From: an uncultured cyanobacterium
GTDB lineage: Bacteria; Cyanobacteriota; Cyanobacteriia; CAKZMO01
NCBI GenBank assembly: GCA_963719515.1
Contig: CAVRCJ010000014.1
Coordinates: 96,001-160,000, forward strand
Direction: 5' to 3'
Length of the DNA: 64,000 nt
Shown: positions 1 to 64,000 of the stretch, one piece after another
Position numbering within the stretch: position 1 is the stretch's first letter
How the letters are laid out: each line of letters opens with the position of its first letter
The notes under the pieces: model-generated
What the model was told of the DNA's origin: nothing
The model's database searches: none
Seen by the model: the letters and a program-made list of their open reading frames with translations, nothing else
Made by a program: the position numbers and the translations under genes

Positions 1-14
1 ACGGCGCTGTAGCG

Positions 15-1433
15 GTGACGATCGCCCTATTGATATTAGGCCTGGGGCGGCAGCCCGCTCTGGCAACTCAAGCCCAGCACTACAGCGACCTAGAGTTCCC
101 CGCCTTACCAGAGCTAGATATTCCCGAGTACACCACGTTCCGCTTGGATAATGGCCTTCAGGTCTACCTGATGGAAGACCACGAGCTGCCGCTGGTGGGT
201 GGGACTGCTCTCGTCCACACGGGCGATCGCTACGAGCCCGCTGATAAAGTCGGGCTCGCCAGCATTGTGGGAGACGTCATGCGCAGCGGCGGCACGGAGA
301 CCTACTCCACCGATGACCTCAACCAATTTCTAGAGCAGCGAGCCGCTAGTATCGAGACTGGAATCGGCGTCGACTCCGGCAGCGCTACCTTTGACGCTCT
401 CAGCGAAGACCTTCCTGAGGTATTTGCTCGCTTTACTGACGTGCTGCGTCATCCAGCGTTTCCCCAAGAGAGGATCGACCTCACCATTAGCCAAATTCGG
501 GGAAATATCGAGCGCCGCAACGATAATCCAGAAGATATTCTGTCCCGCGAATTTGGGAAGCTGATTTACGGTAGCGATAGCCCCTACGCCCGTACGGTGG
601 AGTACAGCACGCTAGACAATATCGATCGCAGCGACCTAATCGCGTTCTACGACACCTACTTTTACCCTAGCAACATGCTGCTGGGTATCGTTGGGGACTT
701 TGATCCGGTTGACATGCGCCAGCGGGTAGAAGAGGCTCTTGGCGACTGGTCCTCCAATAACGCTGAGTCCCTTCCCGAAAAGCCTGACGCTGCCCAGGCC
801 AATGCGTCCGGCATCTTTGTGGTCGATCAGCCCCAGCTAAGCCAAAGCTATATCCAGCTTGGTCACCTAGGCGGCCTGCGCAGTAGCCCAGACTACGCTG
901 CGCTGTCGGTCGTCAACGAAGTGCTCAATGGATTGGGGGGGCGTCTTGTGAACGAGGTGCGATCGCGTCAGGGGCTGGCCTACGTCACCTATGCGTTCTG
1001 GGCGGCGCGCTACGATTACCCCGGCATCTTCATTGCCGGAGGGCAAACGCGCTCGGACGCCACCGTGCCGTTCATTCAGCTCACCCTAGCGGAGATCGAG
1101 CGGATTCGCCAAGAGCCCATTACTCCAGAGGAGCTAGCTCAAGCCAAGGACTCAGTCTTGAACTCGTTTGTGTTCAACTTTCAAACGCCAGGTCAAACTC
1201 TCTCTCGGGTCATGCGCTACGACTACTACGATTATCCCGCTGACTTTATCTTTCAATATCGAAGAGACCTACAGGCCACGACGGCCGAGTCAGTGCAGCA
1301 GGCCGCCCACAAACACCTCAGTCCTGATCAGATTGTAACCTTGGTGGTAGGTAATCAAGCTGAGATTGATCCGCCGCTGCAAACCTTGGATACAGACAGT
1401 GTGACGTCAATCGACATTGCCTCGGTGCCTTAG
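15..1433 (+). CDS. M16 (pitrilysin/insulinase) family peptidase, probably the non-catalytic subunit; true start may lie upstream of the window
   Basis: LDNGLQVYLMEDHELP and EVRSRQGLAY M16 motifs; HXXEH absent; frame is open to the window edge. Confidence 0.85.
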   Translation: MTIALLILGLGRQPALATQAQHYSDLEFPALPELDIPEYTTFRLDNGLQVYLMEDHELPLVGGTALVHTGDRYEPADKVGLASIVGDVMRSGGTETYSTDDLNQFLEQRAASIETGIGVDSGSATFDALSEDLPEVFARFTDVLRHPAFPQERIDLTISQIRGNIERRNDNPEDILSREFGKLIYGSDSPYARTVEYSTLDNIDRSDLIAFYDTYFYPSNMLLGIVGDFDPVDMRQRVEEALGDWSSNNAESLPEKPDAAQANASGIFVVDQPQLSQSYIQLGHLGGLRSSPDYAALSVVNEVLNGLGGRLVNEVRSRQGLAYVTYAFWAARYDYPGIFIAGGQTRSDATVPFIQLTLAEIERIRQEPITPEELAQAKDSVLNSFVFNFQTPGQTLSRVMRYDYYDYPADFIFQYRRDLQATTAESVQQAAHKHLSPDQIVTLVVGNQAEIDPPLQTLDTDSVTSIDIASVP

Positions 1434-1700
1434 CCCCTAATCTGTCTCCCTAGGCGCTCTCGCTACGCCCTGTTCTAGAGATATTGCATTGGTTCAGTTG
1501 CTTAAAACGAAATCTGCTGAAAGCCTGACGTTGTGTAGGCAACTGAACGCGCAAATATCCTAATGCATCAGAGCATTTGCTATATCAGCCAGGATGAAAC
1601 GGTCTTCTCAACGCGGCTAGCCTTACCCCTTGCCGCGTTACCCTGGTTACCGGTGTCGCTCAATAGGTCAGCAGCGTCTCACGGTAGCCGGTTATTGGCG

Positions 1701-2492
1701 CTAGGAATCTAAGTTTACCGGTGCAGGGGGACGACCCATCTGGCCCCACTTTTGCTGAAGAATCATCCACAGAAAAGGCAGGTCGTCTACCAAATATCGT
1801 CTCCAGAGGCGCTTGGGCTCATTGAACATCCGAAAGGCCCACTCAATCCCCAGAGTGCTGACCCACTGCGGCGATCGCGCTATTCGACGCGCTTCAAAAT
1901 CGATTGTGGCCCCAATCGCCATAATCACCTTGGCGTGCTCAAACCTATCTTTATACTGGTGAATCCATTTTTCCTGCTTTGGCGCCCCCACACCGACCGC
2001 CAATACCGTCGCCTTGGAATCGTTGATTAGCTGGATGATGGCTTCGCACTCTTGCTCATTCTTCTCGAAGCCGTAAGAGGGCGAGTGAGCCTGTACAACC
2101 ATATTTCGTCCGACGCTTTGATTGATGCGGCGGCGGGCTTCTTCTGCCACTCCCTCTGCCGCTCCTAAAAGAAAGATGGTGACGTCTTCATCGTTGGCGT
2201 AGTGACTGTAGAAAGCGGGAAATAGGTCAGAGCCGGAAATTTTCTCGCGAATCGGCGTGTTGAGAAACTTTGACGCGTACATCAGAACCTGACTGTCGCA
2301 GGTGCGATATGTTGCACTCTTGTAAGCGCTGAGAAATTCGGGATCCCTCTGCAGCTTGACGATGTGGTCGACGTTGGGTGTAAACACCACGCCGCCATCC
2401 TTTAGTCTCTCGAGGAGCTCAAGCTTAGATAGATTGTCAATGGGGATGTCTAAAATATCTATCTGCTCGGGCATCGGACGATTTACTTTCAT
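1701..2492 (-). CDS. WecB/TagA/CpsF family glycosyltransferase
   Basis: TPNVDH, EKISGSDL, VGVGAPKQEKW and EPKRLWRRY motifs; start codon uncertain (2492 or 2474). Confidence 0.9.
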   Translation of the reverse strand: MKVNRPMPEQIDILDIPIDNLSKLELLERLKDGGVVFTPNVDHIVKLQRDPEFLSAYKSATYRTCDSQVLMYASKFLNTPIREKISGSDLFPAFYSHYANDEDVTIFLLGAAEGVAEEARRRINQSVGRNMVVQAHSPSYGFEKNEQECEAIIQLINDSKATVLAVGVGAPKQEKWIHQYKDRFEHAKVIMAIGATIDFEARRIARSPQWVSTLGIEWAFRMFNEPKRLWRRYLVDDLPFLWMILQQKWGQMGRPPAPVNLDS

Positions 2493-3110
2493 GGCAACTT
2501 GATTCCGTTTGATTCCGTGAGGTAATAAGGCGGAGCTACTGCGACTACCTATACTAGATATACCCGACCAGGGCTCAAAAACCACGAGGTGCGCGTGAAC
2601 AACGCGTGAATTCTACGTGAATATATCTGCACCAAGGTTATCTTTTTGTCATTCTACCGAGTCAGTACTGATGCGAAATACAAAACCCTGAGTACGATTT
2701 ATTTGGAAAGAAGAAAGGGAAGCTAAAAAACTATCGCGGTACTCTTTGAAGAACTGCTTTCTTGCTCCAAATCTATGCGGTCACTTCCGGTATCGCCGTC
2801 AGGGTGACGCCTAGGGATTCAGTGCAGCTAGAGAGACAGCGCTACTATATTATTACTTATTGGTAGAATCTGTCTATCGCTGTATAGATGTGCCCATAGA
2901 TTTTCTTGAACTTCTTTGTTAGCTCCTACTTCAGCTTTTTTCAGCCTAATTTATGCCGTATTTTGCCCCTGATCATTAGTTAAGACGGACACGGTGGTCA
3001 AGATGTTCCAAACAGATCGTATAAATGCCTAGAGCATTGCTTCTGAAAAGCGCTGTTCTTTCAAATAGACTGTCTGCGTATATACTGGGTTACAGGCTTA
3101 GGTTGCCCCT

Positions 3111-3905
3111 ATGAAAACTTTTCTCACGTCGACAGCCGCGATCGCTGTTCTGAGTGCATCGACGGTCGCGTTAGCCTCAGCGGCCCGAGCTGATGACCTT
3201 GAACATCTCCAACAGCTGGTTTCGACGCGCAGCTGTCGCGCTTGCGACTTGAGTCGGGCGAGCTTAGTTCATACGGATCTATCAGAGATTGATGCCCAAG
3301 GCAGCAACTTTAAGTTTGCCAACCTCAATCGCTCCCGGCTGGCGGGCGCCGATTTACGCGGCGCTGATCTATCCAATGCGGTTCTCTTTAACGCCGATCT
3401 GTCGGGGGCTGATTTAACGGGCGCTAACCTGCAGGGTGCCGATCTAAGAAATGCCTTTTTCTATGGGGCCACCCTAGATGGAGCAATATTACAGGGGGCA
3501 AATCTCCAGGGGGCGGCTGGGCTCCCCGAGCAGCTGCTGACGGCCCGGGCGCTATACCAATGGGGACAGCAGGAAGCGCAGCGGGGCAACTTTCAGGGTG
3601 CCTATGACTATTACACCCAGGCGATCGCTCAGGAACCTAACGCCCCCCATCTCTACCTCAGCCGCAGCGTCGCGCTGTATCGCTGGGGCTACGCTGAGGA
3701 GGCGATCGCCGACGCCAAGCAGTCCGAACGGCTGTTTGCAGCCCAGGGGAACGCTGAGGCCCAGCAAACGGCAGCGGTTTTTGCCCAGGGATTGACCGAG
3801 CGAGAGGAAGCTCGCGCAGAAGCCTCCAGTCAGGGAAGTTCAGGATTTTTGAATGTGTTTAGCGCAGTAGCCGGGCTTCTGCTTCGCTTCGGACTACCCT
3901 TCTAG
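3111..3905 (+). CDS. Secreted pentapeptide-repeat protein with C-terminal TPR
   Basis: Signal peptide, CRACDL, A(D/N)LxG repeats, then TPR-like helices. Confidence 0.85.
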   Translation: MKTFLTSTAAIAVLSASTVALASAARADDLEHLQQLVSTRSCRACDLSRASLVHTDLSEIDAQGSNFKFANLNRSRLAGADLRGADLSNAVLFNADLSGADLTGANLQGADLRNAFFYGATLDGAILQGANLQGAAGLPEQLLTARALYQWGQQEAQRGNFQGAYDYYTQAIAQEPNAPHLYLSRSVALYRWGYAEEAIADAKQSERLFAAQGNAEAQQTAAVFAQGLTEREEARAEASSQGSSGFLNVFSAVAGLLLRFGLPF

Positions 3906-3923
3906 TTGTCTTTGTGTCACCGC

Positions 3924-5339
3924 CTATTCTGAGGAGCGAGCGTCTGGGGGAACCTCTCCCGTATTGCGCACGTTCACCACTTTTCCAATCAGGTTGTACC
4001 AAAACGAAGCTCCCATTGAAATTGCGATGCCCGTAATCAGCCAGCCCGCAACGCGACGCAGAATCGGCAGCCGCCACTGATTTGCCTGCTGCGTTTGAGC
4101 AGACGTGATAATCGAGTTCCACCCAATAGGCAGAGGGAAATCCTCTAGCGCGTCGCTCATGGTTTCTTTGAGGGTTTCTAGTTTCTCCGCCGTGAGGCCA
4201 TCAGCCTGGGCTTCGGGGGAGGCCGCAGATTGAATAACCAGCTCTTCAGCAGCTTGGGTAATCGACTCTCTCAGGCCAGAGTCCTTTGAAAGCCGATTGA
4301 CGACGTAGAAGGTGTCAGCGTTCGTCGATACTGCGATCAAGCAGCCAATCAAGATAGCGACGCCGCGGGAGTTACGCTTATAGACGCCCGATGCTCGCTC
4401 CATAGAGCGACTGAACCAAGTTTCTACCTGATTTTCAAAGGCTTTAACCCTGCTGGTGACCGCATCAGAAGCATTGTCTGCATCTCTAGCGAGGGCGATC
4501 AGAGTGTTGCTCAGATGGTCGGGGATGGGCTTCGAGGCAAGGATGTTTTTGACGCTCTCACTGACGGTAGGCTCTTGCTCCTTTATGGCGATCGCCTGAC
4601 GCACGTGGGGCAGCTGCCGCCGTAGAATAGCGCGCACCTCGTCGCTATCGTCCGCCATCATTTCCTCTAGGCCAACTAGAAAGCTCAGGCATTGAGAAAT
4701 GACGGCTTCGATGGTGGTTTCAAAGTTGACGCGCCGGTTGGAGCAGTCTGAGTGAACGAGTTCTAGTCGCTGCTCGAGCGCTTCTAGGTTCACGAGCAGA
4801 TCGTGCTGAGGGCTGCTGCTGAGGGAGGCGATGAGTGGACGAAGCAGCTGTAGCCGGTTATCGATTGCCTGACGCACTAGGGCACAGTTGCGTCCGTGGG
4901 TAAGGTCGTCTATCTGCAGCTCATTGAGGAGCGCGACGGCAAAGCTGGCCGCCGGAATATATGACGGGCCACTGCGGAGAGACTGGTTGGTTTGTGGGTC
5001 TTTGCCAAAGACCGCCCGCCCGCCGGTCAGCCGCCGATAGGTCCATTCAAAGAGATAGGAAATTCGTCGGAAGAATTTTGCTAGAGGGCCTTTAGCTTCC
5101 TGGTTAAGAGAGCGAATGATGGGATGTCTGTAGAGACGATCCGCAAAGGCAATCCCCAAGCTCTCCCTGGCTTCTGCGCTATCTCCGCTGAGCAAAATCT
5201 CGATAGATTTTTTGAGGTGCTCAGCGCGCCACTGTAGCACTGTTGCAATCAGCTCTTGGATTTCTGAGGCCAGCAGGCTCAAAATTAGGTAGAGGAAGAT
5301 TAGGCCTAGGGCGAGGTCGAACACAAGCGGTAAGTTCAT
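3924..5339 (-). CDS. Hypothetical membrane protein
   Basis: 471-aa ORF with hydrophobic segments at both termini and a helical middle region. Confidence 0.75.
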   Translation of the reverse strand: MNLPLVFDLALGLIFLYLILSLLASEIQELIATVLQWRAEHLKKSIEILLSGDSAEARESLGIAFADRLYRHPIIRSLNQEAKGPLAKFFRRISYLFEWTYRRLTGGRAVFGKDPQTNQSLRSGPSYIPAASFAVALLNELQIDDLTHGRNCALVRQAIDNRLQLLRPLIASLSSSPQHDLLVNLEALEQRLELVHSDCSNRRVNFETTIEAVISQCLSFLVGLEEMMADDSDEVRAILRRQLPHVRQAIAIKEQEPTVSESVKNILASKPIPDHLSNTLIALARDADNASDAVTSRVKAFENQVETWFSRSMERASGVYKRNSRGVAILIGCLIAVSTNADTFYVVNRLSKDSGLRESITQAAEELVIQSAASPEAQADGLTAEKLETLKETMSDALEDFPLPIGWNSIITSAQTQQANQWRLPILRRVAGWLITGIAISMGASFWYNLIGKVVNVRNTGEVPPDARSSE

Positions 5340-5508
5340 GGGTCTATCGTTGCCTCGAAGTAACGCCTACGATCGTACACATCAGCTGACCGCGCGCAGA
5401 GTGACGTGGCCGACCGTTTACTTCCCTGAATCATATAGCAAATGTTCTGACCTCAGCCGCACTCACAGCAGTAACGCCGCGACCCACGCAGTGCCGACCT
5501 AGAATAGG

Positions 5509-7932
5509 CTAAGCCTGCATATGGGCTTGTAAAAGCTGCTTTGCTCTAGGCTTATAGAGGAGATAGAAAATCATCTCAATGTAGCGCAACATGTCTTCAC
5601 GGTTTTCTTTGGAGCTATAGTTCCAAAAGCCGTAAATTTTGGCGAGGGACATAAGCTTACTACAGTGAATTTCCCAGGTGTAGGTGCTGTAGACCCGGTC
5701 AATAGCACGCTCGGAGATCTCTTTCCAGTAGCCTGGATTTTGGTCACACTGATCTAGAAACTCTAGAATCACGTTCGCCATTTCCTGTAGATGGGTGGGG
5801 TTGATGTAGAAGCCGTTGTGCTTGTCTTGAATGATTTCTAGCGGGCCGCCAAATCGGGTACCGAACGTGGGCAATCCGCAAATCATTGCCTCTAGGATGG
5901 TCAAGCCAAAGGCTTCGAATAGGGCAGGCTGCACAAATATCCCTCTGCGATCGGCAATTACCCGGTATACCTCTCCGGAGTCGGACTTGGGCAACCGCAC
6001 CCCGAGCCAGCGAACATTTTCGTAGAGGTTGTACTGATCAATGATGCTGTAGAGCTTCTCCATCTCGGCTAGCTCCTCGCGATCGCTCGAGTCTTCAGAC
6101 CGCAGCTTGCCGGCAATTAAGATCAGGTTGCAGCGCTCCCTTAGCGCCTCGCTTTGGCCAAAGCATTCCGCGAGTCCCGTCAGGTTTTTGATTCGGTCTA
6201 AGCGGGCCATGGAGAAGAGGGGCCGCTTGCTGGGATCCTTGAGTCTGCCGTAGGCTACCAACGGATCTTCTAGGGTAAAGATGAGCTCATCGAGCCGTTT
6301 GCGATCGCTCTCTAAGCGATCTTCGCTGCGGCTGTAGGGGAAGTAGGACTCCACGTTGACGCCGGGAGGGACGACGTTGAACTTGGGGCTAAACAGATCG
6401 ACGCCGTTGACCACATGGTACAGCTCCGGCATGGTGAAGCGGCGGTAGGATTCATATTGACCGACGCTGGTGGGGGTGCCGGCAATCTCTTGGTAGGTGC
6501 TGCTGATCACAAAGTTGGCGGCGTTCATAGCCACTAGATCAGCGGTGAACTGCAGCGAGAAGTGGTACTCCTGCTCCAAATCTTGCCAGTAGAGATTGCT
6601 GAACAGATATTTGGACTTTTCTAGGGCGTGGGCAACGTTGCACTGGGTAACCTTGAGGCGGCGAGCTAGGAGAAAGGCCACCAGGTTGCCGTCGGTGTAG
6701 TTGCCGATAATTAGGTCGGGTTTGCCCTGCATCTCGGCTAGCAGCTCTCGCTCGGCGTCGACGGCGTAGGTCTCTAGATAAGGCCAAATCTCGAAGCGGG
6801 AAATCCAGTTTTGAGTCAGCTTCGGGTTAAATTCCCGAAAGGGAACCCGCAAAATCCAGGCGTTGTGGGTGCCGTAGACCTTCTCTAGGCGTTGATTGCA
6901 GGTGGTATCGTCACTGTTGGGGATCAGGCGGCTAAGAATAACAACCTTGGGGTGGGCCGACTGTACGTCAAGACCAGCCAGCTCGATTTCTTTCTGGAGC
7001 TGCGCTTCAATGCTGCGGGCCTGATCGAGCACATAGACGACCTGACCGCCAGTATCGGGGCGACCTAGCACCCCTTCTTGGCCAAACCAGCCGTGCACCG
7101 ACACCAGCACCACCTTAAAGATCATCGGGATGCGGGAGAGGAAAGCCTCCAGCACCTGGTGATCCGGAGAGTCGAGCAGCTGATCTAGCAGATCCAAGGT
7201 TTCGCGGACGCGGCCAGCGGTGTTGCCCCAGCCGGGCTCAAAACCGAGATCCTGGAAGGCGAAGCGGAAGCGGTTAAAGGGTTCATCGGGGGACAGGCGA
7301 CTGACGAAGGTGATGGCCTGCTTAACTTGATCCGAAAGCTTTTGCTGAGAGTTGATTCGCTCGTTAATAAGCAGCTGGGTGTTGTTGTGCTGGTGGAGAC
7401 TCAAAAACTCATAGAGCACTTCCAGCCAGCGGACCGGGTCTTGGAATAGCTTACTAGAGAGATAGCGGTTGAGAAACTCGACGCCCTTGCCAATATTCTT
7501 GGGGTCGCGGATGCGGGGAGAATAGTCGTAGAAGGGCAGCAGGTCTAGCTCTAGCACGTCTCCTTCTTCGGGGTGAAAGTGATTCACAAAGCGATCGCGC
7601 AGGTCTAGTATTTCCTGAACGCTCATCTCCTCGACCGCCAGGTTCTCCAGCACTCGGTAGACCTCTTCATGCCCAATCTTGGGCCGAATAATCATACAGA
7701 TGCTTTCTCGCTCTAGAATCACCTCTTGGGTGTAGTCAATCAGACGGCACACCCCTGAGGTCGTCGAAAACGAGTCGCTTTTACCGTATGCACTGCAGTA
7801 GTCAGCAAAAGCAGACAGAATGTCGTTGTGGAGTAGGTAGCGCTGCTCACTTTTGCGAAGCTCCCCTATGAAGCGGCGCAGATCGGTGCGCTCTGTCGGA
7901 TGATCTAGGACGGCCTGAATCAATTCGGACAT
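5509..7932 (-). CDS. susA: Sucrose synthase
   Basis: GRPDTGGQVVY, WISRFEIWPYLE and QPALFEAFGLT GT-B motifs; about 807 aa. Confidence 0.95.
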   Translation of the reverse strand: MSELIQAVLDHPTERTDLRRFIGELRKSEQRYLLHNDILSAFADYCSAYGKSDSFSTTSGVCRLIDYTQEVILERESICMIIRPKIGHEEVYRVLENLAVEEMSVQEILDLRDRFVNHFHPEEGDVLELDLLPFYDYSPRIRDPKNIGKGVEFLNRYLSSKLFQDPVRWLEVLYEFLSLHQHNNTQLLINERINSQQKLSDQVKQAITFVSRLSPDEPFNRFRFAFQDLGFEPGWGNTAGRVRETLDLLDQLLDSPDHQVLEAFLSRIPMIFKVVLVSVHGWFGQEGVLGRPDTGGQVVYVLDQARSIEAQLQKEIELAGLDVQSAHPKVVILSRLIPNSDDTTCNQRLEKVYGTHNAWILRVPFREFNPKLTQNWISRFEIWPYLETYAVDAERELLAEMQGKPDLIIGNYTDGNLVAFLLARRLKVTQCNVAHALEKSKYLFSNLYWQDLEQEYHFSLQFTADLVAMNAANFVISSTYQEIAGTPTSVGQYESYRRFTMPELYHVVNGVDLFSPKFNVVPPGVNVESYFPYSRSEDRLESDRKRLDELIFTLEDPLVAYGRLKDPSKRPLFSMARLDRIKNLTGLAECFGQSEALRERCNLILIAGKLRSEDSSDREELAEMEKLYSIIDQYNLYENVRWLGVRLPKSDSGEVYRVIADRRGIFVQPALFEAFGLTILEAMICGLPTFGTRFGGPLEIIQDKHNGFYINPTHLQEMANVILEFLDQCDQNPGYWKEISERAIDRVYSTYTWEIHCSKLMSLAKIYGFWNYSSKENREDMLRYIEMIFYLLYKPRAKQLLQAHMQA

Positions 7933-8059
7933 AGATAATTCCCTTGCACTTCGCAAAAAAAAGGCTGCTCAGAACCATGCGTCCTCACAGCCTAATCATC
8001 GTAATTCAGCGACCTTGATCTATGAGATCGAGGTGTCAGGAAACCCTGATGCGGCGCGG

Positions 8060-8767
8060 CTATGCCGTCACTAGCTCGGGTTGAGGGCGCTTGCTGTTGC
8101 GAATGTCCTCGATTGCCGTGGCATAATCATCCGCTTTAAACACGGCTGACCCGGCCACGACGGCGTTGGCGCCTGCCTCTAGCACCTGCCAGGTGTTGTG
8201 GGACTTGAGACCGCCGTCGACTTCAATCCAGGGATCGAGGCCCCGCTCGTCGCACATCTGGCGCAGCTTCTGAATTTTGGGGAGCACGCCAGGAATGAAG
8301 CTCTGCCCACCAAAGCCAGGGTTGACGCTCATGATCAAAATCAGATCGCAAACTTCTAAGACATAGTCAATTAGATCTAGGGGCGTTCCAGGATTGAGGA
8401 CGACTCCCGCTTTTTTGCCCAGCTCTCGAATTTGGCACAGGGTCCGGTGCAGGTGCGGAGATGCATTGTGCTCACAGTGGACGGAAATCATGTCGGCTCC
8501 GGCCTTGGCGAAGCCCTCGACGTACTTCTCAGGCTCAACGATCATGAGGTGAACGTCGATGGGCTTTTGGGTCATGGGCCGAATCGCCTCGACAATCAGA
8601 GGACCAATGGTGATGTTGGGGACAAAGCGACCATCCATCACGTCCACGTGAATCCAATCTGCGCCGGCTTTATCGACTGCTTTGATCTCTTCACCAAGGC
8701 GGCTGAAGTCGGCTGACAAAATCGATGGGGCAATAACAATGGGCTTAGTAGATTGAGTTTGGGTCAT
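8060..8767 (-). CDS. rpe: Ribulose-phosphate 3-epimerase
   Basis: [17 protein letters not shown] and [10 protein letters not shown] motifs. Confidence 0.97.
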
Positions 8768-8849
8768 AGCGCAACGGGTCCTCTGACATCCTATCTGTAA
8801 GCTTATTTTAACAAATTACGGTTTTGATGCGTTTGGTAGCGGAGATAAC

Positions 8850-9247
8850 GTGACATCCTCCCGACGCTGACAGCAAGCTGTACAGCGCGGGCTTCCTCAG
8901 TGACTCCCAGCTATTGCCGAGACATGTCCTGAGATAGGTTTATACTCCGCCTGATGCCCCACGGCAGAGTTTTGAATTTTCATCTCCGCGAGGGAGGATA
9001 CGCACTATGTGTCGCAGATACATTTGCAAACTGAGGAACGGGTGACTTGCAGCTTTCGCCTACGGGCCCGTCACACTCTTTGCGGGGTGTATCACCTTGC
9101 TATCTCTATCATACCAACTGCTAGCCTCAGCGCTGAGCGCACTATCCGCTGTGCATCATTTTGCGGGCGCACTTCGGCTAGCGCGACTCTCATCCCGACG
9201 CTCACCCTGACGGGTAGAGCGCGGGGCTTCCTGTCTAGTAGCTAAAA
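8850..9247 (-). mobile_element. Non-autonomous IS200/IS605-family element, copy 1
   Basis: 398 bp identical to 55643-56040 except one base; related subterminal hairpins (CCCGACGCT..AGCGCGGG) at both ends; minus strand ends in TCAC; no TIR or TSD. Confidence 0.8.
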
Positions 9248-9373
9248 ATTGTTCATCGGAGCGCGATCGCCTTCCCCAATGCTGAAATAAAATCGCTACC
9301 CTGTGGATAGTGCAGCGGCCTATAGAGCGGCCTGTAACAGCTGCGCTACAGCGAAAAAGCTAGCCTCAACGAT

Positions 9374-10387
9374 ATGGTTACCCGACGACGCCTCTTGTTT
9401 ACGGCAGCGGGACTTGCAGGAAGCGTTTCCTGCAGGCGAGACCCGAAAGCAACGCCGATTGCCCCCCCGAAAGATGCTGTGTCAGCCGATTTGATTTCGG
9501 CCCGCGCGCCTGGGGGCAACGCTCCAGCGACTGCGGCAACTATGGTAGAGCGATCGCTGGGCCGTACGGGGTTGACGCTGCCGGTACTCGGGCTCGGCGG
9601 CTCGGCCTCTCCGCTCTCTAAACCTGGGCAAGAGGCAGAGGCGATCGCCATCATTGAGCGTTCTTTAGAGCTAGGCGTACGCTACTTTGACACCGCCGCC
9701 AACTATGGCCCCAGCGAAGAGCGTCTGGGCAAGGTGCTGTCCGCTCGCCGCGCCGACGTGGTGATTGCCAGCAAGACCTCGGCTCGCGATCGCGATCGCG
9801 CTTGGCGGCAGCTTGAGCAGTCTTTAACCCGCCTGCAAACCGACTACCTCGACGTCTGGCAGTTTCACGCGCTCACTCACGCCTGGGATATCGACACAAT
9901 CTTGAATGAGCAAAACGGCGCGATTCGGGCAGCTCAAGAGGCCCAAGACCAGGGCATCGTCAAGCACTTGGGCATTACTGGACATCACAACCCCGGCATC
10001 ATTGCCCAGGCGCTGTCGCGCTACCCCTTCGACCTGGCCCTAATTCCGGTCAACGCTGCCGATAAGCACACCCCAGAGCCGTTCATTGCGGGCGTCTTAC
10101 CTGCGGCGCAGCGCGATGGGGTGGGGGTGGTCGCGATGAAGGTGCCGGCTTACGGTCGCCTGTTTGAAAACGGAGTGCTGAACGGCATGGGCGAGGCTAT
10201 GGGCTACGCGCTGTCGCAGCCTGGCGTGAGCGTTTGCGCTATTGCGGCAGAAAATTTGGCTCAGCTGGAGGACAACGTCCAGGCTGCGAAAAGATTCGCG
10301 CCCCTGTCCGATGCTGATTTGGCGGCGATCGAGTCCCGAACGGCTAGCGTCTGGCAAGACAGCAGCTTCTTCCGCAAGTGGGGATAG
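9374..10387 (+). CDS. Aldo/keto reductase with Tat-like signal peptide
   Basis: RSLGRTG, YFDTAANYGPSEE and LQTDYLD motifs; N-terminal TRRRLL. Confidence 0.9.
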   Translation: MVTRRRLLFTAAGLAGSVSCRRDPKATPIAPPKDAVSADLISARAPGGNAPATAATMVERSLGRTGLTLPVLGLGGSASPLSKPGQEAEAIAIIERSLELGVRYFDTAANYGPSEERLGKVLSARRADVVIASKTSARDRDRAWRQLEQSLTRLQTDYLDVWQFHALTHAWDIDTILNEQNGAIRAAQEAQDQGIVKHLGITGHHNPGIIAQALSRYPFDLALIPVNAADKHTPEPFIAGVLPAAQRDGVGVVAMKVPAYGRLFENGVLNGMGEAMGYALSQPGVSVCAIAAENLAQLEDNVQAAKRFAPLSDADLAAIESRTASVWQDSSFFRKWG

Positions 10388-10552
10388 CTGATTTTTGACT
10401 TTGCTTTGCCCTGCGGTCACCCCAAACCAGAACGATAGAGGGATACCCTATCTGCCTCTACAGGATCTCATCTCACAGCATCTTAGCCACGAGAACGCTC
10501 GGACTTGCTTAATCAGCAAGCCATGAGCCAATTAACAGCATTAGCCAAGAAA

Positions 10553-10624
10553 CTCCCCAGGCAGGATTCGAACCTGCGACCAATCGATTAACAGTCGACC
10601 GCTCTACCACTGAGCTACTGAGGA
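10553..10624 (-). tRNA. trnN: tRNA-Asn (GTT)
   Basis: Reverse complement TCCTCAGTAGCTCAGTGGTAGAGCGGTCGACTGTTAATCGATTGGTCGCAGGTTCGAATCCTGCCTGGGGAG folds as a cloverleaf with anticodon GTT. Confidence 0.97.
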
Positions 10625-10677
10625 ACGCATTTACCAATATAGCCAGAACTAACGCCGTTTAGCAAGACCTTGCTCGA

Positions 10678-11223
10678 TCATTTTCCGGAAAGGCCGTACC
10701 GCATCTGAGAAAGCCGCTGCAGAGCCACCGGGTCTAAAGCGTTAGAGAGCCGCCCTGAAGGACGCTGACGAGGTCTTCGCTGACGCACCTGCCGCTGCTG
10801 CTGGGCCATGTCTACAAGCAGATGCTGAGCGGAAACCCACTCTGCCCCGTATCCAACCACCATCAGTCGCTGAGCGCGGTCTGAAGTGGCCACAATCAGC
10901 CGCTGCTTAAATCGGCGCACGTCGTAGCGAAACTTGGCGCAGATCCGCTCGATGTAGGTATCCGCTGTTTGCCCAAACGGCGTGTAGTGAATTTGCAATG
11001 TGTTAGTGCGCTGATCGACGGAGGCTGGGCCGTGCCTCTCATAGGCATCAAATACCAGCCAGATGCAATAGCTCTTCAAAACGCCGTAGCTCATCATCGC
11101 CTCGGTCAAGCGGTGACGAGCGTCCTCTAGGCGACCCTGCTCGCGCAGCTGACTTAGGTCAGGGCAAGCGCCAATGATGTTATAGCCATCCACAACAAGG
11201 ATGGCGCTAGGCTGATGTGCCAT
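10678..11223 (-). CDS. NYN domain (YacP/Rae1-like) ribonuclease
   Basis: VVDGYNIIG, VFDA, TADTYIE and VATSD motifs. Confidence 0.85.
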   Translation of the reverse strand: MAHQPSAILVVDGYNIIGACPDLSQLREQGRLEDARHRLTEAMMSYGVLKSYCIWLVFDAYERHGPASVDQRTNTLQIHYTPFGQTADTYIERICAKFRYDVRRFKQRLIVATSDRAQRLMVVGYGAEWVSAQHLLVDMAQQQRQVRQRRPRQRPSGRLSNALDPVALQRLSQMRYGLSGK

Positions 11224-11365
11224 GGGTAAGCTTCCGGTATCGGTGTCCGATGCGTGAAGCGCGAGTAAGCCTTCGGCCAGCGCTCTAGCAGCAAGAAGTT
11301 GACTTAGACACCAGTGTAAGCCGATTGTCAAAAAACGTTGCACTACAGGCTACATTTTTCTACCT

Positions 11366-12055
11366 TTAGGACTGCATTTTGCGCTTGAGCCGCTGGGGAT
11401 CACCTTGGTCTACCACCTGTCCCCGCTCCAGTAAAAAGGCCCCGTCGCAGTAGTCAAGTTCATCTAGCCTGTGGGTGACCCACAGCGCCGTCAACCCCCG
11501 AGCTTTGACAAGACCCCTGACCTGCTCGACAAGCTCGGCTTGACTGCCGGGGTCCAGTAGCGCCGTCGGCTCATCGAACAGCAGCACACGGCTGTGGCGA
11601 GCGATCGCCCCGGCGATGGCGATCCGCTGCTTCTGACCGCCGCTGAGGGCGTAGATAGGCCGCTGTTTGAGGTGCTCTAGACGTACAGCAGCGAGCGCTT
11701 CGTCTACCCGGTGATGAATTTCGGGCAGCGGCAGGTGCTCATCCACCAAGCCAAAGGCAATATCAGCGCCCACCGTCGGCATGACGAGCTGGTGGTCTGG
11801 ATTTTGAAACACGTATCCCACCGGCCGCTGAACGTGAATCTGGCCCGATTGAGGAACCGTAAGGCCGCTCAGCAGCCGCAGCAGCGTTGACTTGCCGCTG
11901 CCGTTTTTCCCTAGAAGCATCCATAGCTCGCCTTCAGGCACCTCTAAGGAGCAGTCTTTCAAGATAGGGTCTGCGCTCGCCCAGCCAAAGCCAACCTGCT
12001 GGATGGCGATCGCTTTGGGGGGAGAGCCCTTTCCCGTTGCGGAAGGGTCAGCCAT
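11366..12055 (-). CDS. ECF-type (EcfA/CbiO-like) ABC ATPase
   Basis: GKNGSGKS, VFQNPDHQ, LSGGQKQR and DEPTALLD motifs. Confidence 0.9.
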   Translation of the reverse strand: MADPSATGKGSPPKAIAIQQVGFGWASADPILKDCSLEVPEGELWMLLGKNGSGKSTLLRLLSGLTVPQSGQIHVQRPVGYVFQNPDHQLVMPTVGADIAFGLVDEHLPLPEIHHRVDEALAAVRLEHLKQRPIYALSGGQKQRIAIAGAIARHSRVLLFDEPTALLDPGSQAELVEQVRGLVKARGLTALWVTHRLDELDYCDGAFLLERGQVVDQGDPQRLKRKMQS

Positions 12056-12103
12056 AACTATGCTGTCCCCTCCGCTAAGAGACTATAAGCCTGTTGCAAA
12101 GCC

Positions 12104-12373
12104 CTACTCCGCAAGAGCAAAGAAACCAGGGGGACGGCCCGACGCAGCAGCCGTACCGGATTTCTGCGTTAGCTGTACCGCAACGATGTCGCTGACCAAT
12201 ACGCCAATGAATTTATCAGGCTGCTGCTCGCAGGTGAGCTCTAGGGTGGCCTGTTCGCCCGAGTGCATGGTGTCGAAGATGTGCTGGTAAAGTGACTTAG
12301 CGTCATCCTCTTCCTTGCGCTGCACCGACAGCGTTACGGGAGAGTTACGCAATACAAGATCAATTATGAACAT
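12104..12373 (-). CDS. Conserved cyanobacterial small protein (UPF0367-like)
   Basis: MFIIDLVLRNSPVTLSVQRKE...RPPGFF; start moved to the ATG at 12373. Confidence 0.7.
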   Translation of the reverse strand: MFIIDLVLRNSPVTLSVQRKEEDDAKSLYQHIFDTMHSGEQATLELTCEQQPDKFIGVLVSDIVAVQLTQKSGTAAASGRPPGFFALAE

Positions 12374-12656
12374 AACCTTAAGCCTTAGAAGATGGAAGCC
12401 CACATCGTATTCTATCAATTGCCCGCGCTGCTGGCTTTTGCGGCGAATAGAGAAAGGAGCAGGCTCATCCATTTGATCCTGGAAATCTTTAAAGAAGTCT
12501 GATAAGATTATTAACAATCGTAAAGTCAGCTCATAAATTAGGCCGCCATCTGTATCGGCATTTGTGTAATGCAAGTTTGCCTAACGCGTATGGCTTCACG
12601 GCCTAGACTGACGAACTTATAAAATCAGCTGTAATACGTATCTGGAGATACTTCAT

Positions 12657-13715
12657 ATGACCGTAGCAATGGGACGGGCGCAAGCCAGTCGAGGATGGTT
12701 TGACGTCCTTGATGACTGGCTAAAGCGCGACCGATTCGTCTTTATTGGCTGGTCTGGTCTATTGCTGTTCCCCTGCGCCTACATGGCGGTGGGGGGCTGG
12801 CTGACTGGGACCACCTTCGTCACCTCGTGGTACACCCACGGACTGGCATCATCTTACTTAGAGGGCTGCAACTTTCTGACGGTTGCGGTCTCGACTCCTG
12901 CAGACAGCATGGGACACTCCATCTTGTTTTTGTGGGGACCGGAAGCGAACTGGAACCTGGTTCGCTGGTTTCAGGTTGGCGGGCTGTGGAGCTTTGTTGC
13001 GCTGCACGGCGCGTTTGGTCTGATTGGCTTTATGCTGCGGCAGTTTGAGATTGCGCGGCTGGTGGGGATTCGTCCTTACAACGCGATCGCCTTTTCTGGG
13101 CCGATTGCGGTGTTTGTGTCGGTATTCTTCATGTATCCGCTAGGTCAGTCGTCCTGGTTCTTTGCGCCGAGCTTCGGGGTAGCGGCAATCTTCCGCTTCC
13201 TGCTGTTTTTGCAGGGTTTCCACAACTGGACGCTGAACCCGTTCCACATGATGGGCGTGGCGGGCATTCTGGGCGGCGCTTTGCTGTGCGCGATTCACGG
13301 TGCGACGGTAGAGAACACGCTGTTCCAGGACGGCGAGCAGTCGAGCACGTTCCGTGCGTTCAACCCGACGCAGGCAGAAGAGACGTATTCGATGGTGACG
13401 GCGAACCGATTCTGGTCACAGATTTTCGGAATTGCGTTTTCGAACAAGCGGTGGCTGCACTTCTTCATGCTGTTTGTGCCGGTAACGGGACTGTGGATGT
13501 CGAGCATCGGGATTGTGGGTCTAGCGCTGAACCTGCGGGCGTATGACTTCACGTCACAGGAGATTCGGGCAGCCGAGGACCCTGAGTTTGAGACGTTCTA
13601 CACGAAGAACATTTTGTTGAACGAAGGTATTCGCTCCTGGATGGCAGTTCAGGACCAGCCTCACGAGCAGTTTGTATTCCCTGAGGAAGTACTGCCTCGC
13701 GGTAATGCGCTGTAG
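12657..13715 (+). CDS. psbD: Photosystem II D2 protein (monocistronic copy)
   Basis: Full D2 sequence from [11 protein letters not shown] to [10 protein letters not shown]; not followed by psbC. Confidence 0.99.
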
Positions 13716-13778
13716 GCGATTGTCCTTTTCTGCAATTAATGCTCTTACAGCGGTTTGAGTCTTGATTGATCGATTTTT

Positions 13779-13808
13779 ATCCCCTGCCTTCGGGTGGGGG
13801 ATTTTTTT
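13779..13808 (+). terminator. Rho-independent terminator of psbD
   Basis: ATCCCCTGCC-TTCG-GGTGGGGGAT followed by a T-run. Confidence 0.8.
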
Positions 13809-13899
13809 GGCCGCGATCGCGCTGAGGCGGTGTAAATTGTGATGGAGCAGCCTGATTGTTAGGTCGTACGGCTGCAGGGCGAGGCTATAAGGAGTAAAT

Positions 13900-14544
13900 A
13901 TGAATTCAAATTTTTGGCTGCAAAAATGGAAGCAAAACAGCATTGCCTTCCATAAAAGCGAGGTCAACCCAGCGCTGGTCAGACACTTTGGCGCGCTTTC
14001 CCGAGAAAAAGGCGATCGCATCTTCCTACCCCTATGCGGCAAAACCCTCGACATCGCCTGGCTCCTCTCTGAAGGCTACCGCGTTGCCGGGGCCGAACTG
14101 GTCGAAATGGCCGTCGAGCAGCTGTTTGACGAGCTCGGGGTAAAGCCGACAATATCAGCAGCCGGAGAAACAAAGCGCTACAGCGCAAAAAACCTCGATA
14201 TTTTCGTGGGCAATGTCTTTGATCTGTCTCAGGAAATGCTCGGTCCGGTCGATGCAGTGTACGATAGAGCTGCCTTGGTTGCCCTTCCCAGAGAAGTGCG
14301 AAACCGATATACCGCGCACTTAATCCAAGCCACGGCCAACGCGCCGCAGCTGCTCATCACTTTTGAATACGACCAGAGCGCGATGGACGGTCCCCCATTT
14401 TCCATCAGCCCCGAAGAGGTGAGTCATCACTACGGCGATCGCTACGATGCGGCTCTTCTAGAGCGCACCGATATTCCCGACGGACTCAAAGGAAGATATC
14501 CGGCCAAAGAGGGCATCTGGCTGCTAAAGCCCTGTCAGGCCTGA
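13900..14544 (+). CDS. tpm: Thiopurine S-methyltransferase family protein
   Basis: FLPLCGKTLD, YDRAALVALP and GPPFS motifs. Confidence 0.9.
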   Translation: MNSNFWLQKWKQNSIAFHKSEVNPALVRHFGALSREKGDRIFLPLCGKTLDIAWLLSEGYRVAGAELVEMAVEQLFDELGVKPTISAAGETKRYSAKNLDIFVGNVFDLSQEMLGPVDAVYDRAALVALPREVRNRYTAHLIQATANAPQLLITFEYDQSAMDGPPFSISPEEVSHHYGDRYDAALLERTDIPDGLKGRYPAKEGIWLLKPCQA

Positions 14545-14625
14545 CGAAAACCGCAGCTTTGGCTCAATACCGCTAGCGATCGCCTAGGCGCTGCCGTTGA
14601 TTAAATCCTGCCTAAAATATCAGCA

Positions 14626-15507
14626 CTATCGCTCTGGCGGGAAGTAGAGCACCGGGTGCCAGCTTCGTCGGAGCAGCTCGCCTGCAAAGCTAGGGGAGGA
14701 TATCTCGATGAGCTTACCGAAGCTATCAGAAGAAATAGCGATCGCCGTAATGTCGTATTCCATAGCGGTGTGGAGCAGCTGAGGGATGCCTTGTCCTTGC
14801 CGAACCAAGGTTTCAACAGACAGTCCTAGCTCTTCTAGCTGCGGCTTGACTGCGGTGAGTGAGTCTTCTGCCTCCTGTAGCTTATAGCTTTGCATGTCGC
14901 GGAGGCCTTTGCGGTTCACGTCATCGACAGAGCGAAACAGCAGACATTCTTTGAGAAAGCCAGACTGGTCGTTGGCATAGTGCTTAACCTTACCGAGTAA
15001 GTAATTAGCGGCATTGCTGCTGTCGTAGGGAAGCAGCAAATAGCGGAACAGATGCTGACACCGCAAATCGAGTTCTTCAACCGTATAGGTCGAGATCAGC
15101 TGCGGTCTGAGAATGAGCAGCGGAATGGTCAGTTTTTTGCACAGGTCAACCGTTGTGCTGCCAAATAGACGCTCAGTCAAGCGGCTGCGGCTCGGCATGC
15201 CCAAAAAGATGACATCGGGCTGATGCGCTTTGATAGCCCGATTGATGTGGTCGGTTGGCTTGCCGGATTGAACATCAATCTCCACTGTCATGCCGTCAGG
15301 AACAGCGGCCATATCCTCCGCCAGCCGATCTCGCATGACCTGCTCTTGCTCTTCATCAGGTCGCGGAATCTCTCGGTCTTCCGGTAATGCCAGGGTATGG
15401 AGAAACGTGATGTGCTCGAGACCCGCTTTCTTGAGGCTAGGCACAAAACGTACGAACCGATGCAAACCGTCTTTGAAATCGGTGCAGATTAGAGCACGCC
15501 GAAACAT
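14626..15507 (-). CDS. Universal stress protein (tandem USP domains)
   Basis: LICTDF...LFGSTT and LLLPYDSS USP motifs. Confidence 0.85.
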   Translation of the reverse strand: MFRRALICTDFKDGLHRFVRFVPSLKKAGLEHITFLHTLALPEDREIPRPDEEQEQVMRDRLAEDMAAVPDGMTVEIDVQSGKPTDHINRAIKAHQPDVIFLGMPSRSRLTERLFGSTTVDLCKKLTIPLLILRPQLISTYTVEELDLRCQHLFRYLLLPYDSSNAANYLLGKVKHYANDQSGFLKECLLFRSVDDVNRKGLRDMQSYKLQEAEDSLTAVKPQLEELGLSVETLVRQGQGIPQLLHTAMEYDITAIAISSDSFGKLIEISSPSFAGELLRRSWHPVLYFPPER

Positions 15508-15881
15508 AGGTATTTTGCCGCTAACGTCCTGGCAACTATTTTGCCTTATCTAGACCCTACTCCAAATCACTCTCTACACATAGATTGGCATTAGATCTCG
15601 TCTAAATTGAAAAACGGAGCTTCGCCAATAGGGAAACGCCGCTTCTCAGGGTGATTTTGGTTGGTACGCTGTTTTAATGTCGAGACTACAGCTTAAATAC
15701 GTTACGAATCTTGAATATAGAGCTATTGAATAAGAGTTAGAAAGTAATGACGCCGCGCGCACGACGAGATTGGCAAGATGCGATCGCCAATGTAGCGAAG
15801 TAGTAGGCCCCGGCCTCTCCAGCCCTTCTCCAGATGGAACTAGGCAAGAGTAAGGAGGTCGCCACTCCACATACCGTTGAC

Positions 15882-16079
15882 TTAGTCGAACTTCGGCCCA
15901 GAATCAATTCCCCATTCACACTTCAAGAAGTGCTTGTACATACTTTCGCGCATCATCATCTGCTCATAGAGCTTAACTAGGAACTGCTGGGCTTGCTCCC
16001 GGCTCATATGGGCGACCTGAGTCTCAAAAGAACGGAGGTTGAATTGCTGCTCTAAGTTCAGTTCACCAGGTTGAGACAT
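15882..16079 (-). CDS. nblA: Phycobilisome degradation protein NblA
   Basis: LNLEQQFNLRSF...MSREQAQ signature. Confidence 0.92.
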   Translation of the reverse strand: MSQPGELNLEQQFNLRSFETQVAHMSREQAQQFLVKLYEQMMMRESMYKHFLKCEWGIDSGPKFD

Positions 16080-16148
16080 ACTTGTACTCCTCAAATGAAG
16101 AATTGTAAGGGTGAGTATCAGCGATCAGCGAGCTATGAGCTTCGCCTT

Positions 16149-16176
16149 GTTACAAAGCATAACAAGAGTTTGACAA
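16149..16176. promoter_or_regulatory. HLR1-like (RpaB) direct repeats upstream of nblA
   Basis: GTTACAAA-gc-ATAACAAG-ag-TTTGACAA, 10-bp periodicity. Confidence 0.5.
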
Positions 16177-16396
16177 AGTGTGCATTCCCCCTATGGGCTA
16201 TATTCAGGTTGGCAGTACCCCATAACGAACTGTCAATGCCATAGTGCAAACCTATTTGACTGGCTCAGTTGTAGCAGATTAAGAATTGTAAAGTAGTTTG
16301 CCACGAACCAAGTTTCATGGTTAGTCACCATGGCGTCATGAGAATCTAGGCGCTTCAGCTCCCACCAGGCTGTAATGCAGCAAACCCCTGTTAGCC

Positions 16397-17131
16397 CTAG
16401 CCGTTTGGATCTTGGGTAGAGTAGTCGACCATGACAACAGTGATGTTGTCTCGACCTCCCTGTTGCTTCGCCGCATTTACCAGCTCAGCGGCGACTTGGT
16501 CGTCATTAGAGGCCAAATATTTGGCAATTAGGCTGTCCGAAAGCTCTTCCGTCAGTCCATCGCTACAGAGCAGAAGGCGATCGCCAATTTGCCAGTCAAA
16601 CAGCGCCACGTCGGCGTCCTGCAGGTCTTCTCGTCCCAGACACCGAGACAGAATATGACGCCACGGATGAACTCGCGCTTCCTCAGACGAGATATCTCCC
16701 AGCTTTATCGCCCGAGCGACCCAGGTGTGATCCTCTGTAATTTGCTCCAAATCGCGATTGCGGAAGCGATACAGGCGGGAGTCTCCAATGTGGGCACACC
16801 ACGCTCCATCCTCCCTAAATACTACGACTACTGCCGTTGTGCCCATATCCGAGCGCTCAGAGTGAGTTTCTTGGTCCAATAGGATGGCGTCATTGGCCTT
16901 ACGGATCGACAGCTGCAGTAAATCTTGGGAGGAGTGCTCGGATGCCCAATGCTCGTCAAGGCAATCTCGGATAACGCCTGCAGCGATGCGGCTGGCCTCT
17001 TGACCCCCGGCATGACCTCCCATCCCATCAGCGACGATACAGAATCGCTCCTGTGGGTCAATGTAGTAGGTGTCTTGATTCCCTGAACGGACCAGTCCAG
17101 GATCAGTCAGCCCCTTAAACAGGCGTTTCAT
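16397..17131 (-). CDS. PP2C-type Ser/Thr phosphatase (PphA-like)
   Basis: VADGMGGHAGG, HIGDSRLY, LCSDGL and GRDNITV motifs. Confidence 0.92.
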   Translation of the reverse strand: MKRLFKGLTDPGLVRSGNQDTYYIDPQERFCIVADGMGGHAGGQEASRIAAGVIRDCLDEHWASEHSSQDLLQLSIRKANDAILLDQETHSERSDMGTTAVVVVFREDGAWCAHIGDSRLYRFRNRDLEQITEDHTWVARAIKLGDISSEEARVHPWRHILSRCLGREDLQDADVALFDWQIGDRLLLCSDGLTEELSDSLIAKYLASNDDQVAAELVNAAKQQGGRDNITVVMVDYSTQDPNG

Positions 17132-17133
17132 AG

Positions 17134-18936
17134 CTACGGCATGCGGTCGTATCGGTTGAGACGAAGCAGTAGACGGACCAAGGCTACCCCCGTCGCAAGA
17201 CTAGCTAAACCTGCCAAGCATGCCAGAAAAACGTAGCCGCTGACCAACAAAATGGTAGCAGACAGGACGAAGGCAACGACCAGTAAGGTGTAGTTCGTTC
17301 CCATGTTGACGCTACCGATGCGCCTAAGTTCCCGGTCGGTTTCAATCGACCTAATGCGAATCCGCAGGTCGCCTCGGTCGAGCTTGCCAATGGTGTTGTC
17401 TATGCGCTGGGGCAAGCCAAACGCTGTTGTGCCAACCTGGGCCGCCTGACGGCTAATTTCGTTCAAAAGGCCGTTAGAGGATGAGGGGGTTTCGTTGGTC
17501 ATAAGCTCTAGCGCAAACGGACGCGCTACCTCCATAAAATTGAATTCTGGATCAAGCCCTTTGCCTACTCCTTCTAGAGTGGAGAACGCCCTCATGACAA
17601 AGGTAAACGTCGCTGGAAAGCGAAATGGCTGGTCGTAGGCGATTTCATAGAGGTCGTCGCTGATGGCGCTGACGGACTGAGCTTCAAACGGCTTGTCCAT
17701 GAAATTGTCCAGCATGAACTGGACCGAGCGCCGCACCGGACCCATATCTTCTGCCGGGGCTAGAGCTCCCAACTCAACTAGCGAGGTCACAACTCTGCCG
17801 GCGTCTTTCTGAGCAATACCAAAAAAGGTGTCCATGAGGCGATCGCGGGTCACCGTCTGAATTTGCCCCATCATGCCAAAGTCGTAAAAGATAAGCGCCC
17901 CGTCCGGACTAACCGCCAAGTTCCCGGGGTGCGGATCGGCGTGGAAAAAGCCGTCACGCAGCAGCTGGTGCAGATAGGCTTCTGCGCCCATACGAGCCAG
18001 CGCCTTGCGGTCGAGGCCAGCGGCATCCAGCGCATCATGGTGGCTAATTTTGATGCCGGGCATATACTCCAGAGTGAGCACCCTCGGAGAGGCATAGCGC
18101 CAGTACACCCGAGGCACTTTAGCCCACTCTTGCTCTCTAAAATTACGGCGAAACGTATCGGCGTTTCGTCCCTCGTTGAGGTACTCGATCTCTTCCCACA
18201 GGATGCGGCAGCACTCTTCGTAGATGCCCATCCAGTCGCGACCCCGCCCCCAATCGGGATGCTGCTGAAAGTAGCGGGCGATGCCCTTGAGAATATCTAG
18301 GTCAATCTCGAACAGCTTTTTGAGGCCGGGGCGCTGAATTTTGACAACAACGTCTTCCCCAGAATGGAGCCGTGCCCGGTGAACCTGACCTAAGCTTGCT
18401 GCAGCGAGGGGAATCGGGTCAAAGCTGGCGTATAGCTCAGAGATAGGCCTACCAAAATCGCTCCGAATGATCTCCTCAACCTGCTCGTAGTTGAAAGCAG
18501 GCACTCGGTCCTGCAGCTTGGAGAGTTCCTCGACGTATTCTGCAGGAAATAGGTCTGCTCGTGTCGAAAAGAGCTGACCTATTTTGATGAACGTCGGGCC
18601 CAGATCCAGCAGCATTTCGCGAATCCAGACGGCCAGCTTCCGGCGGCGCTGCGCTTGGGCCTCTTCAGTTACCGGTCCTTGATAGCTCCAGCCTTGCCGG
18701 TAGCGCCACCGAGAGGCAATCAGGCGCAGCACAAAAGTCCAGATATGAAGAAATCGCTCTGGCTTGGAGTAGCGATCGCGACTCCAGCTGTAGATTTTTC
18801 CGGGATTTGCGGGCGCATCAGCGCCGTTGAGTACAGCGCTCGTCATGAGAATTGTCGCGTCGCTCGAAAGTTGAGACATCGCTGCGTCACTCTCAGGAGG
18901 CTCGGGCAATGTGGAGGGGCTAGAGAGGAGGGACAC
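17134..18936 (-). CDS. AarF/ABC1/UbiB family kinase
   Basis: LGPTFIKIGQ, AAASLGQVH, FFHADPHPGN and DFGM motifs. Confidence 0.93.
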   Translation of the reverse strand: MSLLSSPSTLPEPPESDAAMSQLSSDATILMTSAVLNGADAPANPGKIYSWSRDRYSKPERFLHIWTFVLRLIASRWRYRQGWSYQGPVTEEAQAQRRRKLAVWIREMLLDLGPTFIKIGQLFSTRADLFPAEYVEELSKLQDRVPAFNYEQVEEIIRSDFGRPISELYASFDPIPLAAASLGQVHRARLHSGEDVVVKIQRPGLKKLFEIDLDILKGIARYFQQHPDWGRGRDWMGIYEECCRILWEEIEYLNEGRNADTFRRNFREQEWAKVPRVYWRYASPRVLTLEYMPGIKISHHDALDAAGLDRKALARMGAEAYLHQLLRDGFFHADPHPGNLAVSPDGALIFYDFGMMGQIQTVTRDRLMDTFFGIAQKDAGRVVTSLVELGALAPAEDMGPVRRSVQFMLDNFMDKPFEAQSVSAISDDLYEIAYDQPFRFPATFTFVMRAFSTLEGVGKGLDPEFNFMEVARPFALELMTNETPSSSNGLLNEISRQAAQVGTTAFGLPQRIDNTIGKLDRGDLRIRIRSIETDRELRRIGSVNMGTNYTLLVVAFVLSATILLVSGYVFLACLAGLASLATGVALVRLLLRLNRYDRMP

Positions 18937-19090
18937 CTATAAATCTCATTAAACGTAGGTATTCAACAGGGAGGGAAGATTAATGATAATGTTAAAAGTC
19001 TTTAACAAAATTTACCACAACGACAAGGTTCACCGCTAGCCCCTTACCGGCGGCAAGTGAGATAACGATTACCCCACGGGCTGATGAAGT

Positions 19091-19432
19091 CTACGAGGCG
19101 GCGCGGTTGCGGTACCGCTGCAGCTCTGCTCTGAGCTGAGCAGTCTCAGCCCTGACGTCGTCAATCGTGGCCTGTAGTTCGGCTGGTGAGGTTGTCATCG
19201 GATTCGAAGACGAAGCGGGGGCTGTGGTGGCTACTTGCTGAGACGCTTGCTGCTCTTCATAAACGGCGCGCTCCATCACCTGCTCAGTGAACACACGCAG
19301 GTTTTCTCGCTGCTCAGCGTCAAATCGTCCAATCTCACTGAGCAGCTGCGTGACAGCAGCTTCGGCCTGCTCACCAATCGCTTCGGCTGCAGCTCGACCC
19401 ACAAAGAAAGCGCGAACTAACGGATCGCTCAT
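19091..19432 (-). CDS. Conserved cyanobacterial hypothetical protein
   Basis: AFFVGRA...LRAELQRYR; lies directly upstream of the ABC1 kinase. Confidence 0.75.
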   Translation of the reverse strand: MSDPLVRAFFVGRAAAEAIGEQAEAAVTQLLSEIGRFDAEQRENLRVFTEQVMERAVYEEQQASQQVATTAPASSSNPMTTSPAELQATIDDVRAETAQLRAELQRYRNRAAS

Positions 19433-19592
19433 AATAATGCCTAACGGTTAATGTACTCGAAGTAACATAAATCTATGTATTCGCAAAGATTATAACGTTC
19501 TCAACATCTCTTGTGCGTCCCTCCACCGGTCACTTTACGGCGGTGTCTCAGACCCGCAGCACTCTAGCCCCCTTGCCAAACCCCCACAAATT

Positions 19593-20798
19593 TTGAATAG
19601 CATCAAGCTTAGATTAGAGCGGGCCGGCGTCAATCCTGCCTACAGCGGTTGGCTAATCGGGGGGTTGGCTGGATTCTTCTTTATGGCCGCGACCAACACC
19701 TTGGCGGGCTGGCTTTACCTTATAAGCGGCCTTATGGTAGCAATGCTTCTAGTGGCTATCTTATTGGTGAGGCGAGCCCTAGATGGCCTCGAAGTGAGGC
19801 TCTCGCCCCTACCTCCAATCCACGCTGGCGACCGGGTTTCTGTGGCACTTACTCTACACAACAGTCGCCCCGCGCCGAGCCAGCCCGTTCAGGTCATTAG
19901 CGGCTGGCCGCTGTCCTTAGCTGCGCCTGCTCAGATCACCGTCGAGAGTATTGCTGCCCGCACTGATCGGCGCTGCTTCCTAACCACTACCGCTGCCCAA
20001 CGCGGGCTTTACCGGTGGCCCAGCGTAATCCTGCGGACCGCTGCTCCTCTGGGGCTCTTTTGGTACCGCCGAGCCTCTCCGGCACCCGCCCGGCTCGCGG
20101 TCTATCCCCAGATTATTTCGCTATCGCGCTGTCCAATTCTTGATGACCTAACCGGTCTCAGCCTCCAGGACAACAGGCTGCTAGCACTGCGGCAGCGGCG
20201 TGCTGATTTGGACACGGCTGGAACGATGCGATCGCTGCGGCCGTATCGCTGGGGCGACCCACTGCGGCTGGTTCACTGGCGATCGAGCGCTCGCTACGGG
20301 CAGCTGCGGACGCGGGAGATGGAGGAGTCTTTCAATCAGCGTCAGATTACGGTCGCCCTCGATCAGGGCAGCTGGCAAGCAGACCACTTCGAGCAGGCCG
20401 TGACGGTAGCAGCCTCACTGGTCCGCTACGCCCTCGACCATCGAATCGGCGTCCAGCTATGGACTGCTGAAACCGGGGCGGTGACGGACGTGACCGCTAT
20501 GATGGAGACGCTGGCCCAGATTGATTTCGAGGCTGGAGGCGAGGCTGGGACTGTTGAGGGTAGCCCCGATAGGCTGAGTAGCGCTCACAGCGCCTCGAAT
20601 TGCTCTGGTCAGGAGGGCTACATTGGCCTGACGTCTGATTTGTCCGGTGGGTCTCGACCTATGCAGGCAGGCATCCCTCAGGCCTGGGTTGTTTGGCCAG
20701 CGCGGCTCGCCAAAGCCTACCCCAAAGAAGTCGATGGCGCTGAGGTCCTTCAAATCCGGCCCGACCAGCCCCTGCAGCCCCAGCTCCAGCGTAAATAG
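19593..20798 (+). CDS. DUF58 domain protein
   Basis: LRPYRWGDPLRLVHWRSSAR motif; N-terminal transmembrane segments. Confidence 0.85.
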   Translation: MNSIKLRLERAGVNPAYSGWLIGGLAGFFFMAATNTLAGWLYLISGLMVAMLLVAILLVRRALDGLEVRLSPLPPIHAGDRVSVALTLHNSRPAPSQPVQVISGWPLSLAAPAQITVESIAARTDRRCFLTTTAAQRGLYRWPSVILRTAAPLGLFWYRRASPAPARLAVYPQIISLSRCPILDDLTGLSLQDNRLLALRQRRADLDTAGTMRSLRPYRWGDPLRLVHWRSSARYGQLRTREMEESFNQRQITVALDQGSWQADHFEQAVTVAASLVRYALDHRIGVQLWTAETGAVTDVTAMMETLAQIDFEAGGEAGTVEGSPDRLSSAHSASNCSGQEGYIGLTSDLSGGSRPMQAGIPQAWVVWPARLAKAYPKEVDGAEVLQIRPDQPLQPQLQRK

Positions 20799-20819
20799 TT
20801 GTCCTAGAGGAGTTGACAG

Positions 20820-21209
20820 ATGGAAGCGATCGCGCAGGAGTTCAACGGCGGCATCGCGCAGTTCAATCGCGGCGAGTTTTACGCCTGCCACGACACTTTA
20901 GAAGCGCTGTGGATGGAGGCAAGCGACCCAAACCGGTCCTTTCTTCAGGGTATTTTGCAGATTGCCGTCGGCCTCTACCACCTGACAAATCACAATTGGC
21001 AGGGCGCGGTCACTCTCTTGGGCAACGGCATCAATCGGCTACGTTCCTACAGGCCAAACTACGGGAGCGTGGATGTCGAGCATCTGCTAGCTTGGACGAC
21101 TGGTTTGCTTCAAGATCTGCAAATAGCGGGACCAGAGGCTGTAGTCGAGGGGGCTGAGCGCCTGTTATCGGGCTTTGAGACAGAGTCATACACCATCCGC
21201 AGCCTCTAA
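20820..21209 (+). CDS. DUF309 domain protein
   Basis: FNRGEFYACHDTLEALW motif. Confidence 0.85.
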   Translation: MEAIAQEFNGGIAQFNRGEFYACHDTLEALWMEASDPNRSFLQGILQIAVGLYHLTNHNWQGAVTLLGNGINRLRSYRPNYGSVDVEHLLAWTTGLLQDLQIAGPEAVVEGAERLLSGFETESYTIRSL

Positions 21210-21388
21210 GGGCAGCTTTTAGAGGTAGCCTTCGGGGGAAAAGGTTCTAGCCGTGGCCGCGGTGGACTAAGTGTTCCACAGGCTGCAGCGACCAGTCGTT
21301 AGACTGGCCGGAGTGCTATTGCAGAATCTAAGCGAACGTCAGTATGCTTGGAGTACAGTCTTTACGCAGTTAACATCGCAGGTACGCT

Positions 21389-21889
21389 ATGCGCCCACGT
21401 TACGCCATCACTCTCAAAAAAGCGGTCTGGCTTGCTGGCGGTGCTGCGGTGGCTGCTGCGGCGATCGCCCCTCTGAGCGGGACTATGGTGGCCCAAGAAG
21501 CCCAAAGCCGGCAGCCCATCACGCTGCTCTCCGATGTTCAAGAGGCGAACGCTCAGACCGGTGTGGTCACCGCCCGGGGCAACGTGCAAATTTTCTACCC
21601 CGCCCGCGCTATGCAGGCCACCTCGGCTCAGGCCCAGTATTACAGTCGAGAGAGACGCATCGTTTTGACGGGCGATGTCTACGTGCTGCAGGACGGCAAC
21701 AGCATTCAGGGGGAGCGGATCACCTACCTTGTTGACGAGGGTCGCTTTTTGGCGCTTCCTGATGATGGAGAGCAGGTAGAATCGGTTTACCTGATTCCCA
21801 CAGAAGATGACGGCAGCGGTCCGGTGAGTGCGCCTGCCGCTGACTTTAACCCCAAGCCGGAATTTAAGGAGCCTGTCAGCACGCCCTAA
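21389..21889 (+). CDS. lptA: LptA/OstA family protein
   Basis: Signal peptide, TARGNV and LTGDVYVLQ; immediately upstream of lptB. Confidence 0.8.
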   Translation: MRPRYAITLKKAVWLAGGAAVAAAAIAPLSGTMVAQEAQSRQPITLLSDVQEANAQTGVVTARGNVQIFYPARAMQATSAQAQYYSRERRIVLTGDVYVLQDGNSIQGERITYLVDEGRFLALPDDGEQVESVYLIPTEDDGSGPVSAPAADFNPKPEFKEPVSTP

Positions 21890-21994
21890 GGTGGGCAGCG
21901 TTCCCGGTTTTGGTAGGATGAGTAACAGACTTATTTTATACCCTAGATAGATACAAAATAAGCGATCCGCCCCTGCTCCTGGGAGAGAACCGGT

Positions 21995-22723
21995 GTGAAA
22001 CTTAGGCTCGAAAATATCCGCAAGTCTTACGGTAAGCGACTTGTTGTCAACCGAGTTAACCTCTCGGTTTCGCAAGGAGAGGTGGTGGGCCTTTTGGGGC
22101 CAAACGGAGCGGGCAAGACGACTACCTTTTATATTGCAACGGGATTAGAGCAGCCCAACAGCGGCAAAGTTTGGCTCGATGAAGTGGAAATCACTGACTT
22201 GCCCATTCACCAGCGGGCGCGACTTGGCGTGGGCTATTTAGCCCAAGAGCCCAGCGTATTTAGGCATCTGAGCGTCACGGATAATATTCTACTGGTGCTT
22301 CAGCAGGCGGGGGTTTCGGCTTCTGAGCGAGGTAAGCGGCTGCAGCATCTGCTTCAAGAGTTTCGCTTAGAGACCGTTGCCCGAACCCCCGGAGGGCAAA
22401 TCTCTGGAGGAGAGCGCCGCCGCACCGAGCTGGCCCGAGCCCTAGCCGCCGGACCGAATGGCCCTAGCTTTCTGCTGCTGGACGAGCCGTTTACCGGCGT
22501 CGATCCCATTGCGGTAGGCGAGATTCAAGGCATTCTTTCGCAGCTGTGCAGTCAGGGGGTTGGCGTTTTGATTACGGACCACAACGTCCGGGAAACTTTA
22601 GCCATTACCGACAGAGCCTACATCATGCGGGAAGGCGAGACGCTAGCGGGGGGAAGCGCGGAGGAGCTTTACAGTAATCCCCTAGTTCGAAAATATTATT
22701 TGGGGGACAGCTTTCAACCCTAG
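21995..22723 (+). CDS. lptB: LPS export ABC ATPase LptB
   Basis: GPNGAGKTTTF, SGGERRR and ITDHNVRETL motifs. Confidence 0.93.
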   Translation: MKLRLENIRKSYGKRLVVNRVNLSVSQGEVVGLLGPNGAGKTTTFYIATGLEQPNSGKVWLDEVEITDLPIHQRARLGVGYLAQEPSVFRHLSVTDNILLVLQQAGVSASERGKRLQHLLQEFRLETVARTPGGQISGGERRRTELARALAAGPNGPSFLLLDEPFTGVDPIAVGEIQGILSQLCSQGVGVLITDHNVRETLAITDRAYIMREGETLAGGSAEELYSNPLVRKYYLGDSFQP

Positions 22724-22840
22724 CGATCGCGGTCTGAGCTATTATCGATTCGGCTAGCCGTTTGTCTAGCTTTCAGCTTACGGACGCCACAGCTACTCCT
22801 TCGACCTGCCCTTACTCACCTCGACTATCCATCGCAACCC

Positions 22841-24025
22841 ATGGCCTCAGGCGTCTCTCCCTCCCCGGTAAACAGCGCTGGCGATCGCCAGTGGCAGTTC
22901 GGTCCCGCTGTCATCGACCGCTACATCTTCGCCGAGCTGATTTTCCCATTCTTGTTTGGGGTAGGGGCATTTTCGTCCCTGGGCGTGTCGGTAGGGGCGC
23001 TGTTTGACCTAATCCGCCGTGTGTCTGAATACAATTTGCCGCTCACCGGTGCGTTTGAGATTGTGCTGCTCAAGCTGCCAGAGTTTATCTCGTATTCCTT
23101 TCCCATGTCGATTTTGCTGGCAACGCTGATGACCTACAGCCGCCTTTCCAGCGATAGCGAGCTGATCGCCATGAAGAGCTGTGGGATCAGCATCTATCGC
23201 ATCCTTGTGCCTGCGATTGTTCTTAGCCTGCTGGTCACCGGTTTGAATTTTGCCTTCAATGAGGTGATTGTCCCAGCGAGCAACTACCGGGCCTCGACGC
23301 GCCTAGAGCAGATTACGGGGGAAGAGCGCTGGGCGGCGTTTCAGGAGGAAAACATCCTCTACCAGGAATACCAAGACATTATTGGGGATGGCAAAGACGA
23401 AGTCTTGACTCGGCTGTTCTATGCCCGCCGCTTCGACGGCAATCAAATGTATGGGCTGACGGTTTTAGATTTTACTCAAGAGCGTCTCAACCAGGTGATT
23501 AGCGCTAAGTCTGCGGTGTGGAATCGCCCTCAGCAGACCTGGGACTTTTTTGAGGGCACTATTTACCTGATTGACGAAGACGGCTCCTACAGCAATATCC
23601 TTCGCTTTAATCAGCAGCAGATCAAGCTACCGCGAACGCCTCTCGATATCGCCTCTAACGAGCGGCGCGACCCCGACGAGATGAACCTACAGGAATCCTG
23701 GGAGCAGGTAGAGCTGCTCAAACAGAAGGGGAGTCAAGTTCGCATTCGTCGCCTGCTGATTCGCATTCACGAAAAGTATGCGCTTCCCTTCGCCTGTCTA
23801 ATATTTGGGGTGGTGGGGGCAGCTTTGGGCAGCCGCCTCAGCCGCACAGGGCGAGGCGTGAGCTTCGCCATCAGCATCGTGATTATCTTCGGCTACTATC
23901 TGATCTATTCTGTCTGTAGCGCCATGACCTATGCCGACGTCTTTTCCCCCGTCGTGGGCGCGTGGCTTCCCAATCTGCTGGGATTTGCCGTGGCGGGCTT
24001 TTTTATGATGCGGGCCGCAAGGTAG
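22841..24025 (+). CDS. LptF/LptG family permease
   Basis: IDRYIFAEL and RLSSDSELIAMKSCG motifs; multiple transmembrane segments. Confidence 0.9.
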   Translation: MASGVSPSPVNSAGDRQWQFGPAVIDRYIFAELIFPFLFGVGAFSSLGVSVGALFDLIRRVSEYNLPLTGAFEIVLLKLPEFISYSFPMSILLATLMTYSRLSSDSELIAMKSCGISIYRILVPAIVLSLLVTGLNFAFNEVIVPASNYRASTRLEQITGEERWAAFQEENILYQEYQDIIGDGKDEVLTRLFYARRFDGNQMYGLTVLDFTQERLNQVISAKSAVWNRPQQTWDFFEGTIYLIDEDGSYSNILRFNQQQIKLPRTPLDIASNERRDPDEMNLQESWEQVELLKQKGSQVRIRRLLIRIHEKYALPFACLIFGVVGAALGSRLSRTGRGVSFAISIVIIFGYYLIYSVCSAMTYADVFSPVVGAWLPNLLGFAVAGFFMMRAAR

Positions 24026-24135
24026 ACAAAAATATACCGCTAGCTCAAGTCGCGAAACGCTTAGAGCTAGCGGCACGTCTTAATTCTTAAGTCGGACGAC
24101 ATTACAAGCCGAATGAGGCTGCAAGCCGAGCAACG

Positions 24136-24627
24136 TTACGAAGCCGGAACAACCTGAACCACAAGCGCCCGCCGGTCAAAAGACTGCACCTTGCCCGCTT
24201 CTTTGAGATCTTCGATGACCCGCTCAAGCAGCTGAGCCGCGCGATCGCGGTGCTGGTGCTCTCGTCCCCGCAGGCGTACTTGAAATTTGACCGAGTCGCC
24301 CTTTTGCAGCCACTCTGTAGCGCGGTCAATGCGAATGCCGTAATCTGAATCGCCCACGTTGGGGCGCAGCTTCACTTCTTTCATCGAAGTTCGGCCAGTG
24401 CTTTGCTTTTGCCGCTTCTTTTGCTGATATTGATGCTTGCCGTAGTCTAGAATTTTGACCACGGGCGTGGCTTTCCCGTCCGAGACGACGACGAGGTCAA
24501 GCCCTGCTTCCTGGGCAATATCCAACGCCTCTCGGGTCTGCGTCATTCCACGGTTAGTGCCTTCGTGGTCAATTAGCAAAACCTGTGGAGCTTTAATGTT
24601 TTGGTTGATCAGTGCTTTCTTAGCGAT
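24136..24627 (-). CDS. infC: Translation initiation factor IF-3 with non-canonical ATC start
   Basis: INQNIK..VLLID..G, LDLVVV, KILDYGK, KEVKLRP and RGRE motifs; AAAGGAG RBS upstream of the in-frame ATC at 24627. Confidence 0.88.
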   Translation of the reverse strand: MAKKALINQNIKAPQVLLIDHEGTNRGMTQTREALDIAQEAGLDLVVVSDGKATPVVKILDYGKHQYQQKKRQKQSTGRTSMKEVKLRPNVGDSDYGIRIDRATEWLQKGDSVKFQVRLRGREHQHRDRAAQLLERVIEDLKEAGKVQSFDRRALVVQVVPAS

Positions 24628-24854
24628 AAGACCAGTCTCCTTTGAAAATTTGCGTCAAGTGCGTCAAGTCGACTCTAGATGCTAGCACATCTATTAAGAT
24701 GACTCTCTATAAGAATAACGCAAATCGCTTTGCCCCTGGATCTAACTCAGGTCGGATTGCCGATCAGCGCGAATCACGAGACCACTATTGCCTAAAATCC
24801 CTGAGGGCTAGTAGTATAATGGACTGTGCGAAAAAGATACCCACGCCTATTGTC

Positions 24855-25052
24855 ATGCCTAAGCTAAAAACCCGGAAAGCTGCTGCAAAGCGATTTCGCC
24901 GCAGCGGTAGCGGTAAAATCATGCGCCGTAAAGCGTTCCGTAACCATCTCCTAGAGCACAAAACCACCGACACCAAGCGTAAGCTCGGTCAGTTGGGTCA
25001 GGTTCATGAGACCGACGCTGACAACGTAGAGCTGATGCTTCCCTATTTGTAA
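24855..25052 (+). CDS. rpmI: 50S ribosomal protein L35
   Basis: [14 protein letters not shown]...HLLEHK. Confidence 0.97.
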
Positions 25053-25193
25053 AGCGCCCTTTTAGAGCTTGACGGATGTCCTCAGGGTCGATCTACTGAA
25101 TCAAGAAGTCGCCGTCCAAAGCGTCGCCGTCCGACAATCCTTTTGACGTGACGCCGCTAACTGAAACCCCCCGCCCATTAGGAGAAATTAAAC

Positions 25194-25550
25194 ATGCCAC
25201 GTGTAAAGCGCGGTAACGTCGCCCGCAAACGCCGCAAAAAGGTTCTTAAGCTTGCCAAAGGCTTTCGAGGCTCCCATTCAAAGCTGTTTCGCACCGCAAA
25301 CCAGCAGGTGATGAAAGCGCTGCGATACGCCTACCGCGATCGCCGCAACCGGAAGCGCGACTTCCGCCGCCTTTGGATTGCCCGCATCAATGCGGCGGCC
25401 CGGATGCAGGACATCAGCTACAGCCAGCTGCTGGGTAGCCTCAAAAAGGCGGACGTGCAGATCAACCGCAAAATGCTCGCCCAGATGGCGATCCTTGACC
25501 CCGACGGCTTCACGAAGGTGGTTGAAGTGGCCAAGGCGAGTCAAGCTTAG
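25194..25550 (+). CDS. rplT: 50S ribosomal protein L20
   Basis: MPRVKRG...[13 protein letters not shown]. Confidence 0.98.
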
Positions 25551-25594
25551 CTCGATTTATTCGAATTGACGCTGCTCAATAAGGCAAAGGCTGT

Positions 25595-26470
25595 ATGGGG
25601 TTAGTCGCCAAGGCTAGCGCTGCGCTAGGGGTTTTCGGTTGGCTCGGGGTTCTCTTGGGAACGCCCCTGACCTCCTCAGCCGCCGAGCTTGATACCATTC
25701 GAGAGCGCGGACATCTCGTTGTGGCCGTCAAAGCTAACCTGCCGCCCCTCGGCTTTGAGGGGGCGGACGGACGCCTTCAGGGTCTCGAGGTCGATATTGC
25801 GCGTCGACTAGCGGCGGAGCTTCTCGGTGATGCGACGGCGGTGGAGCTTGTGCCGGTGATGAATGCCGAGCGGATTTCCTTTCTTTTGGGCGATCGCGTG
25901 GATGTGGTTGTAGCTCAACTGGGCGTCACCGAACGGCGATCGCGACTGGTGAACTTCAGCCGCCCCTACTATTACGACGGTACGGCGCTAATTACGCGGC
26001 GACGAGACCTGCAGACATTCATAGACATCAAGACTGGGCCAGTGGCCGTACTGAGGGGAGCGAGCACAATTGACGCTCTCCGCTGGCATTTGGCCGGGGT
26101 TGAGCTACTGGGCGTCGGCTCCTACCAAGAGGCTTTTGCCCTACTGGAGTCGGGAGATGCGGTCGCTTTTGGCGGCGACGCCAGCGTTCTGACCGGCTGG
26201 CAGCAGGAGCACCCAGACTATCGACTGCTTCCGACCCTGCTCTCTGCTGAGGCGCTGGCGGTGGCCATGCCGAGAGGTCTGCAGTATCAAGCGCTCCACC
26301 AGCAGGTGGATGAGGCCATTGAGGACTGGACGGCCACCGGATGGCTGGGCGATCGCATTCGCTACTGGGGGCTCCCCTTCGATACGTTGGGGGAAACCCT
26401 CGAGCAGCTCCAGCTCCCTTTTGACGTCTCCCCTGCCGAAAACCTTAACGAATCTGGATCTCCGCAGTGA
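25595..26470 (+). CDS. Amino-acid ABC transporter substrate-binding protein
   Basis: IRERGHLVVAVK, GLEVDIA and FSRPYY motifs. Confidence 0.85.
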   Translation: MGLVAKASAALGVFGWLGVLLGTPLTSSAAELDTIRERGHLVVAVKANLPPLGFEGADGRLQGLEVDIARRLAAELLGDATAVELVPVMNAERISFLLGDRVDVVVAQLGVTERRSRLVNFSRPYYYDGTALITRRRDLQTFIDIKTGPVAVLRGASTIDALRWHLAGVELLGVGSYQEAFALLESGDAVAFGGDASVLTGWQQEHPDYRLLPTLLSAEALAVAMPRGLQYQALHQQVDEAIEDWTATGWLGDRIRYWGLPFDTLGETLEQLQLPFDVSPAENLNESGSPQ

Positions 26471-26530
26471 GGTTCAAGGGTTTCAGGTAAGCTGGAAAAG
26501 CGATCGTTACGAAGGTGGCTTGGCCAGGTT

Positions 26531-27061
26531 ATGGACGTTGATCTTCCAATTATTTATCTACTAGTGCTGGTGGGTCTGCTGGTGACAGCAGGCATACTTT
26601 TGTTTCGGCAGGTGCTTAAGACCCGCCGCGTGGAGTCTACGCTGTCTCGGCTAGAGAACAAGCTAACGAAAGAGAAAGGGACGGCTCAGGACTACTACGA
26701 ACTGGGCACCATCTATTTAGATAAGCGCCTCTACACCCAGTCCGTGACGCTGCTGAAAAAGGCCCTAAAGGCTAAGGATTTAGAAGGGGCAGAAAACAAG
26801 GCGCTGATTCAAAACGCCCTGGGCTTCACCTACGCGGCTCAAGAGCAGTATGACTTAGCCATCCGGCAGTACAAAGAATCGCTAGAAGGCATGCCAGAGT
26901 ACCCAACGGCGCTCAATAACTTAGGGTTTGCCTACGAGAAAAAGCAGCTCACAGCGCAGGCTTTGGAGGCCTATGAACAGGCACTGGCGCTTGACCCCAA
27001 GAATACCACCGCCAAGCGTCGTGCTGACTCGCTGCGCAAGCGACTTGTGCCCTCCAATTAG
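26531..27061 (+). CDS. ycf37: Ycf37-like TPR protein (PSI assembly)
   Basis: N-terminal transmembrane helix, TPRs, ALNNLGFAYEKK. Confidence 0.75.
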   Translation: MDVDLPIIYLLVLVGLLVTAGILLFRQVLKTRRVESTLSRLENKLTKEKGTAQDYYELGTIYLDKRLYTQSVTLLKKALKAKDLEGAENKALIQNALGFTYAAQEQYDLAIRQYKESLEGMPEYPTALNNLGFAYEKKQLTAQALEAYEQALALDPKNTTAKRRADSLRKRLVPSN

Positions 27062-27097
27062 CGCCTGCTTTCCTCACCTTAAAATTCAACACAAGCC

Positions 27098-29683
27098 ATG
27101 GGATACCATTTTCGCCTCGACGATCGTCGTTCCTTTGCGCTGCCTGGCGCTCAACCCCACTACACCCCCGACCGCCCCGGTCAGGTCAACCACATTAGCT
27201 TAGATATCGTCCTCGATATTCCCCATCGGCGCTACAGCGGGCGCTGTACGATTTTGCTGAAGCCCATGCGCGATGATGTTAAGCAGTTAACCCTCGATGC
27301 GGTTAATCTCACCATCAATGAGGTGACCGTCGATGGGGCGACGCAGCCTTTTGACTACGACGGCGAGCAGCTGCAGATTCACCTGTCCCAAGCGCCCCAA
27401 ATCGATTCTCCAATTGCGGTGGCGATTGCCTACCAAGTCGAGCAGCCCCAGCGCGGTCTTTACTTTATTGGTCCTAGCGATCACTACCCCGATAAGCCAG
27501 TGCAGGTGTGGACCCAGGGAGAAGACGAGGACTCTCGCTTTTGGTTTCCCTGCTTCGACTATCCCGGCCAGCTGGCCTCCTCCGAAATTCGCGTCCGCGT
27601 GCCCAGCGACCTGATGGCGGTGTCTAATGGGCGGCTGGTGTCTGTGGAGAGCGAGGGAGACCACAAGATTTATCACTGGCGGCAGGATGAGGTTCACCCC
27701 ACCTACCTGATGACTTTGGCAGTGGGAGACTTTGCCGAGCTACAGGACCAGTGGCAGGGTAAACCCATCACCTACTACGTCGAAAAGGGCCGTGAGGCGG
27801 ACGCCCGTCGCACGATGGGAAAAACCCCTGCAATGGTCGACTTCCTTAGCCGCGCCTACGGCTATCCCTATCCTTACCCTAAGTACGCCCAGGTCTGCGT
27901 CGATGACTTCATCTTTGGCGGTATGGAGAATACCTCTACCACCCTGCTGACGGATCGCTGCCTCTTAGACGAGCGGGCGGCGATAGATAATCGCAACGCC
28001 GAAAGCCTGGTGGTTCACGAGCTGGCTCACCAGTGGTTTGGGGATTTAGTGGTAATTAAGCATTGGTCACACGCCTGGATTAAGGAGGGCATGGCCTCTT
28101 ATTCGGAGGTGATGTGGACCGAGCAGGAATATGGAAAAGACGAGGCGGTCTACTATCGGCTTAATGAGGCTCGAAGCTACATCGAGGAAGATAGCTCTCG
28201 CTACCGTCGCCCTATGGTCACCCACGTTTATCGGGAAGCCATTGAGCTATATGACTCCCACATCTACGAAAAGGGAGCTTGCGTCTACCACATGATTCGC
28301 GCTGAGCTTGGGAATGCTTTGTTCGAACGGGCGATGCATCAATTTGTGCAGGACAACGCCCACCGCACCGTCGAAACGGTGGATCTGCTGCGGGCAATTG
28401 ACAAAGCTACGGGGCGAAACCTGCAGTTTTTGTTTGACCAATACGTCTTCCGCGGCGGCTATCCCCAGTTCAAGGTGTCCTACAGCTGGGACAATGACGC
28501 CCAGCTGGCCAAGCTGACGGTGGCTCAAACCCAAGTGAAGCCCGGCGTGACTGACCCCGCTGAGCTGTTTGACCTCAAGATTCCCGTGGGCTTTGCGACC
28601 CTGTCGGATGACGGTGAGGTTGAGCTGACGACGGTGAAGGTGCGCATCAATCAGCAAGAGCAAACCTTCTACTTCCCGCTACCCGCAAAGCCTGCTTTTA
28701 TCAGCTTTGACCAGGGCAACTGTTACCTGAAGACGGTGTCCCTAGAAATGCCTCTGGCGGAGTTAACAGCCCAGCTTGCTCACGATCCGGACCCCCTGTC
28801 GCGAATTCACGCAGCGGCGGCGATCGCTAAGAAAGGCGGCCTAGAGGCGGTTCATGCCTTATCCAAAGCGCTAAAAGACGATACCTTTTGGGGCGTGCGC
28901 GCCGAGGTGGCAAAGCAGCTTGCTAAGGTGAAGTTGGACCAGGCGACAGAGGTACTGCTCAGTGGGCTAGACGATGCCAATCCCCGCGTGCGCAAAGCGG
29001 TGGTTCAGGCTTTGGCGAAGGCGAAAACAAAGCCGGTTTACAAAGCTCTGAGGGCGATCGCACAAGATGGCGACGAGAGCTACTACGTTGAGGCAGCGGC
29101 AATTCAGGGACTAGCAAACGTAGTCACCGGTAGTGACTTAGCGATCAAGCAAGACAAAGTCATTAAGCTGCTGGCCAGCATCCTGGAGAAGCGGGCGGGC
29201 TGGAACGAGGTACTGCGCGCGGGGGCAATTGCGGGGTTGAGCAAGCTGTCTCCTGCTCCAGAAGCGCTCCAGCTCATCTTAGACCATACGGCGCTAGGCA
29301 CCCCGCAGCCGCTGCGGCTTGCGTCCATCCGTGCCTTAGGCCAAGTTTCGATCGGACAAGATAAGCCAGCGCTAGAGCGCATCTTAAACCATCTTGACGA
29401 ACTCTCTCGCGAAACTTTCTTCTTGACGCAGGTTGCCGTTGTGGCGGCCCTCGGAAAAATGGAAACACCAAAAGCGATCGCCGTCCTGGAATCTTTGGCC
29501 TCTCAGTCCAGCGATGGGCGGGTGCGGCGGCGCGCCGAGGAGGCCATCGAGAAAGTTCGTAAAGTGACTCGGCCCGATGAGGCGGTCAAGCAGCTGCGCA
29601 AAGAGATGGACCAGATGAAGCAGACCAATCAGGAGTTACGCAGTCGCCTAGAAGAGCTTGAGGCTAAGCTCAAGCCATCGTAG
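27098..29683 (+). CDS. M1 family aminopeptidase with HEAT repeats
   Basis: GGMEN and HELAHQWFG..E zinc motif; C-terminal HEAT repeats and coiled coil. Confidence 0.93.
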   Translation: MGYHFRLDDRRSFALPGAQPHYTPDRPGQVNHISLDIVLDIPHRRYSGRCTILLKPMRDDVKQLTLDAVNLTINEVTVDGATQPFDYDGEQLQIHLSQAPQIDSPIAVAIAYQVEQPQRGLYFIGPSDHYPDKPVQVWTQGEDEDSRFWFPCFDYPGQLASSEIRVRVPSDLMAVSNGRLVSVESEGDHKIYHWRQDEVHPTYLMTLAVGDFAELQDQWQGKPITYYVEKGREADARRTMGKTPAMVDFLSRAYGYPYPYPKYAQVCVDDFIFGGMENTSTTLLTDRCLLDERAAIDNRNAESLVVHELAHQWFGDLVVIKHWSHAWIKEGMASYSEVMWTEQEYGKDEAVYYRLNEARSYIEEDSSRYRRPMVTHVYREAIELYDSHIYEKGACVYHMIRAELGNALFERAMHQFVQDNAHRTVETVDLLRAIDKATGRNLQFLFDQYVFRGGYPQFKVSYSWDNDAQLAKLTVAQTQVKPGVTDPAELFDLKIPVGFATLSDDGEVELTTVKVRINQQEQTFYFPLPAKPAFISFDQGNCYLKTVSLEMPLAELTAQLAHDPDPLSRIHAAAAIAKKGGLEAVHALSKALKDDTFWGVRAEVAKQLAKVKLDQATEVLLSGLDDANPRVRKAVVQALAKAKTKPVYKALRAIAQDGDESYYVEAAAIQGLANVVTGSDLAIKQDKVIKLLASILEKRAGWNEVLRAGAIAGLSKLSPAPEALQLILDHTALGTPQPLRLASIRALGQVSIGQDKPALERILNHLDELSRETFFLTQVAVVAALGKMETPKAIAVLESLASQSSDGRVRRRAEEAIEKVRKVTRPDEAVKQLRKEMDQMKQTNQELRSRLEELEAKLKPS

Positions 29684-29698
29684 CCTACCTCCCAAAAC

Positions 29699-29739
29699 CT
29701 ACAGCGGCTGAGGAAACACATGCTCCTCAGCCGCTGTAG
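29699..29739. terminator. Hairpin between convergent genes, likely a bidirectional terminator
   Basis: CTACAGCGGCTGAGGA / TCCTCAGCCGCTGTAG, 16-bp stem. Confidence 0.7.
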
Positions 29740-29790
29740 TATCGTACGGGCTCAAATAAGTTGGGAAGGCTTAACTTACCAATCCGTGAC

Positions 29791-30807
29791 TTACCACAGG
29801 CCGCGGACGGGCTGAGTCGTCGCTGCAGGCTGAGTCGTAGTCACTGTGGGTTGAGTTGTGGTCGTGGTCGTGGTCGTGGTCGACTCCATTTCCATCTCAG
29901 ACTCCATTCCCATGTCGGAGTCCATCTCCATCTCAGACTCCATTTCCATGTCGGAGTCCATTTCCGAGTCCATTTCGGAGCCCATTTCCATTTCCGAGTC
30001 CATGTCGGAGTCCATTTCCGAGTCCATTCCCATGTCGGAGTCCATGTCGGAGTCCATTCCCATGTCGGAGTCCATCTCAGACTCTCCCTGTGCCTCCAGT
30101 TCATTCTGCGTACTTGGACCGTCCGTCATCTCGGTCTCCGTCGGCTCGTCGAGCTCAGATTCTCCGTCAGACTCCATCTCAGACATCGTTATGCCCGGAT
30201 TGACGGACATCATCATGCCATCGTCGGCCATGATGGCGACTATAGTGTCATCTGAAATCAGCAGCGAGATATCATCGCCGGGGTTCAAGCTCAGGCCAGC
30301 AATCTCTGACGAGCCGACGTTGATCACCTCTAAGCCGCTGGTGTCCTCACGGTCAACGCGAATCGTGCCAAAGTCAGGATCAATCTCGCGCACGGTAGCG
30401 GATACAAACATAGACATGGGCGCTGCAGTCGGCTCACCGATGGGTCCAGTGTTGACCGCCATCATCATACCGCTCTCGCTCTCGGAGATAGCGATAACGT
30501 TGCCGTCGCGGATGACAAGGTCAACCATATCCCCTTCTTTCAAGGTGGCAACGTCTTCTTGGCCCACATAGATAACTTCTAGCGTCCCGGTGTCTTCGCG
30601 GTCGACGCGAATCTCGCCAAAGTCCTCATCCACGTTCCGAACTGTACCAGAGACGGTCATAGCCATCATGCCCATCTCTTCAGAAGTCTGAGCCATGAGT
30701 GACGGTGCTGTACCCTCGACACTAATAACCTCTTGCGCGAAAGCAGGCGCAGCAATAAACGAAGCCGCTGCCGTAGAGGCAAGTAGGACAGAACGTAAAG
30801 ATACCAT
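29791..30807 (-). CDS. Secreted acidic Met-rich repeat protein ending PVRGLW
   Basis: RBS TAGGAG, signal peptide AFA-Q, two homologous beta domains, (M-D/E-S-D/E)n tract, poly-Thr. Confidence 0.8.
   Translation of the reverse strand: MVSLRSVLLASTAAASFIAAPAFAQEVISVEGTAPSLMAQTSEEMGMMAMTVSGTVRNVDEDFGEIRVDREDTGTLEVIYVGQEDVATLKEGDMVDLVIRDGNVIAISESESGMMMAVNTGPIGEPTAAPMSMFVSATVREIDPDFGTIRVDREDTSGLEVINVGSSEIAGLSLNPGDDISLLISDDTIVAIMADDGMMMSVNPGITMSEMESDGESELDEPTETEMTDGPSTQNELEAQGESEMDSDMGMDSDMDSDMGMDSEMDSDMDSEMEMGSEMDSEMDSDMEMESEMEMDSDMGMESEMEMESTTTTTTTTTQPTVTTTQPAATTQPVRGLW
29883..30085. repeat. Degenerate 6/12-bp coding tandem repeats (e.g. TCCATGTCGGAG)
   Basis: Directly visible; encodes the MDSE/MDSD tract. 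Confidence 0.85.
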
Positions 30808-30995
30808 GTAAATACTCCTATAATCTCTGGATATCAACCGGGTGCATCTCCTAGCTAAAGTTTGGAAACCACTCCTCTTACATCACTGCACTATATATTT
30901 TCAATTCTTAATCCTGCGTATACCCCAGGTTAGAAGCTGCGAGCAGGAGCCTCGATCTATAATTAAAGACTATACTTTTGCCAAAAGAGATTAAC

Positions 30996-32993
30996 TTAGC
31001 TCGTGAAGGCCGGGTGGGCAGCCGGCTGCGGAGCCAAACTATCGTGGACCGCAACGGGTAAGGCGACCTCAACTGTTGTTCCCAAACCTAAGCCATCGCT
31101 GCGCAGCATGATGGTCCCCCCCATAAGTTCGATTAAGTTGCGGGAGATCGCTAGCCCTAGCCCTGTCCCCTCGAACTTGCGAGTCGTGCTGCCGTCCACC
31201 ATCACAAAGGGTCTAAACAGCTTGTGCTGCTGTGTCGGGTCGATGCCAATTCCCGTATCTGCAATAGACACGATGACCCAGCGAGGCGCGAGTGAGTCGG
31301 TGGATGTAGACTTCTTGGGACTGTTGCCCTCCCCAAGATCGGATGCAACGCGGGTGCCTATCGTGATGCCGCCGTGGTCTGTAAATTTGATCGCGTTGTA
31401 GATCAGATTGAGGAAAACCTGCTTCAGTTTGGCCCGATCGGCCTTGACCTGTACCGACGGTAGATCCGACACTTTGAGCCACAGCCCTTTTTGATGCGCC
31501 TCAACGGTCTGTAACCCTGAGACCTCAGCCAACAGTTTGGCAAGGTCAATATCTTCGAAGCTCAGCGACAGCGTGCCCGCTTCAATTCTGGCAATGTCGA
31601 GTAAGTCATTGATAATCTTTAGAAGATGAATTGCCGCTTCGTCTGCGCGGTCTAAAAACTCAAGCTCCTCAGCGCGATCGTCACAGCAGTCGTCTTTAAC
31701 TAGACGAATACAGCCAATGATGGCGTTGAGGGGCGTACGCAGCTCGTGGGAGGTATTCGCCAAGAACTCGCTTTTGAGTTGGTTGGCGGTTTCTGCTTCT
31801 TGCCAAGCCGATTCTAACTCCTGTGCCCTTTCCTCCAGTCGCCTCACCATATGGCCAAGCACCTCTGCCAGCTGGTTTAGCTCGCGAATTTGAAAATTCT
31901 TGGGGACATCGTTAGCGTGGTGCTCGTCGATATGGCGCGCGAACTCCCCCAACTGTTCAATGGGTCGGGCCAAGTCTCGAGAGAGGTATAGCATACCGAG
32001 CAGCAGGGCGAACAGTAGACCCGCCGTCAGCACCAGCAGAATCCGCTTGATATCGACCAGTCCGTGTAGCGCGTGGTCTAATCGGGTAACCGCAATCACA
32101 ATCCAGGTTTGATCTTCGGTGGGGCTGATGGTGACAGACGTTGTGCTGTGTCCTGCCAGCCACTCCGCTCCATCATCGGAAAAATTGAACAGGTGTTGAA
32201 CGCTTTGCCGCTCTTGCAGGGCGTTGTCAATGATGATCTGAAAGCGGCTGCTGTCGGCGGTATCGTGCACGCTTGTGCCGACCTGACCTGCAATAGGATG
32301 GGCCAAAATCTCGCCTGCCTCATCGATGACAACGGTGTAGCCTACCAAAGAGCCTGGATCACCGCTTTCCAGCTGAGTCAAGGTGGCATGGGCGCTTAAA
32401 ATATAGCGCAGATCGCCTCCAGCGCTGTAGACCGGCGTATGGGAGATCAGGTTAAGCTGACTTTGAAGCGACGAAGATGAAGGCGCATTAGGAGTAAGAT
32501 CCACCGACAGCGACTGAATGTAGAAGCGATTAGAAACCATCAGATCCCGACTTCGGGGCCACAGCATTGCGGTTGTGGCCACTGACCTGGCGATCGCTTC
32601 AGATTCGGCGGTGCAGCTGCCGCTAGTATTACTGCTGCTGACAAGCTGCCGAGTTTCCCAGTCCCGAAGCTCCAGGCAAGGCGTATCTACCGGGATTCGC
32701 AGCGCTAGCTGTTCTAGAAAGGTCTGTGAGGCCTCTAGAGATTCAGTGCGGAGCGCTAGGGTTTCGCTGGCTGTAACCAGACTGGTCTGCAGCGCCTCCA
32801 CCGACGTTTCGATGCTCTCGGCTTTACGTTCTGCGCTCTCGGCTAAGTTTTGCTGGGCGGTATACTGCAGCGTCGTTCGAGCCTTGCGAAACGCAACGGC
32901 AACGCCAATCAGCAAAATTGGAACGCTGATCAGAAGAATCCGCAAGAGTAAAATTCGGCGAAACGATGGCTGCTTAGAGAGCTTCATTCTCAT
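30996..32993 (-). CDS. Membrane sensor histidine kinase (periplasmic Cache-like, HAMP, HisKA, HATPase)
   Basis: Two transmembrane helices; [24 protein letters not shown] and GTGLGL boxes. Confidence 0.92.
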
Positions 32994-33308
32994 AACGGGG
33001 GAAGGAGCACAACGCAAGCGGGTGAATGCGCTAAATCGCAGTTAAAAGGGAAAACCAGCTGATGGATATTTGAATTATCTACGCCAACTGAACGATATGC
33101 CGAAAGGCGCATCAAGCTTCAGTAGTTTTTCATACAATCTCACCAGGTTTGGTAAAAAACGGGTATTACAACAATACGGTAGAGAGAGTAGACTGCACTA
33201 GCTGCTTTAATAGCTGAGTTGTTCCCTGGCCATTACGGGCGCGCTCCGCGTCTGCGCCATTAGCCTTCGTGCCATTTCGTCACTACCGCTGTACTGCTTT
33301 CCTCTATT

Positions 33309-34493
33309 ATGGTCAATCAACTTAATACTAGCTATTCTGTTTCCTGGGTGAGTCAAATTGCAGAGGTTCCAAGACAAGCTTGGGATGCCCTAGCACTTCC
33401 TTTGACGACGCCCTTTCTTGAATGGTCCTGGCTTCATGCCCTCGAGGCTTCAGGCAGCGCCGCTGCGAAGGCTGGATGGCAGCCCCATCACCTCACCCTA
33501 TGGCGCGATCGCGAGCTGATTGGCGCTGCGCCGCTGTACATCAAGGGCCACAGCTATGGGGAGTTTGTGTTTGACCATCAGTGGGCCGATTTAGCGCAGC
33601 GGCTGGGGATACAGTATTACCCAAAACTCCTGGGGATGTCTCCCTTTACACCAGCAGAAGGCTACCGGTTTCTGATTGCTCCTGGCGAAGATGAGCTGGA
33701 GATTACCGCCCTGATGCTGGCGGCCATCGACCAGTTTTGCAAGCGCCACCGGATTTCTGGGTGCAACTTCCTCTACGTCGACCCCCAGTGGCGATCGCAG
33801 GTAGAGCAGCTTGGCTTTATCGCCTGGCAGCACCACAGCTATATCTGGACCAACAACAGTTTCAATAGCTTTGATGACTATCTCAAGCAGTTCAACGCCA
33901 ACCAGCGCCGCAACATTAAGCGGGAGCGCAAGGCAGTTGAGAAAGCGGGGCTGAGCATGAGGGTTGTCACGGGAGACGAGATTCCCTCGGCTTTGTTTCC
34001 CCAGATGTATGACTTCTATGCCGACACCTGCGACAAGTTTGGCTGGTGGGGCAGCAAGTACCTCACCCGGCGATTCTTTGAGCAGCTCGACACCTGCTAC
34101 CGCGATCGCGTTCTGTTTGCCGTTGCCCACCCCACGGACGCGGGCAGCGATGCCCCGCCTGTCGGGATGTCCTTTTGCCTCTACAAAGGAGACAATCTCT
34201 ACGGGCGCTACTGGGGGGCGAGCAACGACATCGACTGTCTGCACTTCAACGCCTGCTACTACGCCCCTATTGAATGGGCTATTGACCACGGAATCCAGAC
34301 CTTTGACCCCGGCGCGGGGGGACGCCACAAAAAACGGCGGGGGTTTCCCGCCTCGGTGAACTATAGCCTGCATCGCCTTTACGATCCGAGGCTCCGGCAA
34401 ATCTTGACGAACTACATTGACGAGATCAATGAAATGGAGCAAGAGGAGACCGACGCCATCAACGAGACCTTGCCGTTTAAGCAGGGGGAATAG
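33309..34493 (+). CDS. FemAB-like GNAT family protein (DUF482)
   Basis: HSYGEFVFDHQWA, LYGRYWG and LHFNACYY motifs. Confidence 0.88.
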   Translation: MVNQLNTSYSVSWVSQIAEVPRQAWDALALPLTTPFLEWSWLHALEASGSAAAKAGWQPHHLTLWRDRELIGAAPLYIKGHSYGEFVFDHQWADLAQRLGIQYYPKLLGMSPFTPAEGYRFLIAPGEDELEITALMLAAIDQFCKRHRISGCNFLYVDPQWRSQVEQLGFIAWQHHSYIWTNNSFNSFDDYLKQFNANQRRNIKRERKAVEKAGLSMRVVTGDEIPSALFPQMYDFYADTCDKFGWWGSKYLTRRFFEQLDTCYRDRVLFAVAHPTDAGSDAPPVGMSFCLYKGDNLYGRYWGASNDIDCLHFNACYYAPIEWAIDHGIQTFDPGAGGRHKKRRGFPASVNYSLHRLYDPRLRQILTNYIDEINEMEQEETDAINETLPFKQGE

Positions 34494-34731
34494 CAGGAGG
34501 GCGAAGCGCTGCGTCTACGGGCACAGAAGTCTGGGGCGCTAGATTCTGCAGCTGCTCAGTCTGGGGCTGACTGTTAGTGAGCCCAAAGCGATTGAGCAAC
34601 TGAATGACGCCAACGGACAGCAGCGCCCCGATGATCAATCCAGCCGTGAGTAAAATCAGGAAAAGGCGCTTCAGCGTCTGCTGGCGCTGCTCGACACGCT
34701 TATCTTCGGGAGAGGGCTGTGGAGACGACAT
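34477..34731 (-). CDS. Small single-TM hypothetical protein
   Basis: 84-aa ORF with one hydrophobic helix, downstream of the nitrilase gene. Confidence 0.6.
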   Translation of the reverse strand: MSSPQPSPEDKRVEQRQQTLKRLFLILLTAGLIIGALLSVGVIQLLNRFGLTNSQPQTEQLQNLAPQTSVPVDAALRPPAIPPA

Positions 34732-34789
34732 TGGAAAAGTGGGTTGTGAGGGCTTGCGGCTTCAATTTTAGCGATTGTCATCGTCCGGC

Positions 34790-35602
34790 TCAGCTAAAGA
34801 CCCGATGCTGTAGTGACGGCATTTGCTGCCGCACCTGCTGCAGCCGCGATCGCTCCACAGCGGCAATAGCGACACCGGTTTTTTCTCCTGCATCTGCCAA
34901 AATCACGCCCCAAGGGTCAATGACAAGCGCATGACCGTGGGACTGCCGCCGCCCGTAGTGCTGCCCGGTCTGGGCCGGGGCCACCACATAGCAGCTGTTC
35001 TCGATGGCGCGGGCCTGGAGCAGAATTTTCCAGTGGTCTTTGCCCGTGTAGGCCGTAAAGGCGGCGGGAATAAACAGCACCTCAGCGCCCAGCTGAGAGA
35101 GGTGGCGATAGAGCTCGGGGAAGCGTACGTCGTAGCAGATGGACAGGCCCAATCGTCCCAAAGTTTTAGAGGCGTAGACCGGCGGCAGCGATTGCCCTGC
35201 TACGACAGTGCGCGACTCTTCGTAAGTGTTGCCGTCCGGTAGGTTGACGTCAAAGAGATGCACCTTTTCGTAGGCGGCAAGCTGGTCGCCGTCTGGCCCC
35301 ACCAGCAGGGCACGGTTGTATACTCGCCCCGTCTCGATAGGGACAGGAAACCCGCCCCCCAGCAGGGTAACCTGATAGCGCTGCGCCATGCGCTTGAGAA
35401 ACGCCTCCGTCTCGCTGGCGATCGCCTCTGCCTGGCTGACCTTGTCTTCCTCTTCCCCTAAAAATGAGAAATTCTCCGGTAGGCAAACTAGCTCAGCTCC
35501 CTGGCGAACCGCAAGCTCGATCAGGTCTTCTGCTTGGTTGAGGTTGGCGGCTAGGTCAGGTTGACTGTTCATCTGAACCGCCGCCACAAGATATGAATTC
35601 AT
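34790..35602 (-). CDS. Carbon-nitrogen hydrolase (Nit1-like)
   Basis: LPENF, YEKVHLFD and SICYDVRFPE (Glu-Lys-Cys triad). Confidence 0.92.
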   Translation of the reverse strand: MNSYLVAAVQMNSQPDLAANLNQAEDLIELAVRQGAELVCLPENFSFLGEEEDKVSQAEAIASETEAFLKRMAQRYQVTLLGGGFPVPIETGRVYNRALLVGPDGDQLAAYEKVHLFDVNLPDGNTYEESRTVVAGQSLPPVYASKTLGRLGLSICYDVRFPELYRHLSQLGAEVLFIPAAFTAYTGKDHWKILLQARAIENSCYVVAPAQTGQHYGRRQSHGHALVIDPWGVILADAGEKTGVAIAAVERSRLQQVRQQMPSLQHRVFS

Positions 35603-35824
35603 AAAGGATGCTTGGCCGAATCTAGCGTGCGCTGGCGCTGCTGCGACTGAGGCAGCGCCGATACTCTCATAGTCAACGCTAGGATATCAGCAATCGGGTA
35701 GTCGCTGGTAGGCCAATCTACGGCAAGCTTCGTTCAACTGAGCGATGCCTGACGCTTTGACCATCGGCCCGTAGGCAGGTCTTGGCTGGGCAAAGGGGAA
35801 AGCGGCCCCGCTGGCCTCCCGCGA

Positions 35825-36190
35825 TCAGGACGCAGCGTGCTGCTCCATGTCGTTCAACGATAGGTGCTCTAGGGCTAAGGCGTGGGTTGCCGCAAGGGCA
35901 ATTTTTGGAGCAACCCCTGCCTCGAATGCCTCTTGCCAGCGAGAGGCGCAGAGGCACCAGCGATCGCCCGGCCTTAGGCCAGGAAAGCTATACGCGGGGC
36001 GGGGGGTGCTGAGATCGTTGCCCTGTGCTTTAGTGAAGCTGAGAAAGTCTTCGGTCATTTCGGCGCACACCACATGCACTCCCATATCCCCCGCCCCGGT
36101 GTCGCAGCAGCCATTGCGGTAGTACCCGGTCATTGGGGAATTGGAGCAAGCTTCGAGAGAGGTTCCTAAAACATTTTTTGCATCTGACAT
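35825..36190 (-). CDS. DUF2237 family protein
   Basis: NVLG..L..CS..PMTGYYRNGCC and PGDRWCLCA motifs. Confidence 0.88.
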   Translation of the reverse strand: MSDAKNVLGTSLEACSNSPMTGYYRNGCCDTGAGDMGVHVVCAEMTEDFLSFTKAQGNDLSTPRPAYSFPGLRPGDRWCLCASRWQEAFEAGVAPKIALAATHALALEHLSLNDMEQHAAS

Positions 36191-36194
36191 CGCG

Positions 36195-36226
36195 TTGACT
36201 TCTCCGGCAGTGGAAAGGGTGATGGT
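36195..36226 (+). promoter_or_regulatory. Candidate MerR/CueR-type long-spacer promoter for the copper genes
   Basis: TTGACT -35 overlapping an imperfect dyad CTTCTCC-ggcagt-GGAAAG; weak -10 about 20 bp downstream. Confidence 0.4.
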
Positions 36227-36378
36227 TTGAGAGACCACCTACAGCTTAAGGGACAGGTGAGGGCAAGGGCCACTAGCCCTCTGGGTTTAAGGTTTGAGCT
36301 AAGCTCACGTTGCGCCGGGAACAACTGTGAGACGCCCTCATTCTTTATTGGCAGGTCCGTCAAAATATGAGGCTAACC

Positions 36379-36591
36379 ATGGCTACTGTTATTTTTAAGG
36401 TGGGGGGAATGATGTGCGACGGCTGCGCTACCAACGTCGATCGGACCCTCGTCAGCATTCCTGGAATCGCCAGCGTCAGCGTCAGCTACGCCAGAGAACA
36501 AGCCACTGTTCAATACAATCCTCAGCAAGTCGGTATTTCCGCTATTCGAGCTGAGGTTGAGGAGATGGGGTTCACGCTGCAGCCTCTGTAG
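36379..36591 (+). CDS. Heavy-metal-associated copper chaperone (CopZ/Atx1-like)
   Basis: GMMCDGC HMA motif; 70 aa. Confidence 0.88.
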   Translation: MATVIFKVGGMMCDGCATNVDRTLVSIPGIASVSVSYAREQATVQYNPQQVGISAIRAEVEEMGFTLQPL

Positions 36592-36622
36592 ACCAATTCA
36601 AAATATTTGTGCCTAAGCCGTT

Positions 36623-39118
36623 ATGACCACCCTTATCCTCGACATCGGCGGCATGAAATGTGCCGCCTGCGCCGCTTTCATTGAGCGCAAGCTGTCCAAA
36701 TCGACGGGGGTGGCGCAATGCCTCGTCAACTTTGGCACCGAGCAGGCCACTATTCAATACGACGCGCAGCAAGTCGACGCGCAGCGGCTGCAGCAGGCAG
36801 TCGAGGCGGCAGGATTTAAGGCCTACCTCCCTCAACCGCTAGGGGATAGCAGTCGCGACAATCGCGAGGTGGATCAAACCGAAGACCAAGCTGCCGAGGC
36901 CCGGCAGCTGCGCCGCAAGCTGATACTCGGCGGCATAGTTAGCCTAATCTTGGTGGTGGGCGGTCTGCCGATGATGATAGGGGTGCCTATTCCTATGATT
37001 CCGGCATGGCTGCGAAACCCCTGGCTGCAGCTAGCCCTGACGACGCCGGTGCAGTTTTGGTGTGGTTACGGATTCTATCGAGGGGCCTGGAAGAGTCTGC
37101 AGCACCGCACTGCCAATATGGACACCCTAGTGGCATTGGGGACCAGTGCGGCCTACTTTTATTCTCTGCTGCCCACGGTAAGACCGCAGATTCTGCTGAG
37201 CCAGGGGCTTAGCCCTGAGGTTTACTACGAGGCGGCGGGAGTCGTCATTACCCTGGTGCTGCTGGGGAAGTCGATGGAGCAGCGGGCGCGGCGGCAGACT
37301 TCAGAGGCGATTCACGCGTTGATGGGGCTGCAGTCTAAGACGGCGCGGGTGATTCGCGACGGCAGGCCCGTGGACGTGGCGATCGCCGACGTGGCTGTCG
37401 GGGAGGTGGTGGTTGTGCGTCCGGGAGAGACAGTGCCCTTAGACGGCGAAGTGATCGCCGGCACCTCTACGCTTGACGAGAGTATGGTGACCGGAGAGAG
37501 CCTGCCGGTGGGTAAGGGCAAGGGAGACGAAGTGATTGGGGCTACCCTCAACAAAACCGGCAGCGTCACGGTGCGGGTGACGCGGGTGGGCAGCGACACG
37601 GTGCTGGCGCAAATCATCACGCTGGTCCAGCAAGCGCAGGCCTCCAAGGCTCCTATTCAGCGGCTCGCCGACCAGGTCACCCGCTGGTTTGTCCCGGTCG
37701 TCATTGCGATCGCCCTCACCACCTTTTGCACCTGGATGCTGCTGACGGGCAACCTTACGCTGGCGATGGTGACCACCGTCAGCGTCCTTGTAATTGCCTG
37801 CCCCTGCTCCCTAGGACTGGCTACCCCTACCTCAATCATGGTGGGTACCGGTAAGGGGGCAGAGCTGGGTATTTTGATCAAGGGTGCTGAAAGTCTGGAG
37901 ATGGCCCACCGGCTGCAGACCATCGTGCTTGACAAAACCGGCACCCTCACCGAAGGCAAGCCCGAGGTGACGGACTTCGTTATCGCTCAGGGCGTAACGG
38001 GGCGGCGAGCGTCTCAGATGATGCGGGCTCCTAGCCTCAGCGGAGCCGTCCCCGTTTTTTTTGAAATGCCCAAGCGGCTTGAATTTAGCCCGCCCGACCT
38101 GCTGGGGCTGATGTCGGCGGTGGAGGCTCAGTCTGAGCACCCCCTCGCAGATGCAATCGTGCAGCACCATGACCGGGTCGTCAACATGACGGGGCCTCTG
38201 AGATCGGCTCCTCGCGCGCTAGAAGCTTTTGAGGCCATTCCCGGCTGCGGGGTACAGGGCTGGGTCGATGGCTATTTCGTGCAGGTTGGCACCCAGCGGT
38301 GGATGGCTGATCTCGGCTTGGATACCCGAGGCATGGCCTCCGCCGATCAGTCTCTTGACGCTCTGCAAACCCAGTGGCAGCATGACGGCAAAACGGTAGT
38401 GTGGGTGGCGATAGATCACGGTATACAGGGCATTTTGGGCATCATGGATACGCTCAAACCCACCTCGGCCCAGACCCTTAGCAGGCTTCGGCGGATGGGC
38501 CTAGAGGTGGTGATGCTGACGGGAGACAACCGCCGCACCGCTGAGGCGATCGCCCGCAGCTTGGGTGACATTCAAGTCTTTGCAGACGTGAAGCCGGGGG
38601 AGAAGGCAGCCCTCATTACCGCGATGCAGGACCGAGGTCAGCCGCAGGGCCAGCAGAGGAGACCGCGCCGCCGTATGGTGGCGATGGTGGGAGATGGCAT
38701 CAACGATGCCCCTGCCTTGGCCCAAGCTGACGTGGGCATCGCCATTGGTACTGGCACCGACGTGGCGATCGCCGCCAGCGATATCACGCTGATTTCGGGA
38801 AGTCTTGAGGGGCTAGTCGCAGCTATTCAGCTTAGCCACGCCACAATGCGAAACATTCGGCAAAATCTCTTTTTTGCCTTTATCTACAATCTGCTGGGAA
38901 TTCCTCTAGCGGCGGGGCTGCTATTTCCCTGGAGTGGGTGGCTATTAAACCCGATGGTTGCCGGGGCAGCGATGGCGTTTAGCTCGGTCTCTGTAGTTGC
39001 CAATGCGCTGCGGCTGCGTCGTTTCCAGCCTGGCCGATCGCCCCGGAAGGGCCGCTTCTCTAAGCCTACTCCCTCGCCAATTTATCATCAGTTTGAAGGG
39101 CGTACAGTTCTGCCATGA
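36623..39118 (+). CDS. copA: Cu(I)-transporting P1B-type ATPase (CopA/PacS-like)
   Basis: [29 protein letters not shown] and MAFSS motifs. Confidence 0.93.
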
Positions 39119-39484
39119 TTTCTACAGTAATCTGACGCTGTCTTTTCGATGTATTGAGCTTTAATTGAGGTTTGTTTGCAAGATTTTTCCTGCGATTATT
39201 AGCTTTATCTGGCAAGATTTGTTAACAGCTACTGCTTTGAGTTAGCGCATCCTCAACATACTTAAGAAATTTGAAAAAAGCAGAATGCTAGATTGGAAAC
39301 ATCTGGTATAAGTAGGTAGGCATAGGAAGATGCAGCTAGGTTACGAAATATTAACTTTGCTCAAATTGGCGATACGACAGAGTTTGGAGCCATCTTTACA
39401 AAACTTGATTTACGCGAGCTAAATTGCACCGACCTACTTAGTGCAATCAGATTTCAACAATATTAGCTGTTTATTGAGGGTGCT

Positions 39485-40288
39485 ATGCTACTGCTCGATT
39501 CAACGCCTAGAGTCCTAATTTCTGGGGAAAACGCCGTCTCTGTCTCTCAGCTGCCATCAACTTGGCAGGCGATCGCCCACGGCAGCGCAGACGTTGGCCT
39601 ATCTGAACCTCAGAACTACGTAGAGATGGCTCAACTTTTCCAGTACAAACTAGAGCAGGGTGATGTCGACCTGTTTCAAGAAAAGCCGGAGCTGCTTCAC
39701 CTTAAATCTGCTTTTGGGGCACTATTTGGTCAGCTGGCTCGGGAGACCCTAGAGTTCTACGGACAGGACTTTCAGCGACAGAGCTACCCCGATTTCGACG
39801 CTATTTTGCAGCGGCTAGAAGCTCAGGCGGGGAGGCAGAGCGATCGCGCAGGTGACCTCGCAAATGAGCTCAAAGTAGCCCGCATCGTTAAGGCCTTTTT
39901 TGAGGAGTTTGGCTACGACCTACCGGCGAGCGTCTATTGGGTGAATCTAGCACCCATCGAACGCGATACAGTCTTCGAAGAGCGAGCCCTGCGCTTCGAT
40001 CCCCGGGATCAAGCCCACAAGCGCCCTTGGGATGCGGCTCTCCACGCGGGCAAGGTCTACGCGGTGCAGATGAAGCTGCAGAGCATTGCCTCCCACTACG
40101 GGTTTACCTATCACCACGGCTGCGGCTGCGAAAACCACTTGTCGTCAATTGATGCAGCTCAAGGAGCGTTTGACTACGCGATAGACCCGCAAAAGCGCCA
40201 GCGATGGGTTCGCAGTTTTGTGTGGACTGCATGGTATGAATACGCCTTTTTCCCTATTGTACCCAACACAATTTACCTGACTGAGTAA
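39485..40288 (+). CDS. Hypothetical protein with HHGCGCENH motif
   Basis: 267-aa ORF with RBS GAGG; no family recognised. Confidence 0.75.
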   Translation: MLLLDSTPRVLISGENAVSVSQLPSTWQAIAHGSADVGLSEPQNYVEMAQLFQYKLEQGDVDLFQEKPELLHLKSAFGALFGQLARETLEFYGQDFQRQSYPDFDAILQRLEAQAGRQSDRAGDLANELKVARIVKAFFEEFGYDLPASVYWVNLAPIERDTVFEERALRFDPRDQAHKRPWDAALHAGKVYAVQMKLQSIASHYGFTYHHGCGCENHLSSIDAAQGAFDYAIDPQKRQRWVRSFVWTAWYEYAFFPIVPNTIYLTE

Positions 40289-40336
40289 ACTGCACCTTTT
40301 AAAGGCTCTGTCCATACCGCTGTTTGGCTAGACCTC

Positions 40337-40369
40337 AAATCCCCCTCTCAAGGCTTGAGAGGGGGATTT
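40337..40369. terminator. Hairpin (terminator or REP-like)
   Basis: AAATCCCCCTCTCAA-GGC-TTGAGAGGGGGATTT, perfect 15-bp stem. Confidence 0.6.
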
Positions 40370-40728
40370 CAATATTCTCTCTCTAACTTGTAGGAATAGG
40401 CTGGAGGGTGGGCCTTTTCCCCGGTGACTAAGACCCGCCGGAAGGCTCAGTAAAACCGCTGCACGGCTGTACGCTTCGAAGCTTTAGGTCGTCATATTGG
40501 CTCGGTGAAAAGTACAGCTTTCCCTGCGGCTATCGGAGATTCACTGCCTGATAGCCAAAACTTTATACTTCTCTCTATAAAGTGGCACTTTCCTTCGCAT
40601 TGCCCTTATAGACGGCAATCGCCAACGAAATATACTGATAACGTGGTTTGTTCCCGAACAATGTATTTTGTTAGCCTCTTTCTGCCCGCCAATATACTGT
40701 CAACTCTTATACAAATTGAAAAACTTCT

Positions 40729-41865
40729 GTGCTTTTATCTGAGCCGTCGCTTCAGTTCATCTTGACGTTCGCTAATTTGCTTACGGCGATCGCCTACTTT
40801 ACTATTCCGGTTGCTTTAGGGTGGATTCTCTTTCAAAGCGATATTCCGTTTACCTGGCTATTTAGCCTAGGGGCTGCTTTTGTCCTCTTTTGCGGCATTG
40901 GGCACCTGATGATGGGGCTACAGGTCGGGGTTGTGGCGCTGAGCCTGAGTCACAGCGCCACAGCGGTTGTTTCACTGCTGTCAGCCGTCGTTCTATGTCT
41001 GTATGCACAGCGGGTCTCTGAGTATCTGAGCGAGGCAAAAGAGGCTCGCGTCCGCCTAGAAATCGCTGCGGTAAAGGCCCAGCAGGCCAATGACGCCAAG
41101 AGTGAGTTCTTGGCCAATATGAGCCATGAGATTCGAACCCCAATGAACGCGATTATCGGATTCTCTCAGCTTCTGGAGAAAACGTTTCTTGACAGTCAGC
41201 AAAGGTCATATCTACAGACAATTACCAAAAGCGGAGAAGATTTGTTGATGATTATTGAAGATATTCTAGATCTCTCGAAGCTAGAGGCGGGAGAGCTGAA
41301 GCTGCAAACGGTCGAGTTTGACCTTCGAGCCACGGTAGAAGACCTATTAAAGCGGTTTGCTCCCCAGGCTAACCGAAAAGGACTGCAAATTCATTTGGCG
41401 ATCGCCCCCAATATTCCTCAGCGGCTGCAGGGTCCGATCGATCGGCTCCAACAGGTGCTATCTAACCTGCTCAGTAACGCAATCAAGTTCACGGATAGCG
41501 GCGAGATTGAAGTCAGCATTCGCACGGTTTTGCCCTCTGTTAAAGATAAGAAAGCTATTGAGCTGCGCTTTGCCGTCCGCGATACCGGCATCGGCATCGC
41601 GGCTGAAAACCAAGCTCAAATTTTCAGCCTGTTCACCCAGGTGGAAACCTTCGCTGCGCGGCAGTATGAGGGAACCGGATTGGGCCTGGCGATTTGCCGA
41701 AAAATCGTTGAGCTGATGGACGGAGAAATTGGGGTCGACAGCATTTTTGGAGTTGGCTCAACGTTTTGGTTTCAGGTTCCCCTGGCCATAGCGCCACAGA
41801 CCAGCGGTCTCCGCTGTGATGGCTTCAGGCCAGTTTCCCAGCCTCTCCCCCCACAATCACCGTAG
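40729..41865 (+). CDS. Histidine kinase with ETR1-like (ethylene-binding-type) three-TM input domain
   Basis: AIAYFTIP...[10 protein letters not shown] resembles ETR1 ALAYFSIP...[30 protein letters not shown] and GTGLGL boxes. Confidence 0.85.
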
Positions 41866-42271
41866 GCGGGTTCTAGTGGTTGAAGATATCCCAGCCAACC
41901 AGATGCTGATGCTGGCGATTTTGCAGCGCTTTGGCTACGACGTGACGACGGCAAAAGACGGCAAAGATGCCCTCAGAAAGATTGACGAGCAGTCTTTTGA
42001 TATCGTGCTCATGGACTGCCAGCTTCCAGAGCTAGACGGTTACGAGACAACCCGCTACATCCGCCAGAGAGAGACCACCTGCAGTCGCATGCCGATTGTT
42101 GGCGTTACAGCTCACGCCATGGTGGGGGACCGGGAAAAGTGTCTGGCGGCAGGGATGGACGACTACCTCAGCAAGCCGATTCAGCTAGACGACCTCGAGG
42201 CGCTGCTGGAAAAATGGCTCTCTAGCCCAAGGCGGAACGCTCAAATGGCTGCCTTGCAGCCCCAACTTTAG
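41816..42271 (+). CDS. Receiver domain, probably the frameshifted C-terminus of the upstream hybrid kinase
   Basis: RVLVVED, LMDCQLP and [11 protein letters not shown] are typical of hybrid-kinase receivers; overlaps the kinase in the +1 frame. Confidence 0.75.
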
Positions 42272-43176
42272 GGCTCTTTCACGGCCCCCTGGCCTAGGGT
42301 GGGAAACAGGGTTTGCAGATAGCGGCCGCCCACAATCACCAAAAAGCTCACGTAGCCGATTGCCTGAGCCAAATACAGGGTTTGGGTGTAGCCCAAGAAA
42401 GAGCGTAGCAAAATGCCGGGGAACTGGCGATCGGGCAGGATTTTACTCAGGTCCCACACCTGTGGACCTAGAATACAGGCTCCTGACTCTGAGCAGAAGT
42501 CAGCCTGGGGAATCGTCTGGGCGATCGCCGCCGCTGCTGCATCTACATGGCGCAGGGTGCTAATGATCAACCCCGCCACAATTAACAGCAGCAGCAGCCC
42601 CAGCACCCGGAAGAACTGCCTCAGGTCAATGCGAACGCCAAACTGAAACAGCAGCACGCCAACGATCGCAGCCCCTAGTAGACCTGCGATCGCCCCCGCG
42701 ACGGGAAGCCAGCCTTCTTGAAACTGGGCTGAGATGAAGATCACCGTCTCAAACCCTTCCCGCAGGACGGTAACGGCAATCAGGCCGAAGATACTCCAGC
42801 CCCGCGACTGCTGAATAGCGCGGCTGACGCTGTCTTGAATATCGGCCTTCAGGGTTTTGGCCTGCTGCGTCATCCAGATCAGCATCCAGCTTAAAAGCCC
42901 AATGGCGATCAGCCCAAACGTAGCTTCCAGCAGCGGCTTGACAATAGGAGCATAGGGCTGGTCGGATGTGGCCAGCGCCGTCAGCGTCTGGTTAAGCGCG
43001 ACGCCAACCCCAACGCTGGCCACCATCCCGGCAGCGATGCCGCCATATACCCATCGGTTGAGCTGAGAGCGCCCCGCTTTGTCCAGATAGGCCAGCACGA
43101 TGCCAATGACGAGCGTTGCCTCAACGCCCTCCCTCAGAGTAATGACGAACGTCGGCAGCGCTGATGAAATGTCCAT
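42268..43176 (-). CDS. FTR1/EfeU family iron permease
   Basis: Two REGxE motifs (LREGVE, LREGFE). Confidence 0.92.
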   Translation of the reverse strand: MDISSALPTFVITLREGVEATLVIGIVLAYLDKAGRSQLNRWVYGGIAAGMVASVGVGVALNQTLTALATSDQPYAPIVKPLLEATFGLIAIGLLSWMLIWMTQQAKTLKADIQDSVSRAIQQSRGWSIFGLIAVTVLREGFETVIFISAQFQEGWLPVAGAIAGLLGAAIVGVLLFQFGVRIDLRQFFRVLGLLLLLIVAGLIISTLRHVDAAAAAIAQTIPQADFCSESGACILGPQVWDLSKILPDRQFPGILLRSFLGYTQTLYLAQAIGYVSFLVIVGGRYLQTLFPTLGQGAVKEP

Positions 43177-43209
43177 TGTTATGGGTGGCGAGGTAAGGTT
43201 AGGTCGAGC

Positions 43210-43695
43210 CTACGAGCTCGGGTGAACGTCTAGGTTCATGACGTAGTGCCCTAAGCATAGGTTTTGAGCCCAGAGCTCATATTCTAGGCGTAATCTCTCG
43301 GGAATGCCGTGGCCAATTAGGTCCAGGGAGCGCGTAAAGTTCCGCAGGTGAATCTGCTCAGACTGAGGTCTGCTTTGGAGCCAGTAGCGATTGGTCCCAT
43401 AGACGCCGGGCTCCCAAAAATGTCGGTAGCTAAAGCGCCCGTTGCCCTGCATGGTCATCGTCACCCGGTAGGCAGAGAGTTCTAGCCACAGCAGCCGGGG
43501 CGATCGCGACATGGTTTTGACGGTGCTGTCTGACCTTAGCGGAAAGCGCTCTTGAATAACGGGCTCAGTTAGGAGTACGTGAAACTGATTGTCCCCCTGG
43601 GGATACAGCGTAGCGGCTGTCCGCGTCACTGACCAGACGGGCATGTCAAAAGACATGAACGAGAGGCTGACCTGACGATGGTGCTGATTCAGCAT
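43210..43695 (-). CDS. Conserved hypothetical protein
   Basis: 161-aa ATG-initiated ORF (SYRHFWEPGVYG); no function recognised. Confidence 0.65.
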   Translation of the reverse strand: MLNQHHRQVSLSFMSFDMPVWSVTRTAATLYPQGDNQFHVLLTEPVIQERFPLRSDSTVKTMSRSPRLLWLELSAYRVTMTMQGNGRFSYRHFWEPGVYGTNRYWLQSRPQSEQIHLRNFTRSLDLIGHGIPERLRLEYELWAQNLCLGHYVMNLDVHPSS

Positions 43696-43896
43696 GGGAA
43701 GCAGGAATGGGGAAAGCGCTGAGGCCGAGTGCGGCAGATCGGGCCGGAAGGGTTAGATGCGATCGCGCACTGCCTCGGTTATAGCGTTTAATCCCCCCCG
43801 CTGCCAAGTCATAGCAACAGATCATGATAGTCGGTGTAAAGGGGCAGATGATGATGCATACTGGCCTTGTATAAATACCTCCCACCCTGCGCTGCA

Positions 43897-45237
43897 ATGG
43901 CAACCGCCATCATCGATTTAGCTACAACCGATTCAACCCAAGCTCTGACGATTTCTCCGCCCGCAGAGGGGCTCCCGCTTACCGGACGTCTCCGCGTCCC
44001 GGGGGACAAATCTATCTCCCATCGCGCCCTGATGCTGGGGGCAATCGCTCAGGGCACAACCCACATTGAAGGTCTACTGCTGGGGGAAGATCCCCACAGC
44101 ACAGCCCACTGCCTGCGGGCCATGGGGGCTACTATTTCCGAGCTTAGCTCGGATGCCGTTGCTGTAGAAGGCACCGGATTAGCCTTACAAGAGCCCGCAA
44201 CCGTCCTCGACGCCGGCAATTCAGGCACCACCATGCGCCTGATGCTGGGGCTGCTGGCCTCGCGCCCCGATCGCTTCTTCACCGTTACGGGAGACGCCTC
44301 GCTGCGAGCGCGCCCCATGAAGCGAGTCATCGATCCCCTTCAAGAAATGGGGGCATCGATTTGGTGCCGTCAGGGCGGATTTGCGCCCTTGGCGGTGCAG
44401 GGCCGTAACCTATCCCCCATCCACTACCGCTCTCCGGTCGCTTCTGCTCAGATAAAATCCTGCGTGCTGCTGGCGGGGCTGAGCGTTGAGGGCACTACCC
44501 TGATCACTGAGCCTGCCCAGTCCAGAGACCACAGCGAGCGAATGCTGGCCGCCTTTGGGGCCAAGCTGCGGGTAGACCCCGAGACTCGGCAAATCGAGCT
44601 GGAGGGTCCCGCTCAGCTCACCGGGCAGTCCATTGTGGTGCCGGGAGACATCAGCTCTGCGGCTTTCTGGCTGGTGGCCGCCGCCATCACCCCCGGCGCA
44701 GACATCACCATCGAAAACGTTGGCGTCAACCCCACCCGTACGGGCGTTTTGGAGGTGCTAGAGCGCATGCAGGCCGACATCACCCTGGAGAATGCCCGCA
44801 CCGTCACCGGGGAGCCGGTAGCCGACCTGAGGGTGAAGCACTCAGCGCTGACCGGCTGCACTATTGAAGGAGATCTGATTCCCAAGCTGATTGACGAAAT
44901 TCCAATTTTGGCGGTGGCCGCCGCCTTCGCCAAAGGAAAGACGGTGATTCGCGACGCCGCCGAGCTGCGGGTGAAGGAGAGCGATCGCATTGCGGTGATG
45001 GCTAGCGAGCTGGGCAAGCTGGGCGCGAGGATTGCTGAGCGACATGACGGGCTGGAAATCGTAGGGGGAACCCCACTCACGGGCGAGACCGTAGACAGCT
45101 ATACCGATCACCGCATCGCGATGAGTTTGGCGATCGCTGCCCTCAACGCTTCTGGATCCACAACAATTCACAGGGCCGAGGCAGCCTCTATTTCCTACCC
45201 AGATTTTGTACCGACGCTCACCGGGCTTTGTGCGTGA
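43897..45237 (+). CDS. aroA: 3-phosphoshikimate 1-carboxyvinyltransferase
   Basis: [31 protein letters not shown] and DHRIAMS motifs. Confidence 0.97.
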
Positions 45238-45372
45238 AAGCACAGCAGAAAAGACCCTGTGCAGCGGGTTTTGCCAGGTTTTGCGGCCCTACTCTGACGG
45301 TTGAATGGGCACAATAGCTCAGGGTGATACTCCGCCTAATCCGCTAGCGCAAGAGGCACAAGACCGTGCGGC

Positions 45373-45813
45373 ATGTCTGATCTTATTGATTTCAAGGAAA
45401 AGCCATTGATTCCGTGGCAGCAGCTCAAAAATGCGTACTTCAGCATCTCGACGTACAGCGATCTCAGCCCAGATCTTTCCCGTCGCCGACAGGTCAAACT
45501 CTCGCTGAAAGAGCGCCGTACCCTATCTCGCTATGACTGGTGTCATAACCTTTGGCCTGAGACTTACACGACAAAAGTACTGGAGTTTCTCTACGATCGC
45601 CTTCCAGAATACAGCGGGCTTCCGGCAGGAAAGCTGCGCCCCGATGACGACCTAGAAACTGATTTAAGCTGGACTCAAATCTGTGGTTTCGACTGGGACG
45701 TTGCTCTTTGCGAAGACTTCCAGCAAACGTTTGGGGAAGACATTTCTGACAGTCTTTTGGGCGCGTCGCCCACCACCTTAGAAGACCTCGCGATTTGCCT
45801 ACACCAGTTATAG
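45373..45813 (+). CDS. Hypothetical protein
   Basis: 146-aa ORF. Confidence 0.6.
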   Translation: MSDLIDFKEKPLIPWQQLKNAYFSISTYSDLSPDLSRRRQVKLSLKERRTLSRYDWCHNLWPETYTTKVLEFLYDRLPEYSGLPAGKLRPDDDLETDLSWTQICGFDWDVALCEDFQQTFGEDISDSLLGASPTTLEDLAICLHQL

Positions 45814-45875
45814 CGCGGCGGCTTGCTCCTGGCCTGCGCAGTGCCCTCTAAGCCTTCCCCTGTATTCCCTCTACC

Positions 45876-47633
45876 TCAGCGAGATACTGCCTGAGTATCG
45901 CTGACCCACTGCTCAATTCCATCCGCCAATCCCTCAGCTAACCGGGCCTGCTGCTCAGGGTCAACAATCCACTCGAACTCTTCAGGATTGATCATAAACC
46001 CCAGCTCCAGCAGCACCGACGGAGCGATCGCCGGTCGGGTCAGCGCTAAATTATTCCAGTACACCCCATAGGAGGGACGATCTAGGGTCTCAACGAGGTA
46101 GTTGTGCAAGAAGACCGCTAGATCGTGGGCCTGGGCGTGATACCAAAACATGCCGATGCCCGCCGTGTTTTCTGCGTCGCCTTCGTCCGGTAGGGCATTG
46201 TAGTGCAGGCTCAGCGCCAGGGTCGGCTCTAGGGCCTCAATCGTCGCCACGCGATCGCTGGGAAACAGGTCGTCGTCGCCCTCGCGGGTCATAATCACCG
46301 ACGCGCCCCGGGCTTCTAAAGCATCGCGCAGCTGTAGCGACAGGGCGAGGGTGACGTCTTTTTCCGGCAGCCCGGTGGGGCCGCGCGCTCCCAAATCCTC
46401 AGGGCTACCGTGGCCGGGGTCTAGCAAGATGGACGTGCCCACCAGAGGTCTGTCTGCTAAGGCTGGAGGATGCCGCAGCGTCAGCAGTAAATTGGTTCCC
46501 TCGTAGCGTAGGCTATAGCCCCAGGCTTGGGGAGACTTGAGGCTAAAGTGATACGCCACTTGGTTAGGGCTAGGCTGGGTCCAGTCGAGTCGCTCAATGA
46601 CTGGATCATCATCGAGGCGAATCGTATCGGTTTGAGCGGTGGTGTTGTGCAAGGTCAAGGTCAAGGAGCCGCGCCGCTGATCTATTGACACCGGTACCGG
46701 CACCTGCAGCGGGAAGACAATTTCGGTGCGATCGCTGAGCTCTCGCCCCAGAACGCCGCGCACTAGCGATCGCGGCGGCACTGCTGCTGCTGCCACGGTG
46801 ACTTCAGAATCACGGATCCAAGCGCCGTAGTCTAGCCGCCACCAGTCTCCCTCGCTGCCCGTAATCCCGGCTTGGGTGCCGGTGGGCAAGGGAGTGAGCC
46901 GGGAGTAGGTGGTGCTGGGTCCGGTGCGGGCTGTGCCTGAAGGGGCCGTGACGGTGGCCACCTGAAACGGCACCGCCGGCAGCACATCAACAGTGCCCGG
47001 TGCCGCTTGCTCTACAGTCTCTCCATTTATCTCCAGTCGATAGTTCGGCTGCCCTAACGCTCCCCCCTGTAGCACCGTGCAGCCGCCGTAGAGGATAGCT
47101 TCTCCGACGGGGTCGATCTGCCCCGTCAGCACCGCTGAATTGGGCGGGAGCACCACCGAGGGCTGGGGACTGAGAGGAAGGGTCTGACCCTGAAACAAAG
47201 CGGTGACGGCGCTTTCGGCAGGAGCGATCGCCTCAAAGCACAGGGTTTCCCCCAGCTGCCGCGCCACGTTTACGCTGGGGAAAAGACTTCCTTCGGCAAA
47301 GGCCAGGCCCTCGGGTCCGGCGGGCACAGCAGCGTTGCGCACCACGACCAGGGTCTGCGTCGCCTCTCCAGCTTCTAAAACAAAGCGGTTTTCTCCAAGG
47401 GCCAAGGGGAAGGAGGGCGCGAAGTGACCCGCCTCGCTTTGCTGGACGGGCTGACCGTTGACGGTGACCCCATCGGCAGCAGTGCCGATAAAGAAGATCT
47501 GCTCAGCGATCGTTTCGTGCCCGTCAGGTGGGTAAATCACGGTCAACGGGGGGCCATCGGCTCGGGCAAGAGGGCTTCCCATCGTTGCGATTCCAGCGGC
47601 AATTCCGGCAGCGTAACCAACAACATTTTTCAC
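45876..47633 (-). CDS. N-acetylmuramoyl-L-alanine amidase (Amidase_3)
   Basis: LDPGHG, EKDVTL, SLHYNA and LLELGFM motifs; signal peptide. Confidence 0.92.
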   Translation of the reverse strand: MKNVVGYAAGIAAGIATMGSPLARADGPPLTVIYPPDGHETIAEQIFFIGTAADGVTVNGQPVQQSEAGHFAPSFPLALGENRFVLEAGEATQTLVVVRNAAVPAGPEGLAFAEGSLFPSVNVARQLGETLCFEAIAPAESAVTALFQGQTLPLSPQPSVVLPPNSAVLTGQIDPVGEAILYGGCTVLQGGALGQPNYRLEINGETVEQAAPGTVDVLPAVPFQVATVTAPSGTARTGPSTTYSRLTPLPTGTQAGITGSEGDWWRLDYGAWIRDSEVTVAAAAVPPRSLVRGVLGRELSDRTEIVFPLQVPVPVSIDQRRGSLTLTLHNTTAQTDTIRLDDDPVIERLDWTQPSPNQVAYHFSLKSPQAWGYSLRYEGTNLLLTLRHPPALADRPLVGTSILLDPGHGSPEDLGARGPTGLPEKDVTLALSLQLRDALEARGASVIMTREGDDDLFPSDRVATIEALEPTLALSLHYNALPDEGDAENTAGIGMFWYHAQAHDLAVFLHNYLVETLDRPSYGVYWNNLALTRPAIAPSVLLELGFMINPEEFEWIVDPEQQARLAEGLADGIEQWVSDTQAVSR

Positions 47634-47684
47634 GCCTATCGTCTCACTTCCTCATCCAGGTTGATGTCCTTTAAAGGCTATAGG

Positions 47685-48176
47685 TCAGGCTAAAAATCGG
47701 TCCAATGCGGCTTTGAGAGCGCTAATCTCCTCCTCAATCGCTCCCTTTTCCGCCGCCCGACTCACACATTCGCTCAAATGCTCATCTAGAATAATTCGGG
47801 CAACCCGGTCTAGAGCGCCCCGCACAGCAGCCACTTGCACCAGGACATCGGGACAGTCGCGGTCCTCATGCACCATTGTCTTAATGCCGCGGATGTGTCC
47901 CTCGATGCGAGACAGCCGGTTAATGATCCGGCGGCGGGACTCTTCGCTGTGGACATGGTCGTGGTCCTGTTCACCGTGACCTTTCTTGCCGTGGCCCTGT
48001 TTACCATAGCTCTGTTTGCTGTTGCCCTGCTTGTCGTGGCCCTGCTCGTCGTGGCCCTGCTCGTCGGGGCTATGAGGATGGGTGTGGTCATGTCCAAGGT
48101 CGTGGTTCGCCTCTTGGGGATGACTAGACGTAGGATTGTCGCGAGAGGGGACGCGGGACGTGTCGAGAGGGAGCAT
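47685..48176 (-). CDS. CsoR/RcnR-family metal sensor (InrS-like) with His-rich N-terminus
   Basis: NRLSRIEGHIRG, CPDVLVQ and HLSEC motifs; start at ATG 48176 inferred. Confidence 0.88.
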   Translation of the reverse strand: MLPLDTSRVPSRDNPTSSHPQEANHDLGHDHTHPHSPDEQGHDEQGHDKQGNSKQSYGKQGHGKKGHGEQDHDHVHSEESRRRIINRLSRIEGHIRGIKTMVHEDRDCPDVLVQVAAVRGALDRVARIILDEHLSECVSRAAEKGAIEEEISALKAALDRFLA

Positions 48177-48256
48177 AGCGATCGCGGACCTGCAGGTGCT
48201 GGTTTTAGAGAAGTAGACTCCTATTTTAGCCCGTGATTGGGGGGTTGCTTGAGACG

Positions 48257-50392
48257 CTAAACCCCGAGCCGCAGCCGCCACTGCCTGAGTTCTCCCACGT
48301 CTCCTGCCGCGCAGTCGCACACCTGTAGCTGCCAGTCTCCTTGGATGGACTGGCCCAGGAGGCGATTGAGTAGGGGGGTGGTTTGGGTTGAGTAGGTCTT
48401 GTTGAGCGTCCGCTGTCGTCCCAGCAGCCGAGACTGCAGCCGCACTGAGTCTCCTGAGGGGGCAATCAGGTTGATTTCCAGGTCTCCCAAAAAGGGATGA
48501 GCGATGCTCAAGGTCACGTCTAGGTTCCACAGGACGTTGCGCTGCGACACGCGGATGCGGCGGCTAATGCCTTGGGGAACGTTGTCAGAAATGGTTACCT
48601 TTTGGCTGTCTATGAACTCTAGCCAGCGCGTCGCGGGCTGGAGCGTCGGGAGCTGCCGCTCAGCAGCCTGCACCGCCCGCAGGGCGTTCACCTTTCCATA
48701 CCCAAACCATTCTGAATGTCCTTGAGCCTCGTAGGTACCCCGCCTGAGCCCTAGCTGCGGGTCGCTTTGGCGGTCCACAATTTTATCTGCTGTGGCCTGC
48801 AAAATTTGACGCACCTGCTGGGCGGTGAGGTCCGGATTGGCCGACAGCATCAGCGCCGCTACCCCTGCCACCAGCGGACAGGCGCTGGAGGTGCCGCCAA
48901 AGGTGCGGACAAAATCACCGGAGGAATAGCCTAGGGCATCGAGGCGATCGCTCGTCAGCACCGCTCGTCCCGGCGGCTGGCGAATCAGGGGGCCAGTATT
49001 TACAAAGCCTCGCTGCGGCAAAAATAGCCCCGGCACGGCGTTGTTGCTGGGGGCGGCGACGGAAATTTCTTTTCCCCAGCTGCTATAGGCTGATTTTCGG
49101 TTGAGGCTGCTACAGGCCGATACCGCAATCACATCGGGGTGGACCGCAAACCCATTGAGCCAAGGGGTGCTGCCCTGCAGCGCATTGTCGGGCCAGCCCC
49201 GCTCGTCGATGGTGCCGTTGAGGGGGCGATTGGCGTTTCCGGCGGCAAACAGCACCACGCAGCCTTTTCCGTCGCGGCCTTGAAGGGCGGCGCGGGTGAT
49301 GGCGGCCCGCTGCCTTAGGGAAAGGGAATAGCGGGTGCCTACTGGTCCCCAGCTGCAGGAGATCACTGCTGCGCCATTGTTCATAGCCCAGCCAAACATC
49401 GCCTCAATAGAGCGATCGTCAATGAGCCCCGAATAGCGAATGGGCATAAAGGCGCAGCCGGGGGCAATCCCGACGATGCCCTGTCCATTTTCTTCGGCGA
49501 TCGCCACCCCCGCTACTGCGGTACCGTGGTTTTCCCCAGCGGCTTCGGGCAGGGGCACCCCGTCGCTGCTCCGCAAATCTCGCGGGGCCACGAGCTTGCC
49601 AGGGCCGCTGAAGTCGGGGTGATTGAGGTCAAAGCCGTCGTCAATGATGGCCACCACGATGGAGCGGTTGCCCCGGGTAATGTCCCAGGCGGCTTCGGCC
49701 GAGACGTGGGACCCCGTCGCCAAATTTTGCCCCCCCTGATGCTGCAAATACCACTGCTCGCGGTAGAGCGAGTCTTGGGGGCGATAGTACCCCTGAGCTG
49801 GCACCACCACGTTGGGCTCCACCAGCAGCACCTCGGGTAGACGCGCTAGCCGGTTGGCTAGCTTTAAGGGGTTGGCCACCGCCGCTGCCGTCACCTGAAA
49901 CACATAGGCGTCAGGAACGCCGTCAATGGCCTCTAGCTGCAGCAGCCCTGCCGCCGCCGCGATCGCCGCCCTATCCGCCGAACTCACCTGAGGCGCAAAC
50001 TGAATCGTGAGCTGGTCGGTCAGATAAATTTGCTGAGGCGCATCTTCAAGTTGGTAAACGTGGCTGGCGAAATCGACGTCCTCTCGCGCCCGCACTTGGG
50101 CCATGGCGGGATTGAGCTGACCTACCCCTGGTACCTGCACCTCTGTTAACGACACCAGAGGCATAATTTGAGTCACTTCCCCTCCCACAGACTGGGCCGC
50201 CGCCTGACTGACTTGAGCGGCCTCCGAATCCGAAAACTTTACCGTGAAGCGATCGTCTATCTTGCGCAAGGCCATCGCTTCGCCGCCCCGCTGTAGCGTC
50301 AGCCCTTCATTTGCCACAGGAACCCTCATCCGCGCAGCCCAGTCGATGCGATTGGGCTCGTTGCCCAAATCAGAAATAGGAGAGTTGCTCAT
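48257..50392 (-). CDS. S8 subtilase with C-terminal P-domain
   Basis: IDDG, HGTAVAG and GTSSACP catalytic triad; HPFLGDL P-domain. Confidence 0.92.
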   Translation of the reverse strand: MSNSPISDLGNEPNRIDWAARMRVPVANEGLTLQRGGEAMALRKIDDRFTVKFSDSEAAQVSQAAAQSVGGEVTQIMPLVSLTEVQVPGVGQLNPAMAQVRAREDVDFASHVYQLEDAPQQIYLTDQLTIQFAPQVSSADRAAIAAAAGLLQLEAIDGVPDAYVFQVTAAAVANPLKLANRLARLPEVLLVEPNVVVPAQGYYRPQDSLYREQWYLQHQGGQNLATGSHVSAEAAWDITRGNRSIVVAIIDDGFDLNHPDFSGPGKLVAPRDLRSSDGVPLPEAAGENHGTAVAGVAIAEENGQGIVGIAPGCAFMPIRYSGLIDDRSIEAMFGWAMNNGAAVISCSWGPVGTRYSLSLRQRAAITRAALQGRDGKGCVVLFAAGNANRPLNGTIDERGWPDNALQGSTPWLNGFAVHPDVIAVSACSSLNRKSAYSSWGKEISVAAPSNNAVPGLFLPQRGFVNTGPLIRQPPGRAVLTSDRLDALGYSSGDFVRTFGGTSSACPLVAGVAALMLSANPDLTAQQVRQILQATADKIVDRQSDPQLGLRRGTYEAQGHSEWFGYGKVNALRAVQAAERQLPTLQPATRWLEFIDSQKVTISDNVPQGISRRIRVSQRNVLWNLDVTLSIAHPFLGDLEINLIAPSGDSVRLQSRLLGRQRTLNKTYSTQTTPLLNRLLGQSIQGDWQLQVCDCAAGDVGELRQWRLRLGV

Positions 50393-50494
50393 AGTGACAG
50401 GTACGAAGGTGTCATGACGCCGAAGGCGATGATAATATAGCTCAGTATTATAGATACGGTCAGTTGTGTTTAGTTTCCTGTCCAAGGGGATTTA

Positions 50495-51154
50495 ATGGTA
50501 CATGCAATCAGTTTTTGGCGCGCCTGCCGTCGTCAAATTGGCCTGTCGCTTGGGATAGCTGCTACGGCCGTACTGCTCCCCTCCGCGATTGCAGCCCAGA
50601 CGCCGGGTGAAATCGATTTAGAGAATTTGGATAATAGCGGCCTGGAGCTGCTCGATGAAGGTGGCGAAGAACCGCTAGAAGGTACAGAGTCCGACTCCCG
50701 TCCGCTTGCGCAAGAAGGCAGCGTGTTGAGCCTAGTGGGCGGGCGGCGACTGATGCGGGAAGGCAACAACGCCGCCGCTGAGCAGGACTACGCGATCGCA
50801 GTCAGTAGGTATCAGGATGCCCGACAGGTGTTCAACCAGCTGTCTAATTTCTACCGCCGCTTGTCCGATAGCTTTATCGGCATCGACGGTCGTATCTCGG
50901 AGCAGCAGCGGGACCTGGCGCTAGAAACCGCAGAAATGCGCGACAATGCTACCTATCAGCTGGCGCTGGTTCACCGCGCTGAAGGACAGCCCGACCTAGC
51001 GGTGCCTTTGCTAATTCAAATTATCCAAAGCCAAGATCCTACCCGCGAGCTGGGCGGACAGGCCTACCGTCAGCTGTTTGAGCTAGGCTTTGTGGATGCA
51101 GCCTACCCGCGCAATCAGGCCGACGAGCCGGCGGCGACAGCGCCTCAGCCCTAA
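50495..51154 (+). CDS. Secreted TPR-like hypothetical protein
   Basis: Signal peptide; helical; directly upstream of bolA. Confidence 0.7.
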   Translation: MVHAISFWRACRRQIGLSLGIAATAVLLPSAIAAQTPGEIDLENLDNSGLELLDEGGEEPLEGTESDSRPLAQEGSVLSLVGGRRLMREGNNAAAEQDYAIAVSRYQDARQVFNQLSNFYRRLSDSFIGIDGRISEQQRDLALETAEMRDNATYQLALVHRAEGQPDLAVPLLIQIIQSQDPTRELGGQAYRQLFELGFVDAAYPRNQADEPAATAPQP

Positions 51155-51174
51155 CAATTTAAGAGAGTTCTCCT

Positions 51175-51411
51175 ATGGTGACCCCAGAACAGGTTGAGAC
51201 CATGATTAAGACCGGTCTACCAGATGCCGAAGTCCAAGTCCAAGATTTGACGGGCGGCGGCGACCATTATCAGGTGACGGTAGTGTCGCCCGCGTTTGAA
51301 GGTAAGACGCTGATTCAGCAGCACCAAATGGTCTATCGGGCCGTGAATCAGGCAATGTCCACGGAGGCGATTCATGCGCTATCGCTGAAGACCTCTGCCC
51401 CTGGTCAGTAG
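51175..51411 (+). CDS. bolA: BolA family protein
   Basis: GGDHYQV..VS..FEG...QHQMVY and IHALSL motifs. Confidence 0.93.
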   Translation: MVTPEQVETMIKTGLPDAEVQVQDLTGGGDHYQVTVVSPAFEGKTLIQQHQMVYRAVNQAMSTEAIHALSLKTSAPGQ

Positions 51412-51488
51412 GCTAAGTTTCTAGAACGAATAGTTGTAGGCTACGATCAATTTGGCTGCTCACACATACTCAGGACTCTATTCACGCC

Positions 51489-51812
51489 ATGACTCCAGAA
51501 CTTAAAGCGCGTATCGAAACCGTTGTCAACAGCGCCCCCGTGGTGGTGTTTATGAAGGGTAACAAGCTGATGCCCCAGTGCGGTTTTTCTAACAATGTGG
51601 TCCAGATTTTAAACGTGCTGAACGTGCCCTACGAGACGTTTGACGTACTGGAAGACTACGACGTCCGCCAAGGTATTAAGGAGTATTCCAACTGGCCGAC
51701 GATTCCTCAGCTTTACGTCAATGGCGAGCTTGTGGGCGGGTCGGATATTCTGATTGAGCTTTACCAGAAGGGTGAGCTGCAGCAAATGCTTGAGGTGGCG
51801 CTGGCGTCCTGA
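51489..51812 (+). CDS. grxD: Monothiol glutaredoxin (Grx4)
   Basis: PQCGFS and WPTIPQ motifs. Confidence 0.95.
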
Positions 51813-51884
51813 TTCACGGCCAGAAATTAGCGGTGCCCTCAGCAGGAGATTGCCTCAGTCTGAGGTGATAGGACCTAGTTTGGG

Positions 51885-51942
51885 GCACTCCGATCCAATG
51901 AGACGCTCTAGACGATTAGGACGTCTCATTGGATCGGAGTGC
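51885..51942. repeat. Perfect 21-bp inverted repeat
   Basis: GCACTCCGATCCAATGAGACG / CGTCTCATTGGATCGGAGTGC between convergent grxD and cysE. Confidence 0.85.
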
Positions 51943-52089
51943 ATAACCCTAGCTGTATCAGAAGCAGGAGAAAGTAAAGCTCGAGCTGGGGCGGGCGAGA
52001 GCTATTGAGACGGCCAACGCCTTTGCCTGTAGCTTTCAGGCAGCCGACTGCTCTTAGACAGCGGCTAGACGGCCGCCAGACTCCCTGAC

Positions 52090-52842
52090 TCAGATCCCCG
52101 AGCCATCCAAAAACTGATCGATTTCTCGATTTTTAAGCTGACAGGTTGTCGAAAGGCGATCGCTCTTGGATCCCACCAGCGCCGGAACGCGATCGCTCAA
52201 GGCGCTATTTTGGGCCTGCAGCGTCGCCACCTGCTGCTCCAAGGTCTCAAGACGGTCCACTAAAGCTCGAATCACCTGGGCCTCTGAGTCGGGTAGGCTC
52301 CCGTGCTCTAGCGGGTCAACCCGCTCTCCAGAGCGATAGACAATTCTTCCTGGAATGCCCACCACCGTGCAGTCTGACGGCGCATCCCGCAGCACCACTG
52401 ACCCTGCGCCAATGCGCACGTTGTTGCCTATTTGCAGGTTGCCCAACACCTTTGCGCCGGCCCCCACGACCACATTGTCACCCAAAGTGGGGTGGCGCTT
52501 GCCGCTCTCTTTCCCCGTTCCCCCCAAAGTGACGCCCTGGTAGATCAGGCAAAAATCGCCTAAGACAGCCGTCTCTCCAATCACTACACCCATACCGTGG
52601 TCGATAAAGACGCCTTTGCCGAGGTGCGCTCCGGGGTGGATCTCAATTCCCGTGATGAAGCGAGACAGGTGAGAGATAAAGCGGGGCAAGAACGGCATTT
52701 TGAGCCGGTAGAGCAGGTGGGAGAAGCGATGAAGGGCGATCGCCTGCAGTCCTGGATAGCATAAAAGCACCTCTAGCCAGTTGCGAGCAGCAGGATCACG
52801 GTCGAAGATAATTTTGAAGTCGGTGGCGAGCGTCGAGAGCAC
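52090..52842 (-). CDS. cysE: Serine O-acetyltransferase
   Basis: RDPAA, GIEIHPGA and GKRHPT motifs; GTG start inferred (alternative 52893). Confidence 0.95.
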   Translation of the reverse strand: MLSTLATDFKIIFDRDPAARNWLEVLLCYPGLQAIALHRFSHLLYRLKMPFLPRFISHLSRFITGIEIHPGAHLGKGVFIDHGMGVVIGETAVLGDFCLIYQGVTLGGTGKESGKRHPTLGDNVVVGAGAKVLGNLQIGNNVRIGAGSVVLRDAPSDCTVVGIPGRIVYRSGERVDPLEHGSLPDSEAQVIRALVDRLETLEQQVATLQAQNSALSDRVPALVGSKSDRLSTTCQLKNREIDQFLDGSGI

Positions 52843-52957
52843 GGATGATAACCCCGAAGATGCGTCAGACTTTATTATAGTAGCCCTCTCCACCGGCTCT
52901 GAATCCCTAGAATAGGGTAGATTACCTCAGCCCTACGATCTTGGGTAGGGTTGAGTT

Positions 52958-53452
52958 CTACGGGTTTGTCTCTACCGTAAGCCGATAGTCGTAGCGAATT
53001 GCCGAGTCAAAAGAACCCACCCAAACCTCGTAGGTGCCTGCCTCCCAGGCTTGACCCCGCAGCCTGGCGTCGGCATTGCTGGAATCATCGGCGCAGAACA
53101 CCCCAGCCGCTGAGCGCACCAGCAGCGTCGTGTCGTTTCCTCCGCTGTTGACCGTCAAGGCCACGCCTGATGCGGGTTCGCTGAGCACCACAATATGGTC
53201 GGGCTCCGTTGTCCCGTAGCCGACGCAGTGGCTGCCGTTAGCGCCCTGCCGGGCGATCGTCGACAGCGGGGTAGTTCCTTGAGTGTGGCCCTCCAGGGTT
53301 CGGGACGCCGAGCTTCCAAGAGTGGCCGAGCCAAAGTTTGCGGCAGATTGCGCGACTGCTGGTGCAGCCACTAATAGGGTCAATAGCGCTCCACTCACCC
53401 AACTGGCGTTGAGGGATTTTATCTGGGTCGGGATTTGATGAAAGTTAAACAT
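52958..53452 (-). CDS. Secreted hypothetical protein (PPC-like beta domain)
   Basis: Signal peptide; CVGY..PDH, DTTLLV, CADD and GTYEVWVG. Confidence 0.65.
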   Translation of the reverse strand: MFNFHQIPTQIKSLNASWVSGALLTLLVAAPAVAQSAANFGSATLGSSASRTLEGHTQGTTPLSTIARQGANGSHCVGYGTTEPDHIVVLSEPASGVALTVNSGGNDTTLLVRSAAGVFCADDSSNADARLRGQAWEAGTYEVWVGSFDSAIRYDYRLTVETNP

Positions 53453-53722
53453 GGTGCTTGACTGGGTACTCCGAGTTTAAGTCGGTTTGACCTAGAGGGG
53501 CGTGGCTCAAACCCGCACTCATCAACGTGACACTATAGTATTCAGCATTACGCAATCAAATCAGGCTGGGGAGCATCAAGGGGCAGATCTTGTATCGTCA
53601 CAGACATTTTCACACTCGCAATAGGGTGCGTCAAAGTGTTACTAGGGCATTGTTTCACGGCGCAGACCCTATGACCATCAATTTGAATTAAGATAACTCT
53701 CCTTTTTAGAAGGTCCCCCACC

Positions 53723-54958
53723 ATGGCAACTTTTCGAGGCTCAAACTTTCGCGACGACATTACGGGAACTAGGTTCGCTGACTCCATTGCTGGCTTTGGG
53801 GGTGATGATGACATTGATGGACGCGAGGGCAACGATCGCCTCTTTGGTGGAGCCGGGGACGATGACATCGATGGGGGCACCGGGGACGATGATATTGATG
53901 GCGGTACCGGGGACGATCATATTGATGGTCAGAAAGGCGACGATATCGTCCTTGGGTTTGACGGGGATGACAAGCTGCTAGGCGGCGATGGGGATGACGT
54001 CATTTACGGCGAAGAGGGCGAAGACTTTCTCGATGGCGAGGATGGTGACGATGAGCTGTTTGGCGGTGACGACGACGATCGCCTCGAGGGGGGTGACGGC
54101 GATGATCTGCTGGAGGGCAACGACGGCGACGATATCCTGGCCGGGGAGGAGGGTAACGATGAGCTCGATGGTAACGATGGCGATGATACCCTCATTGGCG
54201 GCAACGGCGACGATGAGCTGTTTGGCGGTGACGATGGCGATCGCCTCTTCGGCGGGGCGGGTACCGACAGCTTGTTCGGCGACGATGGGGACGATTTTCT
54301 TCGAGGGGACGGCGATAACGACAGTCTAGAAGGCGGCAATGGCGACGACCGTCTGTTGGGCAATGGCGGCAACGACGAGCTATTTGGCGGCGGCGGCAGC
54401 GACGATCTGCGGGGCGGCGGGCAGCAGGATAGTCTTTTTGGGGAGGCCGGGAACGATCGGCTGCGGGGCAATGGCGGGCAGGATGACTTGGACGGCGGCA
54501 GTGGCCGGGACACTCTAGAAGGCGGCGGCGGCAGCGATCGCCTAGAAGGCGGTCTGGGCAACGATAAATTAATTGGCGGCGGCGGCAGCGATGTACTGGT
54601 TGGCGTCGATAGCAGCGTCGGCAGACCGGGCCGGGGGGAGGTGGACGAGCTGACGGGGGGCGGCGGCAGCGATCGCTTTGTTCTAGGCAGCCGCACCGAG
54701 GTCTTTTATGACGATGGCAGGCGGGGTCAAGGCCGACGAGACTATGCCCTAATTAGAGACTTTAACCTCCGACAGGACGTGCTGGTGCTGCGGGGAGCGG
54801 AGGACTATGTGCTGCGCCCGTCTCCTATTAGAGGGGCGAGATCTGGAGACTTGGGCATTTTTATTGACCGGTCGGGCCGCCGTAACGATGAGCTCATTGC
54901 AGTGGTGGAAGGGGCCGGTGGCCTAGATCTTACGGGCCGCGCCACTCAGTTTCAATAG
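53723..54958 (+). CDS. RTX-type calcium-binding repeat protein
   Basis: More than 30 GGxGxDxLx nonapeptides; C-terminal DYALIRDF region. Confidence 0.9.
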   Translation: MATFRGSNFRDDITGTRFADSIAGFGGDDDIDGREGNDRLFGGAGDDDIDGGTGDDDIDGGTGDDHIDGQKGDDIVLGFDGDDKLLGGDGDDVIYGEEGEDFLDGEDGDDELFGGDDDDRLEGGDGDDLLEGNDGDDILAGEEGNDELDGNDGDDTLIGGNGDDELFGGDDGDRLFGGAGTDSLFGDDGDDFLRGDGDNDSLEGGNGDDRLLGNGGNDELFGGGGSDDLRGGGQQDSLFGEAGNDRLRGNGGQDDLDGGSGRDTLEGGGGSDRLEGGLGNDKLIGGGGSDVLVGVDSSVGRPGRGEVDELTGGGGSDRFVLGSRTEVFYDDGRRGQGRRDYALIRDFNLRQDVLVLRGAEDYVLRPSPIRGARSGDLGIFIDRSGRRNDELIAVVEGAGGLDLTGRATQFQ

Positions 54959-55241
54959 AAAGCGGTGCCCCACGTCGGTTTCCGGCTCTAGGGAATACAC
55001 ACCAAGACAAACGCTTCGGCCCAGAGCTGAGGCGCTGTTCTGCCTTATGGGAGACGAAGACGCGATCGCGTTTCTCTATAGTACTAAAACTGTAAGAAAC
55101 GATACTTTATTGCAGCCGGTCAAGATCACATTACTCGACTCAGTATACCTAGCCCTTTAGCGGTCTCCAGACCGATTAACTCTGGTTGGGACACAGCAAA
55201 CTTTCATCTTTAACCCACTTTTATAAGGAGGGGATTCCGTT

Positions 55242-55583
55242 ATGGCGACACGTATTTCTAGCTTTTTCCGCTTTTCTGTTAAGCGATTGCTGTTGGCTTT
55301 AGTTGGGGCTGCCATGGTCATGGGCCTGACTCAGTCCGCTGCTTTGGCAGTCAGCATGGCTACTGACGCTGACATGACGACGTCAGCCGCGCAGGAAAGC
55401 CTGGCTCAGAAGAGGCAAGAGCGGCAGGCTTGGCAGAGCAAGGCCTCAGCGTCTCGCAACGTGGATGACAATGTCGATTCTGTTGAAGAGATCGTTGACG
55501 ACCGTCTCAATCTCGACGAGATTATTGAGGAAAATCAAATCGTGGAAGGGGTTAAGAACCTATTTGATGCGGACAAGAAATAG
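55242..55583 (+). CDS. Secreted hypothetical protein
   Basis: RBS AGGAGG; signal peptide. Confidence 0.7.
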   Translation: MATRISSFFRFSVKRLLLALVGAAMVMGLTQSAALAVSMATDADMTTSAAQESLAQKRQERQAWQSKASASRNVDDNVDSVEEIVDDRLNLDEIIEENQIVEGVKNLFDADKK

Positions 55584-55642
55584 CTAGCAGGTTTGCTTCG
55601 GATTCAATCTTTCGGCTCCGTCACTCTTAACCTGATATAGCG

Positions 55643-56040
55643 GTGACATCCTCCCGACGCTGACAGCAAGCTGTACAGCGCGGGCTTCCTCAGTGACTCC
55701 CAGCTATTGCCGAGACATATCCTGAGATAGGTTTATACTCCGCCTGATGCCCCACGGCAGAGTTTTGAATTTTCATCTCCGCGAGGGAGGATACGCACTA
55801 TGTGTCGCAGATACATTTGCAAACTGAGGAACGGGTGACTTGCAGCTTTCGCCTACGGGCCCGTCACACTCTTTGCGGGGTGTATCACCTTGCTATCTCT
55901 ATCATACCAACTGCTAGCCTCAGCGCTGAGCGCACTATCCGCTGTGCATCATTTTGCGGGCGCACTTCGGCTAGCGCGACTCTCATCCCGACGCTCACCC
56001 TGACGGGTAGAGCGCGGGGCTTCCTGTCTAGTAGCTAAAA
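55643..56040 (-). mobile_element. Non-autonomous IS200/IS605-family element, copy 2
   Basis: Matches 8850-9247 with a single mismatch (G8926 vs A55719). Confidence 0.8.
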
Positions 56041-56073
56041 GAGCGATCGCTTTACGGAGGCGATCGCTCTTTT
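56037..56073. terminator. HIP1-containing terminator hairpin
   Basis: AAAAGAGCGATCGC...GCGATCGCTCTTTT. Confidence 0.7.
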
Positions 56074-56188
56074 GCGTGAAAAACGCCGCACATTCGCTGC
56101 GCGAGCGCCGCATTAAGTTATGGGACTAAGCCGTAAGACTCTTTTGGGCCTTTGATAGGATAAGAGCCACTTGAGTTCACCTCTCTCC

Positions 56189-58033
56189 ATGGTCAATAGT
56201 CCCCATCAGCCCAAGCCGTCGCAGGTAGCTGACTCAGCCTCAGATAGCGCTGGTCTTCTTGACCCCGCCGACGACCTAGAAACTCTCATCCGGCAAACCC
56301 TCACTCGCATCCGCAATAAGCAGCTTACGCTGCAGGAGCAAGACTACACCCACCGTCAGATCCACCAGCGGCTCAAGCAACTCGTTCAGCAGGTGACGCA
56401 GCTTGAGCAACACCTTCAGCAGATCGATTTAGCGGCGTTGGGGCTGCAAATCTATAGCGAAGATTTAGCGGAGATTCGCAATCTCACGGCCCATATTGAA
56501 GTGGCGCAGCGCCGACCGAATGATGGAAGTGCACCAGAGGGCGGAAACACAAAGATCGCGTCGCTCAATCTGCAAAATGCCTTTGAGCTGCTGCGCCGTC
56601 TCCTTGATGACATGCAGGCGGATGTGCAGCGGTCCAAAGCGGCCCCCATTTTATCAGCATCAGCGGCCCAAGCTGCTGACAGCCTAGGTGAGCCACTGCA
56701 GATGCTGCAGCTTACCCTCGGTCAGCAGCGACAGCACCTTACCAATAGCTTTTTGGGTAAGGTGCTGCGGAGTGCCATTGCTAAGCGGCTCAACCGGCTA
56801 GCGGGGCTGCTGCATCGCATCGATGCCCTGAGCTATAGGCAACGACGCGATCGCCAGCAGCTGCGGGCCTTAGTCCACCAGATTGACCAGGCGGTTGATC
56901 GCCTCGACTACCGCGAAGCTTCGGCCCCCGACCTTTTAGAGGAGACCGAAGTTTTTGTAGAGCGCCGTATCCATGCCTACGAATATCCCTGGGGTTTGGG
57001 GTGGTTTGTCAACCGTCTCCACGACATCACCCGCTCGCGATCGCCTCAAGCGCGGGTACTGGCAGGGCTATCGACGTCATTATCGGTCTCGCTGGTCATA
57101 TTTCTGGCGTCGTTTGGCGCGTTTTCTTTGATTAGCCGCAGCCTCGAATCCAATGTGCTCACTAGCCTTCGCCTGCGGGAGGAGCGCAATGAGAAGCTGC
57201 AAACGCTCTCGCAGCAGATGCGGCTGCTTCGCAACAAGGAAAAAGAGCGCGCCGCCAATCAAGTGTCTTTGGAGAACCTCCAAACGCCAAGTTCTCAACC
57301 GGTTTCTCCAGGTTCTAATGAGGCAGGCTCAACCAACCCGGCTGCAGTAGACCCAACGACAGCGGCCCCAGCGGCCCCAACGAATGCACTGCCGGGCGAC
57401 GCTGACTTGAGCCCAACCCTTGACATAGCCGAACCCATTACCCCCGATTCGACGCGAGGCGTGCTTCTCGAAACCGATCAGGCGCTAACTTCAGAGATTC
57501 AGGGGCTACGCACCACTGTCGATACTCAGCTCGACGAAATTAGTGCCCTGAACGTGCAGATTGAAGAGGCACGTCAGACAGAGACTAGCATCAGCTCAAG
57601 TCGCGCTAGTGAGGAGCAGTCCCTTAGAAATCTTTACAGCTGGCTCAACAACCAACAGATGATCAATCACCTGAATCGCCTGATTCTGGCGGCTTTTGCC
57701 GGGGCGCTAGGCAGCATGATGAGCATTTTGATTCGTCTAGACAAGCTCGACGATGATAATTTGAACAATCCCTTTGCTTTGGGGTTCCTCAAGCCGTTTA
57801 TCGGCGCTGTGTTTGGCGTGATTGTCTTTGCGGTGCTCAGTACAAAAGTGGTGGATATTCTACCGGCTGGCTTCAACATCCACGAAGATGAGCCGGTAGG
57901 CGCTGTGGGTCAGCCTCAGCGCGATCCCTTAGGAGATATCGACTCTCAGGAGATTTATAAGATATTTGTGGCTGCTTTCATCGCGGGATTCAGTGAACGG
58001 CTGGCCAACGACACGCTGCGATCGTTCAAGTAA
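56189..58033 (+). CDS. Hypothetical coiled-coil membrane protein
   Basis: Q/L-rich coiled coils, central TM, C-terminal AGALGS...KPFIGA...AFIAGFSER membrane module. Confidence 0.75.
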   Translation: MVNSPHQPKPSQVADSASDSAGLLDPADDLETLIRQTLTRIRNKQLTLQEQDYTHRQIHQRLKQLVQQVTQLEQHLQQIDLAALGLQIYSEDLAEIRNLTAHIEVAQRRPNDGSAPEGGNTKIASLNLQNAFELLRRLLDDMQADVQRSKAAPILSASAAQAADSLGEPLQMLQLTLGQQRQHLTNSFLGKVLRSAIAKRLNRLAGLLHRIDALSYRQRRDRQQLRALVHQIDQAVDRLDYREASAPDLLEETEVFVERRIHAYEYPWGLGWFVNRLHDITRSRSPQARVLAGLSTSLSVSLVIFLASFGAFSLISRSLESNVLTSLRLREERNEKLQTLSQQMRLLRNKEKERAANQVSLENLQTPSSQPVSPGSNEAGSTNPAAVDPTTAAPAAPTNALPGDADLSPTLDIAEPITPDSTRGVLLETDQALTSEIQGLRTTVDTQLDEISALNVQIEEARQTETSISSSRASEEQSLRNLYSWLNNQQMINHLNRLILAAFAGALGSMMSILIRLDKLDDDNLNNPFALGFLKPFIGAVFGVIVFAVLSTKVVDILPAGFNIHEDEPVGAVGQPQRDPLGDIDSQEIYKIFVAAFIAGFSERLANDTLRSFK

Positions 58034-58211
58034 ATGCTCTGTGGCCTCTGCGCCTCTTAGGTGAAGCTGACGCGGCTGTTTCCCACAATAACATCCGTCT
58101 CCCTTAAGGCTTTTGGTCTATCATGTAAGCCGGCGATCGCGCCAATTATTAAAGAGAGGTGGTCCCAGCTGCGCCTCTAACTTACCGCCCAGCCATCACT
58201 TCACTGCGACC

Positions 58212-59279
58212 ATGTCTCCTACCGCTACAGGCACACCCGCTCCGGCCCCTACCGCTATAGATAGCGCGCGCCCCCTACTGGGCTGTTCGCTAGATGAACT
58301 GACTCAGTGGGTAGTGCAGCAGGGACAGCCCGCCTATCGAGGTAAGCAGCTTCATCAATGGATCTACGGTAAAAGCGTTCGCTCACTGGACGAGATTACC
58401 GTGTTCTCAAAGCAGTGGCGGGAAGCGATCGCGGCGGTGCCCGTGGGGCGATCGCAGCGGCATCACCAAGCGGAGGCTCCTGACGGGACAGTTAAATATC
58501 TGCTGAGGCTTGATGACGATCAAATTATTGAGGCCGTCGGCATTCCCAGCGGCAAGCGGCTTACGGTATGCGTTTCGTCTCAGGTGGGATGCCCCATGGC
58601 CTGCGACTTTTGCGCCACCGGCAAAGGGGGCTTCACCCGTAACCTAGAGCCCCACGAAATTATTGACCAAGTGCTGACGGTACAAGACGATTTTGGTCAG
58701 CGGGTCAGCAACGTTGTGTTTATGGGGATGGGGGAGCCGCTGCTCAACGTCGACAGCGTTCTAGCCGCTGTGCGATCGCTCAATCAAGACGTAGGCATAG
58801 GCCAGCGGAACATCACCGTTTCCACCGTGGGCATTCCTGGTCAGATCACCAAGCTTGCCCAGCACCGGCTCCAGGTCACCCTCGCCGTCAGCCTTCACGC
58901 CTCTAACCAAACTATTCGAGAGCAGCTGATCCCCAGTGCCGGCGGCTACGATATCGCGCAGATTTTGGCAGAGTGCCGCGATTACGTAGCGCGAACGGGG
59001 CGACGGGTCACTTTTGAGTACATTGTTCTGGCTGGGCTCAACGATTCCCCGCAGCATGCAGCAGAGCTAGCCCATCATCTGCGGGGCTTTCAAAGTCACG
59101 TCAACCTAATTCCCTACAATCCTATTGCTGAAGTAGACTACAAGCGCCCTACACCCTCTCAAGTGCAGGACTTTGAGGCGGCGCTCAAGCAATATCACGT
59201 GGCGGTCAGCGTTCGCCAATCTCGCGGGTTGATGGAGGATGCGGCCTGCGGTCAGCTGCGGGCTTCCCGCTTGGAGTAG
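58212..59279 (+). CDS. rlmN: 23S rRNA/tRNA m2A methyltransferase RlmN
   Basis: [21 protein letters not shown] and AACGQL motifs. Confidence 0.96.
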
Positions 59280-59284
59280 CTACA

Positions 59285-59473
59285 CTAAAGCGCAGGAATG
59301 CCTGGCGCGTAGGCCTCAATTACTTTTCCGGTTCTAGCGCAGGTCACCATGAGGTAGTCGCAGCCGTGACACTGGGTCCTCGTTAAAGCGTCTTCCACTA
59401 GATGGTGGCGCTCGGCGAGACGTCCACAGTTTGGGCAGCGAATCGCCTGTACTGTATTTTGAATTGTCAGCAT
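59285..59473 (-). CDS. Small zinc-ribbon protein
   Basis: CPNCG...CHGCD. Confidence 0.7.
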   Translation of the reverse strand: MLTIQNTVQAIRCPNCGRLAERHHLVEDALTRTQCHGCDYLMVTCARTGKVIEAYAPGIPAL

Positions 59474-60138
59474 GAGTTTAGTTTTGTTAAAAGCAGTTTT
59501 GATCGGTAGAGCTGCCCCTTTATCCTTGACGCCAGCAAAATTCGCTGAGATTGCCCTATCAAAAGAGAGCAGTTGAAAATTCAATTCTAAAGCGAAAAAT
59601 TGATTGACTACTGACAGGAAATCGAAATTCGTAACATTACTAAATTTCGCTCTGTATTACTTCATTATTGCAACATAAGTTCAAGCTGACAACTCACCCA
59701 ACAGGCGATTTTTTTAAAGGATGCCTTGTATATTGGGCGATCCCCGCTTCTCGGTGGGTCGAGTGCTGAACGGTCAGACCGCGCAGCTGAGTTTCCTATC
59801 CGGCAGGAAACTAACAGCGGGGTGACGGGGATCACTCCATCAATGTGCTAGCGCTACGAGCTTTTGAGCAGTGGTGAATCTTGAAAAGATAGGCCTGTGT
59901 GAATGCGCAGAGTACTCAAAAGAAAATAAAAATATTTGCGTCTATGGCGGCTGTAAAACAGGCGTAGGGTCCTCCTCTTTTGTAGCGCGATCGCCATAGC
60001 GTCATCAAATCAAGACAAAGTCACTCCCTCAAAAATTCAGACGGTAGTGAAAGAGGCTTGACTTTCAACCAAACATATCTGCTAACCTGCTTCTAGGTTG
60101 GTTCTCACCAACGCCAAATCTAACCTCCCACGATTGCC

Positions 60139-60402
60139 GTGAGTACCAGACGCCTGCCCGAAACAACCGCCCACGTCAGAGTCACCCGTCAATCCTGGAC
60201 CCAAGGCAACCTTGAAGGCGAAGTCCGCGCTGGCGAATATCAATGGACATTTGAATGGACCTTCCGAGGGGGAAGGCTGTCTGTTCAGCCGGCTTTGGGT
60301 CGAGCGCTGATCAAAGACCCCCTAGGGCGTTTCCTAGAGCGGTCTGACTATCAGCTTGAGCCAGGGGGCAACTACACGTTCAAGATCCGGGCAAAGCTAT
60401 AG
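60139..60402 (+). CDS. DUF3146-like cyanobacterial protein
   Basis: LPETTAHVRV...LGRALIKDPLGRFLE..DYQLEPGG. Confidence 0.75.
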   Translation: MSTRRLPETTAHVRVTRQSWTQGNLEGEVRAGEYQWTFEWTFRGGRLSVQPALGRALIKDPLGRFLERSDYQLEPGGNYTFKIRAKL

Positions 60403-60469
60403 CAGAATAGGGCTTGCCGGGGCGTCGCTCGGACAGTGGGCAACAGCTAAAAACCAGCCCAGCGGCTGA

Positions 60470-62140
60470 TTAGGAGACAGACCCGGAGGGCCAACACTCC
60501 CCTAGCACCCGAAAGCGGATGTGGTTGACGGCCAAATCTCCGATTGAGGCCTCTTCTGGCTTATCGGTGGCCTTAATCTTCTCAAAGGAGATGCCCTTGC
60601 CAATTTCGATGTGGTACCACGCTAGGCCCATAAAGAAGCGGGTGGGATAGGGCCCACTTTCCTGAACGTCATCCACGTTGGACTCCATCGGCAGCCAGCC
60701 GATCCCGGACACGTAAAATTCAATCCAGACGTGATTGAACTCCGGCTCTAAAGGAACGCCCTGCAGCTCGGGGTGAGCAGGGCACTTATAGCGGCCAATG
60801 GTGCGGCAGGGGATGCCGCTGAGCCGCGCCAGCGCCAAAATAACGCCGACGTACTCGCCGCAGGAGCCCACGCCCCGCTCTAGGGCCACGTCAGGGGTAT
60901 CAATGTGGGGCTTAATGCCGTAGGAAAGGCGATCGTAGACGTAGTTGCGGATGCGCAGCATTTTCCGCAGCACATTCGTCTCAGTGCCAACAGCCGCTTT
61001 TGCCGCCTCCAGAATGATTGGAGAGTCCATGGCCAAATCGTCGTTGTCGATCAGGTAATCTTGCAGTGAGGCCGGCGGGGCCGCATCGGCGACCGCCTCC
61101 AGCATAGACGGAGTGATTTGATATTTGATGCTGTAGGTTTCTAAGGTAGCCCGCCAGCCAAAAATGTGCCGCTCGTTGGGCTTCAAGCTGGGAAACTTGA
61201 ACACTGCCACCCGCTGGCCGTTTTTCACTTCTTCAGTGAAGGGCAGGCCAATTGGCTCCACGGCCACAACCTTCTGACGCTGAGTTTCAGAGGGTAGGGC
61301 AATGCGCCATTCTAGGTTCGTTAGGGTCAGCTCCTCAAGGGGCAGCAGCTCCTCCACGTAGGACATTTCTATCTGGTAGCCGTTGGACAGAGTAGCGTGG
61401 CTGTCGGGGCTGCGGTGGAAGTTGAGGGGATGAATAAAGGTGCGATCGCGAAAGGTCAGCTGGTGGGGGTTCTCTGAGTTGGGGTCGTCGCGAATGTAGG
61501 GTTCCTCAAGCGCGTAGGCGATGTAGCAGCGTTCTTGCCCAGTTTCATCTGTGTGAAACGTAATGCCTGAGGGGGAGGTGATAGGGGTCAGTAGGCTAAA
61601 GCGAATTTCGCCAGTAGCCCGGTCCATGCAGTAAACGGTTTGCTCACTTTGATCACACACCCACAGCTCGTCTCCACGCACCGCTAATGTCTCGATGCCG
61701 ATGCCCGGCGCTGGAAACCGCGTCACCAGGTCAGCGCCATCGCGGGCAAACACCTGAATGTAGCCGTATTTTTGGCAGGCCACATAAACCACCGACTCAG
61801 TGGCGGCGACACCGTTGGTGAGGTAGGGCAACCGGGCAAAAGGTTCAGACGGGGAATCAAGTAGGCGATTGGACGCCGGATCAAACCGACAGTGAAATAT
61901 ATTGTGTCCTCTGGCATACCAAAGCTGGTCCTCATACACCGCTAGTCCGACGCCATCTAGATAGGCCTCTGTATGGTGAGGGTTGAGGATACGAGTATTG
62001 TCGGTAGCCGGGTCTACCTGTAGGAGGTACCCCCGCACCGCATCCAGCGCCAAAAGCCCGCTAGCAGAGGACGCCAACCCATGGATTGCATACGCCCCAA
62101 TGGGCCGAATGGTTCGATAGTCGAGATCAACAGAGGTCAT
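60470..62140 (-). CDS. Transglutaminase-like domain protein with N-terminal beta-propeller-like region
   Basis: GSCGEY, NHVWIEFY and GWLPME motifs. Confidence 0.85.
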   Translation of the reverse strand: MTSVDLDYRTIRPIGAYAIHGLASSASGLLALDAVRGYLLQVDPATDNTRILNPHHTEAYLDGVGLAVYEDQLWYARGHNIFHCRFDPASNRLLDSPSEPFARLPYLTNGVAATESVVYVACQKYGYIQVFARDGADLVTRFPAPGIGIETLAVRGDELWVCDQSEQTVYCMDRATGEIRFSLLTPITSPSGITFHTDETGQERCYIAYALEEPYIRDDPNSENPHQLTFRDRTFIHPLNFHRSPDSHATLSNGYQIEMSYVEELLPLEELTLTNLEWRIALPSETQRQKVVAVEPIGLPFTEEVKNGQRVAVFKFPSLKPNERHIFGWRATLETYSIKYQITPSMLEAVADAAPPASLQDYLIDNDDLAMDSPIILEAAKAAVGTETNVLRKMLRIRNYVYDRLSYGIKPHIDTPDVALERGVGSCGEYVGVILALARLSGIPCRTIGRYKCPAHPELQGVPLEPEFNHVWIEFYVSGIGWLPMESNVDDVQESGPYPTRFFMGLAWYHIEIGKGISFEKIKATDKPEEASIGDLAVNHIRFRVLGECWPSGSVS

Positions 62141-62350
62141 GGAATTGTTGAGGGGTGATGGCTGAGGCCAAGGAGCTAGATTATTTTATCGGACCTGTGG
62201 GGTTTCCCCTGTGCTGGTTCTGTAACAAACAATCCTGCTTAGGATGTTCCAAGGGTCATTCCTTTGAAAGATGCTTTCCCTACCACCACCTCGGGATACT
62301 GCAATGGCGATCGCCATCACTAGATCAGATAGCCTCCAGGAGAATCAAAA

Positions 62351-64000
62351 ATGACACCCACACCCTTAGCAGCAGTCGGGGCACTCGCCTCATCACTGCC
62401 CGCTGCTGCGAATTTTGCTTCCGTTTTGGCGCAGATTCCAGATCCCATAATTGAGACACCCGAGGAAGCGGCCCTAGTGTTTAGCGGCCCTCATTTCTTT
62501 ATCGCCCTAGTTGCTGGGATTGTGCTGGCCTTCGCCTTTCAGTTTCTGTTGACCAACCTCGGCGTGGCCGCCGGAATTTCCCTTGCCGGTGGCTCATCCG
62601 ATAGCGATTCTGGAAGCAGCTCTAGCGACGATGCCGACAGCATGGGTGAAACCATCAGCAAAATAGGCTTCGCGGTCGGCATCACCACGTTGATTACTGT
62701 GGTGATTTCTCTTTTTTGCGCAACTTGGCTGGCGGTACGTCTCAGCCTGCTAACTTTGCCCGGCATGGGGGCAATTGTGGGTTTGGTCATCTGGGCAGCC
62801 TACTTCTCGCTGCTGCTGTGGATTAGCTCGACCACTGTAGGGTCACTCATTGGCTCCGTCGTGAACACCGCCACCTCCGGCGTTCAGTCCATATTTGGCG
62901 CAGCAACCTCTGTGTTTCAAACCAACCTCAACGACGGTATGGTAGCCACCGCTGAAGCGGCGGCAGCGGCGGTGCGCCGCGAATTGACCTCCAGTGTTGA
63001 CTCCGACCAAGTGCAGGAGCAGCTTGAGGATTATCTGACCAGCTTGCGATCGCCCGAGCTCGACATGGCTGGCCTGCGGGCGGAGTTTGAAAGCATGATT
63101 GACGAATCGGGAATTGCCCAGAGCACTGAGGGAGAAGCCCTACCTCAGCTGGAGCGAAGCGACTTTATCAAGCTGGTGGACGACCGCACGGACCTGTCGA
63201 ACCGCGATCGCGATCGCATCGCCGACCAGCTCTACGCCGTGTGGAACCGCCGCGCTAGCCGCTATCGGGGTCAGCAGTCTAGCTCACGGCTATCGGACTA
63301 CCTACAGCAGGCCACCGCTGACCAGCTCACTGGCTCTGAGTTTAAGCAAAAGCTCGATCAGCTGATTGGCGCCGTTCAAAACGACGGCTCGAGGCAGCAA
63401 TCTGGTCAACAGTCTGGTCAGCGATCTGGCAATAGTGGCCTCAAAACAGCCATGACTCAGACGGTATCGTCCACCCTCAACAGCATGATGGGCATTGTCA
63501 TGGGTCGGACGGACCTTTCGGATATAGACGTTGAGTCGGTTGTCAGTCAGCTGAAGTCTGCTCAGTCCCAGGCTGCTGAGCAGGTTGGCGCTGTAGCTAG
63601 TAATGACGATACCTACAATACGATTCGAGAAGACGCCAAAGCTTACCTGTTCAATACCTATCACTGGCGGATGTCGACAGACCGTATGGCCCGGGAGTTT
63701 CGCGACATTATCTACGACCCCAACGCCGATCCCTCGACCGTGTCATATCAGCTTGACCATATCAGCCGCTCGGACTTCGCGGACTGGCTGGGAGAGCGAG
63801 GGGTGTTTACCCAAGGAGAAATTAAAAAGCGGGCCGATGTCTTAGAGAGCATTCGGATAGAAGCCCTATCGGCGGCAGCGGCAGCGATGGAGCGAGAGCA
63901 GGTGATTGACCTGCTGGCGGAGGTCGAGGCGTATCTGCTCAAAACGCCGACAGATGACCTTACACCTGAGAAGATTCAGCTTAGCTTCAAGCCCATTTTA
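62351..64000 (+). CDS. Large membrane-anchored helical hypothetical protein, truncated by the window end and absent from the ORF track
   Basis: RBS AGGAG, ATG at 62351, reads MTPTPLAAVG...ALVFSGPHFFIALVAGIVLAFAFQFLLTNLGVAAGIS; appears open to the edge. Confidence 0.8.
   Translation, partial: MTPTPLAAVGALASSLPAAANFASVLAQIPDPIIETPEEAALVFSGPHFFIALVAGIVLAFAFQFLLTNLGVAAGISLAGGSSDSDSGSSSSDDADSMGETISKIGFAVGITTLITVVISLFCATWLAVRLSLLTLPGMGAIVGLVIWAAYFSLLLWISSTTVGSLIGSVVNTATSGVQSIFGAATSVFQTNLNDGMVATAEAAAAAVRRELTSSVDSDQVQEQLEDYLTSLRSPELDMAGLRAEFESMIDESGIAQSTEGEALPQLERSDFIKLVDDRTDLSNRDRDRIADQLYAVWNRRASRYRGQQSSSRLSDYLQQATADQLTGSEFKQKLDQLIGAVQNDGSRQQSGQQSGQRSGNSGLKTAMTQTVSSTLNSMMGIVMGRTDLSDIDVESVVSQLKSAQSQAAEQVGAVASNDDTYNTIREDAKAYLFNTYHWRMSTDRMAREFRDIIYDPNADPSTVSYQLDHISRSDFADWLGERGVFTQGEIKKRADVLESIRIEALSAAAAAMEREQVIDLLAEVEAYLLKTPTDDLTPEKIQLSFKPIL

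What the first reader, a model, noticed from the sequence alone, without database searches (positions are those of the whole stretch)
8850..9247. Mobile, protein-free IS200/IS605 element that appears to express a stand-alone omega-RNA-like guide RNA
Seen: 398 bp duplicated 46.8 kb away with one mismatch, no TIR or TSD, related hairpins at both ends, and a minus strand ending GGATGTCAC. Inside is an extended -10 (TGGTATGAT, 9116-9108) followed by about 250 nt of dense structure. This includes GCAA and GAAA loops, the stem CTCTGCC/GGCGGAG (its G-U pair favours the minus strand), a 9-bp long-range duplex (9030-9038 with 8893-8901), and a GTGAC able to pair with the terminal GTCAC. Known: TnpB omega-RNAs end at the IS right end, form a terminal pseudoknot, and take their guide from flanking DNA. 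Inference: this is a non-autonomous cassette mobilised by TnpA in trans that supplies a TnpB-like protein encoded elsewhere with a new guide at each insertion. The copy 1 guide would be about GTTATCTCCGCTACCAAACG.
Basis: partly seen in the sequence, partly recalled or inferred. Interest (0 to 1): 0.8.

Follow-up and report, generated by a model that had tools for sequence, protein, structure and literature searches.

The report
Gene-less transposon carrying TnpB guide RNA
This 392-base stretch is one of 53 near-identical copies of a protein-free jumping element in a cyanobacterium that appears to carry its own promoter and a folded guide RNA for a TnpB nuclease made elsewhere in the genome; such elements are already known, but this family places an undescribed RNA segment in front of the guide scaffold.

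Summary
The element is 392 nt (8850-9241, minus strand). It inserts after TTAG, ends in TCAC, makes no target duplication and has 53 copies at 96-100% identity. Its ends are shared with tnpA+tnpB and tnpB-only IS605-type elements; the genome holds 16 intact copies of that TnpB. The last ~120 nt are a TnpB omegaRNA scaffold homologous to the resident tnpB tail, with covarying stems in protein-free relatives from several cyanobacterial families. Its -10 box matches one at a fixed distance from the RNA start in 12 of 12 relatives of one type. Corrections: the pseudoknot partner is loop GGCAT (8958-8954), not GTGAC; the 9-bp duplex is unsupported; the 5' 130 nt are not unusually structured. None of 53 guides has a second target in the genome (P about 0.013, uncontrolled). 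Expression and TnpB binding are untested. PATEs with omegaRNAs and stand-alone omegaRNAs are published, and this scan found the class before on other DNA. New here: a shared protein-free scaffold variant behind at least four dissimilar 5' domains. New variant of a known kind.

The parts
9242..9245 (-). Target tetranucleotide TTAG (host DNA; predicted TAM, with T preferred one base further out)
   Evidence: Precedes 53 of 53 copies; T at the next position in 47 of 53
9182..9241 (-). Left end with subterminal hairpin; DNA guide word AAGC at 9229-9226
   Evidence: Identical to the left end of the tnpB-only parent; TTAG goes with AAGC in 10 and TGAG with CAGC in 4 of the 14 relatives parsed, of 18 given
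9118..9181 (-). Spacer hairpin between left end and promoter
   Evidence: z -2.9 against shuffles; aligns with the same part of a 449-nt sister family in this genome
9108..9116 (-). Extended -10 box TGGTATGAT; inferred RNA start at 9101
   Evidence: Variants TGCTATACT and TGGTATAAT in G002 and G004 keep the consensus; in type-A relatives TAnnnT lies 6 nt before the conserved start in 12 of 12. Not found by the strict -35/-10 scan
8972..9101 (-). 5' domain (type D) of unknown origin and role
   Evidence: 9 of 132 and 16 of 133 columns differ in G002 and G004; no Rfam, IsrB-RNA or tnpB-relic match; z -0.6
8944..8970 (-). omegaRNA stem 1; loop GGCAT (8958-8954) is the predicted pseudoknot partner of ATGTC (8856-8852)
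   Evidence: 100% of cells paired, 4 of 9 pairs with two-sided changes in 17 sequences; loop and end change together in tnpB tail L210
8896..8933 (-). omegaRNA stems 2 and 3 (CTCAG/CTGAG and inner hairpin)
   Evidence: Pair probability 0.99-1.0; homologous to the resident tnpB tail
8850..8895 (-). Right end: DNA guide word GAAG (8895-8892), subterminal hairpin, terminal TCAC
   Evidence: Fixed end in 53 of 53 copies; last 85 nt 85-88% identical to the parent right end
8830..8849 (-). Predicted guide of copy 1 (flanking host DNA); its target is the empty site
   Evidence: Flanks differ in every copy; G002 has the empty site
55643..56034 (-). Second copy of the element in the window
   Evidence: One mismatch to copy 1

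Best explanation
A PATE-type, protein-free IS605-group element that is also a self-promoted gene for a TnpB omegaRNA. Shown from sequence: ends, target, copy number, parents, scaffold homology and covariation. Inferred: (1) TnpA from the tnpA+tnpB parent moves it by peel-and-paste after TTAG; (2) the internal extended -10 promoter makes an RNA from about 9101 through TCAC into the flank; (3) TnpB from the 398-aa resident family binds the last ~120 nt in trans, probably trimming off the 5' 130 nt as TnpB trims its own mRNA; (4) the flank-derived guide plus TTAG TAM matches only the empty site left after excision, so cleavage and recombination restore the element. It is a parasite of both TnpA and TnpB, which would explain 53 copies against about 21 parents.
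For: 53 copies, 96-100% identical, fixed ends, random flanks. Same left end and related right end on 1.48-kb tnpB-only and 1.8-kb tnpA+tnpB elements; proteins typed as guided_TnpB and IS200/IS605 transposase; 16 full-length TnpB copies keep all three RuvC-region motifs I checked. Scaffold of 110-121 nt in these elements against 116 nt in ISDra2, with the pseudoknot at nearly the same place (PMC10097598 passages). Named structure on 17 protein-free cores: 94.9% of cells paired, 11 of 30 pairs with two-sided changes, 0 of 500 shuffles reach the covariation score. Stem 1 has diverged from coding sequence yet stays paired, so the scaffold is maintained, not just left over. -10 box at fixed spacing: 12 of 12 type A, 8 of 8 type C, 9 of 11 type B. 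The 3' part is closer to the resident tnpB tail (0.85) than to any other tail (0.74). Same-clade TnpB found in 9 of 10 other genomes with such cassettes. 0 of 53 guides match another TTAG+12-nt site, against 7.8% of TTAG sites, P about 0.013.
Against: No transcript, binding or cleavage data. The strict promoter scan finds no minus-strand site. No close TnpB (best full-length hits 33% and 40%) was found in G002 and G004, which hold the element, though both are fragmented. Matching to the resident tail holds in only 2 of 11 genomes with a tail to compare (G000, G040). The self-target deficit has no control: no multi-copy non-TnpB family was recovered, and assembly loss of nested repeats could give the same result. 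Covariation in hairpins cannot by itself separate RNA from single-stranded DNA structure. The pseudoknot pairs barely vary among protein-free copies (3 of 5 never vary; one is U-U in 5 of 17).
Confidence: 0.7

Rival explanations
1. A plain PATE: it spreads through TnpA alone, and the scaffold and -10 box are passengers with no working RNA in this genome.
For: Peel-and-paste needs only the ends. The 5' domain diverges about as fast as the left end and is not unusually stable. Cognate TnpB not found in G002 and G004. Shortened relatives that lack promoter and 5' domain exist (L134, L138, L148).
Against: Compensatory changes in stem 1, which lies outside the terminal hairpins; fixed -10 spacing across families; the interior is not a fresh deletion product of the parent (no BLAST match for query positions 86-303).
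Confidence: 0.15
2. The RNA is made and binds TnpB, but its main effect is regulatory: a decoy that soaks up TnpB, or a carrier for a 5' domain with its own function.
For: 53 promoter-bearing copies could outnumber parent transcripts. Type A and B 5' domains show compensatory changes. A region of a TnpB mRNA is reported to inhibit cleavage, possibly by pairing with the scaffold (PMC10278001 passages), and domain D carries a 9-nt complement of stem 2.
Against: That duplex has pair probability 0.0. Domain D has only 1 two-sided change among 32 predicted pairs in 3 sequences. Minimal relatives lack any 5' domain.
Confidence: 0.12
3. A self-splicing, intron-like element (IStron type) that is removed from host mRNA.
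For: A few copies sit inside reading frames.
Against: 45 of 53 copies are not spanned by a frame of 150 codons or more, against 769 of 2000 random TTAG sites, so genic insertions are purged. No intron or ribozyme family in Rfam. The element ends in C, not the G that ends group I introns (recalled).
Confidence: 0.02

Closest known systems
PATE-like protein-less IS200/IS605 elements of Geobacillus stearothermophilus (Meers et al., bioRxiv 10.1101/2023.03.14.532601; passages read)
   Same: Ends shared with tnpA/tnpB elements, no protein gene, omegaRNA that must be used in trans; TAM/TEM covary with the DNA guide words; retention by cleavage of the donor joint.
   Different: The passages I saw do not describe an internal promoter, a non-coding-adapted stem 1, or separate 5' domains.
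Stand-alone omegaRNAs of OMEGA systems (as summarised in PMC10691335; passages read; the 2021 primary paper was not read)
   Same: Mobilised, effector-free RNA genes in genomes that hold a compatible effector; reported to work in trans; role stated as unknown.
   Different: Here the partner is a TnpB clade with TTAG target and TCAC end, and the guide lies at the 3' end.
PATEs of Haloquadratum walsbyi (PMC3119063; passages read)
   Same: No inverted repeats, near-terminal palindromes like IS605, no target duplication, homogeneous high-copy families.
   Different: Described as DNA elements, some as core-deletion products; this one has an interior unrelated to the parent and a maintained RNA scaffold.
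ISDra2 TnpB omegaRNA (PMC10097598; passages read)
   Same: About 116-nt scaffold, several stems, pseudoknot between the first loop and bases -7 to -2, dispensable 5' part.
   Different: The ISDra2 RNA overlaps the tnpB gene; here the 5' part is non-coding and follows its own promoter.

Membership tests
PATE / non-autonomous IS200/IS605 element | No terminal inverted repeats; similar subterminal hairpins at both ends | tested here: met
PATE / non-autonomous IS200/IS605 element | Insertion 3' of a fixed short target, no target duplication | tested here: met
   TTAG in 53 of 53; frames continue across the rebuilt junction in the 5 genic copies examined; empty site in G002
PATE / non-autonomous IS200/IS605 element | No protein gene; ends shared with a tnpA-bearing element | tested here: met
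PATE / non-autonomous IS200/IS605 element | Mobilised by TnpA in trans | not testable with these tools
   Inferred from shared ends and 53 near-identical copies
TnpB omegaRNA (stand-alone) | Scaffold ends at the right end; guide comes from the flank | tested here: met
TnpB omegaRNA (stand-alone) | Conserved stems with covariation | tested here: met
   11 of 30 pairs with two-sided changes, 7 of them outside the right-end hairpin
TnpB omegaRNA (stand-alone) | Pseudoknot between first loop and terminal bases | tested here: inconclusive
   91.8% of cells paired but no two-sided change among 17 protein-free cores; one two-sided change among 28 tnpB tails (L210); position agrees with ISDra2
TnpB omegaRNA (stand-alone) | Compatible, catalytically intact TnpB in the genome | tested here: met
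   16 full-length copies with the checked motifs; compatibility inferred from scaffold similarity
TnpB omegaRNA (stand-alone) | Transcribed across the right end | not testable with these tools
   No expression data could be obtained; only promoter conservation
TnpB omegaRNA (stand-alone) | Binds TnpB and guides TAM-dependent cleavage | not testable with these tools
   Needs bench work
HEARO / IscB-IsrB omegaRNA | Match to HEARO or an IsrB-RNA covariance model | tested here: not met
   No match for the element or its relatives; controls positive
IStron | Group I intron core; tolerated inside genes | tested here: not met

The most novel reading that the evidence does not exclude
These cassettes are an old, protein-free lineage of RNA genes specialised for capturing TnpB in trans: a shared promoter module and a lengthened stem 1 and linker not seen in tnpB tails, a 3' scaffold that can be refreshed from the resident tnpB element, and exchangeable 5' domains (at least four types) that control loading, processing or stability, or recruit another protein.
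Probability: 0.2. Interest if true: 0.7.

Novelty: new variant of a known kind. Interest (0 to 1): 0.42.

Why it matters
The role of stand-alone omegaRNAs is stated as unknown (PMC10691335). This genome offers a clean natural test: 53 recent copies, each with its own guide, an intact transposase and 16 intact nucleases. If the RNA works in trans, its scaffold is a naturally evolved TnpB guide free of coding constraint, useful for guide design, and the 5' domains are uncatalogued RNA folds. The principle itself is published, which caps the score.

Tried and rejected
Expression: no RNA holder listed; this is no evidence either way, and no reads were laid. Rfam: nothing for the element, 5 type-A loci or 9 type-B/C loci. 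Plasmid and phage collections: no match to the element; type B and C queries matched only tnpB tails. Domain D outside the genus: only short chance-level matches in 7 of 400 other genomes; the type-A 5' model found nothing in 151 genomes, with no positive control in that set, and nothing at the element. 5' domain as an IscB/IsrB RNA relic: a pairwise hint (z 2.7, best of 16) was not upheld by HMMs (uninformative: almost nothing scored) or by an IsrB covariance model with positive controls. 5' domain as a tnpB coding relic: not above shuffles (the DNA model in 115 also missed the core, so it had no working control). General tracking of the resident tnpB scaffold: holds in 2 of 11 genomes only. 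Control for the self-target deficit: none found. Intron reading: rejected. Viral contigs were not scanned.

Full report
Observation. The window is cyanobacterial (a psbD-like ORF and frequent GCGATCGC words; both labels recalled). The stretch 8850-9247 recurs at 55643-56040 with one mismatch. BLAST of the genome gives 53 full-length copies at 96-100% identity, in 33 distinct sequences. All 53 follow TTAG on the window's minus strand and end in TCAC, and flanks beyond are random. The element proper is therefore 392 nt, 8850-9241. There is no target duplication: in the five genic copies examined a reading frame runs through the rebuilt junction, and genus relative G002 has the empty site upstream of rpe. 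45 of 53 copies are not spanned by a long frame, against 769 of 2000 random TTAG sites, so insertions in genes are mostly purged.

Parents. The same left end and a related right end bound a 1,483-nt tnpB-only element (14 copies of that length) and three elements of about 1.8 kb with divergent tnpA and tnpB. NCBIfam types the proteins as guided_TnpB and IS200/IS605 transposase. Sixteen TnpB copies are full length with the three motifs I checked, GVDVG, HEKL and RDHNAA (their catalytic role is recalled). The word before the left hairpin covaries with the target across relatives: AAGC with TTAG in 10 and CAGC with TGAG in 4 of the 14 left ends parsed from 18 loci, the kind of covariation that Meers et al. 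describe.

The RNA core. The last ~120 nt align with the 3' tail of the resident tnpB and with 28 tails of the same TnpB clade from other genomes. A scan with a 26-nt pattern from stem 1 found 36 loci in 9 assemblies from several cyanobacterial groups and 5 metagenome loci. None had a tnpB hit apart from one weak tail match; 20 of the 41 have at least 300 nt upstream to judge by, and many of the 36 come from one assembly. A covariance model of the core hit 11 of 151 genomes. Of 26 loci examined outside G000, 25 lack tnpB, one of them probably a false hit. The model was trained on protein-free copies, so this shows a coherent group, not that omegaRNAs are usually gene-free. On 17 protein-free cores my named structure has 94.9% of cells paired and 11 of 30 pairs with two-sided changes; stem 1 is 100% paired. 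The sequences are related, so the shuffle counts are not probabilities. Core length is 110-121 nt; the ISDra2 scaffold is 116 nt with a pseudoknot between bases near -105 and the terminal bases (PMC10097598, passages). The matching contact here is GGCAT (8958-8954) with ATGTC (8856-8852). It is nearly invariant among protein-free copies and shows one two-sided change among tnpB tails.

Promoter and 5' domain. Relatives share the layout left end, spacer hairpin, extended -10 box, 5' domain, core. TAnnnT lies exactly 6 nt before the conserved start in 12 of 12 type-A loci, with TG in 11; a similar box is at a fixed distance in 8 of 8 type-C and 9 of 11 type-B loci. G002 and G004 change the box but keep the consensus. 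This places the start at 9101. A strict -35/-10 scan does not find it. The 5' domains fall into at least four types. D is no more like A, B or C than shuffles are; A and one C sequence show a weak likeness (z 3.0-4.6). Types A and B show compensatory changes, type C few (5 of 60 pairs). Type D, the one here, was found only in G000, G002 and G004, folds no better than shuffles, has 1 two-sided change in 32 predicted pairs, and matches no Rfam family, IsrB RNA model or tnpB relic. A motif for the outer stem 1 and linker occurs in 14 of 19 protein-free cores and 0 of 28 tnpB tails; I wrote it from the protein-free alignment, so this is partly circular.

Partner and targets. The part from stem 2 to the end is 0.85 identical to the resident tail and at most 0.74 to others; G040 shows the same, nine other genomes do not. 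A same-clade TnpB was found in 9 of 10 other cassette-bearing genomes but not in the fragmented G002 and G004. No guide of the 53 copies has a TTAG plus 12-nt match elsewhere, whereas 7.8% of TTAG sites are repeated in that way (P about 0.013). This fits selection against self-cutting guides, but no control family was available.

Mechanism. Most likely (0.7) TnpA moves the element, its promoter makes a ~250-nt RNA running into the flank, resident TnpB loads and trims it (TnpB trims its own mRNA: PMC10278001, passages), and cleavage of the empty site restores the element, as shown for tnpB elements by Meers et al. (passages). Transcription, binding and cleavage are inferred, not shown. Rivals are a passive PATE (0.15), a decoy or regulatory RNA (0.12) and an intron-like element (0.02).

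Novelty. PATEs with omegaRNAs used in trans and stand-alone omegaRNAs are in print. Nine literature searches (listings and abstract starts only) listed no paper whose title or abstract start describes this cyanobacterial family or its 5' domains. PMC13639567 and PMC13565253 were searched for passages and added nothing. I read no supplements and not the 2021 primary paper; their tables may list such elements. Earlier notes of this scan report the class in other genomes and a sister element in this one. Verdict: new variant of a known kind, interest 0.42.

Noticed in passing
G000:C15:118404-118860 and 17 other places: A second protein-free family (449 nt, 18 copies) with the same TTAG/TCAC ends and a homologous left end, spacer and -10 box, but a different 5' domain and a longer scaffold.
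   Followed up: partly
G000:C3:566934-567363: A third mini-element of about 420 nt (6 full-length hits at 88-100%) that shares its 3' 200 nt with the 449-nt family.
   Followed up: partly
G000:C3:185815, C1:96746, C6:428458: Copies of the element interrupt what look like an ABC transporter, an old-yellow-enzyme-type flavoprotein and a tnpB of another family (labels recalled from motifs).
   Followed up: partly
window 8767-8849: The element's promoter points at the rpe gene 83 nt beyond the right end, so read-through could affect rpe expression.
   Followed up: no
L134, L138, L148: Shortened relatives of about 160-225 nt keep the omegaRNA core but have lost promoter and 5' domain.
   Followed up: no
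L025, L133, L140, L145 (type B 5' domain): Strong covariation (11 of 28 pairs) and, by eye, a possible H-type pseudoknot right before the core.
   Followed up: partly
window 53723-54958: ORF made of glycine- and aspartate-rich nine-residue repeats of the calcium-binding type (label recalled).
   Followed up: no
window 29867-30100: Array of 6-18-nt tandem repeats.
   Followed up: no
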